A stretch of 64,000 bases of DNA, taken from positions 1,114-65,113 of the IMG/VR virus record IMGVR_UViG_3300044631_000812. One strand, written 5' to 3'. This DNA comes from a virus. Lineage: Duplodnaviria > Caudoviricetes. The first letter of the stretch is position 1, and each line of letters begins with the position of its first letter. Both the position numbers and the translations under genes were made by a program. The notes beneath the pieces are model-generated. The model was given only the letters and a program-made list of their open reading frames with translations. It was not told the origin of the DNA and ran no database searches. Of the stretch, positions 1 through 64,000 are shown piece by piece.

Positions 1-2856
1 GACTTTATAGATATTAACTACACTGTTGGCTACATATCTGACACAGTTACTTCAGAACCTAAACAGACATGGAGAAGTGATCGCGACTACGAGATTGGCA
101 TTGCATACTTGGATGATTACGGTCGAATGACTACCGTGCTTACGACTACAACTGATAACACAAGTAACAATCTATCTAACTCAGTATACATACCGCCAAC
201 CAATTCAAGCACAGCTAACTCATTACTTGTCAACATAAAAAACAAGGCACCTGAGTGGGCAACCGGATATCGATTCTTTGTAAAGCAATCTAAGACTGAA
301 TATTATAATATATTTCCAGTAACTTTTTTGGTATCTGGTTCTTACCGATATTTCTTGATTAATGAAGCAGACAGAGATAAGATTAAAGTAAATGGATATA
401 TTATATTCAAGTCTTCTGGTAATGGTCCTACACATTCAAACAAAAGATTTAAAGTTCTTGAGCTTGATCAAAAGGCTGCAAATGCTATTAATAGTGGTTC
501 ATTAGAAGGTCTTTACTTTAAGATTAAAGCTGATGCATCTGATACATTTATTAGCGCAACAAGTCAAGTGGTATTTAACTTTAACGGATCAGGTAGAGGT
601 CCTAAATTTATTGGATCTCCACTTGCAACAATTGATCCAGTTACGCAGAGAACAGCAAACGCAAGTATATCAAAAACATTAGCATACTATCACTTTAGTG
701 GTGATAATACTATACAAAATACTGGTCCTTCTGTCAATCTAATCAACATAAATTGTCAGACAGATGCAAGGTTAACTGTGCTAATAACTCCAAATAACAA
801 ATATAAAACAACTCTAACATTAGATCAATCGTCTTTCAGTGCTGAGGCAAATATCACTACATCACCTGTATCCATTACTATTGCAACCAACCAAACAGCA
901 AACCTGGTATTTCAACCTGGTACATACAACCCTGGAGATAGATTTGTATTTAACATAAGAGGAGTAGGAAGTAGAGCTGGAACACCTTCAGCTAGAAACA
1001 ACCCTAATTTCGGATTACCTGTAAACATAAATTCATTTAACAGAGATGAGTATGGAGGTGTTGCATTGTTGCAGGAACCTACAGGTAGCGTTATATATCC
1101 AGGTGCACAAATAGTAATAGATATTGAATATGACTGTGCTCCTGGAGATGGGTATAGAGCTAAAACTAATTCATTTACATCTACTAATTACTATACTAAT
1201 TTAGAAGAGTGGTTTTATGAGTCAGGTGCTTATTCAAGCTTTGTTCAATGGAAAGATGAAAACTCAACAAATAACATAGGATCAAAAGGAGTTACATTTA
1301 GAAACGGAATATCTTACAATAATGTTGGTTCCCAACTTTCAAATACCATAGTTCAAGTTCCTTTTTCTACACCTGGATCTAAATTATATATGTGTATACA
1401 AGGTTTTGGAGATGGATCTTTCAACCAAAAGAACGAAATAAAGGCATCTTTAAAAGTTACACAGACTCCATTAAATAATAAAATAACTGCCGAGACAGTT
1501 CCGGATAATGATGATGTAGATATATTCTACGAGATGAGCAGAACATATCCTGTTGATATTAATGGTAATCACATGGTTTTATGGAATTATGATAGATGTG
1601 TTGCTATTGGATCTGCTTTAAGATTAATTCAAGACGATAAAACACAACCTCATTATTTTAAAGATGGGCAGCAAGTATATATTACAGCAGCAAACATACC
1701 TGCAGCATTTTACACAATTACTGGTATTCCAGATAGATATACAATACAAATAAACTACGCAACAGCAACAGCAACCATCCCTGGTGGTGTTTCTGATAAC
1801 ATATTAGATAAAAACCAATCAGGAGTACTCAATCAAGCTGTTATTCAATTAAACAATATCGGCAACAAGAATTCAGACTATAACGCTTACTGCTATGGAA
1901 ATGGTGTTGAGTCTAACCGAATATTAGATGGATTCAATGAGCCATGGCTGAAGTACAGCCTGCGCGCTAGTGGTGTTATTGAGGATTATGAAGAGCAAAT
2001 AAAAGACACGTCGGTTACATATAGCGGCTTATATCGTTGGGATTCATCTATTAATAGATTGAATGAGTTCAACCTATCTCTTGCTAACTTCAAAAACCTA
2101 GACAAGAACTTTGGCACCGTCCAAAAACTTTACGCTAGAACAACTGACCTAGTGGTATTACACCAAGACAAAATAACTTCAGTTCTGTATGGCAAAAACT
2201 TATTGGTTGATGCCGTTGGTGGTGGATCAGTAGCCTCTGTGCCTGAAGTGCTTGGAACACAGATTGCCTTACCTTACGAGTTTGGTATATCATCAAATCC
2301 AGAGAGTTTTGCTGTATGGAGTGATCGAATGTACTTCTCTGATGCTAAGAGAGGTGTTGTTCTTCAAATGCAAGGCGATCAAGTAATGCAGATATCTCGA
2401 ATGGGTATGTCTGATTATTTTAGAGATTTAATGGCAAGCACGCCAAATATGGCTAAGCTTGGTGCATACGACCCATACAATCATAATTACGTGATTGCGT
2501 CTACAGATAGAAGAAATGTACCTTGCGATATACAGATTAATCCATATGCTGATTCTTTCCCTTACAATACAGCTGGAAGTCTTCAATATTTATTTGCACT
2601 ATCAGGTACAACAAGCTGGTCAATTACATTAATTAATAACGGATTTGGTACTAACTGGATTGAACTTCCTCCTTACTGTCAGACAGGTGTAGGTGCTCAA
2701 GATATATACGCAAGAATTCAAAATAACATCACTCTATCAAACAGAAGTGTTATTGTTAGAGTTGCATACTGTAACACATACGTAGACTACACATTAACTC
2801 AAGGTAGAACTAGAAAAATAGACTTTAATATTTTAACATTAGGCACAGATGGGTAA
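1..2856 (+). CDS. Tail stabilisation protein, central part (5' partial), with C-terminal BACON-like domain
   Basis: Frame 1 is open from position 1 (SDRDYEIGIAYLDDYGRMTT). Motifs GNGVESNRI, NRLNEFNLS..NFKNLD..FG.VQKL and YEFGISSNPESF recall tail stabilisation proteins of Bacteroidota podoviruses. The last ~80 aa (SWSI..NWI..G.G..N..R..V..TLTQ) are BACON-like. Confidence 0.75.
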   Translation, partial: DFIDINYTVGYISDTVTSEPKQTWRSDRDYEIGIAYLDDYGRMTTVLTTTTDNTSNNLSNSVYIPPTNSSTANSLLVNIKNKAPEWATGYRFFVKQSKTEYYNIFPVTFLVSGSYRYFLINEADRDKIKVNGYIIFKSSGNGPTHSNKRFKVLELDQKAANAINSGSLEGLYFKIKADASDTFISATSQVVFNFNGSGRGPKFIGSPLATIDPVTQRTANASISKTLAYYHFSGDNTIQNTGPSVNLININCQTDARLTVLITPNNKYKTTLTLDQSSFSAEANITTSPVSITIATNQTANLVFQPGTYNPGDRFVFNIRGVGSRAGTPSARNNPNFGLPVNINSFNRDEYGGVALLQEPTGSVIYPGAQIVIDIEYDCAPGDGYRAKTNSFTSTNYYTNLEEWFYESGAYSSFVQWKDENSTNNIGSKGVTFRNGISYNNVGSQLSNTIVQVPFSTPGSKLYMCIQGFGDGSFNQKNEIKASLKVTQTPLNNKITAETVPDNDDVDIFYEMSRTYPVDINGNHMVLWNYDRCVAIGSALRLIQDDKTQPHYFKDGQQVYITAANIPAAFYTITGIPDRYTIQINYATATATIPGGVSDNILDKNQSGVLNQAVIQLNNIGNKNSDYNAYCYGNGVESNRILDGFNEPWLKYSLRASGVIEDYEEQIKDTSVTYSGLYRWDSSINRLNEFNLSLANFKNLDKNFGTVQKLYARTTDLVVLHQDKITSVLYGKNLLVDAVGGGSVASVPEVLGTQIALPYEFGISSNPESFAVWSDRMYFSDAKRGVVLQMQGDQVMQISRMGMSDYFRDLMASTPNMAKLGAYDPYNHNYVIASTDRRNVPCDIQINPYADSFPYNTAGSLQYLFALSGTTSWSITLINNGFGTNWIELPPYCQTGVGAQDIYARIQNNITLSNRSVIVRVAYCNTYVDYTLTQGRTRKIDFNILTLGTDG

Positions 2857-5500
2857 AACTAAGCAGGCATTCAGCTACACAGGTAGCTCAACATACACAA
2901 TTGACAATGTGGTATTAAGTAGCAGCGCTATCGCTCTATTTGATACGTCCACAGGTGTCGGTGGCGTTGACTATATTCCATACGATGGGGCTACCGTCAC
3001 TGTGGTCGCTGGTGATGTTTTATCTGACTACCGACAGCTCGCACCAACTTTAAATAATAAGCTCTATTATTTGGTTTCAGACACTGCATACACAGCAGCT
3101 GACAAGACAACCATACTTAGCATAGCAACTGAAATACCGGTCATTTATTCGGCAGGAGTATTTACCGGCACATTTGTTTTCTTAAATCCAAATAACTATG
3201 AGTATGTATACTTGTTATGGGATTATGAGGATAAAATGGATACCGTTGCGTCATATAAAGGCGTAACCGATAGCCGAGCAATCGATATGCTTTTCGGGCC
3301 TAACATCGGGCGAGCTGGTATTAGTTTTAATACCGTTGACCCAGACCAACCAACAAGATATCAGATTGAATGGAACGGTGAGATTGTTGCGGATACTAAA
3401 TATGTCGGTTTAAATTCATCCGCAAACTACATAAAATTAGAAGCTGCAGGTATTCCCGCAGAAGATATTGGTCTTGTGGCTCCATACGATGGTCTTGTTA
3501 ATAATGGCACTGGCATTATTGAATTTTACAAAAATCTACCTGAAGGTGAAGCAAGTTTAATTGTATCTTCAGCAACTGCTAGTTCTACATGGATAGTAAA
3601 CAAGATTAATCCATATTTAACTCAGTTTTATATTGACCAAGATCCTGGAACAACTGCAAATGTATGCGCACAGTGTCCTGATGTCGCTATTTACCATAAT
3701 GGCATTGACGCTCTTCCAAACGTTGGAGATCAGTTGTTTACAACAAGCACAGGATCAGCAGTTTACGTTGGTGATGATTTTTTACATCTTATTGATACAA
3801 GATCATGCACTACTCCTCCAATATCAAACTTAAGTTATATTGAGATAAGCTCTACAGGTGAGGTTTTATCAAAACAAAGCTGTACATGTTCAGAGTTTGC
3901 GGTTCCATTTATTATTGCGGATCCAATTACAGCTAATACTAATACCTCAGAGAGTGTAACGATAGAGGTTATTAATAATCCTACTTCTTGGGTAGTTAGC
4001 TCAAGCACGTTACCCGATCAGGCAACTTTCTCAAATGGGACTATATATTTTGAAAATTGCCCTGCTGGTGTTTATTCAATAGAATTATCAGCATTAAATT
4101 GCGTAGGAAGAAGCTCATTAGTTACTATATCTGTAACAGTGTCAGACCTTGGCAACATGAAGCCTTTCTTAATTGACGTTGAGCAGTTTAAAGAATCTGG
4201 TAGAGATGCATGTCTAGTAATACCTACATTTACCTTAATGTACTTTGAGGGTGATGGTTACATACCAAACCTAATCGATACTGTATTCTACGACTCAGAA
4301 GGCTTACGTCCATTTATGGGAGGTAAGAAATGGTACTATATAAATGACTCAAACTACAGCATTCAGATTGATCAAGAAGGAACCATTATTGGAAAAAGTG
4401 TGTGTGTTGGAGCCACTACAACGACTACAACGACAAGCACAACAACACTACCTTCAGGCACCTATTTTAATGCAACATCATGCGTTGATAACACATTAAG
4501 TGTTGTACTAAGAAATTCATTAGGAACATCAATTGCAACAAATTTAGTTGTTAAAACAACAGACGGTAACTGTTGGAGAGTAACCGGATCAAGAACCGCA
4601 GCAACGCCATATTATAATGTTGTTACACCGATAGTTACATACGCTGACTGCACTGCATGTACTGGGACTACCACAACTACAACTACTAGCACAACCACAA
4701 CGTCAACGCCCGTCACTGGTTTTGACTTTGATGTTACGCCATTCAACACAGACCTATTGGCATGCACGTCCACACCGTCATATGTAACATACTATCACAC
4801 AGGCACATTAGCAGTAAACAGTTTTGTTTACACCAACTCAGGCGCCACAACACTATTTAATGGGGGGTTCTTGTGGTATTTAGTTAGAAAGTCAGGTGTG
4901 ACATATGCTTGCCTAGTCGCTGACACAGGTCAGATTCTAAAGCTATTGGCTTGCTCAGGTGTAACCACTACAACAACCACAACCACATTGCCTTTCTATT
5001 ACTACAATGGAACTAAATGTGTGGGCGGTGCTGCTGTACTAATGAGATACCAAGGCTTTGCTCCTTTAAGTTTGCCTAATTTCATAAAAGACAGTAACGG
5101 CGATTGCATAACAATCACGTCAGTAGCTTCACCTGGAGCGCAAAATGGTGACATATACTACACTTATGGAAGCTGTTCAGAGTGCGCTGCAACTACAACT
5201 ACTACAACAACTACTACAACTACAACAACGTCAACTACAACAACATCAACTACCACAACGACGATTGCTCCGTTGACGTCAATCACGCTGTCATACTCTT
5301 CTTCACAATCAACAGTTTGTACTGTTCTTGATATTGATAATTATTATGTAAATGGTGCAATTGGTGTCCCTGGAAATAATATCTTTACAAACCTTTTAGG
5401 CACTATTTCAGCGCCTGCTGGTTGGTACTTGAATTTAATTATTAATGTCGCGTATGAATGGGACGGATCAGACTGGACCGGAGCGACTAACGTTTGTTAA
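2849..5500 (+). CDS. Putative virion protein with Ig-like domain, Cys-rich modules and four poly-Thr (mucin-like) tracts
   Basis: 883-aa ORF overlapping both neighbours; Thr/Ser tracts near 4415, 4667, 4964 and 5192; CxxC pairs; He_PIG-like segment NNPTSW...LP...GVYSIELSALN. Confidence 0.75.
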   Translation: MGKTKQAFSYTGSSTYTIDNVVLSSSAIALFDTSTGVGGVDYIPYDGATVTVVAGDVLSDYRQLAPTLNNKLYYLVSDTAYTAADKTTILSIATEIPVIYSAGVFTGTFVFLNPNNYEYVYLLWDYEDKMDTVASYKGVTDSRAIDMLFGPNIGRAGISFNTVDPDQPTRYQIEWNGEIVADTKYVGLNSSANYIKLEAAGIPAEDIGLVAPYDGLVNNGTGIIEFYKNLPEGEASLIVSSATASSTWIVNKINPYLTQFYIDQDPGTTANVCAQCPDVAIYHNGIDALPNVGDQLFTTSTGSAVYVGDDFLHLIDTRSCTTPPISNLSYIEISSTGEVLSKQSCTCSEFAVPFIIADPITANTNTSESVTIEVINNPTSWVVSSSTLPDQATFSNGTIYFENCPAGVYSIELSALNCVGRSSLVTISVTVSDLGNMKPFLIDVEQFKESGRDACLVIPTFTLMYFEGDGYIPNLIDTVFYDSEGLRPFMGGKKWYYINDSNYSIQIDQEGTIIGKSVCVGATTTTTTTSTTTLPSGTYFNATSCVDNTLSVVLRNSLGTSIATNLVVKTTDGNCWRVTGSRTAATPYYNVVTPIVTYADCTACTGTTTTTTTSTTTTSTPVTGFDFDVTPFNTDLLACTSTPSYVTYYHTGTLAVNSFVYTNSGATTLFNGGFLWYLVRKSGVTYACLVADTGQILKLLACSGVTTTTTTTTLPFYYYNGTKCVGGAAVLMRYQGFAPLSLPNFIKDSNGDCITITSVASPGAQNGDIYYTYGSCSECAATTTTTTTTTTTTTSTTTTSTTTTTIAPLTSITLSYSSSQSTVCTVLDIDNYYVNGAIGVPGNNIFTNLLGTISAPAGWYLNLIINVAYEWDGSDWTGATNVC

Positions 5501-6417
5501 TGAAGACACTTAGGATGTTGTCAGCGCAACCTGCGCTTGACTACTACGCTTGGCAGATTGAGGTGTGCATACATAACTTTGCATCTCTCGGTTATAAGAA
5601 CATTGATATTGTAGCTGGATATCAGGATGAGATACCAGAGTCTTGGAATAAGTTATACCAAACTTATAGTGATATTGCTAGGTTCTTTTTCTATAAAGAC
5701 ACTATGGGAGATTGTAACTACCCGCCTGCTATTCAAGCTCATTTACTTCAGAAGCATTTCAAGAAACATCCAGAGTTAAAAAACGATGTGTTCTTTTTTC
5801 ATGACGCTGATTTTGTTTTCACTAAGTATATGGACTTTACTCCATACCTAGAGGGAGATATCTGGTACTTCTCAGACACTATCTCATATATAGGATATGA
5901 CTATATCATGAGCAAGGGTGAAGAAGTATTAAAGGCCATGTGTAACCAAGTTGGAATATCACGTAAACTAATTGAGTTTAATAAGAATAAAAGTGGTGGC
6001 GCTCAGAAGCTCATGAAGAATCTAACCTCACACTATTGGGGAAAAGTAGAGCAAGATAGCAAGGACTTATACAACCTACTGACTGGTCTTCAACATGTTA
6101 AGAAGGAAGGTGATCCGAACGGTATACAGGCATGGACTGCTAGTATGTGGGCCGAACTTTGGAACGCTTGGTTTTTCGGTCATCATGTTGAAGTACCAAA
6201 AGACTTTGATTTTGCTTGGGCAACCTGCCCTGCAGATCGATGGGATGATCTGTACTTCTTTCATAACGCCGGTGTTATAAATTCAACGCAAGGCATGTTT
6301 CACAAGGCTTCATATATGGATAGCCTTCCATTTGAGACAGACCTTCAGTTAGATCCAAACAGATGCTCATACAAGTATTATGAGATGATCAAGAGTATGA
6401 AAAGTTGCTTGGTCTAA
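5494..6417 (+). CDS. Putative GT-A glycosyltransferase, HPAT/SERGT1-like protein O-glycosyltransferase
   Basis: DxD motif in FFFHDADFVF; the order of YYAWQ, NYPPAI and WTASMW resembles plant peptidyl-Ser galactosyl-/Hyp arabinosyltransferases (recalled, not searched). Confidence 0.65.
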   Translation: MLMKTLRMLSAQPALDYYAWQIEVCIHNFASLGYKNIDIVAGYQDEIPESWNKLYQTYSDIARFFFYKDTMGDCNYPPAIQAHLLQKHFKKHPELKNDVFFFHDADFVFTKYMDFTPYLEGDIWYFSDTISYIGYDYIMSKGEEVLKAMCNQVGISRKLIEFNKNKSGGAQKLMKNLTSHYWGKVEQDSKDLYNLLTGLQHVKKEGDPNGIQAWTASMWAELWNAWFFGHHVEVPKDFDFAWATCPADRWDDLYFFHNAGVINSTQGMFHKASYMDSLPFETDLQLDPNRCSYKYYEMIKSMKSCLV

Positions 6418-6423
6418 AATTCG

Positions 6424-6431
6424 TAACTTTG
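6424..6431 (+). promoter_or_regulatory. Bacteroidota -7 promoter element TAACTTTG (leaderless)
   Basis: Matches TAnnTTTG; ATG follows after 4 nt (6436). Confidence 0.65.
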
Positions 6432-6435
6432 TTAT

Positions 6436-7203
6436 ATGATTATAGATACGCTTACATTCTCCAATAAGGCTGAGGGATGGACCTCTAGGTGGACCTATCG
6501 ACCAGAGTGGATGATTGGTCTTAACAGCACTTTCTTTTCATTTAAAGAAGGTAATCTATATCAGCATGACACCAATCAAACTAGGACACAGTTTTATAAT
6601 CAACCTGTTGACGATATTGATTTTTATGGTTTCTCTATAGAGACTATAATAAACGAGTCGCCTATAGAAACGAAAATGTTTAAGCTATTGAACTTGGACT
6701 GCACGCACGCATTAGATGTGATAGGTGCTACAGATCTAGATCAGATTCAAATGGATAGCTCTCAGTTTGTTAAGAAAGAAGGTGACTTCTATTCATACCT
6801 AAGAAGGCCACAAGGGCAGTTGAATTTCGATCTTGTATCTATTCAAGGTGTAGGATTGGTTGACTCTGTTGCTGGCTTAGTTATATCACTTGACGTACCA
6901 TTTACAAATATAAACCCTGGAGATACGTTATATAAAGGCAACATATCAGCAGGTCAGCTAACAAACATACAGCTAGTAGGATCAATCAGTGCAGCGGCAT
7001 CTCAACAAATAACAATAGCTACCGCATTTAGCAATACACCAAACCCTGGCGACTATTTATTCGTCAATAAAAACTCAACAGCTGAGTCATACGGAGCTAG
7101 AGGTAGGTATCTAAACCTAACAATGAGTCTAAGCGGTTCTGAGGCTACACCTGAAGTTGAGCTATTTGCTGTTAAGACGTCATTATTCAAAAGTTTTCCT
7201 TAA
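6436..7203 (+). CDS. C-terminal segment of the tail stabilisation protein, encoded separately
   Basis: TLTFS..AEGWTS..Y.PE.MIGLN..FFSFK.GNLYQH, FVKKEG.FY and ESYG.RG.Y..ELFAV resemble the usual C-terminus of this family. Confidence 0.65.
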   Translation: MIIDTLTFSNKAEGWTSRWTYRPEWMIGLNSTFFSFKEGNLYQHDTNQTRTQFYNQPVDDIDFYGFSIETIINESPIETKMFKLLNLDCTHALDVIGATDLDQIQMDSSQFVKKEGDFYSYLRRPQGQLNFDLVSIQGVGLVDSVAGLVISLDVPFTNINPGDTLYKGNISAGQLTNIQLVGSISAAASQQITIATAFSNTPNPGDYLFVNKNSTAESYGARGRYLNLTMSLSGSEATPEVELFAVKTSLFKSFP

Positions 7204-7208
7204 ATTTG
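7201..7208 (+). promoter_or_regulatory. Bacteroidota -7 promoter element TAAATTTG (leaderless)
   Basis: TAnnTTTG with ATG 4 nt later (7213). Confidence 0.6.
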
Positions 7209-7212
7209 TTAC

Positions 7213-7617
7213 ATGGAAGTTAGGTATCTTGATGACCGTGACTACGATGTTTTAGCGTCATGGTGGAAAGATTGGAGATGGACTCCACCGCCTAAAGATA
7301 TGCTGCCTCAAAATGGAAGAGGTGGATTGATGATTACAAAGGATGGTGAAGACATTTGCGCTGGATTCATCTATTTTACCAACTCGGCTACTGCTTGGGT
7401 TGAATTTATTGTATCTAACTTTCAATATAAAAACAAAGACCGAAAGGACGCTATTCTAATTTTGATTAACGCACTATCGGAGGTTGCTAAGGAAAATGGA
7501 TGCAAGTATGTATACACTTCACTTAAAAACCAAAGCTTAATAAACTACTATGCAGAGTGCGGATTCCAAAAGGGATCTGAGAACTGCACTGAAATGATAA
7601 AGATATGGCAGCAGTAA
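7213..7617 (+). CDS. GNAT-fold acetyltransferase-like protein
   Basis: 134 aa with ICAGFIY, AKENGCKYV and INYYAECGF GNAT pattern; lies between tail and ejection genes. Confidence 0.6.
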   Translation: MEVRYLDDRDYDVLASWWKDWRWTPPPKDMLPQNGRGGLMITKDGEDICAGFIYFTNSATAWVEFIVSNFQYKNKDRKDAILILINALSEVAKENGCKYVYTSLKNQSLINYYAECGFQKGSENCTEMIKIWQQ

Positions 7618-8336
7618 CATCAACATTAGTGGCATTAGGAGGAATTGGCCTTAGTGCCGCCCAGGCTATCAAGGCAAACAAAGATATGAGACAGGCAGCA
7701 AGAGCTAGTGATCTATCTAAACAGCAACTCAAGCAAATCAAAGAGACCAATCCATTCAAGGCTGTTCAGACACCTATGCTTGGCTTTGAGTTGGCACAAG
7801 AACAACAGAACCAAAGGACAGCTCAGCTTGCTCAAATGGTTACGGGTCTTGGTGCTGAAGGTGCTATTGGAGGCATCGGCCAGTTGGCTCAAGCAGGTAA
7901 CGAGCAAGATGTGCAATTAGCCGCTCAAGCTAATCAAACACAATTCCAAAGAGATATGGCACAAGCTGAGGCTGAGTCAGGTATTCAAGCCCGTAAAGCT
8001 GAGAGAGATTGGATGGCTGGTATTGGTGATATTCAAGAACAGAACATGAGACGAGCAGAGGCAGCTGCTAATAGAAATGCTGCAATATCAGGGGCTTTTA
8101 GTTCTTTAGGTACAGCTGCTTTAGGTGTTGATGAAATGATAGACCTTTACCGTAAAAACAAATCAATACCTAATACCAAAGCAGGTGCCGGAGGAGGTGT
8201 AAACTGGGATTATTTATTTGGAAATAAACCAAACTATCTAAACTTACAACAGCCTCAAAATATGGTTACTGGATCTAACATAAATAATCCTAACGCGGTG
8301 TTAGGTAATCAAGGAAACCAAGTACAACTACCATAA
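7605..8336 (+). CDS. Putative internal virion/ejection protein
   Basis: Ala/Gly/Gln-rich helical protein with hydrophobic N-terminus, in the typical podovirus position. Confidence 0.55.
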   Translation: MAAVTSTLVALGGIGLSAAQAIKANKDMRQAARASDLSKQQLKQIKETNPFKAVQTPMLGFELAQEQQNQRTAQLAQMVTGLGAEGAIGGIGQLAQAGNEQDVQLAAQANQTQFQRDMAQAEAESGIQARKAERDWMAGIGDIQEQNMRRAEAAANRNAAISGAFSSLGTAALGVDEMIDLYRKNKSIPNTKAGAGGGVNWDYLFGNKPNYLNLQQPQNMVTGSNINNPNAVLGNQGNQVQLP

Positions 8337-9772
8337 TGGCAATAAATCAAAACATATTTGGGTACATGCCAGTCGAATCTGTCGACTGGGCAAAGCAAAT
8401 GAATAGCCTTTCAGGTACTATATCTGGTATTGGTGAGCGTCGTGAAAAAGAGAAAGAATATCTAGATCAGTTAAAGACTGACAATATAAAGACTATTCAA
8501 CAATCGGACGCTAATTCAAGTCAGAATTTTGGGCAGATGATGCTTGGGGCTACTCAGGATGGTGTCAGTTTAATGAAGCAATGGAATGATGCCCTTAAAA
8601 GAGGTGAGCTAGATCCGAAGCAGTATAAGCAAAATATAAATAACTTCATGGAAAGCTGGGGTACTTTAGGCAATAGCATTAAGAGTTTTGATGCTAAGAA
8701 TGCCGAGCTTCAGAAAAGACTTCAAGACGGAACTGCATCAAAGGCATCTGTAGAGGCCGCTCAATATTTTGCTAAAATGGGGGATATTAAAAACATGAAA
8801 GTTTTTATCGACCCATCTAATGGCACCGTTAGCACAGGTAGATTAGATCCTAGAACCGGTCAAGTTATTCCTGATACTATTGACAGCGCAAAAACAAGTG
8901 CTGATCCAAGTAATGCTGTCTTTGATAAAATTAATTTAGCTGAGGCTGTGAGTCAAACCACAAAACTATGGAAACCATATGTTACTGAAAATGGCATTAC
9001 TACAGTAAGCGACTTAACTAAAAGAGAAGGATTTAGTTATGCTGTATCAGATCTTGTTGGTTCACTAACTAGCAACGATAGGATGACACTTAGTATACTA
9101 CAAGATAATACAAATGGTAACTATCAGACATACTATACAGAAGGTGATAGAACAGATTTATTGGTTGAAGCTGTCAATAGGGAGAATCAATCAAGAAGAT
9201 ATAGAGGCGAAAAGCCATTATCTGGTGGTGAATTAGATTCATTTATTAATGATGCGGGTAATAAACTTATAGCCATGAAGAAAGATCCTTCTGGTGTATA
9301 TCAACCTGTAATAACTGAGCTACACAAACAAGATGCTGAAAAAGCAGTTATCAACTCTATAGAGATGCAATTAGAATTTAAGTCCACGCAAGACGAGATT
9401 ACTTTCGGGCGTGGTGGTACTAGTTCAGAGATACCTAAGGAGAAGTTCAACACATTGTCTGAATATGTAGTTAACAATTGGGGATCTGCCTCAGCACTAA
9501 ATAATCAAGCTAGACCTGGTTATAAGTTTAAGTGGGATTCAGGAACTCTAAATGTATACAAAGAAGAATCTGATGGTAGAGGTGGAATTGACTTGACACT
9601 AATTGGGCCAATACCTTCACAGGTAGAGCTTGGTAAATATTTAGGAATAACAAACACTCAGCTAGATGACTGGAAAGCTGCTGTTGAGAGAGCTAAAGGT
9701 AAAAAACCAGCAGCTCCTGTTAAACCGAAGCCAAAGCCAAAGACTGGTGGATCAGGTGTTAAATGGGGTTAA
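8336..9772 (+). CDS. Putative internal virion protein
   Basis: 478-aa ORF, translationally coupled (TAATG), just before the giant gene. Confidence 0.5.
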   Translation: MAINQNIFGYMPVESVDWAKQMNSLSGTISGIGERREKEKEYLDQLKTDNIKTIQQSDANSSQNFGQMMLGATQDGVSLMKQWNDALKRGELDPKQYKQNINNFMESWGTLGNSIKSFDAKNAELQKRLQDGTASKASVEAAQYFAKMGDIKNMKVFIDPSNGTVSTGRLDPRTGQVIPDTIDSAKTSADPSNAVFDKINLAEAVSQTTKLWKPYVTENGITTVSDLTKREGFSYAVSDLVGSLTSNDRMTLSILQDNTNGNYQTYYTEGDRTDLLVEAVNRENQSRRYRGEKPLSGGELDSFINDAGNKLIAMKKDPSGVYQPVITELHKQDAEKAVINSIEMQLEFKSTQDEITFGRGGTSSEIPKEKFNTLSEYVVNNWGSASALNNQARPGYKFKWDSGTLNVYKEESDGRGGIDLTLIGPIPSQVELGKYLGITNTQLDDWKAAVERAKGKKPAAPVKPKPKPKTGGSGVKWG

Positions 9773-9792
9773 TAACAGATAAATAATAAAAC

Positions 9793-12700
9793 ATGCCAAA
9801 CGATAATCTTAAGAAGTACTATTCCTATTTAAAGTCAAACGGCGCTGATGTAGCTCCCACATATGATTCATTTGTATCTACATTAAATAATGAAGAAAAT
9901 GCTAAGAAATACTACTCTTATTTACAGAGTAATGGATTCGACACGCCACCTTCATACGACCAATTTGCCAACACTTTGGGTATAAAAAAAAAAGATCCTA
10001 CGGCATCTGGATCAGGAACGTCTTCATCGGGAAGATCATCCAACACAACAACAAAGCCTACGGCATCTTCATATTCAAAAGGTGAAATCTTTACTGGTTA
10101 TCCAGGTAAGGAAGAGAAGCCATATCAATTTAAGGATGGTAAGTGGTATGAGGAGGCTCCTGTAAAAGTATATGGTCAGGAGGCTAAGTATGTGCAGATT
10201 CAAGATCCAAATAGAATTGGTAATCTCAATAAGCAGTTTAAAAAGGACGCATCTTTATCCCAACAAGAGGAGGTTTTTAATAACTACGATGACGAAAAAT
10301 CTGACAACCAATACCGTATAAAAGACGGACAATGGCAGCGAATGACTCCTGGCAGTAAGTGGCATACCATTCAGAATGAGGGATCAATCAATGCGTTAAA
10401 TAATCGATACGGCAAAAGCGTAAGCACTAGAGTTTCAACCACAACTACAGTAAAGCCTGTAAAGTTTGATGACATTAACTCAGACTTTATGGCAAAAACA
10501 GAAGAGGATGCTATAAAAAAACTAACTGAAAAATATGGCAAGCTTGGCTTTGAGTTCTCTGAAGAGGGTTTATTTTTAAAGGATCAAATTAGAGTAAAAA
10601 CTAAAGATGGTAGTAAGGATCAGGTATTTGAGTTTGACGAAAAAAATCCTGAGCAAGCACGTGAATTACGTGCATTCTTAGAAGCAAATGCCTCTAAGCC
10701 GTATAGTGAAAGTTTTGATAAGGCGTTATCTGCTCTTAATAAAGGAGATGTAAGGCCAAGTTATCAGATTGGTGGTAGTACACTTGCTTTTGGAACTGAT
10801 CAAGATGGATTAGAAAAAGAGTCTGCTGCTATTAGAGGAAAGAACTTGCTATCAAGCGATTTTCAGTCACAGTTTAAAAAGCTACCATTTGATGAACAAA
10901 AAGAACTTATTCAAAAGCAAATTGCTAGTGGATCTCTTCCTTCAAGTGATGTTCAATCTTTTTACAAAAGTGAAGCATATAAAGACTATAAGAAAAAGAA
11001 AATAGCTGGAGATCAACAAGTTAAAGCAAAGCAAGACCAAATATTTGATGACTATCAGTACGCCTTAGCTACTAAAGATCCGGCCAAAATAAAGGAAGCG
11101 AAGGCTAAAATTAATGCATACTATACCGATGATATTATACAGGATAATGTTAAGACGTATAACATGAAGCTTAATGATCTTGAACAGTCACAAAAAAAGA
11201 TACTACAAGATAGGAAAGTATACGATGATGAGGTAAATAGATTTAATGAGCTAGCCCAAAGCGGCAATATGACTCAAGAACAATATGATGCTCAAAAAAA
11301 AATACTAGATAGTCAAGCTGAATCATTAGAAACAAGAGCTCAGAACTTTGTGATGCAAAGAAAAGAAATTCAAGCATCACAAAATAAGCTAAACTTGGTG
11401 GCTGGTAAGTACGTAGCTGCTAAAGAAAAGGAAGGTAACTTTGGTGGATTTGTAGTTAACAAGGTATTGAGTGGTATATCAATGACATTCGCTGAACCAT
11501 TCGCTGGATTAGAGGCTACTCAAAATAGATATGATTACTTATCTCCAGAAGAAAAAGCTTACTACAAGTCAATTAAATATAACGGAAAGAATCTTACTAA
11601 AGATCAGATTGAAAATCTACTTGACAATCAGGCTGTATTAAAGGCAAAGAACCAAGCGAAAGAAAATATTATTGATGTACTTGGATCTGAAGGTACCACT
11701 CTTGAGTACATGAAGTCTGGAGATAGAGGGTTTATTACACAAGCAATAGGCGGTGTTCTTGAATCTCTTCCTGCAATGGCAACTGGTGTAGCTGGAAAAG
11801 CAGCTGGTTTTGTAGGTCTTGCGGCACAAGCTTATAGTGGGATTGAAGAGGAGATGCTTAGCGACCCTGACTTCCAGTACACTTCTGCAGGTGATCGTGC
11901 TATTATTGCGATACCATATGCAGCAGGAATGGGCGTACTTGAGAGTGTAGGTTTACAAAACTTAGTTAAGGGAGACTCATTCTTAGGTAAAGTTATGATG
12001 GATGTTGCTCTTAAGTCAGCTAAGAAATTAGGAGCTAATGCAACTAAAGAAGCACTTGAAAGAGTTGCAGCCAAAGAGGTTGAAAGTCTTTTAGCTAAGG
12101 GGTTAATTCGTGTAACACAGGCAGGCGTTGCTGAATTTGAAACCGGATTTACGCAAGCATTGGTATTAGACCAAGGATTAAAAAATGTTTACAACTACAT
12201 TCAACAAAGCGGCCTAACTGAAGAGCAAAAGAAAAATCTAACTCAAGGTGAGTACTTTGATACAGCCGATGGGTTTAAAGAATTAGCATCCCAAACATTT
12301 GAGGATGGTGTTGCTGAAATGATTGGCGGTGTTGTTATGGGATCTGTAGGAACTCTATTTCAAGCTGTAACAAAGGGTAATATTTCTTTGTACAATGATG
12401 ATGACGTTAAGTTCTTAAAAGATGTTGTCGCAGATAGCAACTTTAAGAAACTATACGTAGCATCTATGAAGACGCAGATGCTAGATGGCAAAATCACTAA
12501 GTCAAAAGCGCAGCAGAACTTAGACAACTTAAATGAGATTGAGGCTGCATTTGATATGATGCCAGATGGTTTGTCTACAGCAGATATGAACAGATCGCTT
12601 TCTTTGATTACAGAGAGAGCTCAACTAACAAAAGAAAAAGCAGGGAAAGACCCTAACCTTGTTGCACCATTAGAGGCGCGCATCAAGGCCATAAATGAAG

Positions 12701-15700
12701 AACTAACACAAATTGGAGAAAATGCCGTTCAAAAGCAAACAACAGGTGAAGTATCTGTACAGCCAGGAACCAAAGGTGGCAGAGAAGTGGAGGAAAGAAA
12801 ACCCGAAACAGGACTTAAAGAAACTACCCAAAAAGGTAAAGAAGAAGTAGATCAGTACATTGCTGATATGGGTGCTGAAGCCCGTATTGGAAATACCATC
12901 AATCCGGTTATGGAAAAGATGGCTAATACTGAGTACATCAACGACAATGATATTGATAACGCCATTGAGGCAATTTTTAATGAAGTCGAGAGTTTAGATA
13001 AGTCAGACTACAGTGCAGAGACAAAAGCTGCATTGTCTGAGAAGCTACTAAACATCGCTGAAAAATTAGATAACTATGAATTTAGAACAAAGACTGAAAC
13101 TGTCGCAACTACCAAAGCAGGCGCAGCTACAACTACTAGAAGAACTTCTGAAGCGGTCCAAAAAATCAGAGCCGAAAAATACTTCGATGGAGTCCAAGCC
13201 ACAGTCAATGGACAAGAAGTAACTCTTAAGGATAATAAAGGACGAGTAGAGGCTCAGATGCCAAACGGTGAGGTGGTTGTGTTAGACACACCTACCATGG
13301 AGATTGCCGAGGATGGATTTGAGTTTGATGACAATGGCGCACTTCAGGCTGTCACAGTAACCGATAGACTTGGCAATACAGCTAAACTTACTGGTGATCA
13401 GGCACTTGACTTTGCTATCCGTGATCGTGAGAACAAGCTTGGTGTTGTTGAGCAGGCTGAGTTTGATACTGTATACCAAGAGGTAGAGAAGAAGTATATC
13501 AAGGAGACGCCGGCACCTCAAGTAGCAGCTAAAAAACAAGCCGCTGTTGAAGAACAGCAGCCTGTAGTTGAAGAAGAAGGCCAACCAATTGCAGAACCTA
13601 ACGAATCCAATCGCTTTACCGAGCGAAATGCCAAGGTTATGGCCGTCAAGTTTCCTAGTAAAAAAGGAATTGTAAGGGCAGCTCTGAACATAATCAAAGC
13701 CTTGCCTGGTGTAAAAATTTACTTGCATGAGGACTCTAATCAGTATGCTCAAGAAGTGAGTGCTAGAGTTAAAGAATCAATAAAAATAAAAAAAGATCTT
13801 GATGAAGCAGGTTCTTACATTGATGGTGAGATCCATATTGACATGTCAAAGGCTGATTTAGTTACGTTACTACATGAGGCATTCCATCATGCATTTTTGA
13901 CACTTGGTGTTAAGAACGGAATGTTTATTGATCTAGCAAAAGGTCTTCGTTCATTAATAAAAAATAAAGAAGCACTTGACTATTTAGATGAATTTATTGC
14001 AAGCTACTCAGAAGAGACAGCAGAATTACAAGCAGAAGAATTTGCTGTAGAGTTAGGAGCTATACTTGCTAACAATCGAGAAGAGCTTACAACTACAAAG
14101 CTTACTCAGTTCAAGGCATTGATCAACCGAATAGCAAAGAAAATTGGCCTAGGAATGGTATTTTCTTCAGCAGCAAATAGCAAAGAAGCGGCTGACTTTA
14201 TTAATGCTATTACTCGTGGATTAACTACTGGTGATATCGTTGAAGGTAAATTCAAGCCAACTAAGACAGGAAAAGCTAAAAGGCAAGCAGTAACTATTAT
14301 GGAGGGAAGGGAATCCATGAAGAAGTTTGGATTAACTCCTGGTAAAAATGTTACAAGAAAAATTGGAGAAGCTCTTGAGGCTAGACAAAGAGCAAAATAT
14401 GGAACAATAGCTCAAAAAGATAATTCTCCTGAAGCTAGAAAAAAAATATCAAACTGGATGGTTGATGAAGTTAAATACTTTGTTCAATTAATGGGTGATA
14501 AAAGCGGCAAAGGATGGTATGGTGAGCTATATCAGAATTCATTAGATGCTATGGCTAAGGTTTTCCCTGAAATGAAAACTGATCAGAATGCTAGAGATTT
14601 ATTTACAATGCTTGTAGCAATCACATCTGATGGCCAGAAAGTTATGAGTAATTTTAGATTAGCTGCTGCTGCCTACGACTATTATAAGAAAAACGGCGTA
14701 ATGCCGAATACTTTACCTGGGCAACGTGTTGCTTCTTTTGAGGCAAATCTCAAACGAATAAACGAATTACTTGTTGAATATAACGGAGATATAGCAACTA
14801 TCAAAGAAAAATTGATGGAAGTTAAATCTATTCAAGAAATTAATCAAGAAAGAAAAAAAGAAGGATTAGAACCTCTTTCTACTAATTGGCCTGTTAGCTT
14901 TAAGGCTCCATTTGCAGCATCTGTATTTGGTCCAAAATTAGGAATGTTTTATTCCAATCTATCAGGTAATGAATCGTATCCAACACTTGATAGATGGTGG
15001 TCTAGAACTTTTAATAGATATAGAGGCACATTAATTCCTGGATTAAAGTCAGGATTTAGTGCAAAAGGAGAGGCTATTGGACTTGATAGATTTAAACAAC
15101 TGCTTGGAAATCCGGGGATGAGCAATGAAGAAGCTCTTTTAGCAGCAAAATCTTATAGGGACTCTTATGCTGCTAAGGGATATAAATCAGGAACTGATGT
15201 TGAAAAAGCGGCTAACACTATATATAAGACAGCATTTGAGAACTTAAATGATGCCCCATTTACTAAAAATGATCGTCAATTTATGTATGATACAATATCT
15301 GATGCTGTAAATAAATTAAACAAGCAGGGATATGACTTAAGTATTGCTGACGTTCAGGCTATACTTTGGTATTTTGAAAAGAATCTCTACAAAACGTTAG
15401 GTGTTCAAGCAAAAATAGAAGGTATAAGTTATGAAGATGCAGCTAATTACACATACGATAAATGGAAAGAATCTGGAAACAAGTTTGACTATAAGATTAA
15501 CGAATCAGAGGAAGGTCAAGCTGTAGAAGATGCTGATGAGGATATACAGGAAGAAATAATTCAGCGAAAAAAACAATTAAAAATAAAAGAAAATAACAAA
15601 AAACTCCCTAACTTAGCGCAAAATGAAAAAGGAAACATACAATCCGAACGAACCGGAGACGGAAGAACAGCACGGCCTGCAATCAGCAAAAATGCGCCTC

Positions 15701-18700
15701 TCGAAGGTGCTCCAACAATCCAAGGGGCAACCGGACCAGACCCAGAACTTGTATCAGTTGCTGAAAAATATGCAGATGAAAACAATATTGATCTCAAAAG
15801 ACAAGGAGAGTACGTCGAATTAGACGAAGAAAGAGCTAAGAGATTAGCCGATGCTTACGAGCAGATGGCTGACGACCCTCAAAATCCAAAAGTCAAAGAT
15901 GCATATGCTGAATTAATAAAACAAACTAAAGCTCAATACCAAGCATTGGTAGATGCGGGCTATAAGTTTTGGTTTGTTGATTTTAATAATCCTGAGAATA
16001 TTGATTACATATCATCTCCGTATAACGCCATGCGTGATTTGCGCCAAAACAAACAGATGGGCGTTTTCCCAACAGAACAAGGTTTTGGCTCAAATGAAAA
16101 TATAGATGTATCTAAAAATCCTTTATTAGAGGACACAGGTATCATGTGGCCATCAGGTGGATTAAATGGAAAAATGAAAATTGTTACAGCAAATGATTTA
16201 TTTAGAGCTGTACATGACGCATTCGGGCATGGTCTTGAGGGGGCTGGATTTAGAGCAAGAGGCGAAGAGAATGCATGGCAAGCTCATTCAAGATTGTACA
16301 CAGGAAGTGCTATAGGTGCTATGACGAGTGAAACAAGAGGTCAAAACTCTTGGGTAAACTACGGACCTAAAGGAGAGCAAAATAGAACTGCGAGTGGTGA
16401 AGATACTATTTTTGCTGATCAAAAAGTAGGTCTTATGCCTAAATGGACATGGACTGAAGGTCGCGCAGGTGATATGGAAGCCCCTAAACGAAAGAAGCAA
16501 TTGAAGCCTAAAATTTTAGGCGTGAAGCCTACAGTGGTGATTGTGAACGATGAGCAGAAGGCCTTGGTTGATCAGATCAAGCTTGAAGTCAGAGCACAAC
16601 GCGAGCAGAAGAAGGCATACAAGCAAGTGCTTGCAGACATCTCAGCTAGAGTCACAGCGCTTAAGAGTAAAGGTAATATATCTGTCAAGCAGTTTGACGC
16701 CATCATGAAGAACTTAAAGCGCTTAAACTTTGATAACGAAACAAAGGTCCAGGCGTTTATTGACTACGTGTCAAGAGCCCTTGCTAATGCAGACTACGTA
16801 GAGAAAGTAGCTAAAGCTCAGTCACTTAATAAAAGAATCAAGGCTAGTCTAAAAGGCACAGCTAATCCATTTGCTGTATTGGCTAAGATGTTCACGACAT
16901 TGGACTCACGATGGGTACAGAACATTGACGACCATATTGCAGTGGCTCAGATGATCTTAGATGGCGTTAAGCCTAGCGCAGCTAGACGTGGTGTCCTTAC
17001 ACTTAAAGAGGAACCAGATCTACAAGTTATTGCTGAATATATTGACGCTGAGCAGACGCTTCAAACGCAGATGTTGCTTGATAGGCTTAAGTTTAGATAT
17101 GAAATGATTACAGGTAATCCATCAGACAAGTTAACAGCTGATGAGATGATTACTCTTCTAGATGCATTAAAGCCAAATGAAGACCAAACTGATAAGATAA
17201 AAGAACAGATAGATCAAAAGTTTGCTGAGTATGCATCTATGTTATCTGAAGAAGATCCACAAGTTATTGTTGATGCTGTAAATGTAGATACAGACATGAT
17301 AAGTTGGAGAGAGTCTGTTAAGATACTAGATGCACTTGACACATACTTTACTAATGGGTCATTAGCTGGTATTGACTCGCTTATGGGTTCATATCAAGGT
17401 ATTGTTAATGTGAAGAGATTTAAGGATAAATCTAATCCAATGACAATAGCTCTTTCTAAAAATTTGGCAAAACTTAAATTTGAAAACTTTACTGGGTTCA
17501 CAAGAATACTAGAAAGAAAATTCAGAAGTCTAGAAAAATCTCTTGCTTATGAAAAAGCGAGTGGAATTAATGATATTGTTACTGGTGTTAATAGAGCTGA
17601 CTTTGAAGCCGCTAAGAAACAAAAGGAATATATTAAAAAGTTTGAAAAGGTAAAAGATTTCAACTCAAATGAGAATATATATGAGAGAGGTGTAATTGCA
17701 GATCTTATTAGAACAAACGCAGGTATTGATCAGGATGCTGAATTTGATCGATTAGTAAACATATTGATAGACTCTAAAGACATGTTGCTTGCAAGCCAAG
17801 ATCAAACTAAAGTTGAGATGGGTAGGTTGTGTGACAAAGTTTTCAAAAAACTTGGTCTTTATGAGGATGGAATTACAATTGACGACGTACTATCTAAGGC
17901 TACTAAAACAAATGTAGATGCGGTAGAATTTGTTGTAGATATGTTTGCAGATAAGTATGACTTACTTAGCGACACAGCGCTAGGTGTGTATAACGTTATG
18001 CTTGGTCAAGACATAAACTACACACCAAAGATATACATGAATATTAGAAATGAGAAGTCTGTTGACTCTGATCCGTTGTCAGGAAAAGACGCGTTCAGTC
18101 TTGGAGCTTATTCAAACTTGTATGCAGGTTTTAATAAAAATGAGGCAGGAGTTTTAATGCCTATTACAAGACCAAAGGACTTAAAAGATGCTGGAAAATA
18201 TATTGATTTGAACTTTGACAACAATATGTTTAGATCTTATCGCTTGGCATTAACTGATGCATACACTGCAAAATCAATACGTCAGTTAAATTCATTCTTC
18301 AACACAAAAGAAAATGAAGACATATTAGCATCCGAAAAAGACTTTGATGTAATTAAGGCAGCACTAAGTGACTACATTAATACAGCAAAGGGGAAGAACT
18401 TTATTGGTAAGATAACTTCACAAGAGGTAGATAAGTTTATAAACCTAATCAGTACGTTTGGATCTGTAAGAGCGCTCGTTGGTGTTGGACAGGCATTTAG
18501 CCAGTTTGCTTCTGGTATGTCAAACACAATAATTAATGCAGGTGAGCATATTAGACCATCCGACTTTACAAAAAAGGCATTTGATTTCATGAACAGATCA
18601 GGACAGCCTATTGCAAACGTAGGTGAGAATGACATTCTAATATCACTAGCCAACTTTGATAAGTCTATTGAGAGAGCGACTGTTGGTAAAAATATGGCAG

Positions 18701-20010
18701 AAATAGGACTTGATAAGTTTGCCAAGTTTAACTCAAAGGCATTCCAAATATTTGTATCAAACCCAGATGCTGCCGCTAGACGATTAGCTTGGATGGCATA
18801 CTACAGAAAATATGTAATTAAAAACAAACTTGGTCCTATAGACTTTAATGCAGAGCCAAATGCTGAAGCTGCTGCTTATGCTCAAGGGATGGTAGATAGG
18901 TCAATGGATGCTACTGATGCTAGAATTCGTGGTGACATATATAGAACTCAAAACGTATGGGCAAAAGCTGTTAGAAGTATGTTGTTCCCATTCTCTTCAT
19001 TTGGTATGAACCAAAAGACTAGAATGTGGGGAGACCTTACTAAGTTGGTTACATTCAATGCTGACTTTGATACAGCTAGATCATTGGCGTCAATTGGAGC
19101 TGAAATGTTCATATACAACTTGATTAGATACCAAATGGCGCGTCTAATATTGTATGCAGCAATGAATATGCTTGGATATGACGATGAGGAGCAAGATGAG
19201 CTAATTAAAGAGCTCAAGAAAAATATGATGTCATCATCATGGAGTAAGGCTGTTGTCGACACATTCTCTCCACTAGCTCTATTTGATAATTGGACTCTTG
19301 AATTAGCAAACTGGTTAATGGCTGAAACAGGCGTTGGTGAGCCTAATCAAAAAGAAGTTGATGAATTTATTAAAGAGGAGAACGACATTAGAAAAATTAA
19401 AAGACTAGACCCTCTAACAAAAGAACAGGAAAAGCGTAAAAGAGATGAATTCATGACTGAGAATTCAATGCAGTTCTACATATCCGACGAAGCTAATTGG
19501 GGTGTACTCGGAATACAATTTGAAAAAGGAGCGGAGTCATATGAAATATACAAGGCATTAACAACCGGTAAGTATACAGATGAGTATGGTCGAGATGTTT
19601 ACTTTGATAGCGAAGCTCGTGAAAAGTTAAAGTGGGTAGCTTTATTAAAGACTGGTGGACAAATAGTACCTTTAAGAGAAATCGATCAGGTAGCTAATAA
19701 GTCACTCAAGTTCCTTAAAAAAGGTAACACAATGTCTGAGAAAAAGTACGACATGATAACCGAGATAAAAAGAAAATTTGGGAAAGTAGATCCGGTGCTA
19801 GAGAAACTAGCTGAGAAAAAGAATAAGATTACCACCATTGAAAATGAAATCGCTTGGATAAATAAACATGGTGGTTTAAAAGGACCTAAAGAAAAGATGG
19901 AGTACGCAAAACTACTAGATTTAATCTCAACACCATCGAAAGATATGTTAGAGAAAATTCAAAGAGGTGGTACTGCTCAGGAAATATTTGATCAAGAGTT
20001 AAAGAAGTAA
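9793..20010 (+). CDS. Giant (3405 aa) polyvalent-type ejected virion protein with zincin HExxH and other enzyme-like domains
   Basis: Single long ORF; LLHEAFHH..AEEFA near 13870; GWY/AITS/GPKLG/TLDRW/VQAILW domain about 14480-15420; NDLFRAVHDAFGH..GEENAW..ETRGQNSW domain about 15800-16450; N-terminal duplicated KKYYSYL.SNG repeat. Confidence 0.75.
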   Translation: MPNDNLKKYYSYLKSNGADVAPTYDSFVSTLNNEENAKKYYSYLQSNGFDTPPSYDQFANTLGIKKKDPTASGSGTSSSGRSSNTTTKPTASSYSKGEIFTGYPGKEEKPYQFKDGKWYEEAPVKVYGQEAKYVQIQDPNRIGNLNKQFKKDASLSQQEEVFNNYDDEKSDNQYRIKDGQWQRMTPGSKWHTIQNEGSINALNNRYGKSVSTRVSTTTTVKPVKFDDINSDFMAKTEEDAIKKLTEKYGKLGFEFSEEGLFLKDQIRVKTKDGSKDQVFEFDEKNPEQARELRAFLEANASKPYSESFDKALSALNKGDVRPSYQIGGSTLAFGTDQDGLEKESAAIRGKNLLSSDFQSQFKKLPFDEQKELIQKQIASGSLPSSDVQSFYKSEAYKDYKKKKIAGDQQVKAKQDQIFDDYQYALATKDPAKIKEAKAKINAYYTDDIIQDNVKTYNMKLNDLEQSQKKILQDRKVYDDEVNRFNELAQSGNMTQEQYDAQKKILDSQAESLETRAQNFVMQRKEIQASQNKLNLVAGKYVAAKEKEGNFGGFVVNKVLSGISMTFAEPFAGLEATQNRYDYLSPEEKAYYKSIKYNGKNLTKDQIENLLDNQAVLKAKNQAKENIIDVLGSEGTTLEYMKSGDRGFITQAIGGVLESLPAMATGVAGKAAGFVGLAAQAYSGIEEEMLSDPDFQYTSAGDRAIIAIPYAAGMGVLESVGLQNLVKGDSFLGKVMMDVALKSAKKLGANATKEALERVAAKEVESLLAKGLIRVTQAGVAEFETGFTQALVLDQGLKNVYNYIQQSGLTEEQKKNLTQGEYFDTADGFKELASQTFEDGVAEMIGGVVMGSVGTLFQAVTKGNISLYNDDDVKFLKDVVADSNFKKLYVASMKTQMLDGKITKSKAQQNLDNLNEIEAAFDMMPDGLSTADMNRSLSLITERAQLTKEKAGKDPNLVAPLEARIKAINEELTQIGENAVQKQTTGEVSVQPGTKGGREVEERKPETGLKETTQKGKEEVDQYIADMGAEARIGNTINPVMEKMANTEYINDNDIDNAIEAIFNEVESLDKSDYSAETKAALSEKLLNIAEKLDNYEFRTKTETVATTKAGAATTTRRTSEAVQKIRAEKYFDGVQATVNGQEVTLKDNKGRVEAQMPNGEVVVLDTPTMEIAEDGFEFDDNGALQAVTVTDRLGNTAKLTGDQALDFAIRDRENKLGVVEQAEFDTVYQEVEKKYIKETPAPQVAAKKQAAVEEQQPVVEEEGQPIAEPNESNRFTERNAKVMAVKFPSKKGIVRAALNIIKALPGVKIYLHEDSNQYAQEVSARVKESIKIKKDLDEAGSYIDGEIHIDMSKADLVTLLHEAFHHAFLTLGVKNGMFIDLAKGLRSLIKNKEALDYLDEFIASYSEETAELQAEEFAVELGAILANNREELTTTKLTQFKALINRIAKKIGLGMVFSSAANSKEAADFINAITRGLTTGDIVEGKFKPTKTGKAKRQAVTIMEGRESMKKFGLTPGKNVTRKIGEALEARQRAKYGTIAQKDNSPEARKKISNWMVDEVKYFVQLMGDKSGKGWYGELYQNSLDAMAKVFPEMKTDQNARDLFTMLVAITSDGQKVMSNFRLAAAAYDYYKKNGVMPNTLPGQRVASFEANLKRINELLVEYNGDIATIKEKLMEVKSIQEINQERKKEGLEPLSTNWPVSFKAPFAASVFGPKLGMFYSNLSGNESYPTLDRWWSRTFNRYRGTLIPGLKSGFSAKGEAIGLDRFKQLLGNPGMSNEEALLAAKSYRDSYAAKGYKSGTDVEKAANTIYKTAFENLNDAPFTKNDRQFMYDTISDAVNKLNKQGYDLSIADVQAILWYFEKNLYKTLGVQAKIEGISYEDAANYTYDKWKESGNKFDYKINESEEGQAVEDADEDIQEEIIQRKKQLKIKENNKKLPNLAQNEKGNIQSERTGDGRTARPAISKNAPLEGAPTIQGATGPDPELVSVAEKYADENNIDLKRQGEYVELDEERAKRLADAYEQMADDPQNPKVKDAYAELIKQTKAQYQALVDAGYKFWFVDFNNPENIDYISSPYNAMRDLRQNKQMGVFPTEQGFGSNENIDVSKNPLLEDTGIMWPSGGLNGKMKIVTANDLFRAVHDAFGHGLEGAGFRARGEENAWQAHSRLYTGSAIGAMTSETRGQNSWVNYGPKGEQNRTASGEDTIFADQKVGLMPKWTWTEGRAGDMEAPKRKKQLKPKILGVKPTVVIVNDEQKALVDQIKLEVRAQREQKKAYKQVLADISARVTALKSKGNISVKQFDAIMKNLKRLNFDNETKVQAFIDYVSRALANADYVEKVAKAQSLNKRIKASLKGTANPFAVLAKMFTTLDSRWVQNIDDHIAVAQMILDGVKPSAARRGVLTLKEEPDLQVIAEYIDAEQTLQTQMLLDRLKFRYEMITGNPSDKLTADEMITLLDALKPNEDQTDKIKEQIDQKFAEYASMLSEEDPQVIVDAVNVDTDMISWRESVKILDALDTYFTNGSLAGIDSLMGSYQGIVNVKRFKDKSNPMTIALSKNLAKLKFENFTGFTRILERKFRSLEKSLAYEKASGINDIVTGVNRADFEAAKKQKEYIKKFEKVKDFNSNENIYERGVIADLIRTNAGIDQDAEFDRLVNILIDSKDMLLASQDQTKVEMGRLCDKVFKKLGLYEDGITIDDVLSKATKTNVDAVEFVVDMFADKYDLLSDTALGVYNVMLGQDINYTPKIYMNIRNEKSVDSDPLSGKDAFSLGAYSNLYAGFNKNEAGVLMPITRPKDLKDAGKYIDLNFDNNMFRSYRLALTDAYTAKSIRQLNSFFNTKENEDILASEKDFDVIKAALSDYINTAKGKNFIGKITSQEVDKFINLISTFGSVRALVGVGQAFSQFASGMSNTIINAGEHIRPSDFTKKAFDFMNRSGQPIANVGENDILISLANFDKSIERATVGKNMAEIGLDKFAKFNSKAFQIFVSNPDAAARRLAWMAYYRKYVIKNKLGPIDFNAEPNAEAAAYAQGMVDRSMDATDARIRGDIYRTQNVWAKAVRSMLFPFSSFGMNQKTRMWGDLTKLVTFNADFDTARSLASIGAEMFIYNLIRYQMARLILYAAMNMLGYDDEEQDELIKELKKNMMSSSWSKAVVDTFSPLALFDNWTLELANWLMAETGVGEPNQKEVDEFIKEENDIRKIKRLDPLTKEQEKRKRDEFMTENSMQFYISDEANWGVLGIQFEKGAESYEIYKALTTGKYTDEYGRDVYFDSEAREKLKWVALLKTGGQIVPLREIDQVANKSLKFLKKGNTMSEKKYDMITEIKRKFGKVDPVLEKLAEKKNKITTIENEIAWINKHGGLKGPKEKMEYAKLLDLISTPSKDMLEKIQRGGTAQEIFDQELKK
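12722..12850 (+). CDS. Nested small basic protein in +1 frame (MPFKSKQQVKYLYSQEPKVAEKWRKENPKQDLKKLPKKVKKK)
   Basis: ATG...TAG read directly; resembles a recurrent MPFKS..Q..Y/W small phage protein; the host frame here is a low-complexity linker. Confidence 0.6.
   Translation: MPFKSKQQVKYLYSQEPKVAEKWRKENPKQDLKKLPKKVKKK
13076..13222 (+). CDS. Possible nested small protein in +1 frame (MNLEQRLKLSQLPKQAQLQLLEELLKRSKK...)
   Basis: 48-aa ORF with A-rich upstream context and an amphipathic helix, lying in a Thr/Ala linker of the giant protein. Confidence 0.4.
   Translation: MNLEQRLKLSQLPKQAQLQLLEELLKRSKKSEPKNTSMESKPQSMDKK
15623..15823 (+). CDS. Possible nested small protein in +1 frame with upstream promoter-like TAACTTAG
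   Basis: 66-aa ORF preceded by an A-rich tract and TAACTTAG at 15609-15616. Confidence 0.4.
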   Translation: MKKETYNPNEPETEEQHGLQSAKMRLSKVLQQSKGQPDQTQNLYQLLKNMQMKTILISKDKESTSN

Positions 20011-21152
20011 GGCATAACAACCTTACGATTAGAATCAAGGTCGATCTGGAAGAACACAAATCCTGATCGGCCTTTCTTAAAGTTGGTCTGAACCCACTCT
20101 GAACTTGGTGAGAATGCCGGGAAGTTGAAGTAGTCAAACTCATCAGACGAGCTGTAGTCAAACAGCATCTGGTGTGAATCACCCTTACTAAACTCAACAT
20201 ATTCGCATGACCTTATGTCTTGGGCGTGTCTAATGTACTGAGATATTTTCTCAACACTTCTTGGATCAAGCTGGACCTTGAAGCCAAACTTAAGGTTGCG
20301 AGAGTCCTTGCCATGGCTGATGATAAACCCATGTTTTCCAATTATATAGTGGTTTATAAAACGCTTGTGGTTGACGACGTGAACGTTGCTGTACTTGCGA
20401 TCAACGACATGCTTAAATGCTGAGTTGACAATGTATCCGAAGGCACCTGAGTGATTGTCCTCACATATGTTATTGCACATGATGTTCTTATACTGTGGTG
20501 CTAAATAGTCAATCAACAACACTTTGGCTTTGAGTCCTGACTCGAACGCCTCTTCGTTTGTCATGTTTTGTGGTAGCTTATGACCCTTACGAGTTGTCTC
20601 ACCATCCCAACCATCCATAAAGTCTCCCAGATCGTCTATAACAAGGCTATCTGACGACTTATTGGCCAATACGAACTCTGCCATCTCCTTGACTCTTTTA
20701 ATGAGCTCAGACTCGTTCCAATCAGCGGCATACAATGCCAATCCTTTACGGCTAGCATCCATGCCTACGTGGACGTCAGTCCATACCAATCGATCGACTG
20801 TCTTTCCTGGCTTCCAGTCGCCCTTAGGAACTGGCAACTTACCGTCAAGGCATTTTGATATAATTGACTCGTAGTCAATCTCGTCAACTCGATAGGCCGG
20901 ATTCTTTATAAACAGAGATGCCTGCTTAGTCTTCAGCCAAAGGTATGGGACGTTTGATGGGGCAACCTGAATGTCGTCACATGCGTCTTTTACACCCTGA
21001 TTGTTGTGCCTAGACACAGCGCGAGACACATATACCCTCATGGTATCTGTGTTGGTTGTAAGATTGTTTTCTGAGATCAGTTGTCTAGCTATATCAGCCT
21101 TTGTCATTCCCGAGTTTAATAGCTCGAGAATTCTGTCCATGTACTGTTTCAT
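19992..21152 (-). CDS. Calcineurin-like metallophosphoesterase with N-terminal HTH
   Basis: Motifs TDVHVG, LGDFMDG, DNHS, SHG and GDSH. Confidence 0.75.
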   Translation of the reverse strand: MKQYMDRILELLNSGMTKADIARQLISENNLTTNTDTMRVYVSRAVSRHNNQGVKDACDDIQVAPSNVPYLWLKTKQASLFIKNPAYRVDEIDYESIISKCLDGKLPVPKGDWKPGKTVDRLVWTDVHVGMDASRKGLALYAADWNESELIKRVKEMAEFVLANKSSDSLVIDDLGDFMDGWDGETTRKGHKLPQNMTNEEAFESGLKAKVLLIDYLAPQYKNIMCNNICEDNHSGAFGYIVNSAFKHVVDRKYSNVHVVNHKRFINHYIIGKHGFIISHGKDSRNLKFGFKVQLDPRSVEKISQYIRHAQDIRSCEYVEFSKGDSHQMLFDYSSSDEFDYFNFPAFSPSSEWVQTNFKKGRSGFVFFQIDLDSNRKVVMPYFFNS

Positions 21153-21309
21153 CGTAATGGGATTTATGTAGATCCCGAAGGACCATGATTAGATTTTGAA
21201 TAGTAGGGATTAGAGCGTCGTAGTCTTCGTCCATGAGGTGCTCATAGATGCTGTCAGTAAGCTCGTTTATCTCAAGCATCACTGAGTTTACGTAATTCAC
21301 GTTTTGCAT
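21094..21309 (-). CDS. Hypothetical protein
   Basis: 71-aa helical acidic ORF in the operon. Confidence 0.55.
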   Translation of the reverse strand: MQNVNYVNSVMLEINELTDSIYEHLMDEDYDALIPTIQNLIMVLRDLHKSHYDETVHGQNSRAIKLGNDKG

Positions 21310-21368
21310 TTCGAATGCTAATGTACAAATAAATTAGACAATATACAGAATTGTTAATAAATAATTAT

Positions 21369-21845
21369 TTATAAATTTTTCAATGCATCTTGATAAGCTA
21401 TATGAGCATCGTGCTCATTAACAAAATATCCTAGATGCTTATTTCTACCATTAATGTATATTTGAGATTTCCATTTTGAATAGACCTTAGACCAAAATAC
21501 TCCCTTGTATTGACTTGAATACTTTCCTTGTGTTTTATATACATTAGATCTTTGACTTACAATATGTAAGTTATTTACTCTATTGTCCGATTTGTCATTA
21601 TTTATATGATCTATAACTAATTTCATGCCATTTGGCTGGTGATTTAAAAATGCCATAGCTACCAATTGATGCGCTAAAAAAGTTTTTGGTTTTCCTTTTT
21701 GACAAAGTCTAATAACAAGATATCCCCTAGCATCACTATTTAATTTTAAAATCCTCTCCTTGTTGAATTTTAAACTCTTTACCCTGCCTAAATTACTAAC
21801 CTTATACACACCATTATACCCTGGTATATCTTTCCAAACTTCCAT
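21369..21845 (-). CDS. NUMOD4-HNH homing endonuclease with AP2-like C-terminus
   Basis: EVWKDIPGY.G.YKVSNLGRVKS (NUMOD4), IDHINNDKSDNRVNNL (HNH), YKGV.W...W.SQI..HLGYF. Confidence 0.9.
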   Translation of the reverse strand: MEVWKDIPGYNGVYKVSNLGRVKSLKFNKERILKLNSDARGYLVIRLCQKGKPKTFLAHQLVAMAFLNHQPNGMKLVIDHINNDKSDNRVNNLHIVSQRSNVYKTQGKYSSQYKGVFWSKVYSKWKSQIYINGRNKHLGYFVNEHDAHIAYQDALKNL

Positions 21846-21850
21846 AAAAT

Positions 21851-21945
21851 AAAAAAGCCTTAACGCTTTCGAGGTTGCGGACTCTACTAACGTTAAGGTC
21901 TTTAAAATGTTTTACATGTAGCCGCAACTCTACAATACAAATATA
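21851..21945 (-). promoter_or_regulatory. Promoter plus structured 5' leader (two hairpins with complementary loops)
   Basis: TATATTTG at 21945-21938; stems 21917-21921/21930-21934 and 21858-21865/21891-21898; loops CCGCAAC and GTTGCGG. Confidence 0.55.
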
Positions 21946-21951
21946 TAAAAT

Positions 21952-22194
21952 TTATGCATTGTAGTTAAACGTAGACAAATAATTTATTAATTCCACTTGG
22001 TAAGTTATCCGATATTTACTAATGTTTTCTTGCTTTATGTTCTTAGCTATAAAATAATCACTAACAACAGACCCATCTTCCTTCACACCGACTGGCCATT
22101 TTTCTAGTACTTTATTTATTGGGTAAAGCCTAGTTCCTTTCTTGAGTGGGATTGCTTTAATTGTTATGTTGGCTACGTATACTCCTGGTTTCAT
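21952..22194 (-). CDS. Hypothetical protein
   Basis: 80-aa ORF in a coupled operon. Confidence 0.55.
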   Translation of the reverse strand: MKPGVYVANITIKAIPLKKGTRLYPINKVLEKWPVGVKEDGSVVSDYFIAKNIKQENISKYRITYQVELINYLSTFNYNA

Positions 22195-22451
22195 AGGTCG
22201 CTAAATTTTAATCCGTAGTTTAATGCAAACCAAGACATCTGCTTTTCTGCTGCAAGCTTTTTCATCCTTAAATTTTTCTTGATGTAGTCGGTACCCCATG
22301 ACTTCCACTGCTCATACTGCTCCATGGTCATCGTCCAATCAGTATACCAAGCATCTTCTCGGCCCTTGATGTCAGTATACTTCACATCGTGACCTGCAAT
22401 CTCAAACATCTTGTTGATAAGGCCTTCAAGTATCTGTTCTTCTTTCGTCAT
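22191..22451 (-). CDS. Hypothetical protein
   Basis: 86-aa Trp-rich ORF with ATGA overlap. Confidence 0.6.
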   Translation of the reverse strand: MTKEEQILEGLINKMFEIAGHDVKYTDIKGREDAWYTDWTMTMEQYEQWKSWGTDYIKKNLRMKKLAAEKQMSWFALNYGLKFSDL

Positions 22452-22476
22452 TTCTATTTAATTTATGTGGCAAAAA

Positions 22477-22716
22477 TTACCCCTTATACTTTCTAATGAT
22501 GTCAAAAGTTCGGTTTAAATCCGAATCTAGATGTGGCTTTTCTCCGAGTGTAACAGGCCACCAAGCAATGGTGTATCCGTAGTCAGAGGTATAATCCTCA
22601 GGTCTTACCCTATTTCCGTTTACCTTCTCAAGGTATATCCAAGGAATATTACCAACAAGCTCCAACTTGATGCCAATCTTCTTCATTCGGTTTACAAATA
22701 TCTCTATATCGTTCAT
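22477..22716 (-). CDS. Hypothetical protein
   Basis: 79-aa ORF (ELVGNIPWIYLEKVNG). Confidence 0.6.
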   Translation of the reverse strand: MNDIEIFVNRMKKIGIKLELVGNIPWIYLEKVNGNRVRPEDYTSDYGYTIAWWPVTLGEKPHLDSDLNRTFDIIRKYKG

Positions 22717-22717
22717 C

Positions 22718-23251
22718 TTATTCTAATTTATTTAGTTCGTCTTCGCAATTTGTACCATTTTCTGGTATATTTTGCTGAGTGCAACTATCGCAATACAAAT
22801 CATCAGTCAATCCAACTGATATAATTACGCTGCACTTGTGGCATAGTGTAGCACCTCTGCCATTGTTTAATTTATGAATTGGTTTACGATACTCAATCTC
22901 CTTGCGGATTAAGTCCATGTGCCAATCTGCACCACCGTAGTCTAAGCAGGCCTCCAAGTGGTCGTCCTCCATGTCGCATAGTGGTATCCAAGTAAGCGGC
23001 TGCTTGCCATCCACACCGCGACTCCCTCTCGTTGCGTACTTACGCACTGTCTCGTAGTCATCGTCAGCGTAGACTGCAAAGAGCTTAATCTTTCCCATGT
23101 GCTTGGCTCCGTATCTGAGATAGGCCGTGCCACCATCCACCATGGCCCCGTTAGGGCACTCACACGTCTTGTAGTCGTGGCGATGATAACTAACGATGGT
23201 CTTGTTGCACTCTAGGCAGGTCACTGCATTGTAAACTATTTGTTTGTCCAT
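22718..23251 (-). CDS. Zinc-ribbon protein
   Basis: CLEC..SYHRHD..CEC..MVDGG plus C-terminal CHKC..CDSC. Confidence 0.6.
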   Translation of the reverse strand: MDKQIVYNAVTCLECNKTIVSYHRHDYKTCECPNGAMVDGGTAYLRYGAKHMGKIKLFAVYADDDYETVRKYATRGSRGVDGKQPLTWIPLCDMEDDHLEACLDYGGADWHMDLIRKEIEYRKPIHKLNNGRGATLCHKCSVIISVGLTDDLYCDSCTQQNIPENGTNCEDELNKLE

Positions 23252-23347
23252 AATGTGTTATTTAAGGTACTTAATGATGGCTTTTGGCGACTTATATGAC
23301 AAGTTAAAAGAGGGGAGGCCTGACTTAGTTTAAAATATTTATTAATA

Positions 23348-23536
23348 CTAAACTCCCCTCTTAAAATCTAAATAGAATCCTATCGCTACAATGATGTTCA
23401 TGCCGACAGACATGAGGATCTCATGTATGTCCTTATATACATTCAAGCTCAAATGCACATGCCCAACCACCCAAAAAGGAATGGCTAAATTTTGGCTTAT
23501 CCAGATGATTGTGAACTTTATAAATCTTCCAACCAT
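23348..23536 (-). CDS. Small membrane protein
   Basis: 62 aa with two hydrophobic segments. Confidence 0.5.
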   Translation of the reverse strand: MVGRFIKFTIIWISQNLAIPFWVVGHVHLSLNVYKDIHEILMSVGMNIIVAIGFYLDFKRGV

Positions 23537-23796
23537 TGTCTAAAGTGGTTACCCATGTTGACAAGTTCATGGTAAAATTCATGCACATCCTTATCATGTT
23601 CATGATCCATCTTTTTGTACAAATGGTTGATTGACTTTTCAACAGCCTCAATGAAATCATTGCCCGACTTCTTTATTCTCTTGTCATATACGTGTGGATA
23701 ATTGTCTCTGATGTCCTCCATGAAGTCCATCATGACTGGTAATACACCAATGACAGCAGCTAATTTCTTTTCATTCGATATCATAATACTCACCAT
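23518..23796 (-). CDS. Hypothetical protein
   Basis: 92-aa ORF in the operon. Confidence 0.5.
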   Translation of the reverse strand: MVSIMISNEKKLAAVIGVLPVMMDFMEDIRDNYPHVYDKRIKKSGNDFIEAVEKSINHLYKKMDHEHDKDVHEFYHELVNMGNHFRQWLEDL

Positions 23797-24028
23797 TATA
23801 CCAGGTAGCCGATACTCCGTGGTTTTTTAGCTCCTTAATTCTATAAACCTGCAGAGCTCTCGGCTTGTGTCCTGGACGTTTCACTTCTATAAATTTAACA
23901 TCTGAGTTTTTTGGTATGGCTATTAAGTCAGGTATACCCGGCTTATTGGTAACCGACAGTTTAAGCACATAAAAGCCCTCACTCTCCAACTTTTTGATCA
24001 GTTTCGACTGTATTTGCTGCTCGGTCAC
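23771..24028 (-). CDS. VRR-NUC domain nuclease
   Basis: TEQQIQ..GIPDLIAI..FIEVK PD-(D/E)XK motif; likely GTG start at 24028, just after TACATTTG (24039-24032). Confidence 0.85.
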   Translation of the reverse strand: MTEQQIQSKLIKKLESEGFYVLKLSVTNKPGIPDLIAIPKNSDVKFIEVKRPGHKPRALQVYRIKELKNHGVSATWYNGEYYDIE

Positions 24029-24443
24029 CCACAAATGTAGAGTTTTTTTCGTAAAAACCCATCTTTACGCGCCTTTGAATTCTTTTAAATGTGCTATAAT
24101 TTTTAGCTTCTAATAGATCTTCCTTTAAATCGTAGTATCGATCACGCTTAAACGGAGCACTGATCCATGCAAATTCAAGGCCTTCTAAATCAGCTTGAAT
24201 ACAAGCTGTTTCTGATACATAGTCTGCATCACGATAGCTTAGCATGTCTTTATGAACCCTAAGTCCATTCAGAACTGTTGCATGATTTTTTCCAAATATC
24301 TCACCTATCATGCTAAGGCTTAGGCCATAAATTCTTAATTCATTAAAAATAAAGTACCTCTTAAATAGTACGTCTCTTCTCCTGGTGTTCTCTTTTAGTG
24401 AGTACTTCTCTATCAATTCATTTATCTTCTCTAGTCTGCTCAT
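23979..24443 (-). CDS. DnaA domain IV-like HTH DNA-binding protein
   Basis: LSLSMIGEIFGKNHATVLNG signature. Confidence 0.65.
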   Translation of the reverse strand: MSRLEKINELIEKYSLKENTRRRDVLFKRYFIFNELRIYGLSLSMIGEIFGKNHATVLNGLRVHKDMLSYRDADYVSETACIQADLEGLEFAWISAPFKRDRYYDLKEDLLEAKNYSTFKRIQRRVKMGFYEKNSTFVGDRAANTVETDQKVGE

Positions 24444-25527
24444 AATCCTTCTTAAAAATATTTAATGTGTAGCTTTTCTTACTTTTCACTGCCTTGTAGA
24501 TCTTATCTTCTATACCACCTGCGCTGAATATCCAGTAGACTTTATTGAACTTCCGCTCCATTGTAGTCATCCTATCTTTTGCCTGAAAGTAACTCGTGGC
24601 GCTAAAGTCAATATTGTAGAACACCACGTAGTCAGCATTTTTTAAGGATATACCCTCACGACCGGATACAATCTGTAAGGCTATAACCTTATATTGACCG
24701 GTATCAAAGTCTTCTAACTTCTCGGTCAAGTCCTTACCAAAGACATCCTTAAGTGCGCTCAGTTCTTCTTTAAACTTGTAGAACACGCCTATTTTTGATG
24801 TCGCAAATTGCGACTTTATAAACTCAGCCTTAGTGGTGTCAATCGTCATGCTGTTACCGCTCTCAAACTTCACCGTGCCACTCCACAATTGATGGAGCTT
24901 CTGCATCAACTTAACTGGCGTGTCGCCAAGTATCACCTCGTCCTTCCCCTCAACAACCAAGTCGCGCTCTAACTTCTTCACAATCATCTTTGTCTTCTCC
25001 GACATGTCGACATAAAGAACTTCCTCCTCGATTGACGTCTCAAAGCCTGCCTGTGACTGCGTGAAGCTGATCATCAAGTGAGCCACATTTTTCATGATCT
25101 TGAGCTCCATTCCACTTGAGTAGTCAGTAACCTTAAATCCATTGATTACCCGGTCGAACTTATTGACGTAGTCATCGGCCCATCTGTAGAAGTTCTTGTA
25201 CTCTTTGAATGGCGAATAATCGCTCACCCAGAACTGATGATACATCTGACTGTATGACTCTGGGCATGGTGTACCCGATAAGAAGATCATTGGCAAATGA
25301 CTATACATCTTCTTGTACATCTTGGTGTGCAAACCTGGCTTAGGAAAGGCACCACAATTATGGACTAATATACCGTTTGCTAAGTAATTATGATTGCCAT
25401 CAACTTCTATATCATAGACATAACCATCTGGACACAATTCTCTAATTCTTTCTGTATCTGAGAGTTTGTAAATCTCAATACTTTCCACCCTTTCAAAGCT
25501 AACAGTTTGTTCTTTCTTTCGTCGCAT
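24418..25527 (-). CDS. Split intein C-fragment (57 aa) fused to the C-terminal part of an SF2/SNF2-like helicase
   Basis: VYDIEVDGNHNYLANGILVHN/C (intein blocks F/G) followed by FLSGTP, LMQKLHQL, SGREGISL and QAKDR helicase motifs. Confidence 0.85.
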   Translation of the reverse strand: MRRKKEQTVSFERVESIEIYKLSDTERIRELCPDGYVYDIEVDGNHNYLANGILVHNCGAFPKPGLHTKMYKKMYSHLPMIFLSGTPCPESYSQMYHQFWVSDYSPFKEYKNFYRWADDYVNKFDRVINGFKVTDYSSGMELKIMKNVAHLMISFTQSQAGFETSIEEEVLYVDMSEKTKMIVKKLERDLVVEGKDEVILGDTPVKLMQKLHQLWSGTVKFESGNSMTIDTTKAEFIKSQFATSKIGVFYKFKEELSALKDVFGKDLTEKLEDFDTGQYKVIALQIVSGREGISLKNADYVVFYNIDFSATSYFQAKDRMTTMERKFNKVYWIFSAGGIEDKIYKAVKSKKSYTLNIFKKDYEQTREDK

Positions 25528-26084
25528 TCTTTTACTTTTAATGAGTTATGACTAATCCCATCCACTTCTATTGCAATCATGTGATATTTTGATGCAATGT
25601 CAATTTTATAGTGCCTTGGAGATTTAAATTGTTTTGCTAAGTGGCCTGTCTTCTCTATATACTCCATTGAAAATGAAGAATCTAATTCAGATATCTTATT
25701 ATATAGCATTAACTGATGGACAGTCGCACCACGCCCATTGCCACCCTGAATAGCAGGCTTATGGTTAATCTCCTTTTGCCTTTCAGACGCTTTTAGCCTA
25801 TGTTCTTCATAGAACATTGGATTATTCTTTTTCATTCTTTCTGAAGATAACTTTCCTTGGCAAGAAATTGAACAAACCTTACCTTTAGAAAACGGTTGTC
25901 TTTGAAAATTAGATCCACATACAATGCACGTTGAATTTAATATTTTATGCATATTATCTTTAGATCCATATGAATGAATTAATTGAGAGCATTTTGCACT
26001 ACATCCATTTCCTTTTAATTTTCCAATTAAAAAATTATATACCTGACTATCTGTTAATTCTTTATCACACCACTTGCAATTCAT
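25407..26084 (-). CDS. Free-standing DUF559/Vsr-like homing endonuclease with N-terminal Cys repeats
   Basis: YKIDIA..IAIEVDG.SH..DERKN..L..KGWKVLRF.N; CxxC/CS..C motifs; probable start ATG 26084. Confidence 0.8.
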   Translation of the reverse strand: MNCKWCDKELTDSQVYNFLIGKLKGNGCSAKCSQLIHSYGSKDNMHKILNSTCIVCGSNFQRQPFSKGKVCSISCQGKLSSERMKKNNPMFYEEHRLKASERQKEINHKPAIQGGNGRGATVHQLMLYNKISELDSSFSMEYIEKTGHLAKQFKSPRHYKIDIASKYHMIAIEVDGISHNSLKVKECDERKNKLLALKGWKVLRFTNSQIQKELENCVQMVMSMI

Positions 26085-26637
26085 CTGTGGGTAATATTTC
26101 TCTAGCTTTAACCCATCCACGCTTTGTAAATATTTCGTGGTTTTCGGTGCATATGATTTCTTTTCCATTACATCTTATTTTAACTAAACCTTCTGTTAAT
26201 TTATTTTTGAATACATTTTTAACTTGTTTGTATTCATAACATTTTTTTTCAAAGTTAAAACTTTTTTTAAAATCTCCAACATTTATGTTCTTTATCTCAA
26301 CTCCATCGATTAGTGTGTTTCCTAAAAAACACCTATGATGTTCATCATGTATCACCAAATCATAGTCATTGGATGGTAGTTTATGCATTGACTCATCGTT
26401 AATGACATCAATATAGAATGTGTAACCAAACTCCTTATAGTCCTCAAGAACTGAACCGATAGCCTTCTTCTTTGTAAGAAACAACACTCTCTTAGCGCCA
26501 AACCTGTTAGCTACCTCCATCGAAGTGCTTGATTTTCCGGTTCTTACGGCCATAGCTAAATACAAGATGTTATGCTTCTTTAGGATATTCAATCCCTTTG
26601 CAGCTATATCAATCTGATAGCTTCTTAGACTCTTCAT
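26065..26637 (-). CDS. N-terminal part of SF2 helicase fused to split intein N-fragment (88 aa)
   Basis: LRSYQ, RTGKS, VIHDEHHR, then CFLGNT (block A) and ICTENHEIFT (block B), then stop. Confidence 0.85.
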   Translation of the reverse strand: MKSLRSYQIDIAAKGLNILKKHNILYLAMAVRTGKSSTSMEVANRFGAKRVLFLTKKKAIGSVLEDYKEFGYTFYIDVINDESMHKLPSNDYDLVIHDEHHRCFLGNTLIDGVEIKNINVGDFKKSFNFEKKCYEYKQVKNVFKNKLTEGLVKIRCNGKEIICTENHEIFTKRGWVKAREILPTDELQVV

Positions 26638-26902
26638 ACTTTAGTTTTTTGATTGCTTGAGTTAACTCTTCAGTTAACTCAACTGAATTCCTTACCGATG
26701 ACAGCTCACGACGTAATGCCATGACAGCATAGTATGGGTCATAATATGGCTTACTAGTACCACCTTCAAGAAACCTAATGGCAGCTATATAAGACTGCAT
26801 CATTTCAGATAGCTCACTCTCTACCTTCTTACCTCTCGGCTTATCAGCTATCTCTACTATGGCTTCGAAACGCTTCTTTAAGATTATTTGTGCTAGATTC
26901 AT
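26609..26902 (-). CDS. Hypothetical protein
   Basis: 97-aa ORF in a coupled operon. Confidence 0.55.
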   Translation of the reverse strand: MNLAQIILKKRFEAIVEIADKPRGKKVESELSEMMQSYIAAIRFLEGGTSKPYYDPYYAVMALRRELSSVRNSVELTEELTQAIKKLKYEESKKLSD

Positions 26903-27153
26903 ACCATGTACATATCATCGCACCATATAGGAGTCTGCTCACCTACATAGCTACCGCGAATATTATACTCAAAGTGCTCAAGCGCATCTTCCAACGACAT
27001 CTCATCCTCAGTAATCAATGTCTCAATGACTAGCTTTACTGAATAGATTAGGCGCATTGGATCACCTATCTCAACGCCAATCACAGCGTCATCAAACCCA
27101 TCAGCCTTTAAGAAGGTCTCATCCGGGTAGCATTCTAAAATTTCTTCTAACAT
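26899..27153 (-). CDS. Conserved-looking small phage protein
   Basis: ADGFDDAVIG...EDALEHFEYNIRGSYVGEQTP pattern recalled from aquatic phages. Confidence 0.65.
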   Translation of the reverse strand: MLEEILECYPDETFLKADGFDDAVIGVEIGDPMRLIYSVKLVIETLITEDEMSLEDALEHFEYNIRGSYVGEQTPIWCDDMYMV

Positions 27154-29480
27154 AACTTTGTTTGTTTTGGATGTTTAACAATAAAATGAATCTCCTTGCC
27201 GTTCATGCCCTTGTATGCCCTTGGCTTCTGACCGAACGCATACTCACCATACGCATCAAGCCAATGGTAGAACTTAGCGTTTGATAGCTTATATCTACCA
27301 TAGCGGTCGTAGTCTGGGTAGTCAGAAATAAATCTATTGAGCATGTCCTGACCTACTGTCTTTGCGTTTGGCTTGGTGTCCATGTTATCTCTAGCTGTAG
27401 CCCATTCCCAAAACTCAGGAGATGTCTCAGCGATCAACTTGCGGACCTTTAAGTTCTTAAATTCAGTCTCAACCAATCCCTTCTTCAGATACAACTGAAG
27501 GTTTCGGATCATGTAGTTATCGAACTTCACCCACTCACTATCGTCCCAACCGCTGTATAGCATGTGACCAAAATCATCCTCAGGAGTCCTTTCTTTGGTA
27601 TAGTACTGTCTGAACTCAAGGTCCCACTTACGTCTCTCAAATGAGTTACCTGCACCCTTGATGGCGTAGTTTGTGGTGATGAATATCTTTGGCGATCGCT
27701 CAAAAGGAATATGAATCTCATCCTTATTCTTCTTCTCTAAAGTAATACCCTCGGTGATCACTGAGAATAAGTTCTCAAAGGCAAACCCCTTAGATACGTC
27801 ATCAAAGACCAACACCTGGGTGTCAACCTGTACACGTTGGTATGGGAATGACTTCTGGAAACTGAACCCCTTGCCGTCAATCTTCACCATCTTTTTCATG
27901 TGGTTGATTGAGTTGACAAATATACCCTTACCAGTACCACCCTCAGGATTTGAGCTGATGACCTCATCGTTTAGAATGACAGCCGGACAATAGCTCGCTG
28001 GCTTATGACTATGCATCATGTAACCAAGCGTTGACTCCATCGATCGCTTGCGAGAGTCGTCGTCGCCTGAGATGTTCCTAACAAAGGTCTCAAACTCGTT
28101 TTCACCAATATCATTGGTGAATACAAAATCACGATTGATACGCTGCATTTCCCATACATGGCCACCTAAGTCCTTGTAGTCTATTACGTTAACGCCATCC
28201 TTAGTTATCTGCACAGCGCAGTTTAAGTAGTATAAGTAAGCGCTGTCTATGGTATCCTCCTTGAACACAGCGTCGATCTTAGGGACAAAGTTTAAGAAGG
28301 TCTCTTGAAAGAACTTGGTATTCATGGCGAAATAGTTGTATACCATCATATCATCAATGTCCATCAGATAGTCCAGCACAAAGTCCTTGATCATGTCGTC
28401 AGTCACATCGCTCATCAAGTTGTCAAGCACCTTAACAAACACAAACGTCCTTGATCCAGGTGGGTAGTACTTGAAGAAGCCGTTGTTATTTAGAAACAAT
28501 CTAAATAAGTGTGGTACCAACTCAACCTTTCCCTTACTTGACTTAGTCCAGAACTCAGTGATCTTAGGCAGCTCCTCGATCTGGTACTTCTCAGCGACCT
28601 CTTCTGCAGGAACACCTCTCTTCAGTTCGTTCTTTACGTTCTCAAACTCGTCGTAAAACTTGGTGCCAAACGTCGACATGTCCTTGTATGCGCTGTTCAC
28701 AATCGTCACTATCTCTGATGCCATCTCACCACCTTGGTCCTGATCGTTCATTATTGAATGGGCCATTGTCTTATCAATGCCATACTCCTTGAGCGATACG
28801 CCCAACACATATAGGTTATTGTTGCGCTGTCCTGGCACCATACCGTAGTTACGCCCCCACCAAACTAGCAGTCGTCTGGCTATCTCGTTGTAGTCGTTGA
28901 GCCGGATGGTTGTTGTTTGCACAGCTCTTGGATGTGTAACTTTTGGCTTAACCATGTCAGTAAACAACTCAGAGTCAGCGTTATAGTACAACTCAGGATC
29001 ATAGCTCTCATAGCATACACGGCTGAGGTTCTGACTTGTAGTGTCAAACTCCTTGCGGTTGTAGTATTTTTCTAGGCCCTTGAAGTATAGCTTATGGTTC
29101 TCAATGTCATTTGGTATCTTGACCAATACCTTTAGACCATCGCCTGATGGGGATAGGAAGACAGACAAGGTAAACTTATCGAGCATCAAATCAAACTTAA
29201 AATCCTCTAGCTCTTGATTACTATCAAATCCATCAAAGTCTAAGCAAATGATTCCGCTGTGCTCTATGCAGGCAGTGTCTGCACGCTTCTCAAACTTACC
29301 ACTAAAGCATATGGCTGGCAGTAATTTTTTATTTTCATTGCGCGCATCCTTTTGAGTAAGGGCTCTCACCTGCTCCACTATCTGCTGCGATTTGCCCTCT
29401 CTGATCCTCTGTAGCGCTGTCTCTATTGACACGTAGAACGGTTTGCTGGTGTTCGTCACCGTTTGAAAGTAGGTTATCAT
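27147..29480 (-). CDS. Primase-helicase (BT4734-like/VirE_N N-terminus, PriCT, P-loop C-terminus)
   Basis: LPAICFSG, CLDFD, SPSGDGLK, GQRNNNL, Walker A GGTGKG, FDD and ITTN. Confidence 0.8.
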   Translation of the reverse strand: MITYFQTVTNTSKPFYVSIETALQRIREGKSQQIVEQVRALTQKDARNENKKLLPAICFSGKFEKRADTACIEHSGIICLDFDGFDSNQELEDFKFDLMLDKFTLSVFLSPSGDGLKVLVKIPNDIENHKLYFKGLEKYYNRKEFDTTSQNLSRVCYESYDPELYYNADSELFTDMVKPKVTHPRAVQTTTIRLNDYNEIARRLLVWWGRNYGMVPGQRNNNLYVLGVSLKEYGIDKTMAHSIMNDQDQGGEMASEIVTIVNSAYKDMSTFGTKFYDEFENVKNELKRGVPAEEVAEKYQIEELPKITEFWTKSSKGKVELVPHLFRLFLNNNGFFKYYPPGSRTFVFVKVLDNLMSDVTDDMIKDFVLDYLMDIDDMMVYNYFAMNTKFFQETFLNFVPKIDAVFKEDTIDSAYLYYLNCAVQITKDGVNVIDYKDLGGHVWEMQRINRDFVFTNDIGENEFETFVRNISGDDDSRKRSMESTLGYMMHSHKPASYCPAVILNDEVISSNPEGGTGKGIFVNSINHMKKMVKIDGKGFSFQKSFPYQRVQVDTQVLVFDDVSKGFAFENLFSVITEGITLEKKNKDEIHIPFERSPKIFITTNYAIKGAGNSFERRKWDLEFRQYYTKERTPEDDFGHMLYSGWDDSEWVKFDNYMIRNLQLYLKKGLVETEFKNLKVRKLIAETSPEFWEWATARDNMDTKPNAKTVGQDMLNRFISDYPDYDRYGRYKLSNAKFYHWLDAYGEYAFGQKPRAYKGMNGKEIHFIVKHPKQTKLC

Positions 29481-29757
29481 ATTCTTTTTTAAATTCGTTA
29501 ATCACCGACAAATAAGCAAGGTTTCCCTTGATCTCCATACCATTGTACTCATAGGTCTCAGACATCATCTTCTCATGTGTCTTGATTCCATGAATAACCA
29601 ATGAATGTCTCCTATTGAACAACCTACCGATCTCTTGAAGCGTCATGTTTTCTCTAAGTATACTGAACAAATAGTTGCGCTTGTATACCAAGTCAATGCG
29701 CTGACTAGGGCCATCTAGGCCGTCTCTTTCAATCCATTCTTTTATTTTATCTAGCAT
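29335..29757 (-). CDS. DnaA domain IV-like HTH protein
   Basis: MTLQEIGRLFNRRHSLVIHG; the 3' part overlaps the primase start. Confidence 0.6.
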   Translation of the reverse strand: MLDKIKEWIERDGLDGPSQRIDLVYKRNYLFSILRENMTLQEIGRLFNRRHSLVIHGIKTHEKMMSETYEYNGMEIKGNLAYLSVINEFKKEYDNLLSNGDEHQQTVLRVNRDSATEDQRGQIAADSGAGESPYSKGCAQ

Positions 29758-29821
29758 ACTTAAAATATTAAATAACCTATTGCTATTCCTGATAGTAATA
29801 ATAGGATTCGTTCGTAGTTTT

Positions 29822-29929
29822 TCATTTTGTAATAAAATGAATGATTAGTGATATTGATATTACGCCTACCAGTATCATTGTGCCAATAGCAGCCATCTCT
29901 TCTCTTCGGTCGTCTTTGTTTAGTTTCAT
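29822..29929 (-). CDS. Small membrane peptide (MKLNKDDRREEMAAIGTMILVGVISISLIIHFITK)
   Basis: Starts in the repeat-borne ATG and has ATGA overlaps at both ends. Confidence 0.45.
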   Translation of the reverse strand: MKLNKDDRREEMAAIGTMILVGVISISLIIHFITK

Positions 29930-30153
29930 TGTTCTTGTTGTTTAAATTTCTCATTATAATACTCAATACCACTCTCAAAATCTTCTCCCGTCTTTTTGGA
30001 GTAGAAGTAGTTGTGTTCTCCATCTTCAAATGCTTGAGCAAGATGTTTCATTTCAATATCTTTGGCCTCTTTAACGGCCTTTAGTAAGTCATTACCAATA
30101 AAGTATTGGTTCTTACCCATCCAATCTATTAAAAATTCTACTGCTGTTTTCAT
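29926..30153 (-). CDS. Small protein, MKTAVE family paralogue
   Basis: Shares its N-terminus and AK(D/E).E motif with the neighbouring gene. Confidence 0.65.
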   Translation of the reverse strand: MKTAVEFLIDWMGKNQYFIGNDLLKAVKEAKDIEMKHLAQAFEDGEHNYFYSKKTGEDFESGIEYYNEKFKQQEQ

Positions 30154-30165
30154 TGTTCTTGTTGT

Positions 30166-30369
30166 TTAAAGGTTATCAATATTAATGAACTCATTGAATG
30201 GGATTATAGGATTTTCGCTTCGGTCATTTAATACTGCAAATTCAGCATATAATTCTGCTTGCTCCTTCTCCATTTCTTTGGCTTGTTGTATATGAAATCT
30301 AAAATCGGGAGTACAATTTTCTATTCCCCCGAAGTGTTCATCAATCAACCATTCTACTGCTGTTTTCAT
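30166..30369 (-). CDS. Small protein, MKTAVE family paralogue
   Basis: MKTAVEWL...QAKEMEKEQ. Confidence 0.65.
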   Translation of the reverse strand: MKTAVEWLIDEHFGGIENCTPDFRFHIQQAKEMEKEQAELYAEFAVLNDRSENPIIPFNEFINIDNL

Positions 30370-30381
30370 TGTTCTTGTTGT

Positions 30382-30717
30382 TTAAAGGTTAGCCATTAGT
30401 CTTGCTGATCCGAAAATATTCATCTTCTCGTTGTGCGTAAGCTCGTCCCACTTTGTTTTGTAAAGCTGCTGCTCAAGCCATTCGAACGCATCGGCATACA
30501 TCTTCTTCTTCACAATCATCTTTTCAAGATATAGGCTAAGATCAAGAGCTTCCTCCTGAGCATGCGTGAGCCAGTCAACGTCAGACAAGTCCTTTCGGTC
30601 CATCGTGACGCCATACTTCTCAATCCCTAGCTTAGACCTCTGCTTATACTTATTGATTACTGACTCAACAATAGAGTCACTTAGCGACCGGTCGGCCGTT
30701 GATGTGGATGTGTACAT
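30382..30717 (-). CDS. All-alpha NTP pyrophosphatase-like (MazG superfamily) protein
   Basis: RS..GIEKYG....WL.HAQEEALD..LY (EExxD). Confidence 0.5.
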   Translation of the reverse strand: MYTSTSTADRSLSDSIVESVINKYKQRSKLGIEKYGVTMDRKDLSDVDWLTHAQEEALDLSLYLEKMIVKKKMYADAFEWLEQQLYKTKWDELTHNEKMNIFGSARLMANL

Positions 30718-30799
30718 AATTAAATTAGATTAAAATGGGTGCACTAGGATACACCCATTAAACCAAAACAACAAACCTGTCCTAGCAGGTGCTATGAAC

Positions 30800-31147
30800 T
30801 TAAAATGGGAGATCCGAGTCGTCAGTGTGACCTGATCCTGGAGTGCTAGGCGCTGGAACGAATGCCGGTTTCTCAGCAGCAACAGCAAAGCCCTCAATGG
30901 TTGAGAAGAACTTCACCTGACCCTGTGGACTAGTCCACTCACGACCCTTCAAACTGAACGATACCTCGACCTCTTGGCCCTCAGCAATGCTCTCCAATAA
31001 GTCACACTTGTCGTTAACAAATGTGAATGGAATGTACTGTGGGTACTGGTCAGCACCATCGGTTAATACTAGCTCACGCTTACGAAATTTGTCGGAGATG
31101 GTCTCCACATTGCCCACCTTGTAGGCAATCCCTTTGAATTTAAACAT
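30800..31147 (-). CDS. DUF3127 single-stranded DNA-binding protein
   Basis: FRKRELVL, QYPQYI.F, V.VSF.LKGREW and an acidic DDSDLPF tail. Confidence 0.85.
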   Translation of the reverse strand: MFKFKGIAYKVGNVETISDKFRKRELVLTDGADQYPQYIPFTFVNDKCDLLESIAEGQEVEVSFSLKGREWTSPQGQVKFFSTIEGFAVAAEKPAFVPAPSTPGSGHTDDSDLPF

Positions 31148-31156
31148 ATATATTAA

Positions 31157-31417
31157 TTAAAAGATTACTAAAATAATTGTGACAATACATATTATTGCCA
31201 CTGCAATACCTAAGACATAGTTTTCAGCATTGTCTTCTACCGCCTCTAAAAAATAGACATGGTCCTGGATTACCTCAACCTCATCTGCATAGAAGTATAA
31301 CTCATCAGTACCTACATTAACTAGGTAACCGTAGTTATGTCGCTTGGCCTCATAGATCTTACCGACCTCATCATGACGTAAGCCATAGCCTCCATCTGTT
31401 AACAACCGGACTCTCAT
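31157..31417 (-). CDS. Hypothetical protein with C-terminal TM helix
   Basis: 86 aa with hydrophobic C-terminus. Confidence 0.55.
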   Translation of the reverse strand: MRVRLLTDGGYGLRHDEVGKIYEAKRHNYGYLVNVGTDELYFYADEVEVIQDHVYFLEAVEDNAENYVLGIAVAIICIVTIILVIF

Positions 31418-32199
31418 AGGTTCTTGGTTTTTAATACGCCAATATATTTCTCAGCATAATCATTAGCTACCTTCAACCAACGCTCGATCGTTGAGATGTC
31501 GTCGTCTGTGAGAGTCACTCTCACAATCGTCGCACGCATGTTGTCGTCAATGTCATCCATGTAGTGCAAGCTTGGCTCGTCCCATTCACCTAACAACTCC
31601 TCAGGTGTGTTGCATAGCATGTATGCCACCTCGCCATCACGCCAATCAAGGCCGGTCGTCTGACGTAGCATCCATAAGTATGCCTTCACCTGCCAGTCAT
31701 ACCCTGACTCTTTGACCTTCTTAGCAGCCTTCTCCTCAGTCTTTGGGAACGTCTTCTTGGTGTATGATGACTTTATGTCAAGCACCTTTAGCCTGTCAGC
31801 ATCAACAATGTCAGGGTGGCCATGCATGAGCGGTGTATCTAAGTATGCATATTTGTCACCGTCAACAGTCTTGCTGTATGACGTGAAGAAGATGCGGTTA
31901 TACAGCTCAATTGCCTCGTCCTCAACAGCTGTACCCTTGTCAGTCTCCTTGCTCCAGAAATGATCTTTGTACTGGTATACCTTCTCGTCAATGATCTCCT
32001 CGATCAATGTCTTGGCACCTTGACTTAGCTCAGGCTGTTGGTCACGTTTTGTAACCAACTCGTCTCGCTTGGCTGCCTGTAATTCAGTCAATTTAATCTT
32101 GGATAGTAGACCATCAAGAGTTGCTTGTTGATTAGGCGTAAGCCCTGGTGTGCCGCTGTTGAATAGCGGTGCGCACTTACTTGCCCGTAACTTCAGCAT
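31414..32199 (-). CDS. YqaJ/lambda-exonuclease-like PD-(D/E)XK nuclease
   Basis: RAS, G..VEDEA, GHPD, LDIK, Y.WQ..AY. Confidence 0.75.
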   Translation of the reverse strand: MLKLRASKCAPLFNSGTPGLTPNQQATLDGLLSKIKLTELQAAKRDELVTKRDQQPELSQGAKTLIEEIIDEKVYQYKDHFWSKETDKGTAVEDEAIELYNRIFFTSYSKTVDGDKYAYLDTPLMHGHPDIVDADRLKVLDIKSSYTKKTFPKTEEKAAKKVKESGYDWQVKAYLWMLRQTTGLDWRDGEVAYMLCNTPEELLGEWDEPSLHYMDDIDDNMRATIVRVTLTDDDISTIERWLKVANDYAEKYIGVLKTKNL

Positions 32200-32656
32200 G
32201 TTGCTCTGGTGTTAGATTGAAATCACTAATTAACTTCTCAGCCGTGGTTTTGCCATCAGCAATGGCCTGCAATGCCTTAGCAAATCGCTCAGGTGTGATG
32301 CTTGGCTTCTCCTTCTTAGGTAACGGACGTGTGCTGAAACGCAGCGCATCAGTCATTCCTTGTGGACTCTTGACCTTCTCAACACCAAGGACAATCTCTT
32401 TGCCAACGTAGTCGTTAAAGTCAAACGATTGGAAGAACGTCTCGAGTCTCTTGAAGTTCGTCCGGTTGGCCACCATGCTCTTCTGAAATTCTTTGAGCTT
32501 GATGAACACCTTGTCTTCTTTACCCATCTCTCCGACCATTACGTCCTGAAAGACCTTCTCGATTGTTACTACTCTCGGCTCATACTTGCCGTTGACCTCT
32601 AAGTCCCAACTCCCTAGGTACTTATTGTCCTTCATTAAATTTCTCCAGTGTGACAT
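32177..32656 (-). CDS. Putative ssDNA-binding/recombination protein
   Basis: HWR..YLGSW..N.TN.K pattern; coupled to the exonuclease. Confidence 0.45.
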   Translation of the reverse strand: MSHWRNLMKDNKYLGSWDLEVNGKYEPRVVTIEKVFQDVMVGEMGKEDKVFIKLKEFQKSMVANRTNFKRLETFFQSFDFNDYVGKEIVLGVEKVKSPQGMTDALRFSTRPLPKKEKPSITPERFAKALQAIADGKTTAEKLISDFNLTPEQHAEVTGK

Positions 32657-32711
32657 GTAAATTAAATTTTAACAAAATTAATATATTTCTTTCTTTCTTG
32701 CAAATAAATTG

Positions 32712-33176
32712 TCAACTTTTTTTATACTCAAGGATGGCATATTCCTCCTCAAATTCAGTTGTTACGTCAATTATATACCTGAACCAAATCACATATCCGG
32801 TCTTTGTTCTGGCTATGTAGACGATGTATACTCGGTCAGCATCGCCTGACCGGTGGAAGTAATTGAACAGTGGTGTGTCGATGTCCTTGCGGTTGACATT
32901 TAAGCTATGCATCTTAGCACCGTTGTACTCAAGGGTGTTGAGAGCAATTGACAGAGCTGTCTGCATGTCGTGGGCAGTGGTGTAGAAGTTGCCGTCACTC
33001 AAGACCTCATAGTCTGGTCGGTCTGGCTTCCATTGGGCGCTGACCGACATGGACAACAGCATGAACATAATAAATGCAACGATAGGGATCCCAAAGGAAG
33101 CCCTTACGTACTCGTTCTTGATGCGCGTAACGATGGCCATCCCGACCATCGACGCAATTAAAATTTTAGCATACAT
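32712..33176 (-). CDS. Hypothetical membrane/exported protein
   Basis: Hydrophobic N-terminus ending SVSAQ (signal peptide-like). Confidence 0.5.
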   Translation of the reverse strand: MYAKILIASMVGMAIVTRIKNEYVRASFGIPIVAFIMFMLLSMSVSAQWKPDRPDYEVLSDGNFYTTAHDMQTALSIALNTLEYNGAKMHSLNVNRKDIDTPLFNYFHRSGDADRVYIVYIARTKTGYVIWFRYIIDVTTEFEEEYAILEYKKS

Positions 33177-33276
33177 AGTGTTAAATACATTAAGGTGAAA
33201 AATGATGCGATGCTTAGCAATCTAATTGCTAAGTACTTTGACTGACTGAATAAATACATCAGACCAAATGTTAGGG

Positions 33277-33465
33277 CTAGTTTAAGCATGGCTTCTCGAT
33301 TTTGATCTGTACAACAGCCTTGGTGATGTCGGTGACGATCTGATCACTGACAATTAGACCAAGTGATAGGGCTGTCATTGGATTGGTAGCGAATAGCTTT
33401 AGTGACTTGCCGTTGTCATAGGTCACGATGTACCGCTTTAAGGTTGGCGACATAGATGATTTCAT
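33277..33465 (-). CDS. Hypothetical protein
   Basis: 62-aa ORF. Confidence 0.4.
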   Translation of the reverse strand: MKSSMSPTLKRYIVTYDNGKSLKLFATNPMTALSLGLIVSDQIVTDITKAVVQIKIEKPCLN

Positions 33466-33566
33466 GTTCAGGGATTTTAGATTTATTAATTGCCTCTTTA
33501 ACGTTATATGCCTCGATGGTTACACCTGAGCAGAGGATTGGACTCAGGTGATAGCATATGTGGAAT

Positions 33567-33899
33567 TTACTTTTCATAGGTGATAAGACCCCAAAATAGT
33601 TTAACAATAGTCTTCCTTGGCGGCTCTGCCTTTGGCTGGCGCTTGGATACCTTCTTCAACTGAATGGTCATCAACTCAGTCTTGATTCGATTGAGGTGTC
33701 GCCTGGTTGGGGATCCGCTATTCCAAGTGTATTGCCTCTTGCCATCAATCTTCTTAACATAGCCTAGTTTCTTTACCACTATTAAAAAGTATTGGCTGAT
33801 TCGGTGCTTTTCTCTGATCTCAGCTAAGGTATAGCTGTCTCTTACATACATGTCCTCTAAGACCGTCATGTACTTGGTCTGCATTCTTTTGTTCATCAT
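33567..33899 (-). CDS. Hypothetical basic protein, possibly winged HTH
   Basis: 110-aa ORF. Confidence 0.5.
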   Translation of the reverse strand: MMNKRMQTKYMTVLEDMYVRDSYTLAEIREKHRISQYFLIVVKKLGYVKKIDGKRQYTWNSGSPTRRHLNRIKTELMTIQLKKVSKRQPKAEPPRKTIVKLFWGLITYEK

Positions 33900-34001
33900 A
33901 ACTTTATACTTATTCCGTGTAATAAAAAATGGATGAGTATCTCCCTGTCATCCAAACTCAGGGATATTGATAGGCCGATAGTCCTACCGGCCGGCCAACT
34001 T

Positions 34002-34232
34002 TCAGTGAAACGTATTGTCATAGCTTTCATAGTAATATGCCTCTAAGATGAAGTCCTCGAAGTCGCGTAGTTGTTGGCGGCTTAGCTTGGACTTCATGTC
34101 GTTGGCGGTTGATAAATTGTTCTGCTCGATGTGTTGAGCGATTGCTTCATAGTAGTCAGCCATGGACTCATGGCCGACGTACTCTAGGTCGTGCTTAGTT
34201 ATCATGTTGGTCGTAAAATTTAGGTGGTACAA
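34002..34232 (-). CDS. Hypothetical protein
   Basis: 76-aa ORF; real start probably MITKH. Confidence 0.5.
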   Translation of the reverse strand: MYHLNFTTNMITKHDLEYVGHESMADYYEAIAQHIEQNNLSTANDMKSKLSRQQLRDFEDFILEAYYYESYDNTFH

Positions 34233-34758
34233 TAATATAATGGTTGACGCAGAAAACGTTACTCGTTTCTAAAGTGACAACCTTGCATGGTATCTTTTTG
34301 GCCTTGAGCTCAGCAACTTTGGCCTTGATGTTGCGCTCAGCATTCGGGTATGGGCTGTCGTCCCATCCACCGGTGTCAGGCTCGCAGTGAACTGAATACT
34401 TTGGTTTGGCATAGCCCCTCCAACCATCTAAGCGGACGTACTCTTGGGTCTCGTCGAAGCACATGCCGACATGCGGGGCATCCGGCTGTGGGTTTTCGTT
34501 GACTCTTGTCATTTCGCCGTCCCATTGGTTGCCGTTTAGGATTGGTTTTTTCTTGTGCATGTATACACTTACGTTCGGAAGTGTATTCAACCATTTGTTG
34601 GTTGTCCTAGTCGGCCATCCGGCATTGGTGACATAGAGGCCGTCTGGTTTGTGTTCGGCGATGAGGTTTCCGAATAGGTAAAGCGAGCGGCCGTCCGTTT
34701 GGCCGTTACCTTGTTTTTTCTTTTTGCCTTCAAGGAAGGATTGGATTACTGCGTTCAT
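34195..34758 (-). CDS. Hypothetical early protein
   Basis: LYLFGNLIA..AGWPTRTT..LN pattern typical of phage early genes. Confidence 0.6.
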   Translation of the reverse strand: MNAVIQSFLEGKKKKQGNGQTDGRSLYLFGNLIAEHKPDGLYVTNAGWPTRTTNKWLNTLPNVSVYMHKKKPILNGNQWDGEMTRVNENPQPDAPHVGMCFDETQEYVRLDGWRGYAKPKYSVHCEPDTGGWDDSPYPNAERNIKAKVAELKAKKIPCKVVTLETSNVFCVNHYIIVPPKFYDQHDN

Positions 34759-34763
34759 GATGT

Positions 34764-35192
34764 TTAGATTTGTCCTAGGTCAGCTAATGATGTGTAAGCT
34801 GAAGTTGGGGTTAATATAATGCTGTCTAATAAATTGATGTCTAGCAATTTAAGACCTTTCTTTAGTTTTTTACTGAGGGCAATGTCCTCAGGGGATGGGT
34901 CAGGGTTTCCAGAAGGATGATTGTGACAAAAGATTACACCGCTCGATAGGCTGTCAACAGCATACTTCGCGACTATCTTTGAGTCAACATATGTTCCTGC
35001 AACACCGCCTTGGCTTATCTTGGCATAGCCGATTGTTTTGTTTTGCCGATTGAGTAATAAAATGAACGCGCTCTCGAATACCTCGATGTCATCTCCGTAA
35101 AATTGACGGATGAATTGTTGTGCTTCATTTGATGTTGTTATCTTCTCGGTTGGGAAGTCTGACTGGATTTTCTTTAGCTCGAATAATTTCAT
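34764..35192 (-). CDS. RadC-like JAB domain protein
   Basis: E....LLLN, GG, HNHPSG.PDPS.ED and LLDSII; probable start ATG 35192. Confidence 0.85.
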   Translation of the reverse strand: MKLFELKKIQSDFPTEKITTSNEAQQFIRQFYGDDIEVFESAFILLLNRQNKTIGYAKISQGGVAGTYVDSKIVAKYAVDSLSSGVIFCHNHPSGNPDPSPEDIALSKKLKKGLKLLDINLLDSIILTPTSAYTSLADLGQI

Positions 35193-35478
35193 GTGGATAG
35201 ATATTAGAATAGTGAAACAATGTGATGAGTTGGTATTCATCCTTTGCCGTCTTGAGCGGTGTGCGGAATTTAAGGTACCAATAGGTGCCGAAGTTGTCCC
35301 ATGTCATTTCGTCGGTGAACTGGGATTCGAGATACATGCGGAATTTCTCTCGAGGCATGCAGACTAGTTGTCGGACAGTCGAGTTTTCGTTCCATCGTTT
35401 TGCTCTGATTGATTGGTTGAGCAGTTGTCTGTACTTTGTCTTTGTCATATTTAAAGGGGTTATTTTATATACAAACAC
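35125..35478 (-). CDS. Degenerate HNH/endonuclease VII-like protein
   Basis: LESQF..EMTWDNFG..W..PL..AK....LFHYSN scaffold, but WYLKF replaces the catalytic WHIDH. Confidence 0.55.
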   Translation of the reverse strand: MFVYKITPLNMTKTKYRQLLNQSIRAKRWNENSTVRQLVCMPREKFRMYLESQFTDEMTWDNFGTYWYLKFRTPLKTAKDEYQLITLFHYSNIYPHEIIRAKENPVRLPNREDNNIK

Positions 35479-35511
35479 TTTTTGTGTTTTTTGTAAAATT
35501 ACCCGAAAAGC

Positions 35512-35852
35512 ATGACGAAATGAAGTTTTTTATGACGACTTTATTAACAATATGACGAAATTTCTGTTGATTATGACGAAATTATTTTCTGTATCCTTTA
35601 ATGGGCTTTGTTTTATGACGAAATGACGACTTTTAGTCTCTTATATAAAAAATAAAAAAAAGAGTATATATATTATATATATAATAATATGATAAAATAC
35701 ATATAAGTATTTTTCCCCTATAGGGGTAAAAAGTCGTCATATTGTCATTCATGCTTGATAGTCAAGCATTTAGCTTTTTTTTTCGTCATATTAGGACGTT
35801 TTTTCGTCATATTTGGGGTGTTTTTCGTCATATTGGAAGACGATTTCGTCAT
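35512..35852. repeat. Iteron-like array flanking an AT-rich core: putative replication origin
   Basis: ATGACGA(A/C) at 35512, 35532, 35552, 35573, 35615, 35623; inverted copies at 35733, 35782, 35803, 35824, 35845; AT-rich 35641-35712. Confidence 0.75.
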
Positions 35853-36014
35853 ATTGGCTGGCTGTAAGCCTGCTAAGATTGAAAGTTGGTCAATTGTGTA
35901 CATATTCTTTAAAGTAATATGCTACGAGCTCTCGTAGCGTTAAACGATTAGTGTATTGACTGCATTGCGTGGCGTAGAAGCCATTGATGATTGTGACATC
36001 GGCAATCCAATCTT

Positions 36015-36284
36015 TCATTCGGCACAAAGTTCCCATGGCTGTAAATTTTTAAAGTTGATCGAGTATTCAGACTTTAAGGTCTGAACAATAAACCTAGCGA
36101 GCGCTTTGTTGGTCTTTTCTTTTGATAGGTCGTTGTCTCCGATTGCTTGGACGACCTCTCGTGGTAGCATATTGAGAACGCGATTGCAAAACTTTACGTC
36201 TTGGCCTAGGTAGTATGACTTGTTTCGATAGACTAGCGTCCAATAGTGCGCAAATCCGTATTGGTTGGTTATTTCAATTCTCAT
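36015..36284 (-). CDS. Hypothetical early protein
   Basis: 89 aa (YYLGQDVKFCNRVL). Confidence 0.6.
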   Translation of the reverse strand: MRIEITNQYGFAHYWTLVYRNKSYYLGQDVKFCNRVLNMLPREVVQAIGDNDLSKEKTNKALARFIVQTLKSEYSINFKNLQPWELCAE

Positions 36285-36688
36285 GACTTAATTATAAATA
36301 CTTGGTTAGACATTGGGCACTGAACTGCAATTGTGGTTTCAGTTACATTGCCGATTACTTTGTATTCTCCCGTTAGGACGAACTGACGACCGCTCACAAT
36401 GAGGGTTTCTCGGTTGGATAGCTTTATCATAGCTGTATAATAAAAATTGCGTTAGTACTTATGCATCGAATGAGATACATGTTTGCTGTCAGGTGGCCAA
36501 CTAGTTCGTGGCCTTGTGGTATGTTCATGATTTCTATTTTTTAAATTCTTCGACTCCGGCCGCTTCTAATAATTCTACGTCATCTTTTTCGATGAACTCA
36601 GCCAAGCTTTGTAGTTCAATTAATTCACCCAGGCTTATTGTCTCTGCTCTAAGCTCTTGTCTTAAATATTCTAATCTCTCTTTCATAG

Positions 36689-36904
36689 TTAAATTGTTTG
36701 GATGTATACTTTTTCTAGGCCGTCGTCTAAGTGCACGTAGAACTCATCAGTTGAGTCGGTGTACGTCTCTACTATTGTTCTGTGCGTTTGGATGGCTTCT
36801 TTGATTTCAGTGAATAGGTCAAACGCCTCTCCGAATGACTGGAAATAAAAATGCTCGTTGTAGTCTAAACAATCGAACACGTGGTGGACTGCAAATTTTA
36901 TCAT
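36689..36904 (-). CDS. Hypothetical early protein
   Basis: 71-aa acidic ORF. Confidence 0.5.
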   Translation of the reverse strand: MIKFAVHHVFDCLDYNEHFYFQSFGEAFDLFTEIKEAIQTHRTIVETYTDSTDEFYVHLDDGLEKVYIQTI

Positions 36905-36909
36905 GGTTT

Positions 36910-37140
36910 CTAGTTGTTATTCCAAACCTCATCCATCGAGTAACCATACTCGATGAACATGAAGTTTAGGTAGTTATTAAAATGATTTTTGTCAACAAAC
37001 GTTTTGTCAACATAGATGACTTGACACCATCTGTTTAGGAATTTGATTTTGACTTTCATATCGACATGCCTCCTACTTGGTTTGTTACTACTTTGTACAA
37101 GGCGAATGCGATTGCAATGCCTACTGAACTTGCCATACAT
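36910..37140 (-). CDS. Hypothetical early protein
   Basis: Likely starts at MKVKIKF; KTF..NHFNNY. Confidence 0.45.
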   Translation of the reverse strand: MYGKFSRHCNRIRLVQSSNKPSRRHVDMKVKIKFLNRWCQVIYVDKTFVDKNHFNNYLNFMFIEYGYSMDEVWNNN

Positions 37141-37174
37141 ATTTGGATGGCCTTTGCGATGATTAATAAAGCTT

Positions 37175-37375
37175 TCATATTGTTTGAGGGTTTAATTTCC
37201 AATAGTCATCTGAATTCAACGTTGTCTCTTCGTAAACAATCACCCAACCATTGTTGGTGTACTCGGTTCGGTGTAATTTGTAGCGGATGTCTTGGCGTCC
37301 GTTGTCGCCTTTCAATTGGTCAACTACCACCAACGTCCCGTTGATGATAGCTTTGAATGTTTGTAGTGTTGTCAT
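37175..37375 (-). CDS. Hypothetical early protein
   Basis: 66-aa ORF with A/C-rich upstream region. Confidence 0.55.
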   Translation of the reverse strand: MTTLQTFKAIINGTLVVVDQLKGDNGRQDIRYKLHRTEYTNNGWVIVYEETTLNSDDYWKLNPQTI

Positions 37376-37514
37376 TGTTTTGGGTGTGTTAATTGGTTAG
37401 CAAATAAGCCGAAGTTGGCCATTGTTTGTTTTGAAATATTGGTTCTACCTTTCATTATTTCGTAAGAAACCATTGCATCTATCAATGATTGCTTCATGTT
37501 GATTCTCTCGTTCA

Positions 37515-37625
37515 TTATCTGTATCTAAAAGGGATTAATAATTTGCGTGTCTTGATTAGCACGCCTTCTTGGAAGAAACCGATGATTTCGTAACGGCCTT
37601 CGATTCTGATTACTCTAGTTTCCAT
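37515..37625 (-). CDS. First small early ORF (METRVIRIEGRYEIIGFFQEGVLIKTRKLLIPFRYR)
   Basis: Read by eye; A-rich leader and TAATG coupling to the next small ORF at 37515. Confidence 0.45.
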   Translation of the reverse strand: METRVIRIEGRYEIIGFFQEGVLIKTRKLLIPFRYR

Positions 37626-37649
37626 GTTGTTTTTGTGTTATTGGTTTGT

Positions 37650-38155
37650 GGTGCAGTGAGTATCGCTCTCATTAATTAGTCATTCTAACTGCACCTAGTG
37701 TTTGCATGCCACGTTAAACTGCATGCCCTCTTTTAATCTATCAGGTACCGCCTTTTGGCCTGATAGGTTGACGTTGACCACCTGAGTAGTGTATCAATCG
37801 CCCCGACGTAGCGGAGTCTTTATACTTACCGCATCGGCCTAGTGTGACTCACCTAGTTAGTTTATAGTCTTACCAATATGTCAATTTAGCAGACCTACTT
37901 TAAACCGACTTACCGCGGCCGTGTCCTCGAAAGGGGCTTAGTAAGGCTTTATCGTTTCGGTCACCTTTAGCAACATGGCTCGTCGCTTGTACGTCTAAAG
38001 GCTTGCTATTATTATAAAGACACTAGCTTGGAATTTATTACCACCGCCTCACCCTACTTATTACTTTCACCTTGTCACATTGCAGAGGACTAAGCATTGG
38101 TCAGTGGTCACCGATATATAGTGTCTTATTTCAATTGTTATTAGCTCGTTTGCTT
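37650..38155 (-). ncRNA. Putative ~500-nt structured non-coding RNA/leader
   Basis: No ORF of 60 aa or more; many stems (37650-57/37688-95, 37738-45/37759-66, 37964-70/37995-38001, 38017-25/38119-27); lies directly downstream of promoter 38167-38160. Confidence 0.45.
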
Positions 38156-38159
38156 GATA

Positions 38160-38167
38160 CAAATATA
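38160..38167 (-). promoter_or_regulatory. Leftward (early arm) TATATTTG promoter
   Basis: TAnnTTTG at the head of the minus-strand arm. Confidence 0.65.
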
Positions 38168-38699
38168 AGACAAGTATTTCGATTGTCAACTATACTTTGA
38201 CAACTTTTTTCACTTTTTATGCTAATTTATATTCATTCTAAATAAGGACATGTTTGCTATTGAATGTAAAGTGTTGATTTATAGGTAGTTATTAAATGTG
38301 TGTTTCCAGGACGCACGTTAAATGGGTTTGGTATTTATTTTGGTAGGTAGGCATAACCTCCTCTCTTCAGGCCTGCAACCAACCCGACAAACGTAACGAA
38401 CGGCCGACCGATTGACCGACCGAACGGCCGATGCGCCGACTGGTTTTAAGTACATTCTATTTAACATAATGCAAATTATAAGACATACCTAGCGAACGAC
38501 ATGACAAACGGCAGCGCGGTCTGTAGGCCGTGCGTATTGGTATTGACGTCAAACGACAGCCCGACTGGAAAAGCCAAAAAGTTCGGCCGAAAAGTCTGAA
38601 AAGTAGACCCCCGGGGGTGAAATCAGATCGGTTTCCCTTTCGGCCGGCTTCGCGTCAATCCCCCATATTACCCAACAATTCCATACATCTAAAAATTAG

Positions 38700-38707
38700 T
38701 ATATTTG
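38700..38707 (+). promoter_or_regulatory. Rightward TATATTTG promoter
   Basis: TAnnTTTG at the head of the plus-strand arm. Confidence 0.65.
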
Positions 38708-38721
38708 TAGAAAAAAAGATC

Positions 38722-38940
38722 ATGAAAACAGACTACAACAGCATTTCTTTCAGAAACAAAGATATTGATAGACTTTCTGGAACCACAACTAAAAGCCCTA
38801 ACCAGATGATCGGTCAGTCAGCTGCTGAAGCTATAAGATCTAGAAATGGAAGTACTAGTGAGCAGCGTCTCAACGAACTTAAAGCCAATGAAGCAGCCAA
38901 AAAAGCTATGAAGGATGCTAAGGCCAAAAAAAAGAACTAG
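38722..38940 (+). CDS. Small basic protein
   Basis: ATG 38722 follows the promoter and is more plausible than the GTG at 38530. Confidence 0.6.
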   Translation: MKTDYNSISFRNKDIDRLSGTTTKSPNQMIGQSAAEAIRSRNGSTSEQRLNELKANEAAKKAMKDAKAKKKN

Positions 38941-38946
38941 TAAAGT

Positions 38947-39075
38947 ATGACAATCATATTCTTCCCAAACATCGGCCTATCAGTCGGTCTTGACTACATG
39001 CCAGCAGAGGACGGTCTACCGGCAGAGTTGATGTTACATTTGTTTATTTTTAAATTATCTATATCATGGCAATAA
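38947..39075 (+). CDS. Small hydrophobic beta-rich peptide (MTIIFFPNIGLSVGLDY...LFIFKLSISWQ)
   Basis: 42-aa ORF filling the gap and overlapping the next start. Confidence 0.5.
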   Translation: MTIIFFPNIGLSVGLDYMPAEDGLPAELMLHLFIFKLSISWQ

Positions 39076-40091
39076 TGCGCACAAACCGACTAACGTCGAA
39101 TATCGAACCTACAAAGAAAACCCAAACTACTAAGGGTGTAACTGTAAGCAATAAAAAAGAAAGGAGAATAATCCCAGCAACTGAGCTAGAGGCTCAAGAC
39201 GCTGCTTTTAAATCAGCGAATAGTAACTATGAGGCTCAGATGTCCACATATAAAAATGCTCCTAAAGGATCTAAGTCATATGCCAATTTCGGTGGCGGTG
39301 TTGCAGAGCTTAGCGCTGCTGGTTTAGCTCAGTACAACAAGAGCCGTCCATCTTCCGAGCCAGAGGTAACTCGTATTGAGCGTCCAAAAGCAGGTGGCAG
39401 TGAAGCTGATTTTTTAAAGAGAGTTGGAACAAAAGGTGGATACGTCGGCCACGTAACTTATAAGGAGCCAGTCAAGCCAACAGCACAAAAAGCCGACTGG
39501 TCTAAAGTTGAGCTAAACAAAATGCCAACCAAGCAGGCGACCATTACTCCAGCCAAGGGTAAACTTCGCGACATGGCTGTAGAAGAGTTTGGTGAATTTA
39601 ATGCCCCGTCTATGGGCACTAAAGTTAAAACCAAAAGAGCGTTAACAGGCGGCGGCGATAGTGGTCTTGTAAGAGCTAAAAACACAGGTGGATCTTTAAA
39701 GGCTGCTAAACGTGTTGTAGGTGAGAAGACTGTTGGATCTAGAGCATATAATAAAGAGAAAAAACAGTTCGAGGCATTCGCTAACCAACTTCCAACAGGA
39801 GGCCGATTGTCAGATAGTCAGTTCAGCCCTGAGATTGGCCGAATGAAAGCTGATGCCAAGGGCTTAGCCAAAGAATATCGTAAAGAGGGCAACCGTGAGG
39901 GTGTCAAGATGATGCGCGCTGAAGCTAAGCAGTTAGGTAAAGCGGCTAAGTTTTCAGATAAAATGTATGATAGAGGTAGAGGTGACTACTTCACAAGAGA
40001 TATGATCCAAGAATACAGGTCATCAAGCGCCAATCCAGCCAATCAGAACACTATTGAGAGGCAGCAAAAGCTCATCAATAGCAGAAAATAA
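39066..40091 (+). CDS. Basic, low-complexity hypothetical protein
   Basis: 341-aa Lys/Ala/Gly-rich ORF. Confidence 0.6.
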   Translation: MAIMRTNRLTSNIEPTKKTQTTKGVTVSNKKERRIIPATELEAQDAAFKSANSNYEAQMSTYKNAPKGSKSYANFGGGVAELSAAGLAQYNKSRPSSEPEVTRIERPKAGGSEADFLKRVGTKGGYVGHVTYKEPVKPTAQKADWSKVELNKMPTKQATITPAKGKLRDMAVEEFGEFNAPSMGTKVKTKRALTGGGDSGLVRAKNTGGSLKAAKRVVGEKTVGSRAYNKEKKQFEAFANQLPTGGRLSDSQFSPEIGRMKADAKGLAKEYRKEGNREGVKMMRAEAKQLGKAAKFSDKMYDRGRGDYFTRDMIQEYRSSSANPANQNTIERQQKLINSRK

Positions 40092-40096
40092 AAGAT

Positions 40097-40120
40097 AAGC
40101 CCTCCAAGTGAGGGCTTTTT
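40097..40120 (+). terminator. Rho-independent terminator
   Basis: AAGCCCTC-caagt-GAGGGCTT followed by T tract. Confidence 0.8.
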
Positions 40121-40127
40121 CATTATA

Positions 40128-40158
40128 ATGTCACAAATTTGACTTAAATTTGTGACAT
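40128..40158. promoter_or_regulatory. Perfect 13-bp inverted repeat overlapping the groEL promoter
   Basis: ATGTCACAAATTT-gactt-AAATTTGTGACAT; TAAATTTG at 40145-40152. Confidence 0.6.
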
Positions 40159-40170
40159 AAATCTAATAAA

Positions 40171-41739
40171 ATGGTAGTAAAACATGTACATTTAGGCGAT
40201 GAAGGTCGCCAAAAGCTCATTAAAGGCATTAAAACGATCGCTGGAGCAGTAAAAAGCACACTCGGTGCGCGAGGACGGACAGTCCTAATTGAATCAGAGC
40301 ATCACGTTGGTGGCATTACAGTAACAAAGGACGGTGTGACGGTCGCTAAGTCGATCAACCTCTATGACCCGGTTGAGAACTTAGCCGTCATGATGATGCG
40401 ACAGGCTGCTGAGAAGACGGCTACTGTTGCTGGTGATGGGACAACGACCAGTATTGTCATCGCTGAGGCTATTGTGGATGCAGCCACAGACATACTGTCT
40501 GAGGATAAAAACGTAACCGAGGTCATCCGTGAGATCAATAGCATTACAACAAATGTTGTAACGCACTTGACCAAACGAGCCAAAAAACTCTCAGGCAAGA
40601 AGCTAAAAGACGTTGCGTCAATAAGTGCCAACAATGACACCACTATTGGTGGTATGATCGCTGACGCGTTCAGTGAGGTCAAGATGGTATCTGTTGAGAA
40701 CAGTAAGGACCACAACACATATGTTGAGGTGATCAAGGGGATTAAGGCTGACCGAGGTTGGACTAGTCGCCACTTCATCACTGACTACAAGCGTCAGGAG
40801 GCCATCCTAGAGAACCCATACGTCTTAATCACTGACCAAGAGATTAACAACCTACTCAACATTGAGAAGGTCCTACAGCATGTTGTAGCGCAAAATAAGT
40901 CACTACTCATCATTGGTGAGATGACACCTGCTGCACTTAACACCCTTAATATAAACGTCGCTCAAGGCAAGATCAAGGCTTGCCATATCATGCCGCCAAG
41001 CTTTGGCTACCGTCAGAAAGACCTGCTTGAAGACCTAGCGATCGTATTGGACGGCACATACTTTAGTGAGGACACTGGTGATGACCTATCTCTTATTGAC
41101 GTGGCACATCTTGGTCGTTGCTCTAAGGTGATCGTTGGTAAGGACAATACGATCTTTATGCCCTATGCTAGCTCTCAAGATAGCATAGACGCCCGAATTG
41201 CCGACATCAACGAGACCATATTCGAAGGCATAACAAAAGAAGAGCTTGACAACCGTAAAGAGCGAGCGGCCAACCTATCGGGTGGTGTTGCTGTGATACA
41301 CGTTGGAGCGCTCAGTGACATTGAGCAGAAGGAGAAGCGCGACCGCATCGACGACGCTGTATGCGCTGTTGAGGCTGCATTAGAGGAGGGAATCCTTCCT
41401 GGTGGTGGTGTTGCTTTGTATGAGTATGCGATTACACACCTACGCGGTAAGATTGGCGCTGCTGAGCAAATTATGTTCAGAGCCATAACATCTCCAATGT
41501 GGCAAATACTTGTGAACGCTGGCAAAGACGCTCAAGAGATCATGGACGGCATCCTACCGTTCCCTAACGAGGGCTACGACGTCAAAGGAGAGCAGTACGG
41601 TGACATGATCAAGCTTGGCATCATTGACCCGGCTAAAGTCACTAAGAACGCTTTATTGAACGCTGTGTCGGTAGCTACGACGATCATGAGCACAAACGCA
41701 ATCATTACAAATATCAGAGCAGATGAAAGTATTAAATAA
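40171..41739 (+). CDS. groEL: Chaperonin GroEL
   Basis: VTKDGVTVAK, AGDGTTT, EEGILPGGG, GIIDPAKV; lacks the GGM tail. Confidence 0.95.
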   Translation: MVVKHVHLGDEGRQKLIKGIKTIAGAVKSTLGARGRTVLIESEHHVGGITVTKDGVTVAKSINLYDPVENLAVMMMRQAAEKTATVAGDGTTTSIVIAEAIVDAATDILSEDKNVTEVIREINSITTNVVTHLTKRAKKLSGKKLKDVASISANNDTTIGGMIADAFSEVKMVSVENSKDHNTYVEVIKGIKADRGWTSRHFITDYKRQEAILENPYVLITDQEINNLLNIEKVLQHVVAQNKSLLIIGEMTPAALNTLNINVAQGKIKACHIMPPSFGYRQKDLLEDLAIVLDGTYFSEDTGDDLSLIDVAHLGRCSKVIVGKDNTIFMPYASSQDSIDARIADINETIFEGITKEELDNRKERAANLSGGVAVIHVGALSDIEQKEKRDRIDDAVCAVEAALEEGILPGGGVALYEYAITHLRGKIGAAEQIMFRAITSPMWQILVNAGKDAQEIMDGILPFPNEGYDVKGEQYGDMIKLGIIDPAKVTKNALLNAVSVATTIMSTNAIITNIRADESIK

Positions 41740-41983
41740 GTTCTTACTCGTAAAGAAAGTAGCTGAGCAAAAGCAGACCAAGAGTGGTCTACTCTTAACC
41801 GGTGAGGATTCCAACGACATGCGGTACCACAAGGCGGTTACCCACTCTGTGGGTGACAGCATCTTCGGCATAAAAGCCGGTGATACTATCCTATACGATA
41901 AAGTGCAAAGCCATGAGATCATCCTTGATAATGAAAGGATGACTATAATTCAGGAGAGGGACGTTGTTTGCGTCTTCGATTAA
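41723..41983 (+). CDS. groES: Co-chaperonin GroES
   Basis: KQTKSGLLL mobile loop, VG..IKAGD.ILY, IIQERDV. Confidence 0.9.
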   Translation: MKVLNKFLLVKKVAEQKQTKSGLLLTGEDSNDMRYHKAVTHSVGDSIFGIKAGDTILYDKVQSHEIILDNERMTIIQERDVVCVFD

Positions 41984-42428
41984 AATCTGTTATCGCAATA
42001 GCTAAGGTCTTTTGATGAAACGGTGCGTTTTTTCGGAAGGCCTTATTGCGTCTTGATGACGTCGGAATCGGTTCTTCTCCGATTAACTTCTTATAAATTG
42101 ACGTAATCATTTTCTTGGCCTTAAAAGACACCTCATACAGTTGGCCTTCGTTGTAATTTTTCTGTCGCCATTCACTGATCCAGCCATCTTTCAACAATCT
42201 GTTAAAGCGCCGGCTGTCCCAAGTCATGAAGTTCTTGTATTCGTCAAAGTCTGACTTTCTGAATAGCCTATTGCCATGTAAAAAGAATAGCATCTCAAGA
42301 TCTGAGAGTCTGATGCTATAATTCACTTGAGCCCATCGTCTTACGATTGCCCACTCTGTAAGAAAGTCATACTTCAGCGGTTCGCGTTGTACTATCTTTT
42401 CGTAGATGATTGTTTTTCTAACTTTCAT
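41943..42428 (-). CDS. Putative winged-helix transcriptional regulator
   Basis: SDLEMLFFL...RFNRLLKDGWI...YEVSFKA MarR-like pattern; lone minus-strand gene in this arm. Confidence 0.55.
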   Translation of the reverse strand: MKVRKTIIYEKIVQREPLKYDFLTEWAIVRRWAQVNYSIRLSDLEMLFFLHGNRLFRKSDFDEYKNFMTWDSRRFNRLLKDGWISEWRQKNYNEGQLYEVSFKAKKMITSIYKKLIGEEPIPTSSRRNKAFRKNAPFHQKTLAIAITDFNRRRKQRPSPEL

Positions 42429-42446
42429 TATATTTGTACAAATATA
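42429..42446. promoter_or_regulatory. Palindromic bidirectional promoter TATATTTGTACAAATATA
   Basis: Perfect 18-bp palindrome of two TAnnTTTG elements between divergent ATGs at 42428 and 42453. Confidence 0.7.
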
Positions 42447-42452
42447 TTAATA

Positions 42453-42623
42453 ATGGGACTATATAGCAACATTCACGCAAAAAGAGAGCGAATTAAAGCT
42501 GGATCAGGCGAGAAGATGCGTAAGCCTGGAGAGAAAGGAGCCCCAACAGCAAGTAACTTCAAAAAGGCCGCTAAAACAGCAAAAAAAGATGAAAGACCCA
42601 AGACTAGAAAAAGCGGGCGTTAG
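42453..42623 (+). CDS. Small basic protein (MGLYSNIHAKRERIKAGSGEKMRKPG)
   Basis: Recurrent small phage protein pattern; ATG follows the promoter. Confidence 0.7.
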   Translation: MGLYSNIHAKRERIKAGSGEKMRKPGEKGAPTASNFKKAAKTAKKDERPKTRKSGR

Positions 42624-42888
42624 TGGCTACAATAAGCCTAAACGCACTCCTAGTCACCCGACTAAGAGTCATGTCGTGGTCGCCAAGTCTGGTGACGAGG
42701 TAAAATTAATTCGTTTTGGCCAGCAAGGCGTCAAGACCAATCAGACAGCAGGTCAACGTGAGGCTTTCAAGAGCCGTCACGCCAAGAATATTGCAAAAGG
42801 TAAGATGAGCGCGGCATGGTGGGCTGACAAAACTAAGTGGTCTCCAAGCAAGACTGCATCACCTAGCACTAAATGGAAGAAAGGATGA
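42589..42888 (+). CDS. Small basic protein
   Basis: KSHVVVAK..KLIRFGQQG..AFKSRH..SAAWWA..KW recurrent phage pattern. Confidence 0.75.
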   Translation: MKDPRLEKAGVSGYNKPKRTPSHPTKSHVVVAKSGDEVKLIRFGQQGVKTNQTAGQREAFKSRHAKNIAKGKMSAAWWADKTKWSPSKTASPSTKWKKG

Positions 42889-43655
42889 ACAATATACCAT
42901 TCAAGAACTCAGCGATTACTCGCTTGACAGGCATGACAACCAATCCACCTTTAATTACTAAAGGAAGGGCTAAAGAAGCGCGCAGTATGCGCGAGGGTAT
43001 TACTCCAATGCAAAATGCTGACGGTACTACTTCTACACATGTCATGGCAGGTGGCGAGGGTGGATCCGGTAAGTACAAGTATACAGTAAACCCAACTGTA
43101 TTCCCTAACAATGGAGGTAAGACATGGACCGATCTAAGAGAAGATCCATGGGGGGCATATGACGAGGCATCTAAAAGAGGTGAGCTAATTGGCTTTAAGT
43201 CTGAGCGTCGTGCTGAGAAGTTTGGTATGGGATCTTGGAAGAAAGGTCAGGCAGGCCGAGAGGCTATGCAAGAATATCGTTCTGAAAAGAAAGCAGGTAA
43301 TCTTTACACTCAGAAAAAGAAGGTAGATCAAAAGATTGCAGCTGTTGATGAGAACAAGCGTATTAATCGTGTTGTTGATCGTCGATATGATCGAATGGAT
43401 AAGAAGTATGATCGAGCTGCAGGTAACACTCAAAAGACTGCCAAGCTTGATAAGAAATACGGATACAATTACGAAGCAGCTAAAGCAGCTGGTATTGGTC
43501 CAGATGAGACAGGTCATTGGGGTTCAATTGGCAACGATGGTATGATATTAAAGGGACCTAAGCATCCTTCAATGATTAAGACAAAAAAGGTTGAGGGTTA
43601 TTTAGGTAACAAGATCAAAAAGATTGACGGCCAATTATACAGTGTACCTAAATGA
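42873..43655 (+). CDS. Hypothetical basic protein (possible capsid cargo)
   Basis: N.DG..STH.M and PDETGHWGS..ILKG.KHP modules. Confidence 0.6.
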   Translation: MEERMNNIPFKNSAITRLTGMTTNPPLITKGRAKEARSMREGITPMQNADGTTSTHVMAGGEGGSGKYKYTVNPTVFPNNGGKTWTDLREDPWGAYDEASKRGELIGFKSERRAEKFGMGSWKKGQAGREAMQEYRSEKKAGNLYTQKKKVDQKIAAVDENKRINRVVDRRYDRMDKKYDRAAGNTQKTAKLDKKYGYNYEAAKAAGIGPDETGHWGSIGNDGMILKGPKHPSMIKTKKVEGYLGNKIKKIDGQLYSVPK

Positions 43656-43897
43656 TCATCCTTAAAAAACACAAAGGTCTAGGTGATACAGTGGCTGCTG
43701 TAACAGCAGCTACAGGCATCAAGGCACTAGTCGAGAGTATAACTGAGGACTGCGGATGCCAAGAGAGGCAAGCCTCTCTTAACAACCCAGACCTATTAAT
43801 AAACAAACTATTCTATGGGACAAAGCAAGACATCGAAGTATTACGCGACTCATCCGGACGCAGCAGAGCGCAGGAGGGAGAGTCAACGGAAAATTAA
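43652..43897 (+). CDS. Small protein with GLGD/CGC motif
   Basis: KGLGDTV..VT.ATGIK..DCGC.ER..LN. Confidence 0.65.
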   Translation: MIILKKHKGLGDTVAAVTAATGIKALVESITEDCGCQERQASLNNPDLLINKLFYGTKQDIEVLRDSSGRSRAQEGESTEN

Positions 43898-44075
43898 CCG
43901 ATCAGAAGAACGTAAGAAGTACCGGGCCGATCACACAAAAGCTCGTCGTGCCAATGGCATCGACGGCAAGGGAGGGCCTGACATGAGTTCCACAAAAAGT
44001 GGTAAATTTGTAAAAGAAAACCCAAAGACAAACCGAGCTCGCAATGGAGCGAACGGCAAGTCTACTAAAAAATAA
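43815..44075 (+). CDS. Small basic protein, degenerate HNH-like
   Basis: G.DMSSTK.G..V.E...NRARN. Confidence 0.6.
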   Translation: MGQSKTSKYYATHPDAAERRRESQRKINRSEERKKYRADHTKARRANGIDGKGGPDMSSTKSGKFVKENPKTNRARNGANGKSTKK

Positions 44076-44078
44076 GAC

Positions 44079-44345
44079 ATGGCATATCAAAAACTACAAG
44101 TACAACGCGCAGCCGCTGTAACCCCAAGTGATACAGTTAACATCCCATACGTAGGTGGTGACGGAACAACTCCAAGCTGGCCTTGTGTCCTTTATATCGG
44201 CACTGGCGGAAATCTTCGCGTTCTAACCGAAGGAGGCGATGACGTGGTATTCACAAACGTATTAGGCGGCACAACGCTTCCTGTGAATGTTGTAAGAGTA
44301 TTTGCTACCAACACAACGGCTAGCAATATCGTAGCAATGTGGTAA
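44079..44345 (+). CDS. Head spike base protein (RcGTA Rcc01079-like)
   Basis: AAAVTPSD..LYIGTGGNL.V..LPV.V.RV.AT.TTA..IVA. Confidence 0.75.
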   Translation: MAYQKLQVQRAAAVTPSDTVNIPYVGGDGTTPSWPCVLYIGTGGNLRVLTEGGDDVVFTNVLGGTTLPVNVVRVFATNTTASNIVAMW

Positions 44346-44346
44346 T

Positions 44347-44502
44347 ATGTGGATATTTAGCGCCATAGCAAATGCCGTAGGAGCCAACTACATAGGTGAT
44401 CCTAACTATATAGCTGTATCATTTCGTAACAGAGTTCAAGCGGATGGCGGTACATTTGAGGCACAAAACTGTTTAATATCATTTCTAAATAGCTTATCAT
44501 GA
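44347..44502 (+). CDS. Small spike adaptor-like peptide
   Basis: 51-aa ORF MWIFSAIANAVG...FRNRVQADGGTFEAQNCL with ATGA overlap to the next gene. Confidence 0.55.
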   Translation: MWIFSAIANAVGANYIGDPNYIAVSFRNRVQADGGTFEAQNCLISFLNSLS

Positions 44503-46307
44503 GTCTATTAACACAGGCATCTTTGGTTGTGACTCCGAATGGAGTAAAAGAGGGCAAACTTTATTCCGTCATCCCGTCCGATGGTTCGGGCGATATGTCC
44601 GTAGTAAGAGCAACAACTGCAACAAGAGTCAATAGTGCGGGGTTGGTTGAGTTAGTGCCTTATAACCTTGTGCAGTATAGCGAGCAGTTTAATAATGCTG
44701 CGTGGTTAAAACAAGATGCAACAATAACTGCAAATAGTATTGATGCGCCAAATGGAACTTTAACTGCTGATACAATTACGGATAATTCAACTTTAGACAG
44801 ACACATAACTTATCAGTCTTTAGATTCTGAAAGGTCTTTAACAAGAACCTTGTCAATTTATGCTAAACAAGGAACATTAAGATATTTAGTGTTAAGCGTT
44901 ACAATTACAAGTGATTCTACTGCTTGTTACTCTGCAATTTTTGATTTACAAACTGGAACAATAACCGCAACTAAAAATAATGGTTCGGCAACAATTAGTG
45001 CATCTATTGAAAACACGGGTAATGGTTGGTATCGATGTGCAATATCGGGTGCTTTAGGAAGTGGATTCGAAACAATTTACCCAGTTATTGCGACAAGCGA
45101 TAGAGCTGGTTTTACTGGTTCATTATCAAATAACAATTTACCAATATATGCTGGCAGCGGACAAAGCCTTTACATTTGGGGTGCACAACTTAACGAGGGT
45201 ACAATACTCCCCTACCAAAAGACGGAAACAAGACTTAACATACCACGTCTTGACTACTCAAACGGTACTTGTCCAAGTTTGTTAGTAGAACCGCAAAGGA
45301 CAAACCTCTTGACTTATAGTTCGTCTTTTGATAACGCTGCGTGGATTAAATTTAACGCAAGTATTAGCGCAAATGTAACAGCAACTCTTGACCCATCTGG
45401 AAACTATGGTGCTTCAAAGATTGTAGAAGATAGTAGTTCTTCTTTTCACGATATTGACCAAGTAGAAGTATATTCAGCGGGCGCAAATACAATTTCAGTT
45501 TACGCAAAAGCTGCTGGAAGAAACCATATATTTTTGCAGCATTTTGATGGTTCTTCGTTCTTGACGAGCGGGACATTTAATCTTTCAAATGGAACGGTAA
45601 GCGGAAACGGTACGATTCAAAGCGTAGGCAACGGATGGTATCGCTGCTCATTTACTGCAACAACTGTAAACGGAACTGGAAAGTCTTATATTAATCTTTC
45701 AAATGGAACTACTGGAAACTATCAAGGCGATGGCACTTCTGGTGTATACGTTTACGGAGCTCAACTTGAACTCGGCAGCTACGCCACTTCATACATACCT
45801 ACAACCTCAGCAAGTGTAACACGAAACGCTGACGTAATATCAAAGACGGGTATTAGTTCGCTTATCGGTCAAACGGAGGGGACTTTGTTTTTGGATGTTG
45901 TTTTAAAAAATCCATTTACATCAATAAACAGATTATTTTCAATTACAGAGACAGTTTGGAATGTTGGCGGTTCTATTAGAATAGAAGCTGAATCTAATAA
46001 ATTTACCGCTGATTTTGTTAATGCTGGTTCAAGTATGGGTAAAATTGAATTTTTTACAACTGTTCAGCAAAACACTCGTTATAAAATTGCAGTTGCATAC
46101 AAGCAAAATGATTGTCAAATGTATATTAACGGGACAAATGCTGGTAGCGACACAACAACAGCAGCAATGCCTACTTGTTCAGAATTATATTTAAACGCTT
46201 TAGGAGGTGGATTTGTAGCCGCATACGATGCAAATAATATCAACGCAGCAGCCCTTTGGAAAACTCGCTTAACCAACGCACAATTAGCAACCTTAACAAC
46301 TATATAA
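44499..46307 (+). CDS. Head spike/fibre protein with duplicated carbohydrate-binding-like modules and ConA-like end
   Basis: Two NL..YS..F.NAAW...GNGWYRC...GAQL repeats; LLVEPQRTN; SYIPT....TR.AD. Confidence 0.75.
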   Translation: MSLLTQASLVVTPNGVKEGKLYSVIPSDGSGDMSVVRATTATRVNSAGLVELVPYNLVQYSEQFNNAAWLKQDATITANSIDAPNGTLTADTITDNSTLDRHITYQSLDSERSLTRTLSIYAKQGTLRYLVLSVTITSDSTACYSAIFDLQTGTITATKNNGSATISASIENTGNGWYRCAISGALGSGFETIYPVIATSDRAGFTGSLSNNNLPIYAGSGQSLYIWGAQLNEGTILPYQKTETRLNIPRLDYSNGTCPSLLVEPQRTNLLTYSSSFDNAAWIKFNASISANVTATLDPSGNYGASKIVEDSSSSFHDIDQVEVYSAGANTISVYAKAAGRNHIFLQHFDGSSFLTSGTFNLSNGTVSGNGTIQSVGNGWYRCSFTATTVNGTGKSYINLSNGTTGNYQGDGTSGVYVYGAQLELGSYATSYIPTTSASVTRNADVISKTGISSLIGQTEGTLFLDVVLKNPFTSINRLFSITETVWNVGGSIRIEAESNKFTADFVNAGSSMGKIEFFTTVQQNTRYKIAVAYKQNDCQMYINGTNAGSDTTTAAMPTCSELYLNALGGGFVAAYDANNINAAALWKTRLTNAQLATLTTI

Positions 46308-46308
46308 A

Positions 46309-46653
46309 ATGAATATTTTTAAACTCACTTACCCAAACAAAGAAGCAGCAGTTGCTGACTTAAAAGCCAAAAACATTCTTGTAGAAGTTGACGGCATTGA
46401 CGGAGAAAAACACGAAGCCTACGGAAACGGAGTGCAAGCAGTTGTCGAACTTGGGCTCATCCTCGTGACTCCACCAGTAATGGATGGAATGGATATCGTA
46501 ACCCCACCCGTTTACGCTGATGGCTACCACTACGACGTAATGAGTTCCGAGCTTTACGACTTCGGGGCTAACCTTGTAGAACCTAAGAACCCAAAACACG
46601 CATTTGCTGGACACGCAATAACAGAGGAGTTCCCTTATGAGCCAATCGTTTAG
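46309..46653 (+). CDS. Fibre-associated hypothetical protein
   Basis: GYHYDVM..PKNPKH.FAG. Confidence 0.6.
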   Translation: MNIFKLTYPNKEAAVADLKAKNILVEVDGIDGEKHEAYGNGVQAVVELGLILVTPPVMDGMDIVTPPVYADGYHYDVMSSELYDFGANLVEPKNPKHAFAGHAITEEFPYEPIV

Positions 46654-46966
46654 TAACCAAGGTACTTTATCAACGTCCGGGACTGTATTACATACAGGCC
46701 CTGAAAACAATATATCTGAGTTATACTCAATGAGATTTAATAATCCTGCTGCCTATACCTTAACTGTTTCTAAATATACAGCCTCCACGACTGTCACTAC
46801 TCAAGTATATTCAATAAACCTTTCAGCAGGTGATACGGTGACAGATACATTTAAGTATCATTTAGATGAGGGAGACTATATCACAGCGACATCTAGCGTA
46901 GCAGGGACAACTTTTATAGTAGAAGGATCTGACTTACCTAATGTTAATGTGATAAGATGCAAGTAG
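46637..46966 (+). CDS. Small beta-sandwich structural protein
   Basis: LSAGDT..L.EGD.I.A pattern. Confidence 0.55.
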   Translation: MSQSFSNQGTLSTSGTVLHTGPENNISELYSMRFNNPAAYTLTVSKYTASTTVTTQVYSINLSAGDTVTDTFKYHLDEGDYITATSSVAGTTFIVEGSDLPNVNVIRCK

Positions 46967-48858
46967 TAGATGTAAATGGCAATATGTTTGGTTACGACCA
47001 CCTAGAGATTATAGGTGCGGATGGTAGGCCAAAAACATTAGACAGCGGACTGACATCAGTCGGCCTTTCAATGCCATCTGCGTTCTCTGTATCCAACAGT
47101 CCTTTAACATCAAATGGTACTATAGGCGTTACGGGCGCAGGCACATCATCTGAATATATTGACGGCACTGGCGCATTAAGAACTTTTCCGTCATTAACAG
47201 GCTATGTCACAGCAGTCACCGCATCATCTCCGTTAAGCTCATCAGGTGGAACTACACCTAACATATCAATACTTAGAGCCAACACAACAACTGATGGCTA
47301 CTTAAGTGCTATTGACTGGAATACTTTCAATAACAAACAACCGGCAGGCAACTATATTACTACAAGTAGAACGCTTACCATTAATGGCACTACATATGAT
47401 TTAAGTGCCAATCGTTCATGGTCGGTAGGTACCGTAACGAGCGTTGCGATGACTGTACCTACAGGGTTGACAGTTGCAGGTTCTCCAATAACAGGATCAG
47501 GTACATTTGCGTTAGGTCTTCAATCAGGTTATTCAATACCAACAACAGCCAATCAATCAAATTGGACAACAGCATATAACCGATCTTTAACTGCATTTAG
47601 TATTAATTATGGTACATTTAGCACTAACCTTATATTAACAGAACAAGACTTAAGCACACTAAGTTTAAGCTTAATTGCAGGCGCTGCAGCGCAGGGGAAA
47701 ATTGTATTCTTCAACGGAAGTAATTTGGCATATACCTCATTGAATGCTTCAGCACCTTTGAGTCTTGATCCTAATAACTTTACGTTTTCAATCAGTCAGG
47801 CAAATACATCTACAAACGGGTTCTTAAGTTCAACTGATTGGAATACATTCAACAACAAGCAGAACGCAATTACACTCACCACTACAGGATCAAGTGGAGC
47901 GGCTACGCTTATTGGCAGTACTTTAAATATACCAAACTACTCATCGGCATTAAGCGGATATGTTCCGACAAGCCGTCAGTTAACAATAAACGGCACGTCA
48001 TACGACCTATCTACTGACAGATCTTGGAGTGTTGGTACAGTTACAAGTGTTGCTACTACAGGTCCAATTACAGGCGGTACTATTACTGGTAGTGGGACGA
48101 TAGGCATCACACAAGCTACTACGTCTACAGATGGCTATCTAAGTTCAACAGACTGGAATACATTTAATGACAAGCAGGAAGAGATTACATTAACAACTAC
48201 AGGCACGAGCGGCCCTGCTACATTTACGTCAGATTCGTTAAACATACCTGACTACTCATCTGCACCAAGAGGTAACTTTGCGCAGACAGCAAAGAGTGTT
48301 CCTGTAACAAATACCACTGAGGCACAGTCGTTAATATATGTAAACTTTGAGAGAAGAGTTGACAACGATGGAGGTGTCACTGAGTCTTTAGACTGCATGG
48401 AGTCTGAGTTGAGGAATTATGGCAGCGTTGGATCATTATCTGTACCTGCCAATTCATTTAGAGTTGGTGATTCTTTTCATGTCAACTTAAGTGGATATAT
48501 TAGCTCTCAAAACAACCAAGATATCGAAATAAGAGTCATGGCAAATGGAGGAGCGACTGTGTTAGCTTTAGCATCAACCACACTGGCTACAGCAACAAAT
48601 AAGTTTTTTGATTTAGTGATTACATTTACAATCAGAGCAATAGGCTCTGCCGGTGTTGCAAAGATTGCAACTTCCGGGCAGTTTACCTACTCAAAGGACG
48701 CATCAAATGCGTTTGAGGGAACTGATTTTATATACATCAACGAGGATACATTTGACACAACAATTTACAACACTTTAGATATAACAGCTCAGTGGGAAAA
48801 TGCAAGCACGTCAAATAGCATACACAGTGAGATTTTTACACTTCAAAAAATATATTAA
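46957..48858 (+). CDS. Tail fibre protein
   Basis: Repeats G.LS..DWNTFN.KQ (x3) and LTINGT.YDLS..RSWSVGTVTSV (x2). Confidence 0.75.
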   Translation: MQVVDVNGNMFGYDHLEIIGADGRPKTLDSGLTSVGLSMPSAFSVSNSPLTSNGTIGVTGAGTSSEYIDGTGALRTFPSLTGYVTAVTASSPLSSSGGTTPNISILRANTTTDGYLSAIDWNTFNNKQPAGNYITTSRTLTINGTTYDLSANRSWSVGTVTSVAMTVPTGLTVAGSPITGSGTFALGLQSGYSIPTTANQSNWTTAYNRSLTAFSINYGTFSTNLILTEQDLSTLSLSLIAGAAAQGKIVFFNGSNLAYTSLNASAPLSLDPNNFTFSISQANTSTNGFLSSTDWNTFNNKQNAITLTTTGSSGAATLIGSTLNIPNYSSALSGYVPTSRQLTINGTSYDLSTDRSWSVGTVTSVATTGPITGGTITGSGTIGITQATTSTDGYLSSTDWNTFNDKQEEITLTTTGTSGPATFTSDSLNIPDYSSAPRGNFAQTAKSVPVTNTTEAQSLIYVNFERRVDNDGGVTESLDCMESELRNYGSVGSLSVPANSFRVGDSFHVNLSGYISSQNNQDIEIRVMANGGATVLALASTTLATATNKFFDLVITFTIRAIGSAGVAKIATSGQFTYSKDASNAFEGTDFIYINEDTFDTTIYNTLDITAQWENASTSNSIHSEIFTLQKIY

Positions 48859-48860
48859 CC

Positions 48861-48995
48861 ATGACAAAAGAACAAGCTTACCAAGTATTAGTAGATGCAG
48901 TAAACTTAGCAACTACAAAAGGAGCATTTAACCTGCAAGATGTGTCTGCAATCATCACAGCACTTCAAGCATTAAAGCCTGAAGAAGATGTATAA
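48861..48995 (+). CDS. Small helical protein (possible fibre chaperone)
   Basis: 44-aa ORF MTKEQAYQVLVDAVNLATTKGAFNLQDV... filling the gap. Confidence 0.55.
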   Translation: MTKEQAYQVLVDAVNLATTKGAFNLQDVSAIITALQALKPEEDV

Positions 48996-49419
48996 GTTAC
49001 TATTACCCCTACTCATAGTTATAACGGCTTGTTCACCGACTAAAAGGTTTACACGCCTTATTACTAAGTACCCGTATTTAATTACTACAGACACTGTAGT
49101 AATAAAAGACACCATCACCCTCTACGTCCCTGAAGTGAAAACTGATACAGTTGTTACTATCCAGCAACTTATCGATACAGTAACTCTGACTAAAGACAGA
49201 GTCACTGTTAAGACATGGTACGTCCCAAAAGAAAAGAAGGTTTATATCCAAGGCAAGTGCGATCCTATATACGTCACAAAGATTGTAGAGCGCAAGGTGC
49301 CTGTCAAGTATTATGAAAAGTACCCATGGTGGAAGAAGCTATTAAACAACCTATTAGCTATTTTTATTATCTTTGCTTTACTCTATGCATTGCATAGAGC
49401 AATCAAAAAACTACCATGA
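48988..49419 (+). CDS. Lipoprotein with C-terminal TM helix, putative unimolecular spanin
   Basis: Lipobox ITAC, DT-rich beta region, C-terminal hydrophobic helix; adjacent to holin and endolysin. Confidence 0.65.
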   Translation: MYKLLLPLLIVITACSPTKRFTRLITKYPYLITTDTVVIKDTITLYVPEVKTDTVVTIQQLIDTVTLTKDRVTVKTWYVPKEKKVYIQGKCDPIYVTKIVERKVPVKYYEKYPWWKKLLNNLLAIFIIFALLYALHRAIKKLP

Positions 49420-49859
49420 AAACTAACGCACTAATTATTTTGTCTGGAATCATTACCATCCTCGCACCGGTGGGACCGTTGCTAACCATAGCTTTAATTT
49501 CCATTCTATTAGACGTTGGTTTTGGAGTATGGCGCTCATACAAGAAACGTGCAGATCAAGAGGCAAAATTTTGGGATGTAGTCCAAAGCCAGCGTTTATA
49601 CGCTACAGCAGTTAAGTCTGCTATTTACGCAGCAGCAATCACATTCTTCTTTTTAGTAGAGAAGTACATTGCAGGTGATATCATCGCACATTTTATATCA
49701 ATAGAGTTATTACTGACTAAAGCAGTGGCTCTATTTTTTGTTTTTATTGAAGTCAAGAGCATGAATGAGAGCTACAAAGATGTCACAGGTAAAGACATAC
49801 TAGTGTCATTTAAGAAGTTCATCACAGGTCTTAAATCAGAAAGCGATAAGTGGAAGTAA
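49416..49859 (+). CDS. Holin
   Basis: Multiple TM helices; LLD...G.W and IE.KS.NE holin pattern. Confidence 0.75.
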
Positions 49860-49860
49860 T

Positions 49861-50325
49861 ATGTTGAGTACAACACAAATTATAGCAAAATACGGCCAAC
49901 CAAACGAAAAAGGAACGTATCTAAAAACCATCAACCTACCCTACCCGATGCGCATTGCTTGGGATTTAAAGACAAAGGTTACAAAGATGCGTTGCCACAA
50001 GGACGTAGCAGATAACTTTTTAGCTGTTTTTAATGAACTTTTAGAGGTTTACGGCTATGAACGCATTGTTGAGCTTGGTATAGATCTCTATGGCGGTTGT
50101 TTCAACTTTCGTAAAATGAGAGGTGGGGCGTCATGGTCTACTCACGCTTGGGGTATTGCTATTGATTTGGATCCGGCTAGAAACAAATTAAAGGAAACAA
50201 GCAGAACAGCCCGCTTTGCAAGACCTGAATATAAAGATATGATTGATATATTTTACAAGCATGGTTTTGTTTCGCTTGGACGTGAAAAAAATTATGACTG
50301 GATGCACTTTCAAATAAATCACTAA
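49861..50325 (+). CDS. Endolysin, M15 family peptidase
   Basis: [17 protein letters not shown] and DWMHFQ. Confidence 0.9.
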
Positions 50326-50334
50326 CTTTGTTAT

Positions 50335-50460
50335 ATGAAGAAGGTTGAGTCTAAATCAATTGTAAAGATTAAGGTCAAGCGACCAGGCGTTCATGCAAAG
50401 AGTAAAACGTCTAAGCTAAAGTCTTCTAAGAACTACAAAAAGAAAAACAGAGGTCAATGA
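50335..50460 (+). CDS. Small basic protein (leaderless)
   Basis: MKKVESK..KRPGVHAKSK.SKLKSSKNYKKKNRGQ; TAACTTTG at 50323-50330. Confidence 0.65.
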   Translation: MKKVESKSIVKIKVKRPGVHAKSKTSKLKSSKNYKKKNRGQ

Positions 50461-50858
50461 AAGTACAAGATTATATTACAGCCACACCAAGCACAACATC
50501 AAAAGTCTTTGGTACTAATGCTGCTGGAAACACAGTTAACTTCGACGTAACTGCCTTATTGGCTTTAAATCAGACCCCTACAGTTGTCACAACAAATGTG
50601 CTAACTGCAGCAACCCTAACAAACGTAAACACATACTTCACAGGAACACCAGGTGCATCTTTTGCAGTTACTCTTCCAGCATCAAACTCAAATCTTGATG
50701 GTGTTAAGTATGTAGTTATGTCAATAGCAACTAGAGCTACAACAACATGGTCATCATCTGGTGCTGCTATTGTTGGCGCTCCTGCTACATTAACATCAAA
50801 CACACCGGTATGTCTTCAGTATAGTCATGCCAATACAACCTGGTATATTTCAATCTAA
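50457..50858 (+). CDS. Putative structural protein
   Basis: Thr/Ala-rich beta protein, VTLP..DG..., C-terminal TWY. Confidence 0.6.
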   Translation: MKVQDYITATPSTTSKVFGTNAAGNTVNFDVTALLALNQTPTVVTTNVLTAATLTNVNTYFTGTPGASFAVTLPASNSNLDGVKYVVMSIATRATTTWSSSGAAIVGAPATLTSNTPVCLQYSHANTTWYISI

Positions 50859-50862
50859 TCAT

Positions 50863-51099
50863 ATGTCAAAAATCAAAAAAGAAGAGCTCGAAGCGTTGGT
50901 TAACGCTAATCGAGTTTACAGAGATCTAAAATTTAATCTAGCAGACATCGAGATGAGCGTTCGTCGTTTAGGCGAGCAGAAAGAGCTCACAATGCAGCAA
51001 CTTGAAATTGCAGCAGCAACGCTCACTCAAGAGCAGCAATCCATCTTTGATAAGTATGGCGATGTCAGTGTAAATCTACAAACAGGTGAGTATAATTAG
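50863..51099 (+). CDS. Coiled-coil hypothetical protein
   Basis: MSKIKKEEL...KYG.VSVNLQTGEY. Confidence 0.65.
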   Translation: MSKIKKEELEALVNANRVYRDLKFNLADIEMSVRRLGEQKELTMQQLEIAAATLTQEQQSIFDKYGDVSVNLQTGEYN

Positions 51100-51307
51100 A
51101 AAAATTTCCATTGGTCCTGATTACATGAAGTCCATGCACTACATGGTTGGTCAGACTGTCCTAGATAGAACTTGGGAGATCAACACCATCCGTAAAGAGG
51201 ATGATGGGTCTATCTGCGTTTGGATTATAAAGGACGGTGAGATTATTAAATGGAAGTCTTTCTCAGCAACAGTTCCTGTAGCTATAGAGTACAAAATAGA
51301 TTACTAA
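51086..51307 (+). CDS. Conserved hypothetical protein
   Basis: IRKISIGPDY..SMHY.VGQ..WK.F...PV.IEY. Confidence 0.7.
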   Translation: MSIIRKISIGPDYMKSMHYMVGQTVLDRTWEINTIRKEDDGSICVWIIKDGEIIKWKSFSATVPVAIEYKIDY

Positions 51308-51870
51308 TGAAATCACCATACTGCTTCATCATTAAACCAGTTGGTCTGAGGCGGTACGATAACATAAGGAAGTTCGGTGATACCGACTTTTATATCAGCT
51401 CCTCCCAAGAAGACCACAAAACATCTAACCGCTTTGCTGAAGTGATTAGTGTCCCTATTTACTATAACGGCCCGGTTCAACCTGGAGATACCGTTGTAGT
51501 TCACCACAATGTGTTCAAGTACTACAACGACATGAAAGGTCGTCAGAAAAGTAGTTGGAACTATATCATGGACGATCTGTTTTTAGCTGAGTTAGATCAG
51601 GTGTATCTTTATAAAAGAGATATCAATTGGCAGGCCGTTGATCCGTTTATATTTATCAGGCCAATACCTACTGAGGATAAGTTAATTAGCTCTACCGGTG
51701 CGCATGAGTCGCTATGGGGTGAGGTTGTGTATAAGACGAACACTATCTCTAACGTAAACGTTGGAGACACAGTCTCATTCACACCAGACAGCGAGTATGA
51801 GTTTATAATAGATGGCGAGACCATCTACAGAATGTACAACAAGAACATATGTCTAAAAAGGGAGAAATAG
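51307..51870 (+). CDS. Tandem GroES-like domain protein
   Basis: Two GroES-like units (AEV..VP...VQPGDTVVVHH; GEV.Y....VGDTV.F..EYEF.IDGE..YRM). Confidence 0.55.
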   Translation: MKSPYCFIIKPVGLRRYDNIRKFGDTDFYISSSQEDHKTSNRFAEVISVPIYYNGPVQPGDTVVVHHNVFKYYNDMKGRQKSSWNYIMDDLFLAELDQVYLYKRDINWQAVDPFIFIRPIPTEDKLISSTGAHESLWGEVVYKTNTISNVNVGDTVSFTPDSEYEFIIDGETIYRMYNKNICLKREK

Positions 51871-52124
51871 TAGAGGCGGCTAAGCAAGCAATCGATGAGT
51901 TGATCAAGGTGCTAAAGTCACCTATCATCACTCACGCTGAGGACGATATATCGGCCGACAAGATGAAGAACGCAGCGTCAGCTAAGCGTTTGGCATTTGA
52001 GGATGCAATGTATATGCTCAATAAGATTGAGGAGGAGGAAAACAAGGCAGCAGAGGGTCCAATTGTAGAGGTTACACTCGGCAAATCAGGATTCGCTGAA
52101 GGAAGAGCAAGACATGGAAAATAA
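51849..52124 (+). CDS. Putative terminase small subunit
   Basis: Helical 91-aa protein directly upstream of TerL. Confidence 0.45.
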   Translation: MSKKGEIVEAAKQAIDELIKVLKSPIITHAEDDISADKMKNAASAKRLAFEDAMYMLNKIEEEENKAAEGPIVEVTLGKSGFAEGRARHGK

Positions 52125-55100
52125 GCTGTACTCCATAGTAAACGACTACATTAATAAGACTGCTCTTAATACTAAGAACAATAAGAAGTCGTGGGATTAT
52201 GGGTACAACAAAGAGTACGACCTCATCGTCATATCTAAGGATGGAACCATTGGCGAGATCTATGAGATAAATGGATTGAAGGTTGCTTTGCCTTCTACTC
52301 CTAAAGGAGTAGAGAACAGAGGTAACAGATGGCAGCCAGTAGAGTATCCATCTGAACTACAGAAAATTAAGTCAATATTTGACTGGAACCGAAGAGATAA
52401 CGCGTTCAAGTCTAAGTATGTGGATATGATTGAAGATGAATTTGAGAGACGAGAGCAAGGCTTTTGGTTCATTAACAATGGAACACCGACATACATCACC
52501 GGAACGCACTACATGTATCTTCAGTGGACCAAGATTGATATTGGTCTTCCTGACTTCCGTGAGTCCAACCGAATATTCTACATATTTTGGGAGGCGTGTA
52601 AAGCAGACAGTCGGGCGTTTGGTATGTGCTACCTAAAGAACCGTCGTTCAGGATTCTCATTCATGTCGTCTGCAGAGACTTCAAACACAGGTACAATTGT
52701 CAGAGATGCCAGGCTTGGTATTCTATCCAAAACAGGATCTGATGCCAAGAAGATGTTTACCGACAAGGTTGTACCTATCGTAAGAAATTACCCATTCTTT
52801 TTCAAGCCGATCCAGGACGGTATGGACAACCCGAAGACGGAGTTGGCCTTCCGTGTCCCTGCGAGTAAGATTACTCGTAAGAATATGGATGAGGAGCGCG
52901 ATGATGATATAGATGGGTTAGATACTACCATTGACTGGAAAAACACAGCAGACAACAGCTATGACGGTGAGAAACTACTTCTGCTTGTACATGATGAGTG
53001 CTACGCACCAAACACAAAAATATTAATGTCTGATTTCACCTTTAAAGAGATAAAGGATATAAATATTGGAGATAATGTAATAGTAGATGGTGGAATTATA
53101 AAAACAGTTGTAAAAAGAACGCAAGGAGTAACAGATAGATATTTAGTCAAACAGCCATATGGAGAGGATTATGTTGTAACAAAAAACCATAGACTTGTGC
53201 TTAACGAGTATAAAAAAGGTGAGGTTATAATGAATCCAGAAGAGTATATTAATAGCTCTAAATTTAGAAAGCAACATCTAACTAGAATTGCATCTACTGG
53301 TATTGAATCACAAGATATATTTGAAGGTATTCCTCCATTTCTATTAGGGCTTTGGCTTGGTGATGGAAGGAGTAATTCTATGACTATTTTAGTAAATAAA
53401 TATGAAGAGCCTGAACTTCTTGATTATTTAGGAAAGCTTTCTACCGTAATGAATATTCAATTTGAACTAATAAAAAGTACTTCTAATAAAATCATTGAAT
53501 TTAGGTTTAAAGGCATTAATTCTGAATTAAAAAAAATAGGTGTTTATAAAAATAAGCACATACCAATGCAATACATGCAGTCGTCTATAGAGACTAGACT
53601 TCAGTTATTAGCAGGTATAATAGAAACAGATGGATATTCTGACAAGAATAAAAACATCATATCATTAGGCATGAGCAGGAAAGACCTTATAGAACAAATA
53701 AGGTTCTTAGCTCTATCATGCGGACTTAGTTGTAGCAATGTTAAAGAAAAGGATACAAATTTCAATACAAAATCATACAACATAAGCATATCAGGCGATT
53801 TATCAATTATACCTTTAATCACAAAAAAGAAATCATTTGAAGGTTATGTACCTAAAACTAGAGGCAGACGAAATAAAGTGTCTGTAGAGTATTTAGATAA
53901 AGGTGAGTATATCGGCATACAGGTAGATGCAGATAATGACAATGAAAGAAAATTAATACTAGGAGACTTTACCGTCAGTATGAATAGCGGTAAGTGGGAA
54001 AAGCCAGAGAACATCTTAAATAACTGGCGAGTCACTAAGACTTGTTTGCGTCTTGGTAGCCGTATCATTGGTAAGTGTATGATGGGATCAACATCAAACG
54101 CGCTTAGTAAAGGTGGTGAGAACTTTAAGAAGTTGTTCTACGATAGTGATCCAACCAAGCGATCTGCCAATGGTCAGACCAAGTCGGGGCTTTACTCTTT
54201 GTTTATTCCAATGGAATGGAACATGGAGGGCTTTATTGACGAGTATGGATGGCCAGTATTTGATGATCCAAAGAAACCTGTGATGGGTATCGATGGTGAG
54301 CAGATTACTATGGGTGTTATCACCTATTGGAATAATGAGGTAGCTGCAATGAAGTCAGACTCAGACGCACTCAACGAATACTACCGTCAGTTCCCTAGAA
54401 CAGAATCGCATGCATTTAGAGATGAGAGTAAGTCATCTTTATTTAACTTAACGAAGATATACCAACAGATTGACTACAACGATGCGATGATTAAAGATCG
54501 CGTCCTAACAACTGGTTACTTTCATTGGAAGAACGGCGAGAAAGATAGCGAGGTTATTTGGACTCCTGATCCAAAGGGGCGTTTTGTGGTATCATGGATT
54601 CCTGACGCTAAGATGCGTAATAACGTAATTAAGAAGGACGGCAAATTTCACCCTGGTAATAAAGATATCGGTGTGTTTGGTTGTGACCCTTATGACATAT
54701 CAGGTGTAGTTGGGGGTGGTGGGTCTGCAGGTGCACTCCACGGCATAACCAACTTTCACATGGAGAACGCGCCAACCAATCACTTCTTTTTGGAATATAT
54801 TGCTCGTCCTCAGACTGCTGAGATATTCTTTGAGGATGTATTGATGGCCTGTTTTTTCTATGGAATGCCTATACTTGTAGAGAATAACAAGCAGCGACTA
54901 TTGTATCACTTTAAGAACAGAGGGTACCGTCCATTCTCAATGAACAGACCTGACAAGCATACGTCTAAACTATCAAAGACAGAGCTTGAGTTAGGTGGTA
55001 TACCAAACTCTAGTGAGGACATAAAGCACGCTCATGCCAATAGCATCAACACTTATATTGAAGAGTACGTCGGAATCGACGCAGAAGGTAATTATCGAGA

Positions 55101-55320
55101 GAAAGATAGTATGGGTGATATGTATTTTACCAGAACGTTAAATGACTGGGCAAGATTTGACATCAACAATCGAACAAAACACGATGCCTCTATTAGCTCA
55201 GGATTGGCATTAATGGCATCTAGAAGACACCTATTTATACCTGTTAAGCAGGAATCTAAAATAAGTGTTAAATTTGTAAGATATAAGAATACTGGCATAA
55301 GAAGCGAAATTATCGAATAA
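52114..55320 (+). CDS. terL: Terminase large subunit with intein
   Basis: KNRRSGFS Walker A, LLVHDE Walker B, GCDPYD nuclease motif, HDASIS. Confidence 0.9.
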   Translation: MENKLYSIVNDYINKTALNTKNNKKSWDYGYNKEYDLIVISKDGTIGEIYEINGLKVALPSTPKGVENRGNRWQPVEYPSELQKIKSIFDWNRRDNAFKSKYVDMIEDEFERREQGFWFINNGTPTYITGTHYMYLQWTKIDIGLPDFRESNRIFYIFWEACKADSRAFGMCYLKNRRSGFSFMSSAETSNTGTIVRDARLGILSKTGSDAKKMFTDKVVPIVRNYPFFFKPIQDGMDNPKTELAFRVPASKITRKNMDEERDDDIDGLDTTIDWKNTADNSYDGEKLLLLVHDECYAPNTKILMSDFTFKEIKDINIGDNVIVDGGIIKTVVKRTQGVTDRYLVKQPYGEDYVVTKNHRLVLNEYKKGEVIMNPEEYINSSKFRKQHLTRIASTGIESQDIFEGIPPFLLGLWLGDGRSNSMTILVNKYEEPELLDYLGKLSTVMNIQFELIKSTSNKIIEFRFKGINSELKKIGVYKNKHIPMQYMQSSIETRLQLLAGIIETDGYSDKNKNIISLGMSRKDLIEQIRFLALSCGLSCSNVKEKDTNFNTKSYNISISGDLSIIPLITKKKSFEGYVPKTRGRRNKVSVEYLDKGEYIGIQVDADNDNERKLILGDFTVSMNSGKWEKPENILNNWRVTKTCLRLGSRIIGKCMMGSTSNALSKGGENFKKLFYDSDPTKRSANGQTKSGLYSLFIPMEWNMEGFIDEYGWPVFDDPKKPVMGIDGEQITMGVITYWNNEVAAMKSDSDALNEYYRQFPRTESHAFRDESKSSLFNLTKIYQQIDYNDAMIKDRVLTTGYFHWKNGEKDSEVIWTPDPKGRFVVSWIPDAKMRNNVIKKDGKFHPGNKDIGVFGCDPYDISGVVGGGGSAGALHGITNFHMENAPTNHFFLEYIARPQTAEIFFEDVLMACFFYGMPILVENNKQRLLYHFKNRGYRPFSMNRPDKHTSKLSKTELELGGIPNSSEDIKHAHANSINTYIEEYVGIDAEGNYREKDSMGDMYFTRTLNDWARFDINNRTKHDASISSGLALMASRRHLFIPVKQESKISVKFVRYKNTGIRSEIIE
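52999..53985 (+). mobile_element. Contiguous intein (329 aa) with LAGLIDADG endonuclease
   Basis: CYAPNT start, VTKNH block B, LLGLWLGDG and LLAGIIETDG motifs, ends SMN/S; AT-richer than flanks. Confidence 0.9.
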
Positions 55321-57743
55321 TGGATAAAACATCAGTTGTTATCTCCTCATTACCCTTTCCGGACCAAATGGCGCCAGATGAAATCAAGGCGACTTTTGAT
55401 TACGGATTAAAGGTAGGAAAAGCTATCGAAGGGGAGTGGTTTAAGAGGAAGTCTAATTCAAGCAGATTTTATCAGCAGTGGGGTGAATTCCACCGCTTGA
55501 GACTATATGCCCGTGGAGAACAGCCTGTACAGAAGTACAAGGATGAAATCGCTGTTAATGGCGACATATCAATGCTTAACTTAGATTGGACTCCGGTTCC
55601 AATCATTCCTAAATTTGTTGACGTGGTTGTCAACGGAATGTTAGACAGACCATACACCATTAAGGCAGAGGCTCAGGATGTTTTATCGGCTGAGAAAAAG
55701 AACGTGTTCCAGGACATGATCGAGGCTGACATGGTGGCTAAGGACTTCTTAATGATGACCAAGGAAACACTTGGTATCGACGCGTTCAACGTAAATCCAG
55801 ATGAGCTTCCTGCAAATGATCAGGAGCTTTCTCTGTATATGCAAATGAACTACAAGCCATCTATTGAGATCGCTGAAGAGATTGCCATCAACACACTTCT
55901 TAAGATGAATGACTATGAAGATGTGTTGAGAGATTATTACTACGACGTAGCCACGATAGGACTCGGTGTTGTAAAGCATGAGTTCCTTATTAATGATGGT
56001 GTTAAGGTTGAGTATGTAGATCCAGCTAACTGGATTCACAGCTATACTGAAAAGAGCGACTTCTCTGATTGTTTCTACTTCGGGGAGGTTAAGCAGGTTC
56101 ACTACACTGAGCTGCTTAAAATGAATCCAAACCTTACTGACGAAGAGTTGACTGAGATTAAGAACGCAGGTTCAGCTTGGTATGACTACTTCCCTGTGGT
56201 TCGTAACTATCAAGACGACGCATTCTTAAATGAGGTCGTGACGCTTTTATATTTTAACTATAAGACTCACAAGAAGTTTGTTTGGAAAAAGAAATTACTT
56301 GAGAACGGAGGAGAGCGAGTGATCCGTAAGGATGACAACTTTAACCCACCACCAAACGAAATGTTTGAGGTAGTTGAAGCCGTTCGTGACGTTTGGTATG
56401 AAGGTGTATTGGTCGGTGGATCAAACATCATCATTAAGTGGGAGATGATGAAGAATATGGTACGTCCTAAGTCTGCATCACAGAAAGCACTTCCAAACTA
56501 CATTGCTTACGCTCCACGTTACTATAAAGGAAATATTGAGTCACTTGTTCGTCGAATGATTCCATTTGCCGATCAGATCCAATTGACTCACTTGAAGCTA
56601 CAGCAAGTTATGGCTCGCGTAGTTCCTGATGGTGTGTTCATTGATGCTGATGGTATTAATGAAGTAGACCTTGGAACAGGTGCCGCATACAACCCTGAGG
56701 ATGCACTCAATCTATACTTCCAAACGGGTAGTGTGATTGGACGTAGCTACACACAAGACGGTGATTTCAACAACGCGCGTATTCCAATTCAAGAACTCAA
56801 CTCAAACAGTGGTCAAGCTAAGATGGCTGCCCTTATCGGCAACTACAACCACTACTTGAATATGATCCGCGACGTGACGGGTGTAAACGAGGTGCGTGAC
56901 GCATCAACACCACACCCGGATGCTTTGGTTGGTGTTCAGAAGCTTGCAGCGCTAAACTCAAACACAGCTACTCGCCACATCTTAGACGCTGGTCTTAATA
57001 CCACCAAGAGAGTTGCTGAGTGCTTATCTATCCGCGTTGCTGACATACTTGAATATGCTGACTTCGCTGAGGAGTTTGCTATGCAGATTGGCAAGTACAA
57101 CATGGCAATACTTGAGGACGTTAAGGATCTTTACCTACACGATTTTGGTATCTTCATTGAGATTGCACCAGACGAAGAGCAAAAAGCTCAGCTTGAGCAA
57201 AACATTCAAGTCGCTCTACAGCAGCAGACAATTGACCTAGAGGATGCAATTGACATCCGTATGATTAACAATATCAAGCTTGCCAACGAGATGCTTAAGA
57301 TGAAACGTCGTAAGCGTATGGAGCAAAAGCAGAAAGAGAAAGAGATGGAGTTCCAAATGCAAATGCAGACAAACATCCAATCCTCTCAAGCAGCTGCTGA
57401 GGCAAAAGCACAGGTCATCCAATTGGAAGGCCAAACGAAAGCTCAGATCAAGCAGATGGAAGTTCAAGGCGACATTCAGAAGATGCAGGCAGAAGCCGAA
57501 CTCAAGAAAGAGTTGATGGCTATTGAGTTCCAATACAACATGCAATTGAACGGAATGCAGATGCAGACATTGAAAGATCGTGAAGACCAAAAAGAAAAGG
57601 CGAAAGATAAGCGAGTAGACCTACAGGCCACTCGTCAGTCTGAGCTAATTAACCAACGACAGAATAACCTACCGCCTCAGAATTTTGAGAGCACAGAAGA
57701 TGATTTATCTGGATTTGATTTAGAATCATTTGGGCCTAAATAA
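55320..57743 (+). CDS. Portal protein
   Basis: 807 aa after TerL; LRLYARGEQ, NLDWTPVPIIPKFVD and coiled-coil C-terminus. Confidence 0.85.
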   Translation: MDKTSVVISSLPFPDQMAPDEIKATFDYGLKVGKAIEGEWFKRKSNSSRFYQQWGEFHRLRLYARGEQPVQKYKDEIAVNGDISMLNLDWTPVPIIPKFVDVVVNGMLDRPYTIKAEAQDVLSAEKKNVFQDMIEADMVAKDFLMMTKETLGIDAFNVNPDELPANDQELSLYMQMNYKPSIEIAEEIAINTLLKMNDYEDVLRDYYYDVATIGLGVVKHEFLINDGVKVEYVDPANWIHSYTEKSDFSDCFYFGEVKQVHYTELLKMNPNLTDEELTEIKNAGSAWYDYFPVVRNYQDDAFLNEVVTLLYFNYKTHKKFVWKKKLLENGGERVIRKDDNFNPPPNEMFEVVEAVRDVWYEGVLVGGSNIIIKWEMMKNMVRPKSASQKALPNYIAYAPRYYKGNIESLVRRMIPFADQIQLTHLKLQQVMARVVPDGVFIDADGINEVDLGTGAAYNPEDALNLYFQTGSVIGRSYTQDGDFNNARIPIQELNSNSGQAKMAALIGNYNHYLNMIRDVTGVNEVRDASTPHPDALVGVQKLAALNSNTATRHILDAGLNTTKRVAECLSIRVADILEYADFAEEFAMQIGKYNMAILEDVKDLYLHDFGIFIEIAPDEEQKAQLEQNIQVALQQQTIDLEDAIDIRMINNIKLANEMLKMKRRKRMEQKQKEKEMEFQMQMQTNIQSSQAAAEAKAQVIQLEGQTKAQIKQMEVQGDIQKMQAEAELKKELMAIEFQYNMQLNGMQMQTLKDREDQKEKAKDKRVDLQATRQSELINQRQNNLPPQNFESTEDDLSGFDLESFGPK

Positions 57744-58375
57744 TGGCATATATAGAGCATAACTTTTTCCCTTTAAAAGTATTCGTTAGAAATGAGTACA
57801 TGTATCAACACCAAAAAGGGCAAGGAGATTTTACACCTGGCGTTATAATGTCGGTAAGATGTATGCCTGGGCAGGCGGCGTTATTCCAAGTTCTACTAGA
57901 TAACGGAGTAATGCGTGATAAGTTACCAAGTCATGCCTTACTTACTGAACCAAAGACACCAGATCCAGATCTACCTTTTCACTTCTTACAGATATGGAAC
58001 TGTTTTTCTTATAACTTCACCTTATTACATTTGTCTTATGTATACGATACAAAGGTAGAGGTGTATATGAAAGACCACGAGTTCTACCCAGGTAGTTATT
58101 ATGCCACCATTAACTGGGGAGCTAATGACTTAAATACTGACCTATCGTTAGCAGAGGATGCCTTAGAGCACAAGAGTCATCACATTATTCTACTTGACAA
58201 TGGTCAAATAGCCCTTCAGCCAAACAATCGTATTAAGTGGTCTGAGCCATCATTTGTCACGAAGCCTTTTCCAGAGCGTCCTGATTATTTAGTTAATACA
58301 GACTACTACAATTGCGAAGGCTTTGATAAGTGGCACACAGAAGACTCTGATCGTATGTTCTACGATAATGAATAA
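57743..58375 (+). CDS. Conserved phage protein of unknown function
   Basis: VR.EY.Y, LP.HA, Q.WNCFS and HK..H...LDNG..A.QPNNR.W. Confidence 0.7.
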   Translation: MAYIEHNFFPLKVFVRNEYMYQHQKGQGDFTPGVIMSVRCMPGQAALFQVLLDNGVMRDKLPSHALLTEPKTPDPDLPFHFLQIWNCFSYNFTLLHLSYVYDTKVEVYMKDHEFYPGSYYATINWGANDLNTDLSLAEDALEHKSHHIILLDNGQIALQPNNRIKWSEPSFVTKPFPERPDYLVNTDYYNCEGFDKWHTEDSDRMFYDNE

Positions 58376-58388
58376 ATAAAATAATTAT

Positions 58389-58396
58389 TAACTTTG
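58389..58396 (+). promoter_or_regulatory. TAACTTTG promoter for the scaffold-capsid operon
   Basis: TAnnTTTG in an AT-rich intergenic region. Confidence 0.65.
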
Positions 58397-58411
58397 TCAA
58401 AATTAAATTAA

Positions 58412-59530
58412 ATGGAAAATGAATTCAAAGTAAGGTCTGTAGATTTCGAAGAGAAATCTGTAGCCGAAAAAGAAGCAGCGCTTCTTGAAGGATTAGAGGA
58501 TCACTCTGGTGATAATGATACTGTAAAGATTGACTTAGCAGACGAACCACCAGTTGAGACAGTAGTAGATGATAATCCACCACAAGAGGTGGATTTAGAT
58601 GATAATAAAGTTCTTTCATATCTAGGAAAAAGATGGAACAAAGAGATCACATCTTTAGATGAGTTAGTTGAGCAGCGATCACAAGCTGAAGAACTACCTG
58701 AAGATGTCTCTGCGTTTCTAAAGTATAAGAAAGATACCGGGCGTGGTATTGAAGACTTCATGAAGTTGAATGTCGACTACAGCGCCATGGATGAAGATTC
58801 TTTGCTTTACCAATACCACAAAGAACAGAACCCTGAGCTTGATGCTGATGAGGTTAAGTTCGAGCTTGAGTCTAAGTATTCATATGATGAAGACTTTGAT
58901 GATGAGAAGCACATTAAAAAGGTAAAGCTAGAACGTAAAAAAGAGCTGACTAAGGCTCGTGACTACTTTAATAAACTAAAAGAACAGTACAAAGCGCCGC
59001 TTGAGTCAAGGGATGCTTTTGTTCCGGCAGAAGAAAAAGAAGCTTACGAATCTTACAAGCAATATAAACAAGCCGCAACTAGCGAGCAAGAGGAGCAAAC
59101 AAAGCGGTCTCAGTTTTTTGCTGACAAGACTAGTGAGTTGTTTTCTGATAAGTTTGAAGGTTTCAAATTTACAATTGACGAAGACAAAGCGCTAACCTAT
59201 AAACCAGCAGAAGCTAAGTCACTTCTTGAGGAGCAGTCTTCACTAAAGAACTTTGTAAATAAGTTCTTAAACGAAGATGGTTACCTAAAGGATGCTGAGT
59301 TATTCCATCGAGCAATAGCGATTGCTTCGAACCCTGATAAGTTTGCAAAGTTCTTTTATGAGAAGGGAATGGCAGACACAGTTGATACAGTCTCTAAGGA
59401 GTCAAAAAATATCGACATGGTGCGCCAATCTACTCAGATGACTAAGAAAACCGACGGTGGTTTCAAAGTAAGAGCTGTAGAGCCTAGTTACGGTAACAGA
59501 TTAGTTATTAAACAAAAACCTAAAAACTAG
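58412..59530 (+). CDS. Putative capsid scaffolding protein
   Basis: Acidic, coiled-coil, directly upstream of the capsid gene. Confidence 0.65.
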   Translation: MENEFKVRSVDFEEKSVAEKEAALLEGLEDHSGDNDTVKIDLADEPPVETVVDDNPPQEVDLDDNKVLSYLGKRWNKEITSLDELVEQRSQAEELPEDVSAFLKYKKDTGRGIEDFMKLNVDYSAMDEDSLLYQYHKEQNPELDADEVKFELESKYSYDEDFDDEKHIKKVKLERKKELTKARDYFNKLKEQYKAPLESRDAFVPAEEKEAYESYKQYKQAATSEQEEQTKRSQFFADKTSELFSDKFEGFKFTIDEDKALTYKPAEAKSLLEEQSSLKNFVNKFLNEDGYLKDAELFHRAIAIASNPDKFAKFFYEKGMADTVDTVSKESKNIDMVRQSTQMTKKTDGGFKVRAVEPSYGNRLVIKQKPKN

Positions 59531-59535
59531 AAAAA

Positions 59536-60969
59536 ATGGCTGGTACATTAAATGCATCTCCGGGCCCATTATTGACCCCGAGCTCTGTAAAGGCAGCATT
59601 GCCTACAAACTACATCACAAATTTTGATTTCTTGAATCAATATTTGCCTGACACTTACGAGCAAGAATTTGAGCGTTACGGTAACCGTTCAATCGCATCT
59701 TTCTTGCGTATGGTAGGTGCAGAACTTCCTACTAACTCTGACCTTATCAAATGGGCAGAACAAGGTCGTCTTCACACAAAATACACTAACGTTGTTCCTG
59801 CATCTGCAGCAGCATCTGACACAGCTACATTCAACATGCCAGCGGCTACTGTATGTAACTTCCGTGTAAACCAAACTGTATTCTTGTCTTCACAGACAAT
59901 TGCTGCTAACTCAGCTAAAGCTGTTATTAGTGCTGTTGCTGCTGACGGATCTACATTTACAGTTAAGTTCTACAACGCTTCTGGTTCACCATTTACAATT
60001 ACAACTGAGCTTGTAACTGCATTTGTTTACGGATCTGAATTCGGTAAAGGAACTAGCGGTATGAGTGGTTCTTTGGAAGCACAAGACCTTTTCTTCGACA
60101 ACAAGCCAATCATCATTAAAGACAAGTACACTGTCTCTGGTTCTGACATGGCTCAAGTTGGTTGGGTTGAAGTAACTACTGAGAACGGCGCTACTGGTTA
60201 CTACTGGTATTTAAAATCCGAGCATGAGACTCGTCTACGTTACGAAGATTATCTTGAGATGTCAATGGTAGAAGGTGTTAAAGCTGAAACTGGTTCTGAT
60301 GCATTAGCTTACCTTTCTCCATCTACAGCTGCTGCTCCTGGATCTACTGCTGGTACAACTGCTGCTGGTACTCAAGGTATGTTTGCTGCTATTGAATCTC
60401 GTGGTAACGTTTGGGCAGGTGGTAACCCATCTTCTTTAGGTGACTTCGATACAATCGTACAACGTCTTGACAAGCAAGGTGCTATCGCTGAGAACGTATT
60501 GTTCTTAAACCGTCAGTTCTCTTTTGACATCGACGATATGTTGGCTGCTCAGAACTCTTACGGTGCTGGTGGTACTTCTTACGGTTTGTTTGACAACAGC
60601 GAAGAAATGGCCCTTAACCTTGGTTTCTCTGGATTCCGTCGTGGTTATGAGTTTTACAAGACTGATTGGAAATACCTTAACGATGCAACCCTTCGTGGTG
60701 GTCTTGTTGGTGGTGCTATCAACGGTGTCTTGGTTCCTGCTGGTACAATGAGCGTTTACGATCAAGTACTTGGTAAGAATGCAAAACGTCCATTCCTTCA
60801 CGTTCGTTACCGTGCTTCTGAAGCTGAAAATCGTCGTTACAAAACTTGGATGACTGGTTCTGCCGGTGGTGCACAGACTAGCGACTTGGATGCTATGGAG
60901 GTCAACTTCTTGTCAGAGCGTGCGCTTTGTACAATGGGTGCTAACAACTTCTTCATCTTCAAAGGATAA
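59536..60969 (+). CDS. Major capsid protein
   Basis: 477 aa, strongly biased codons, WAEQGRLH and LSER.LC..GANNF; followed by a terminator. Confidence 0.85.
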   Translation: MAGTLNASPGPLLTPSSVKAALPTNYITNFDFLNQYLPDTYEQEFERYGNRSIASFLRMVGAELPTNSDLIKWAEQGRLHTKYTNVVPASAAASDTATFNMPAATVCNFRVNQTVFLSSQTIAANSAKAVISAVAADGSTFTVKFYNASGSPFTITTELVTAFVYGSEFGKGTSGMSGSLEAQDLFFDNKPIIIKDKYTVSGSDMAQVGWVEVTTENGATGYYWYLKSEHETRLRYEDYLEMSMVEGVKAETGSDALAYLSPSTAAAPGSTAGTTAAGTQGMFAAIESRGNVWAGGNPSSLGDFDTIVQRLDKQGAIAENVLFLNRQFSFDIDDMLAAQNSYGAGGTSYGLFDNSEEMALNLGFSGFRRGYEFYKTDWKYLNDATLRGGLVGGAINGVLVPAGTMSVYDQVLGKNAKRPFLHVRYRASEAENRRYKTWMTGSAGGAQTSDLDAMEVNFLSERALCTMGANNFFIFKG

Positions 60970-60984
60970 GAAGACCAATAATAC

Positions 60985-61016
60985 GAGAGGGGTTACGACC
61001 CCTCTCTATTTTTTTT
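60985..61016 (+). terminator. Rho-independent terminator
   Basis: GAGAGGGGT-tacg-ACCCCTCTC followed by T tract. Confidence 0.85.
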
Positions 61017-61036
61017 AATAATTTAAATTATATCAA

Positions 61037-61801
61037 ATGAACAGAGTAAAACTAGAGCCTAAGGATAGGACATATTTATTAAAGTTGCAAGAAGCTCCAC
61101 TGAGCTACTACATTGCACACAAAGACACTCCTCGCAAGCGTTTGCTTTATTACGATGAAGAAACCAACGCTAATCATCCGTTAAGATATGCGAGAAATTC
61201 AAGAAGCCCATTTCAAGATGATCAAGACGCCAACGTAATTGTTGAGCCAATTGTATTTGAGGATGGTGTTCTTACAGTTCCAAAAAGCAACCCAGTATTA
61301 CAAGAATTCTTACATTACCATCCAGGTAACGGTACTGAATTTTATGAGTTTGATGCTGAGCGTGATGCACAAGAAGACGTACAAGAGTTATTCTCTGAGA
61401 TTGATGCGTTATTACTTGCGCGTGATTTAGCTGACAAAGACTTAAGTACCCTCGAAGCAATTGCTAGATTGGTATTAAACGGTAACGTTGATCTAATGAG
61501 CTCTGCTGAGATTAAGCGTGACATGATGTTGTTTGCTAAGAGATATCCTCAAGATTTCATGGAAGCCGCATCTGATCCACTTTTAAAAGTGAATAACATG
61601 GCTGCTCGTGCATTCTCTACAGGTTACTTTACATTCCGTGGAAACAAAGACATCCACTTTAACCTAAAAGACAATAAGAAGCGTTTAATGACCGTTCCAT
61701 TTGGGCATGATCATATCCACGCGCTAGCGTCTCACTTACAATCAGATGAAGGTATAGAGCTATTCAAATTCCTTGAAGAAAAGTTTTCAGGAAATGATTA
61801 A
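61037..61801 (+). CDS. Conserved hypothetical protein after the capsid gene
   Basis: LRYARN..SPF.D.Q..I.FEDG.L.VP..N..LQ.FL..HP. Confidence 0.7.
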   Translation: MNRVKLEPKDRTYLLKLQEAPLSYYIAHKDTPRKRLLYYDEETNANHPLRYARNSRSPFQDDQDANVIVEPIVFEDGVLTVPKSNPVLQEFLHYHPGNGTEFYEFDAERDAQEDVQELFSEIDALLLARDLADKDLSTLEAIARLVLNGNVDLMSSAEIKRDMMLFAKRYPQDFMEAASDPLLKVNNMAARAFSTGYFTFRGNKDIHFNLKDNKKRLMTVPFGHDHIHALASHLQSDEGIELFKFLEEKFSGND

Positions 61802-61954
61802 TTTTTTATATGATAGTAACAAATAATATTATATATTTGTTACTTCTAATTTAGTCATTGGAAACAGAAGTAATGGGGTATCAGGTAAGATCGATATCCC
61901 TTTATTTTTTTTGATTAACTTTGAGCATTGTTTAACCCATTAAATTTTTAGAAA

Positions 61955-62239
61955 ATGGAAAAGTTTTTATCTATCCCAGTTACAGACGCTGGAAATCAGT
62001 TAGTATCTGCTAACAATGTAATCTTAGTTGAAGCAGGATCTGATTCTGCAACTGCTACTACTACATTAATTACTTATGCAGGTGGTAAAGTTGTTACTCT
62101 TACTCATGCTGCTCAAGTTGCTCTTAGCATGCGCAATGCAATCCAATCTGCAATTGCTGCTGCTTTACAAACATCTTGGACAAATACTGTTTATGACGTA
62201 ACTGTTCCTCAAGCTGTTAGTGACATTGATGTAGCTTAA
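61955..62239 (+). CDS. Small structural (decoration-like) protein
   Basis: 94 aa, Ala/Thr-rich, biased codons, own promoter (TAACTTTG near 61916) and terminator. Confidence 0.6.
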   Translation: MEKFLSIPVTDAGNQLVSANNVILVEAGSDSATATTTLITYAGGKVVTLTHAAQVALSMRNAIQSAIAAALQTSWTNTVYDVTVPQAVSDIDVA

Positions 62240-62260
62240 TCTAAAGCTAACTACTACTAA

Positions 62261-62290
62261 AAGGGCACTTCTAATGGAGTGCCTTTTTTT
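62261..62290 (+). terminator. Rho-independent terminator
   Basis: GGCACTTC-taat-GGAGTGCC followed by T tract. Confidence 0.8.
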
Positions 62291-62316
62291 ATTTATCTTT
62301 GTACAAAAGCAGTCAG

Positions 62317-63015
62317 ATGATCAATGACGTTCGAAATACAGTACTTTCTATAATCAGTAAGGATAACCGTGGCTTTATTACGCCATTGGAATTCAACCAA
62401 TTTGCTAAGCAGGCACAGCTTGAGATTTTTGGGCAGTACATGTTTAATTACAGCAATGCAATCAATAAGCAGAACGCTAGAATGCATGGAGAGGGATATA
62501 CCGATATTCCTAAAAATATGGCCGAAGTTATAGATTCATTTTCTGTATTCACAGGTCTAACCTATAATAACGGTACAAACAAATTCAATTTACCTGTCGA
62601 TTACTTTTTCTTAGAAAAGGTAATATACAACAACAGTAAAGAGGTAGAAAAGGTTAGTCATCGTAAGATATTAAACCTAGTAAACTCAAACCTAACCGCT
62701 CCAAGTACCGCTTATCCGGTATACACAATGGATGAGAATGGTATATTGGTTTACCCTACTACAATAACTACAAACGTAACTAGTCAGTACTTAAGATACC
62801 CAAGAGATCCACAGTGGACTTACACTGTAAACGGACTTGGAGATCCGTTCTTTAATCCAAACGACTCTAACTACGTAGACTTTGAGCTACCACTCGATGA
62901 CTTTGCTAACCTGGTTATAAAGATCCTCGAATACTCTGGTATATCAATTGGAGATAAAGATATCGTATCGGCAGCTAAAGCTGAAGAAGTACAAGACATT
63001 CAACAAAAACAATAA
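62317..63015 (+). CDS. Tail tubular/ring (head-tail adaptor) protein
   Basis: V..TVL.I..K.NRG.ITP.EFN.FA.QAQ and YLR.P..P.W; ATG 62317 follows TATCTTTG (62294-62301). Confidence 0.7.
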   Translation: MINDVRNTVLSIISKDNRGFITPLEFNQFAKQAQLEIFGQYMFNYSNAINKQNARMHGEGYTDIPKNMAEVIDSFSVFTGLTYNNGTNKFNLPVDYFFLEKVIYNNSKEVEKVSHRKILNLVNSNLTAPSTAYPVYTMDENGILVYPTTITTNVTSQYLRYPRDPQWTYTVNGLGDPFFNPNDSNYVDFELPLDDFANLVIKILEYSGISIGDKDIVSAAKAEEVQDIQQKQ

Positions 63016-63923
63016 TGGCATATATTACTAACTATCAGTACTATACCAATAATGGTAACATTCCTGAGGACGCTAATTGGGGGTCTTATCAGTACGTCAG
63101 TTTAGCTGACATCGTCAATAACTTTATATTGATGTATGTTGGTAATGACAAGTTGGTTAATAATGTCGACAGATATACTGTTCTATTTCACGCAAAGAGG
63201 GCGATACAAGAGCTTAACTACGACGCACTTAGAAATATTAAAGTTCTTGAGTTTGAGCTAGGCGATCAATTAAAGATGGTATTGCCTCCTGACTATGTAA
63301 ACTATGCAAGGATATCAATGCTCCGAAATGGTGTCTTATATCCGCTTACAGAGGCTCGTCAGAGCATTACAGCTACAGCGTACTTACAAGATAACAATGG
63401 TGACATTGTGTTTGACTCAAATGGTGAGGTTGTTGTAGGTGAAGCTAAGTTAGACATACTACGTCAACAGAATCAATTATACGTAGGCCCTGGTCCATAC
63501 TATAACCAAATGGGATGGGAATATGAGGGTGAGTGGTACTTTGGTTATCCTATCGCTAATAACTTTGGTTTAGAGACAGCTGATGCAAATATAAACCCAA
63601 GATTCTTTGTCAATAAAGCAGCTGGCGTGATTGACTTTACATCTGGTGTTCAGCATGCATATATTGTTCTTGAATACATTTCAGATGGCATGGAAAACGG
63701 TGATGACTCTCTTATCACAATCAACAAACTTGCTGAGGAATACGTTTACGCTTACTTAAAGTATGCCCTACTTAACAATAAGTTTGGCGTTCAAGAATAC
63801 ATCGTGAATAGAGTTAAGAAAGAAAAGACAGCTCTACTTAGAAATACTAAAATTAGATTAAGTAACATGCATCCTGGTCGATTGCTTATGGCTATGAGAG
63901 GCAAGGATAAATGGATTAAATAG
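63015..63923 (+). CDS. Structural (adaptor/ring) protein
   Basis: FHAKRAIQEL.YD, LPPDYVNY and LEYISDG. Confidence 0.7.
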   Translation: MAYITNYQYYTNNGNIPEDANWGSYQYVSLADIVNNFILMYVGNDKLVNNVDRYTVLFHAKRAIQELNYDALRNIKVLEFELGDQLKMVLPPDYVNYARISMLRNGVLYPLTEARQSITATAYLQDNNGDIVFDSNGEVVVGEAKLDILRQQNQLYVGPGPYYNQMGWEYEGEWYFGYPIANNFGLETADANINPRFFVNKAAGVIDFTSGVQHAYIVLEYISDGMENGDDSLITINKLAEEYVYAYLKYALLNNKFGVQEYIVNRVKKEKTALLRNTKIRLSNMHPGRLLMAMRGKDKWIK

Positions 63924-64000
63924 ATGGAGTTTCAAAGAACATTTCTTGCCGGTAGGATGAACAAAGATCTCGACGAGAGATTAGTACCGGACGGTGAATA
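63924..64000 (+). CDS. Tail stabilisation protein N-terminus (3' partial)
   Basis: MEFQRTFLAGRMNKDLDERLVPDGE. Confidence 0.75.
   Translation, partial: MEFQRTFLAGRMNKDLDERLVPDGE

Follow-up and report, generated by a model that had tools for sequence, protein, structure and literature searches.

Is the threonine-rich protein of a crAss-like phage the acceptor of the glycosyltransferase encoded immediately after it? The phage genome comprises 65,113 bp, and the window analysed here is a stretch of 64,000 nucleotides of it. The poly-Thr gene (P0001) lies directly upstream of the glycosyltransferase gene (P0002), both on the + strand. We consider that P0002 is probably a dedicated cytoplasmic O-glycosyltransferase for the poly-Thr tracts of virion proteins.

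The two genes overlap

2849..5500, + strand: P0001 ORF, 883 aa, modular virion-module protein and proposed acceptor
5498..5502, + strand: TAATG junction, P0001 stop and probable P0002 ATG, 1-nt overlap
5500..6417, + strand: P0002 ORF, 305 aa from ATG 5500 (5494..6417, 307 aa from a TTG, in the ORF listing)

The letters at the junction (TGT TAA TG AAG) place the TAA stop at 5498-5500 and an ATG at 5500-5502. An earlier note on this DNA had described the P0001 stop as overlapping a 307-aa DxD protein; the overlap stands, but the length and start need correction. Because the ESM Atlas record of P0002 begins with the Met of ATG 5500 and close homologues measure 300-309 aa, the start is most likely this ATG rather than TTG 5494. 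The TAATG overlap suggests translational coupling of both genes. The pair is flanked by phrog_14478 (‘virion structural protein’) and by a protein with a crAss muzzle C-terminal domain, which makes a tail-region location plausible.

P0001 is a modular protein with four poly-Thr linkers

The N-terminal region of P0001 is rich in beta structure; behind it come five small beta modules that contain Cys, with four poly-Thr linkers between them:

4160..4414, + strand: Cys-containing beta module 5' of tract 1, approximately aa 438-522; C455 and C519 invariant; contains the best phrog_21885 stretch
4415..4447, + strand: tract 1, Thr/Ser (TTTTTTTSTTT), aa 523-533; pLDDT <50 at 522-533
4448..4666, + strand: small beta module between tracts 1 and 2, aa 534-606; invariant Cys 545, 575, 601 and 604
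4667..4708, + strand: tract 2, Thr/Ser, aa 607-620; pLDDT <50 at 606-619
4709..4963, + strand: beta module between tracts 2 and 3, aa 621-705; phrog_21885-like type
4964..4987, + strand: tract 3, poly-Thr T8, aa 706-713; pLDDT <50 at 705-714
4988..5191, + strand: small beta module between tracts 3 and 4, aa 714-781; invariant Cys 724, 753, 776 and 779
5192..5263, + strand: tract 4, Thr/Ser, 24 residues and the longest, aa 782-805; pLDDT <50 at 783-806
5264..5497, + strand: C-terminal beta module, aa 806-883; conserved Cys at the end

The translation matches exactly the protein length, the four tracts and the longest tract that had been noted before, and the Cys-rich modules claimed between them are also present (22 Cys in P0001, many of them invariant and located between tracts). 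In the AF2 model (mean pLDDT 77.6) the domains are all-beta, and the low-confidence linkers coincide exactly with the four Thr/Ser tracts. P0001 matched phrog_21885 in three stretches (the best at aa 449-518) and the Pfam model DUF3244 at aa 363-415. Neither a signal peptide nor a TM segment was found in P0001 or P0002.

The tracts are encoded by mixed codons (ACA 24, ACT 15, ACG 7, ACC 6, TCA 3 and AGC 2) with no long single-codon run. In 12 relatives the length of tract 4 varies only between 22 and 25 residues although the synonymous codons are scrambled, and the tracts keep their position in 21 orthologues of only 39-79% identity. This mixture and scrambling of codons, together with the positional conservation in diverged orthologues, supports selection at the protein level, as had been proposed from the mixed ACT/ACA/ACG/ACC codons. 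P0001 is the sole ORF of at least 100 aa with such tracts in the 64-kb window. A search of the 65,113-bp genome for seven consecutive ACN codons gave 11 matches, all of them in P0001 (none with the reversed control pattern), which makes P0001 the only poly-Thr gene of its own genome in this search.

P0002 has the fold and conserved residues of a GT-A glycosyltransferase

P0002 belongs over its full length to phrog_4417 (“unknown function”, E 2.3e-67) and had zero Pfam matches at E<=1. The Pfam GT8, GT2 and GT1 models did not match anywhere in the phage genome; the same GT8 model (PF01501) matched in 6 of 14 control genomes. The AF2 model was confident (pLDDT 96.0, pTM 0.93) and has a GT-A fold. 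Foldseek returned at least 356 PDB matches at E<=1e-3, and all 46 of the matches listed were glycosyltransferases, headed by the GT-A enzymes WbbM, UGGT, XXYLT1, GlyE, glycogenin, LgtC and GT6. In VIA-align the highest scores corresponded to LgtC (Z 14.7, 234 aa), glycogenin (14.6), AgtA (14.2) and the WbbM GT8 domain (14.1), followed by GlyE (12.8), the PBCV-1 capsid glycosyltransferase A64R (11.4) and Mimivirus R699 (10.8). The nearest solved structures are thus GT8-type retaining enzymes, at a sequence identity of only about 8-10%. Two sites stand out (TTG numbering):

5800..5811, + strand: HDAD motif (H103 D104 A105 D106), DxD metal/nucleotide-sugar motif after beta strand 99-102
6262..6306, + strand: C-terminal H257-N-A-G260 ... 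K271 block; H257, G260 and K271 invariant in A1

Among 55 sequences D106 is invariant and D104 is conserved in at least 90%; the equivalent columns (D105 and D107) are invariant in 88 fused relatives. We take the C-terminal block to resemble the GT8 HxxGxxK metal and diphosphate site. All four motifs quoted in the earlier note are present and fall on conserved columns (YYAWQ 17-21, YPPAI 76-80, HDAD 103-106 and WTASMW 214-219). We are confident, on the strength of the model, that P0002 has the GT-A glycosyltransferase fold, and the GT-A check proposed for it came out positive, with a conserved DxD; its enzymatic activity is predicted from fold and motifs.

It is highly improbable that P0002 is instead an inactive GT-A-fold protein, serving as an assembly chaperone or a minor structural partner of the Thr tracts. 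Its gene lies in a structural operon, adjoining and apparently translationally coupled to the presumed partner, and it matches no curated GT HMM, which favours this reading. However, 55 to 150 highly diverged sequences keep the DxD Asp, His257 and Lys271 with little or no variation, as for an active site, and fusions of family members with further GT domains and RiPP enzymes point to enzymatic pathways.

A sugar-1-phosphate transferase of the Stealth/GlcNAc-1-phosphotransferase type, making Thr-O-P-sugar as in the phosphoglycosylation of Dictyostelium or Leishmania, is very unlikely, though somewhat less so. The fold matches include GlcNAc-1-phosphotransferase catalytic domains and CpsY (Z 10.0, 9.7 and 9.5), the A1 profile gave a weak GNPTAB match against the PDB (E 0.58) and one of 55 family members weakly matched Stealth_CR2 (E 0.079). 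These Z values are nevertheless far under those of the GT8-type matches (14-14.7), the sequence signals are not significant, and the DxD with the C-terminal His/Lys presumably suits GT8-like enzymes.

A kinship with plant HPAT (GT95) and SERGT1 (GT96) had also been suggested. Both are Golgi membrane proteins that glycosylate hydroxy-amino-acid-rich repeats. A faint signal exists: one of 55 family members matched PF23452 (E 1.3e-4), and 10% of the members of an ESM Atlas feature-neighbour cluster carry HPAT. By contrast, PF23452 did not match P0002 itself or anything else in the phage genome, 54 of the 55 relatives or the 88 fused relatives, nor was it found in two bacterial genomes carrying P0002 homologues. 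The relationship is at best remote, and P0002 differs from the membrane-bound plant enzymes in being soluble.

The enzyme gene adjoins poly-Thr genes in other phages

We analysed the 80 closest viral loci, 79 of which were evaluable for the adjacent upstream ORF. Poly-Thr tracts were present in the adjacent upstream same-strand ORF at 72 of 79 loci, versus 15 of 519 other same-strand ORFs, and all ten enzyme clusters at 60% identity have a tract-bearing neighbour. Since 74 upstream proteins of these loci group as one linked family, this count largely reflects one inherited cassette rather than independent events. Isolate phages gave the same picture: in the five inspected from 75 tblastn matches, the gene directly upstream of the enzyme encodes poly-Thr (phiFL1A MTP, PLE3_8, 1706 orf13, phiCTP1 gp18 and MA9V-3). 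The converse association is weak, as only 6 of the 64 viral loci that contain a long Thr-frame tract had the enzyme in the fetched stretch; poly-Thr linkers are therefore widespread without the enzyme (58 of 64 loci) and may function unmodified.

These 58 loci favour another explanation, namely that P0002 is a true glycosyltransferase acting on a host envelope glycan, a lipid-linked intermediate, phage DNA or a small molecule, with the tracts as unmodified linkers. The genes would then travel together for another reason, for instance because the Cys modules bind the glycan made by P0002. This is unlikely in our judgement, although it is the most probable of the alternatives considered. It is also favoured by the absence of a tract ORF from the flanks of the enzyme at 7 of 79 viral loci (and at 1 of 30 Firmicutes loci), by the oligosaccharide and polysaccharide enzymes LgtC and WbbM among the top structural neighbours, and by the fusion of many family members to a second GT domain, which is usual for glycan-chain synthesis. 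Fused forms account for 89 of 150 diverse family representatives; a scan of 88 of them gave 22 second-GT-domain matches (GT7C 10, GT2 5, GT6 3, GT2_2 3 and GT29 1). Against it stands the location of the enzyme gene within late structural operons, apart from DNA-metabolism and lysogenic-conversion genes, as well as the following comparisons.

Poly-Thr tails and the enzyme occur together in Firmicutes prophages and in one major-tail-protein family

Tract ORFs were found at 29 of 30 Firmicutes prophage loci, and in 60 of 60 such ORFs the tract lies at most 12 aa from the C-terminus. Acceptor presentation thus differs from P0001, as its tracts are internal linkers and not C-terminal tails. Six tract ORFs sampled from loci L141, L135 and L144 corresponded in PHROGs to a major head protein (phrog_10), major tail proteins (phrog_88/117/14018) and phrog_749. 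The tracts are therefore carried by unrelated proteins, whose common element is the tract and not a lectin module, which argues against an acceptor elsewhere.

In one major tail protein (MTP) family, 71 of 80 loci were evaluable: tail and enzyme were both present at 16, the tail alone at none, neither at 54 and the enzyme alone at 1, where a 96-aa poly-Thr ORF precedes the enzyme (L364). The association was significant when loci were counted regardless of phylogeny (Fisher p = 5e-15). On a quick MTP tree the trait needed 11 changes, at least four of them forced by well-supported branches. Such joint gain and loss is difficult to account for unless enzyme and tract are directly linked, contrary to the unmodified-linker explanation. 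The co-occurrence check proposed earlier thus showed linkage across unrelated phage groups (72/79, 29/30 and 16 versus 0).

Cellular homologues occur in lanthipeptide clusters

Chromosomal Bacteroidota homologues span about 500-590 aa and consist of two fused domains, the second of GT7C type. LanB or LanC genes lie beside them at 16 of 38 loci, versus 0 of 30 Firmicutes loci, and in one family representative the enzyme is joined to radical SAM and SPASM domains. These homologues are often found in lanthipeptide (peptide-maturation) clusters and not in polysaccharide loci, which fits a peptide acceptor and again disfavours a glycan, DNA or small-molecule one. A poly-Thr neighbour was present at only 2 of the 38 loci.

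Proposed function and comparison with known systems

P0002 would be a soluble, cytoplasmic, metal-dependent (DxD) enzyme, made together with P0001 via the TAATG overlap. Its donor would be a nucleotide sugar, probably a UDP-hexose or UDP-HexNAc, and the sugar would be attached to hydroxyls in the four P0001 poly-Thr linkers while the virion is being assembled or earlier. The sugar-Thr linkage would probably be alpha, given that the closest folds belong to retaining enzymes. P0001 would be a beads-on-a-string of small disulfide-capable beta modules from the tail/structural gene block; under dense O-glycosylation its disordered linkers may become mucin-like spacers, stiff, extended and resistant to proteases, which hold the beta modules out from the particle, with possible roles in stiffening, protease shielding and adhesion. 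In Firmicutes siphophages the same enzyme family would act in an equivalent way on the short C-terminal poly-Thr tail of major capsid and tail-tube proteins.

Several GT8-type enzymes act on proteins, such as glycogenin, AgtA (on Skp1) and GlyE (on serine-rich-repeat adhesins). P0002 aligns with LgtC, glycogenin, AgtA, the WbbM C-terminal domain and GlyE at Z 12.8-14.7 over 211-244 residues, and shares with these enzymes a DxD after the central beta strand and the conserved C-terminal His/Lys, but it lacks a PF01501 match and is only about 8-10% identical. The serine-rich-repeat adhesins of streptococci and staphylococci are glycosylated in the cytoplasm by transferases encoded beside the substrate gene: the GT-B enzyme GtfA/B initiates on Ser-rich dipeptide repeats, GlyE-type GT8 enzymes follow, and export uses the accessory Sec system. 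The P0001/P0002 pair resembles this system in its low-complexity hydroxy-amino-acid tract, in its dedicated neighbouring transferase and in the GlyE-like fold (Z 12.8); it differs in that a single GT-A enzyme would serve homopolymeric Thr tracts, and in that these belong to a protein of the phage particle.

Giant viruses, among them chlorovirus PBCV-1 with A64R, encode capsid or fibril glycosyltransferases of the GT-A type that modify the viruses' own structural proteins in the cytoplasm, as proposed for P0002, but these are viruses of eukaryotes and a sequence relation to P0002 is undetectable. We know of no poly-Thr acceptors in chloroviruses or giant viruses. Among RiPP (lanthipeptide, glycocin) glycosyltransferases, the Bacteroidota homologues beside LanB dehydratase and LanC-like cyclase genes would, judging by gene context, target Ser/Thr-rich peptides; they differ from P0002 as two-domain fusions, mostly without a poly-Thr neighbour.

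Freeman et al. (Cell Host Microbe, 2023) reportedly described virion glycosylation in mycobacteriophages, Che8 and others among them. To our knowledge, the Che8 glycosyltransferase genes lie outside the structural operon. The Che8 capsid ends in ...NKTGS and the tail tube in ...YSDGS, without poly-Thr, whereas the proposed acceptors of the P0002 family are poly-Thr. None of 75 tblastn records of the family (E<=1e-5) fell under Mycobacterium by organism name; its hosts are Firmicutes and those of Bacteroidota-type aquatic phages, and those of the mycobacteriophage system are Actinobacteria. According to two reports that cite this work (PMC12619734, PMC13313380), glycosyltransferases encoded by mycobacteriophages modify capsid and tail-tube subunits with glycans at their C-termini; in this respect the Firmicutes branch of the family, paired with C-terminal tails of major head and tail proteins, appears similar, and P0001, with its internal linkers, appears different.

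The almost constant adjacency of this enzyme family to poly-Thr virion proteins suggests that sugar-coating of phage particles may be widespread. If the proposed function is correct, the Firmicutes siphophage particle would be wholly glycan-coated.

Genome context of P0001 and P0002

The source record (65,113 bp; the window is its bases 1114-65113) was rated 100% complete by CheckV. As judged from sequence, gene content and gene order fit a crAss-like podovirus: encoded are a terminase, a portal, a major-capsid-like protein, a protein carrying the C-terminal domain of the crAss muzzle, a cargo-protein-like ORF and a 3405-aa ORF. The features considered here are:

2849-5500 (+), P0001, 883 aa, modular protein with poly-Thr/Ser tracts, flanked in the structural block by phrog_14478 ('virion structural protein') on one side and the muzzle-domain protein on the other
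5494-6417 (+), P0002, candidate glycosyltransferase ORF, following P0001 at the same position of the structural block; residues numbered from the TTG at 5494
7213-7617, small GNAT-family acetyltransferase (Pfam E 1.6e-4; phrog_17252 E 1e-51), structural block, two genes downstream of P0002
8336-9772, ORF of 478 aa
9793-20010, 3405-aa ORF lacking a Pfam match at E<=1e-3
40171-41739, phage-encoded GroEL-type chaperonin (phrog_5725, full length, E 3e-125)
52114-55320, large terminase of 1068 aa with an intein-like insert

The terminase insert comprised a Hom_end-associated Hint region (aa 296-368) and a homing endonuclease/LAGLIDADG region (aa 483-561), with terminase matches on both sides. In crAss-like phages, the position taken here by the 3405-aa ORF is that of a giant RNA polymerase of the virion or of cargo proteins. 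The 478-aa ORF was considered as a second transferase (weak Nucleotid_trans match, Pfam E 0.03) and dismissed, because its Atlas neighbours were crAss cargo-protein-2-like (score 0.90) and the PDB search was empty; it probably encodes an ejected cargo protein.

Genes are tightly packed around P0001. The stop of the preceding gene overlaps the P0001 start (ATGGGTAA), and the stop of P0001 overlaps an ATG at 5500 (TAATG). The overlap of the two ORFs described in the earlier note was real, but the start it had used, 5494, was not the likelier one: the enzyme probably begins at ATG 5500, because the Atlas record starts there and near homologues have 300-309 aa.

Poly-Thr tracts of P0001

The sequence observation of the earlier note was confirmed as a whole. 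The four Thr/Ser tracts of P0001 lie exactly where it had put them, the longest spanning 24 residues (5192-5263), and their codons are mixed (ACA 24, ACT 15, ACG 7, ACC 6, TCA 3, AGC 2). The long tract stays at 22-25 residues in 12 relatives, with its synonymous codons shuffled, and an alignment of 21 orthologues (39-79% identical) showed that the tract and the flanking Cys positions are kept while the modules diverge. No other window ORF of at least 100 aa had a tract of this kind. Seven consecutive Thr codons were matched 11 times in the genome, each time inside the P0001 gene (reversed control pattern, 0 matches).

In the AlphaFold2 model of P0001 (mean pLDDT 77.6), the four internal segments below pLDDT 50 were exactly the four tracts. 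They separate confidently folded small beta modules, and the predicted architecture is consequently that of beads on a string. Whole-chain fold matches were generic (multi-Ig adhesin and S-layer ectodomains, TM about 0.1); others were uncharacterised modular phage proteins, some of them from Flavobacterium and Cellulophaga phages. Signal peptides and TM segments were absent from both P0001 and P0002, and sequence searches of PDB chains with each of them gave no significant match.

Family, predicted fold and putative active site of P0002

P0002 matched phrog_4417 over its full length (PHROGs, 'unknown function'; E 2.3e-67), its residues 7-303 aligning to positions 2-292 of the 293-position profile, and it had no Pfam match at E<=1. 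The family is a large one. A library of 1.84 billion proteins contained 801 of its representative clusters (50% identity) at E<=1e-3, and at least 590 viral loci were found. Among 50,697 phage records searched by tblastn (E<=1e-5), 75 isolate records matched, mostly phages of Enterococcus, Lactobacillus, Staphylococcus, Lactococcus and Clostridium; the best match was a Chryseobacterium phage (37% identity). Dairy, gut and aquatic phages carry family members, as do clinical-isolate phages, and a crAss-like lineage is among the carriers.

The AlphaFold2 model of P0002, based on an alignment of 55 relatives, was highly confident (pLDDT 96.0, pTM 0.93). Model and fold search revealed a single Rossmann-like alpha/beta/alpha nucleotide-sugar-binding domain, as in the GT-A superfamily. 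With Foldseek, PDB matches at E<=1e-3 numbered at least 356, and all 46 matches listed were glycosyltransferases (WbbM, UGGT, XXYLT1, GlyE, glycogenin, LgtC and GT6 enzymes among them), nearly all of which we take to belong to GT-A families. The fold part of the earlier note's central proposal is thus borne out. An independent all-against-all structural search (VIA-align), matching along the whole chain, ranked GT8-type retaining enzymes best, with Z scores of 14.7 for LgtC (234 aa), 14.6 and 14.2 for glycogenin, 14.2 for AgtA, 14.1 for the GT8 domain of WbbM (residues 278-569), 13.5 for LARGE1 and 12.8 for GlyE; the chlorovirus capsid glycosyltransferase A64R reached 11.4. The motif H103-D104-A105-D106 follows the strand 99-102, as expected of a GT-A DxD, the site for metal and nucleotide sugar behind a central strand. 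Among the 55 sequences, D106, H257, G260 and K271 did not vary and D104 was kept in at least 90%, and both Asp residues of the motif were invariant in 88 fused forms of the family. We consider it very probable that P0002 is an active GT-A glycosyltransferase, the activity being predicted from fold and motifs.

The nearest predicted three-dimensional likeness of P0002 is to GT8 structures, but by HMM its sequence is not that of a GT8 member: the Pfam GT8 model (PF01501) had no match at E<=10 in the phage genome, and 6 of 14 control genomes did match. GT2 and GT1 Pfam matches were likewise absent from the phage genome, making P0002 its sole recognisable transferase. A PDB search with the profile of the 55 relatives returned TALE-repeat hits only, which were judged spurious (no significant stretch; one 31-residue segment summed over repeats).

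The kinship proposed by the earlier note, with plant hydroxyproline O-arabinosyltransferases (HPAT, GT95) and with the peptidyl-serine alpha-galactosyltransferase SERGT1 (GT96), left no more than a faint echo, and that on the HPAT side. One of the 55 relatives matched the HPAT model PF23452 (E 1.3e-4), but P0002 itself did not, nor did any of the 88 fused relatives. HPAT members made up 10% of one ESM Atlas neighbour cluster of P0002, which is no more than a lead. The HPAT and DUF7164 models had no match in the phage genome, and the HPAT model none in two homologue-bearing bacterial genomes; these absences are weakly informative, as the control genomes had no match either.

Co-occurrence of the enzyme with poly-Thr proteins

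The proposed link between P0002 homologues and Thr-rich genes was upheld in viruses and in Firmicutes. In the 80 closest viral loci (79 evaluable), tracts were present in the adjacent upstream same-strand ORF in 72/79 cases, compared to 15/519 among the remaining ORFs on that strand with 100 aa or more. These 72 cases are not independent and largely reflect one inherited cassette, because 74 of 80 upstream proteins (the 79 loci plus the window's own) join one family through their Cys modules when the tracts are masked. The enzymes of these loci formed 10 clusters at 60% identity, and a tract neighbour was found in all 10.

Phages with quite different putative acceptors give independent support for the coupling. 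The gene directly upstream of the enzyme encoded poly-Thr in all five isolate records inspected out of the 75: the major tail protein of Enterococcus phage phiFL1A (C-terminal TTTTTSTTTTTTSSTTTTTTT), PLE3_8 of Lactobacillus phage PLE3, orf13 of Lactococcus phage 1706, gp18 of Clostridium phage phiCTP1 and the upstream gene of Chryseobacterium phage MA9V-3. The capsid and tail proteins of PLE3 also end in TTTTTTTS. In the PLE3 locus (L083, 2450-6938), Thr tails or tracts were thus observed on three different virion proteins, namely the major capsid protein (ending TTTTTTTSK), PLE3_8 (several T6-T12 tracts), which the enzyme gene directly follows, and the major tail protein (ending TTTTTTTSK).

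A further 80 loci from bacterial genomes were grouped by record title. Tract ORFs were present in 29/30 Firmicutes prophage loci, 2/38 chromosomal Bacteroidota loci and 7/12 other, MAG or short loci. All 60 Firmicutes tract ORFs had a tract at most 12 residues from the C-terminus. Six of them, sampled from L141, L135 and L144, were assigned by PHROGs to major head (phrog_10) and major tail proteins (phrog_88, 117 and 14018) and to phrog_749. P0001 itself is placed in the structural block, and the proteins that correspond to it in Firmicutes are of the major head and tail type. The co-occurrence of enzyme and tracts suggests that P0001 is part of the virion and may serve as acceptor.

Joint gain and loss in one tail-tube family

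A profile built from 12 Firmicutes tail-tube proteins retrieved 80 viral loci with homologues of the same family. Nine tail-less loci (L296, L299, L310, L324, L329, L330, L333, L343 and L363) were left out because they had <1200 nt downstream and no enzyme was seen. In the 71 evaluable loci, a poly-Thr C-terminal tail was present in 16, and the enzyme gene lay immediately downstream in 16/16. Both were missing from 54/71 loci, where the tail-tube proteins end '...YPxxxPEGA', and no locus had the tail without the enzyme (0/71). In a single locus (L364) the enzyme accompanied a tail-less tail-tube protein; directly before its enzyme gene, this locus has a 96-aa ORF in which two poly-Thr tracts occur. 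The association between tail and enzyme was strong (Fisher p = 5e-15, not phylogeny-corrected).

The tail-tube proteins, shortened by their last 22 residues, were placed on a quick maximum-likelihood tree. The joint trait required 11 changes on this tree, at least 4 of the changes being forced by well-supported branches. Tail and enzyme therefore appear to have been gained or lost together repeatedly. This joint gain and loss, traced in sequences, is the strongest evidence for a putative direct enzyme-substrate relation.

Tracts without the enzyme and enzymes without tracts

The converse association was weak. A set of 80 viral loci was chosen solely by 12 consecutive Thr codons; its flanks were uneven and several contigs were from giant viruses. 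The tract lay in a Thr-frame ORF in 64/80 loci, and a P0002-family gene was found within the retrieved stretch in 6/64, always immediately downstream. Poly-Thr linkers are thus clearly common in these sequences without a P0002-family enzyme. When 10 genes located downstream of these orphan tract ORFs were sampled, a GT2 (15-nt gap) and a weak GT1-type match were each found once, so some orphan tracts may be served by other transferase families. Poly-Thr ORFs that lacked a P0002-family neighbour and were directly followed by another transferase are L239:4243-5067 (-), next to the GT2 (E 7.7e-8), and L234:5738-6817 (-), next to a weak GT1_4 match (E 2.4e-4).

Four consecutive Thr/Ser-tract ORFs (286, 572, 261 and 106 aa) were also observed on a viral contig (L372:4338-9162). 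A 359-aa ORF lacking Pfam matches breaks the row, and a P0002-family gene was absent from the retrieved stretch. The enzyme occurred with no tract ORF in its flanks in 7/79 viral loci and 1/30 Firmicutes loci.

Fused and chromosomal homologues

Many family members are longer than P0002 (89 of 150 diverse representatives had at least 380 aa). Second glycosyltransferase domains gave 22 hits among 88 long forms (GT7C 10, GT2 5, GT6 3, GT2_2 3 and GT29 1), and there was one further weak GT25 hit. One representative was fused to a methyltransferase and another to radical SAM and SPASM domains. The latter, the metagenomic representative P0124 (658 aa), has an arrangement typical of RiPP maturases. 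These fusions place the P0002-like domain, as read from domain composition, in putative glycan-adding and peptide-tailoring pathways.

Chromosomal homologues in Bacteroidota (Chitinophaga, Pedobacter, Sphingobacterium and others) were mostly two-domain proteins of about 450-770 aa located outside prophages, and the two scanned (L099 and L111) had a GT7C-type second domain. In two Bacteroidota loci, Pfam assigned neighbouring genes to a LanB lanthipeptide dehydratase (E 2e-131) and to LanC-like cyclases; a secretion protein of the HlyD type and more glycosyltransferases (GT11/GT2) lay there as well. In single-sequence searches with the LanB and LanC proteins of these loci, one or both were matched in 16/38 Bacteroidota loci versus 0/30 Firmicutes prophage loci; the lanthipeptide-type clusters with a P0002-like homologue are L099:4116-8995, L111:1884-10050 and 14 further loci among L093-L165. 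This suggests that Chitinophaga, Pedobacter and relatives may produce glycosylated lanthipeptides.

The LanB/LanC neighbours and the radical-SAM/SPASM fusion therefore make the family point to peptide Ser/Thr substrates. The same two observations speak against reading the family as polysaccharide enzymes, the alternative function for transferases of this kind that we argue against here.

Discussion

Phage-encoded glycosylation of the virion has, to our knowledge, been demonstrated until now only in certain actinobacteriophages. That work reportedly saw little evidence for virion glycosylation in other phages.

Virion glycosylation of mycobacteriophages, as in Che8, is the nearest functional precedent, and a phage-encoded glycosyltransferase is common to both systems; here, the predicted GT-A enzyme belongs to a 65-kb phage genome that CheckV rated complete. 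The acceptors differ, as the Che8 capsid protein ends in ...KTGS and its tail-tube protein in ...SDGS, whereas the proposed signature here is poly-Thr. The host range also differs from that of the mycobacteriophage system. The enzymes probably differ as well: in a tally by the first word of the organism name, none of the 75 tblastn records (E<=1e-5) fell under Mycobacterium, and 6/75 records were named only 'Bacteriophage'. In its logic, the proposed system comes closest to mucin-type O-glycosylation and to the way in which serine-rich-repeat adhesins are glycosylated in the cytoplasm. Virion glycosylation is mentioned, citing Freeman 2023, in the passages considered of PMC12619734 and PMC13313380, and those considered of PMC12801897, PMC9430571 and PMC6316719 contained no mention of it. 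No literature linking the P0002 family or poly-Thr tracts to phage glycosylation was found; subscription journals and supplements lay outside the scope of this search, and an earlier description is possible.

We consider it likely that the acceptor of P0002 is the poly-Thr of P0001 and, in other phages, that of head and tail proteins. Donor sugar, linkage and benefit are inferred; the benefit may lie in stiff protease-resistant spacers or in a glycan coat. We propose phage-encoded virion glycosylation by a new enzyme family with a new, very simple acceptor signature. With somewhat less confidence, and only modestly favouring it, we extend this to phrog_4417 and poly-Thr as a portable two-part module of tag and writer, jointly gained and lost. 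A soluble GT-A enzyme would recognise homopolymeric Thr as such and O-glycosylate its Thr residues. Phages of at least two bacterial phyla, crAss-like phages included, would have repeatedly gained or lost both parts, and the outcome would be a sugar coat on capsids, tail tubes and fibres. The writer would share common ancestry with the glycosyltransferases that tailor lanthipeptides.

The enzyme/poly-Thr pair is present in phages that have already been cultured (phiFL1A, PLE3, 1706, phiCTP1 and MA9V-3). If the proposal is true, a minimal genetically encodable glyco-tag would be gained, and the compact pair of tag and enzyme could allow defined O-glycoproteins to be made in bacteria. The proposal would also account for major capsid and tail proteins whose masses are anomalous, and thousands of 'hypothetical proteins' would gain an annotation. 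Virion glycosylation would be common beyond actinobacteriophages, a large uncharacterised family marking a second, mechanistically distinct system, and the contacts of phage particles with mucus, proteases, antibodies and host surfaces would be affected.

What the first reader, a model, noticed from the sequence alone, without database searches (positions are those of the whole stretch)
12722..12850. Overprinted MPFKS-type small basic gene inside the 3405-aa gene
The +1 frame reads MPFKSKQQVKYLYSQEPKVAEKWRKENPKQDLKKLPKKVKKK-stop, a coherent basic peptide. It resembles small stand-alone phage proteins I recall (MPFKS..Q...Y...P..A.KW...LP). The host frame (NAVQKQTTGEVSVQPGTKGGREVEERKPE) is a featureless linker at a domain boundary. 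Inference: giant ejection genes carry hidden functional genes in their linkers, or grew by reading through neighbouring small genes.
Basis: partly seen in the sequence, partly recalled or inferred. Interest (0 to 1): 0.8.

Follow-up and report, generated by a model that had tools for sequence, protein, structure and literature searches.

The report
Hidden small gene inside giant phage gene
A 42-codon gene for a small, very basic phage protein lies hidden in a shifted reading frame inside a 3405-codon virion gene, and its mutation pattern shows that the hidden frame, not the big gene's frame, is the one being protected by selection there.

Summary
Window 12722-12850 (+) is an ATG-to-TAG ORF of 42 codons in the +1 frame of the 3405-aa ORF 9793-20010.

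ORF length alone is unremarkable: 7 of 96 ATG ORFs in that frame reach 42 aa. The homology is decisive. An HMM built only from 22 stand-alone copies hits this ORF at E=7.9e-19; the next of 1690 six-frame segments scores E=1.3.

The family starts with MPFKS, is related to PHROG 1375, and has no Pfam match in these scans. It has 3635 representative clusters. I found it in four contexts:
- stand-alone, often beside portal or terminase genes;
- fused in frame, mostly at the N-terminus;
- nested in the +1 frame of giant virion genes;
- nested in ~400-aa genes at the scaffold position.

I sampled 80 giant-gene homologues through a host-frame domain. Of these, 25 carry the nested ORF, always in +1, always with ATG and an open frame; 55 lack it. 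Across 14 unique nested copies, pN/pS is 0.13 in the nested frame (pS 0.71) and 2.7 in the host frame.

Best reading: a functional overlapping gene translated from its own internal ATG. The host frame there is an acidic passenger linker. Expression and function are untested. It is a new variant of a known kind (the Rz/Rz1 type of nesting).

The parts
12722..12850 (+). Nested MPFKS-family gene: 42 codons plus a TAG stop, in the +1 frame of the giant gene. Predicted as two short helices (residues 6-15 and 17-26) followed by a lysine-rich tail.
   Evidence: Translation. HMM built from stand-alone copies only: E=7.9e-19. Family alignment A1. Nested-frame pN/pS 0.13 in 14 unique homologous nested copies. 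AlphaFold2 model with mean pLDDT 69.9.
12704..12721 (+). A-rich stretch just upstream of the nested ATG. It is the putative Shine-Dalgarno-independent translation initiation region.
   Evidence: Across 41 nested loci the 18 nt upstream hold 56% A, against 35% in same-phase windows of the same genes; 41 of 41 loci lie above their own gene's mean. Shine-Dalgarno-like motifs occur in only 8 of 39 unique upstream regions and upstream of 5 of 43 window genes. A role in initiation is inferred.
12721..12852 (+). Host-frame segment of the giant protein (about residues 977-1020) that overlaps the nested gene. It is an acidic, low-complexity linker and the 'passenger' frame.
   Evidence: pI 5.4. Host-frame pN/pS 2.7 with pS only 0.087. 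Against L082, host-frame pS is 0.07 here and has a median of 0.44 over 130 windows of the gene. In L106 the N-domain ends at the same point and a different linker follows.
9793..20010 (+). Host gene: a 3405-aa modular giant protein at the end of a block of virion structural genes.
   Evidence: ORF. Upstream neighbours match the virion structural PHROGs 14478 and 13764. The gene itself has no Pfam match at E<=0.01. A counterpart in the Flavobacterium elemo phages that shares a 225-aa stretch at 31% identity is annotated 'structural protein (DUF3293)'. Domain order differs among homologues.

Best explanation
Window 12722-12850 is a functional protein-coding gene nested in the +1 frame of the giant virion gene. 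It encodes a 42-aa member of a large, unnamed family of small basic phage proteins. The family has an invariant N-terminal MPFKS, two short helices and a K-rich tail, and is related to PHROG 1375.

Shown:
- Homology to stand-alone genes.
- The ATG and open frame are kept in all nested copies found.
- The substitution pattern is that of a coding gene in the nested frame.
- The host frame stays open but otherwise evolves as a passenger.

Inferred:
- The peptide is made by independent initiation at its own ATG on the late mRNA of the giant gene. It would use the A-rich, Shine-Dalgarno-less leader typical of Bacteroidota-type hosts, so it would be co-expressed with virion genes.
- The small gene is the older partner and the acidic host-frame linker is the newer reading.
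- The protein acts in head assembly or packaging, for example as a small DNA-, portal- or scaffold-binding internal component. The functional assignment alone carries about 0.3.
For: Homology.
- An HMM from 22 stand-alone copies hits only this ORF in the window (E=7.9e-19; next best 1.3 of 1690 segments).
- 30 small database proteins share it. A profile search finds 3635 representative clusters at E<=1e-3.
- By my count by eye, the module starts at residues 1-3 in 124 of the 150 listed proteins.

Conservation in a sample chosen without reference to the peptide (80 loci found through host residues 1934-2246).
- 25 of 80 carry the ORF. All 25 are in the +1 frame inside the giant ORF, with an ATG and an intact frame.

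Selection.
- 14 unique nested sequences, 36 codons: nested frame pS 0.708, pN 0.092, ratio 0.13. Host frame pS 0.087, pN 0.237, ratio 2.7.
- The nested frame's third codon position is more variable than its second in 29 codons and less variable in 2.
- Several copies encode the identical peptide over those 36 codons while their host-frame translations differ.
- The flanking 330-aa host domain is only 26-32% identical among 12 loci, while the mean pairwise nested-peptide identity over the first 28 codons of 28 unique giant-nested copies is 71%.
- Window against L082: the window of 40 codons over the nested ORF has host pS 0.07, against a gene median of 0.44, and +1 frame pS 0.48, pN 0.07.

Dual constraint.
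- 27 of 33 stand-alone copies have 1-10 stops in the host-equivalent frame. Nested copies have none.

Second host context.
- 19 loci carry the ORF in the +1 frame of ~380-430-aa genes lying between portal and major-capsid-like genes. There pN/pS is 0.33 in the nested frame and 1.05 in the host frame.

Protein-level co-variation.
- Three nested lineages (elemo, L101/L102, L083-L086) share a two-cysteine variant.

Initiation context.

Head or packaging link.
- Stand-alone copies sit directly after portal genes in L065 and L068.
- Large terminase and portal are the most recurrent annotated neighbours among 78 neighbour ORFs.
- In-frame fusions occur to Phage_Mu_F, Mu-like_Pro and Rubrerythrin/EncFtn-like domains.
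Against: - There is no direct evidence of translation. No ribosome profiling or mass spectrometry was available.
- The gene is dispensable in this phage group: 55 of 80 homologous giant genes lack it. Four complete relative records (those of L096, L100, L109, L130) have no copy at E<=0.01.
- One database protein (P0035, 1075 aa) has a giant-gene N-domain in frame with the module at its C-terminus. A fusion product is therefore conceivable.
- Standard pN/pS is biased in overlapping frames, so the numbers show a contrast between frames and are not calibrated rates.
- The sequences are related, so the counts are not independent events.
- The function is a guess from gene position and fusions. Other fusion partners (LigD_N/ligase, RusA, cupin, DUF5661) and other neighbours (glycosyltransferases, ribonucleotide reductase, tail sheath) do not point to heads.
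- P0001 itself matches PHROG 1375 only at E=0.056.
Confidence: 0.8

Rival explanations
1. The +1 frame is reached by programmed ribosomal frameshifting from the giant gene. The real product would be the N-terminal ~980 aa of the giant protein ending in the basic MPFKS tail, not a free 42-aa peptide.
For: P0035 (1075 aa) is a giant-gene N-domain joined in frame to the module and ending right after it. The module also occurs fused in frame to many proteins: 195 longer proteins at E<=1e-3.
Against: The ATG is invariant in all nested copies, while the host codon around it varies among D, N and Y. A frameshift product would not need a start codon. The +1 frame is closed by a stop 1-9 codons upstream of the ATG in most nested loci, which leaves almost no room for a shift site. 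No conserved slippery motif was noticed, though none was formally searched for. The module is N-terminal in 124 of 150 listed family members. The two retrieved relatives of P0035 that cover this region (L166, L168) have the ordinary nested arrangement, so P0035 may be an indel or an assembly error.
Confidence: 0.07
2. The ORF is a captured fossil. A small gene was swallowed by the giant gene and is no longer expressed, and its apparent conservation comes from constraint on the host protein or from recent common ancestry.
For: The cassette is absent from 55 of 80 homologous giant genes. It is therefore not essential to this kind of phage.
Against: Nested-frame synonymous sites are near saturation (pS 0.71) while pN is 0.09. 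Host-frame 'synonymous' sites are the least variable, the opposite of what host-protein constraint would give. All 25 full-length nested copies are intact. The only decayed copies are two short upstream duplicates, cut after 10 and 13 codons (L001 3187 and L083 about 8206), which shows how quickly an unselected copy closes. The flanking host domain is only 26-32% identical.
Confidence: 0.04
3. The conserved thing is a nucleotide-level element, such as an RNA structure or a regulatory or recombination site, and not a protein.
For: The stretch is the best conserved DNA in an otherwise fast-evolving part of the gene.
Against: Variability follows a three-base period in phase with the nested frame. 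Stand-alone copies show the same coding pattern. The RNA around the start folds no better than shuffled sequence (z=0.51; 136 of 200 shuffles fold at least as well).
Confidence: 0.02

Closest known systems
Rz/Rz1 spanin genes of phage lambda and relatives, with Rz1 embedded in the +1 frame of Rz (recalled from established knowledge; from no call)
   Same: A small phage gene lies wholly inside a larger phage gene, in the +1 frame on the same strand, and both frames are kept open.
   Different: Rz1 and Rz are functional partners, and the embedding is a feature of that pair. Here the embedded gene is an independent and much more widespread family. It also occurs stand-alone and fused, and it sits inside at least two unrelated host genes. 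The host frame is only a linker.
Overprinted genes of small viruses, such as phiX174 B in A and E in D. Reviews seen only as search listings and abstract starts: PMC8227390, PMC3494269
   Same: One stretch of DNA codes in two frames, and the two frames are constrained unequally.
   Different: In classic overprinting the new gene arises de novo inside an old one. Here the breadth of the family suggests that the nested small gene is the old partner and the host-frame linker is the new reading. The genome is a 65-kb dsDNA phage and is not under obvious size pressure.
PHROG 1375 (unknown function)
   Same: Family members match it: 7 of 9 tested at E<=1, 6 of them at E<=0.01 and 5 at E<=0.001, the best being 7.5e-7 (P0017) and 8.1e-6 (P0021).
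   Different: The window's own peptide reaches only E=0.056, and the elemo peptide does not match at all. The profile is 70 positions long, and the match begins at position 17.
Pfam DUF3008 (PF11450)
   Same: The nearest Atlas cluster that carries any Pfam family has DUF3008 on 15% of its members, at score 0.85. I also recall a similar KSKAQQ...LP pattern in that family; this is recall only.
   Different: No Pfam match for the window peptide at E<=10, nor for 9 relatives at E<=1 apart from a below-threshold chance-level GldB_lipo match for P0021. It is not a demonstrable member.
Giant 'polyvalent' multi-domain virion proteins of phages (recalled: Iyer and colleagues 2017; from no call)
   Same: The host gene is a >3000-aa modular protein whose domain order is shuffled among relatives.
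   Different: No nested gene in the linkers of such proteins is known to me. My literature searches found none.

Membership tests
MPFKS small basic phage protein family (unnamed) | Significant profile match to copies that stand alone as separate genes | tested here: met
   An HMM built from 22 stand-alone copies gives E=7.9e-19, against 1.3 for the next of 1690 window segments.
MPFKS small basic phage protein family (unnamed) | The residues invariant in alignment A1 (M1 P2 F3 K4 S5 Q8 A20 L35 P36) and a length of 40-60 aa | tested here: met
   Alignment A1 has 31 sequences. The window peptide carries all nine invariant residues and is 42 aa long.
PHROG 1375 | Profile match at a significant E-value | tested here: inconclusive
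   P0001 scores E=0.056. Relatives P0017 and P0021 score 7.5e-7 and 8.1e-6. Two of the 9 tested have no match.
Pfam DUF3008 (PF11450) | Match to the Pfam model | tested here: not met
   No Pfam family at E<=10 for P0001 and no DUF3008 match at E<=1 for 9 relatives. The only support is an Atlas lead at 0.85 with a 15% share.
Functional same-strand nested (overlapping) gene | Start codon and open frame kept across homologous host genes | tested here: met
   25 of 25 nested copies in the 80-locus host-domain sample keep them. The other 55 of 80 lack the cassette entirely.
Functional same-strand nested (overlapping) gene | Purifying selection acting on the nested frame | tested here: met
   pN/pS is 0.13 in the nested frame, 2.7 in the host frame and 1.2 in the third frame. 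The pairwise scan along the gene gives the same picture. The method is uncorrected for overlap.
Functional same-strand nested (overlapping) gene | The product is translated | not testable with these tools
   No ribosome profiling or proteomics was at hand. There is only an A-rich leader of the kind seen upstream of Shine-Dalgarno-less starts.
Programmed frameshift site | An open alternative frame upstream of the shift, a slippery motif, and no need for an ATG | tested here: not met
   A stop lies 1-9 codons upstream in most nested loci. The ATG is invariant. A slippery motif was not formally searched for.

The most novel reading that the evidence does not exclude
The ~130-nt MPFKS cassette may be a dual-coding module that moves between phage structural genes. 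One frame encodes the small basic protein. The frame one base behind it happens to encode a harmless acidic, disordered linker. The cassette could therefore land in, or be read through by, unrelated genes (giant virion proteins, scaffold-position genes) without breaking them.

On this reading a small accessory gene 'hides' inside giant genes and gains their late expression. Giant modular proteins would partly grow and shuffle at such cassettes. The truncated duplicate copies upstream in two lineages would be scars of that recombination.
Probability: 0.25. Interest if true: 0.85.

Novelty: new variant of a known kind. Interest (0 to 1): 0.72.

Why it matters
The nested ORF carries no annotation in the one elemo record I inspected. 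The same tblastn match lies under a 'structural protein' CDS in each of the 40 listed of 68 deposited Flavobacterium phage records. Two of three deposited phages with stand-alone copies leave them unannotated as well. The family is nevertheless very large, at 3635 representative clusters.

This is a clean natural example of dual coding in a large dsDNA phage, and the usual roles are reversed. The nested small frame is the constrained, probably older gene, and the big gene's frame is the passenger.

It gives a directly testable system, because cultured elemo phages and their Flavobacterium host exist. Three questions could be addressed there:
- internal, Shine-Dalgarno-independent initiation inside a long ORF;
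- how giant modular virion proteins acquire their linkers;
- what this widespread small basic protein does in head assembly or packaging.

It also warns that gene callers and dN/dS scans will misread the 'linkers' of giant phage genes.

Tried and rejected
Steps that led nowhere or were rejected:
- **DNA similarity.** A blastn 'distant' search of window 11500-14000 against deposited phages found nothing.
- **N-domain search.** A tblastn of the 507-aa N-domain against deposited phages found nothing.
- **Pfam.** The peptide gave nothing at E<=10. The giant protein gave nothing at E<=0.01.
- **tblastn with P0017** against phages found nothing, and P0025 gave only 4 records. The low-complexity filter probably hides the K-rich half.
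- **Five complete relatives.** The search reported 0 of 5 with a match. That tally is too strict for one of them. L083's record does carry a divergent two-cysteine nested copy, which the stand-alone HMM sees only at E=0.3 and a cysteine-type HMM sees at 2.3e-26. The other four have nothing.
- **Split intermediates.** I looked for an N-domain gene, the small gene and a C-domain gene as separate neighbours. No neighbour of the 21 stand-alone loci matches any giant protein at E<=1e-4. None matches the scaffold-position hosts at E<=1e-2.
- **P0035.** Its own contig was not retrieved. The IMG/VR scan found no relative. The single metagenome scan gave three relatives; the two that cover the region have the ordinary nested arrangement.
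- **Peptide tree.** With 45 columns, 42 of 61 inner branches are unresolved. It cannot decide between one and several origins of nesting.
- **RNA structure at the nested start** was rejected (z=0.51).
- **Second copy in the window.** There is none.
- **Literature.** 'MPFKS' gave 7 papers, none relevant; I read one passage of PMC12919940, which was an unrelated C-terminal string. 'DUF3008' gave 0 papers. General searches on overlapping genes and small proteins, and on 'Elemovirus', described nothing like this in their listings. Supplementary tables of small-protein catalogues were closed and could hold this family.
- **Not run.** I did not run complex prediction, the look-up of sequencing runs or read laying, because none would show translation of the nested frame.

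Rows dropped before counts:
- One search left out L101/L102 (cysteine type with an indel) and L104/L105 (Pro codon deleted). L083-L086 had not yet been found.
- Searches used 78 of the 85 listed neighbour ORFs. L052 and L056 were dropped as near-duplicates of L039 and L065.
- In one search, three of the 80 loci (L006, L026, L031) had no exact MPFKS string and were not classified.
- Seven loci with partly overlapping open frames of 105-701 aa (L045, L049, L058, L063, L064, L074, L076) were left unresolved.
Full report
**1. Observation**

Window 12722-12850 (+) is an ATG ORF of 42 codons ending in TAG. It reads MPFKSKQQVKYLYSQEPKVAEKWRKENPKQDLKKLPKKVKKK. It lies in the +1 frame of the ORF 9793-20010, which is 3405 aa.

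The peptide has pI 10.2, with 15 K+R in 42 residues. The host-frame reading of the same bases is an acidic, low-complexity stretch of pI 5.4.

ORF length by itself means nothing here. The +1 frame of the giant gene holds 7 ATG ORFs of 42 aa or more among 96.

**2. It belongs to a real and large protein family**

- A word-indexed search returned 30 proteins of 41-58 aa (E 1.5e-14 to 1.1e-2), all beginning with MPFKS.
- In the 31-sequence alignment A1, M1 P2 F3 K4 S5 Q8 A20 L35 P36 are invariant.
- A full profile search of 1.84 billion representatives found 3635 proteins at E<=1e-3 and 302 at E<=1e-10. By my count by eye, the module starts at residues 1-3 in 124 of the 150 listed.
- Pfam has no model that matches.
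- PHROG 1375 (unknown function) is matched by 7 of 9 relatives at E<=1, best 7.5e-7. The window peptide itself reaches only E=0.056.
- The protein Atlas gave unnamed 40-48-aa clusters at 0.95. As a weak lead it gave a cluster with DUF3008 on 15% of its members at 0.85.

The key control used an HMM built only from 22 copies that stand alone in other contigs. It hits the window's segment 12707-12847 at E=7.9e-19. The next of 1690 six-frame segments scores E=1.3.

The phage's own complete 65-kb record has this single copy only.

**3. Genomic contexts**

A scan of IMG/VR with A1 found 358 relatives and kept 80 loci. In 77 of the 80 I could place an exact MPFKS ORF.

- **Nested in giant genes.** 27 loci lie inside open frames of 762 to more than 3100 aa, always with the peptide in the +1 frame of the host.
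- **Nested in mid-sized genes.** 19 loci lie inside ORFs of ~380-430 aa, again in the +1 frame.
- **The rest.** 31 loci have no containing frame or only short ones. One of these is a 192-aa in-frame fusion, and seven are unresolved.

The ~400-aa hosts sit between a portal gene (PHROG 6547, itself after the large terminase, PHROG 6681) and a major-capsid-like gene (PHROG 13704). That is the scaffold position. They match no PHROG themselves. Their similarity to the giant proteins is confined to the overlapped linker.

Stand-alone copies are tightly packed behind an upstream gene, often with overlapping stop and start.
- In L065 and L068 they directly follow the portal gene, and in L068 they precede a scaffold gene.
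- Among 78 neighbour ORFs of 21 stand-alone loci, the most recurrent annotated families are large terminase and portal. Glycosyltransferases, ribonucleotide reductase, tail sheath and others also occur.

Deposited phages with stand-alone copies:
- phage 023Pt_psg01, with an annotated 39-aa hypothetical protein;
- Synechococcus phage S-CBS2, with an unannotated copy;
- phage C75C1, with an unannotated copy.

68 deposited Flavobacterium phage records give the same tblastn match; in the 40 listed it lies under a 'structural protein' CDS. I inspected one of them. Its 3668-aa CDS holds an unannotated 42-codon +1-frame ORF with the same first six and last five residues.

**4. An unbiased sample of the host gene**

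The loci above were found through the peptide. I therefore also drew 80 loci through a conserved host-frame domain, residues 1934-2246 of the giant protein. I scanned all six frames of each.

- 21 loci carry the nested ORF at E<=1e-3.
- 4 more (L083-L086) carry a divergent two-cysteine form with an insertion.
- All 25 are in the +1 frame inside the giant ORF and start with ATG. Two of them have lost the Pro codon in frame.
- 55 of 80 have nothing, even with a cysteine-type HMM.
- Four complete relative records have no copy anywhere at E<=0.01. The fifth, L083's record, was a false negative of that search.

In L106 the homologous N-domain ends at the same residues and a different linker follows, with no nested ORF. 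The cassette is therefore a presence/absence character at a domain boundary, and it is accessory.

**5. Which frame is under selection**

I used the 14 unique canonical nested sequences of the unbiased sample over 36 codons without gaps.

| Frame | pS | pN | pN/pS |
|---|---|---|---|
| Nested | 0.708 | 0.092 | 0.13 |
| Host | 0.087 | 0.237 | 2.7 |
| Third | 0.172 | 0.209 | 1.2 |

- Mean column entropy at nested-frame codon positions 1, 2, 3 is 0.34, 0.16, 0.76.
- Position 3 is more variable than position 2 in 29 codons and less variable in 2.
- Host third positions are the least variable. That is the reverse of ordinary coding in the host frame.
- Several loci encode the identical peptide over those 36 codons while their host-frame readings differ.
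- The host codon over the start is AAT, GAT or TAT, so the ATG is kept while the host residue changes.

Other comparisons point the same way.
- The 330-aa host domain just upstream is only 26-32% identical among 12 loci. The mean pairwise nested-peptide identity over the first 28 codons of 28 unique giant-nested copies is 71%.
- In a sliding scan of window against L082 (130 windows of 40 codons), the window over the nested ORF has host pS 0.07, against a median of 0.44, and +1 frame pS 0.48, pN 0.07. The only other windows with low host pS are a nearly identical block at 15556-15830, which carries no information.
- The scaffold-position class gives 0.33 (nested) against 1.05 (host). Stand-alone copies, as a positive control, give 0.31 against 1.47.
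- 27 of 33 stand-alone copies have 1-10 stops in the host-equivalent frame. An open host frame in every nested copy is therefore itself a constraint, and both frames are kept.
- The only decayed copies seen are short upstream duplicates, cut after 10 codons (L001 3187) and 13 codons (L083 about 8206).

Caveats: plain pN/pS is biased in overlapping frames, and the sequences are related. I rely on the size and direction of the contrast between frames.

**6. How it probably works**

The invariant ATG, the short open stretch upstream in the +1 frame (1-9 codons in most loci) and the N-terminal position of the module across the family all point to independent initiation, not frameshifting.

- The 18 nt upstream hold 56% A, against 35% in same-phase windows of the same genes; 41 of 41 loci lie above their own gene's mean.
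- Shine-Dalgarno-like motifs are rare, both there (8 of 39) and upstream of the window's genes (5 of 43; GC 39.8%).
- This fits the Shine-Dalgarno-poor, A-rich initiation that I recall for Bacteroidota. That knowledge is recall and comes from no call.
- No RNA structure stands out.

AlphaFold2 with A1 gives two helices (residues 6-15 and 17-26) and an unstructured K-rich tail, with mean pLDDT 69.9. The two-cysteine variants replace one residue in each helix region in three nested lineages. That looks like protein-level co-variation. I could not measure distances in the model.

Function is unknown. Three observations make a head-assembly or packaging role the best guess, at about 0.3:
- its position next to portal, terminase and scaffold genes;
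- in-frame fusions to Phage_Mu_F, Mu-like_Pro and Rubrerythrin/EncFtn-like domains;
- its residence inside a virion gene block.

Other fusion partners (ligase, RusA, cupin, DUF5661) do not fit that guess.

**7. Origin**

The family is far broader than the host-frame linker motif, so the small gene is probably the older partner. The acidic linker would be the overprinted, newer reading.

For the scaffold-position class, synteny suggests that a downstream gene extended upstream over the small gene. Stand-alone loci have the order portal, small gene, scaffold. Nested loci have the order portal, then a gene that contains the small gene. No sequence homology between those scaffold-position genes and the neighbours of stand-alone copies backs this up.

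For the giant gene, I could not distinguish fusion across the small gene from insertion of the cassette.
- No split intermediates were found.
- P0035, a giant-gene N-domain in frame with the module, is unexplained.
- The peptide tree is too poorly resolved to count origins.

**8. Comparison and novelty**

The closest known architecture is Rz1 inside Rz in the +1 frame (recalled), and overprinting in small viruses (reviews seen only as listings).

This case differs in three ways:
- The nested gene is an old and widespread family that also lives free.
- It sits in at least two unrelated host genes.
- The host frame is the passenger.

My searches found no description of it.

I rate it a new variant of a known kind, with interest 0.72.

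Noticed in passing
L001 3187-3219; L083 about 8206-8244: Both the elemo phage giant gene and the L083 giant gene carry a second, truncated copy of the nested gene's start (10 and 13 codons, then a stop). These lie about 400-700 nt upstream of the full copy, and the host-frame motif EDA[VI]... is repeated with them. They look like scars of duplication or recombination at the cassette.
   Followed up: partly
L001 3583-3711; L101/L102 9099; L083-L086 (for example L083 8881): There is a two-cysteine variant of the nested peptide (K.CY ... W.C..W) in three separate nested lineages. L083-L086 also have an insertion of about 8 residues and a longer tail (67 aa). This may be a disulfide or a metal site. 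Distances in the model could not be read.
   Followed up: partly
P0035 (1075 aa; database protein): A giant-gene N-domain continues in frame into the MPFKS module and stops right after it. The two closest retrieved relatives that cover the region (L166, L168) have the ordinary +1 nested arrangement. It could be a real indel variant that splits the giant gene at the cassette, or an assembly error.
   Followed up: partly
window 15556-15830 (giant gene residues ~1920-2010) and the domain 15592-16530: This domain is 60-93% identical across the 80 loci, while the rest of the giant protein is ~26-30% identical. Against L082 a stretch is almost identical at the DNA level (pS about 0), which suggests recent recombination or very strong constraint. 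Only PHROG 3170 (unknown function) matches nearby, at residues 2133-2192.
   Followed up: no
window about 13950-14000 (giant protein residues ~1390-1400): An HExxH-like motif (HEAFHH) lies in the giant protein, with a counterpart (HEIFH) in the elemo giant protein. It may be a zincin-type peptidase domain. No Pfam match.
   Followed up: no
L163 3501-3611 (Synechococcus phage S-CBS2, GU936714 34225-34335); L164 3501-3605 (phage C75C1): Stand-alone MPFKS-family genes of 36 and 34 codons sit in unannotated gaps of deposited phage genomes, directly after the stop of the preceding gene.
   Followed up: yes
window 9793-20010, alternative frames: The +1 frame of the giant gene holds 7 ATG ORFs of 42 aa or more, and the +2 frame holds none (longest 18 aa). 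This is probably an effect of composition and codon usage. The other six +1 ORFs were not tested for conservation, except that the pairwise scan against L082 flagged no other window.
   Followed up: partly
whole window: Only 5 of 43 longer ORFs have a Shine-Dalgarno-like motif upstream, and GC is 39.8%. This fits a Bacteroidota-type host, as for the Flavobacterium elemo phages.
   Followed up: partly
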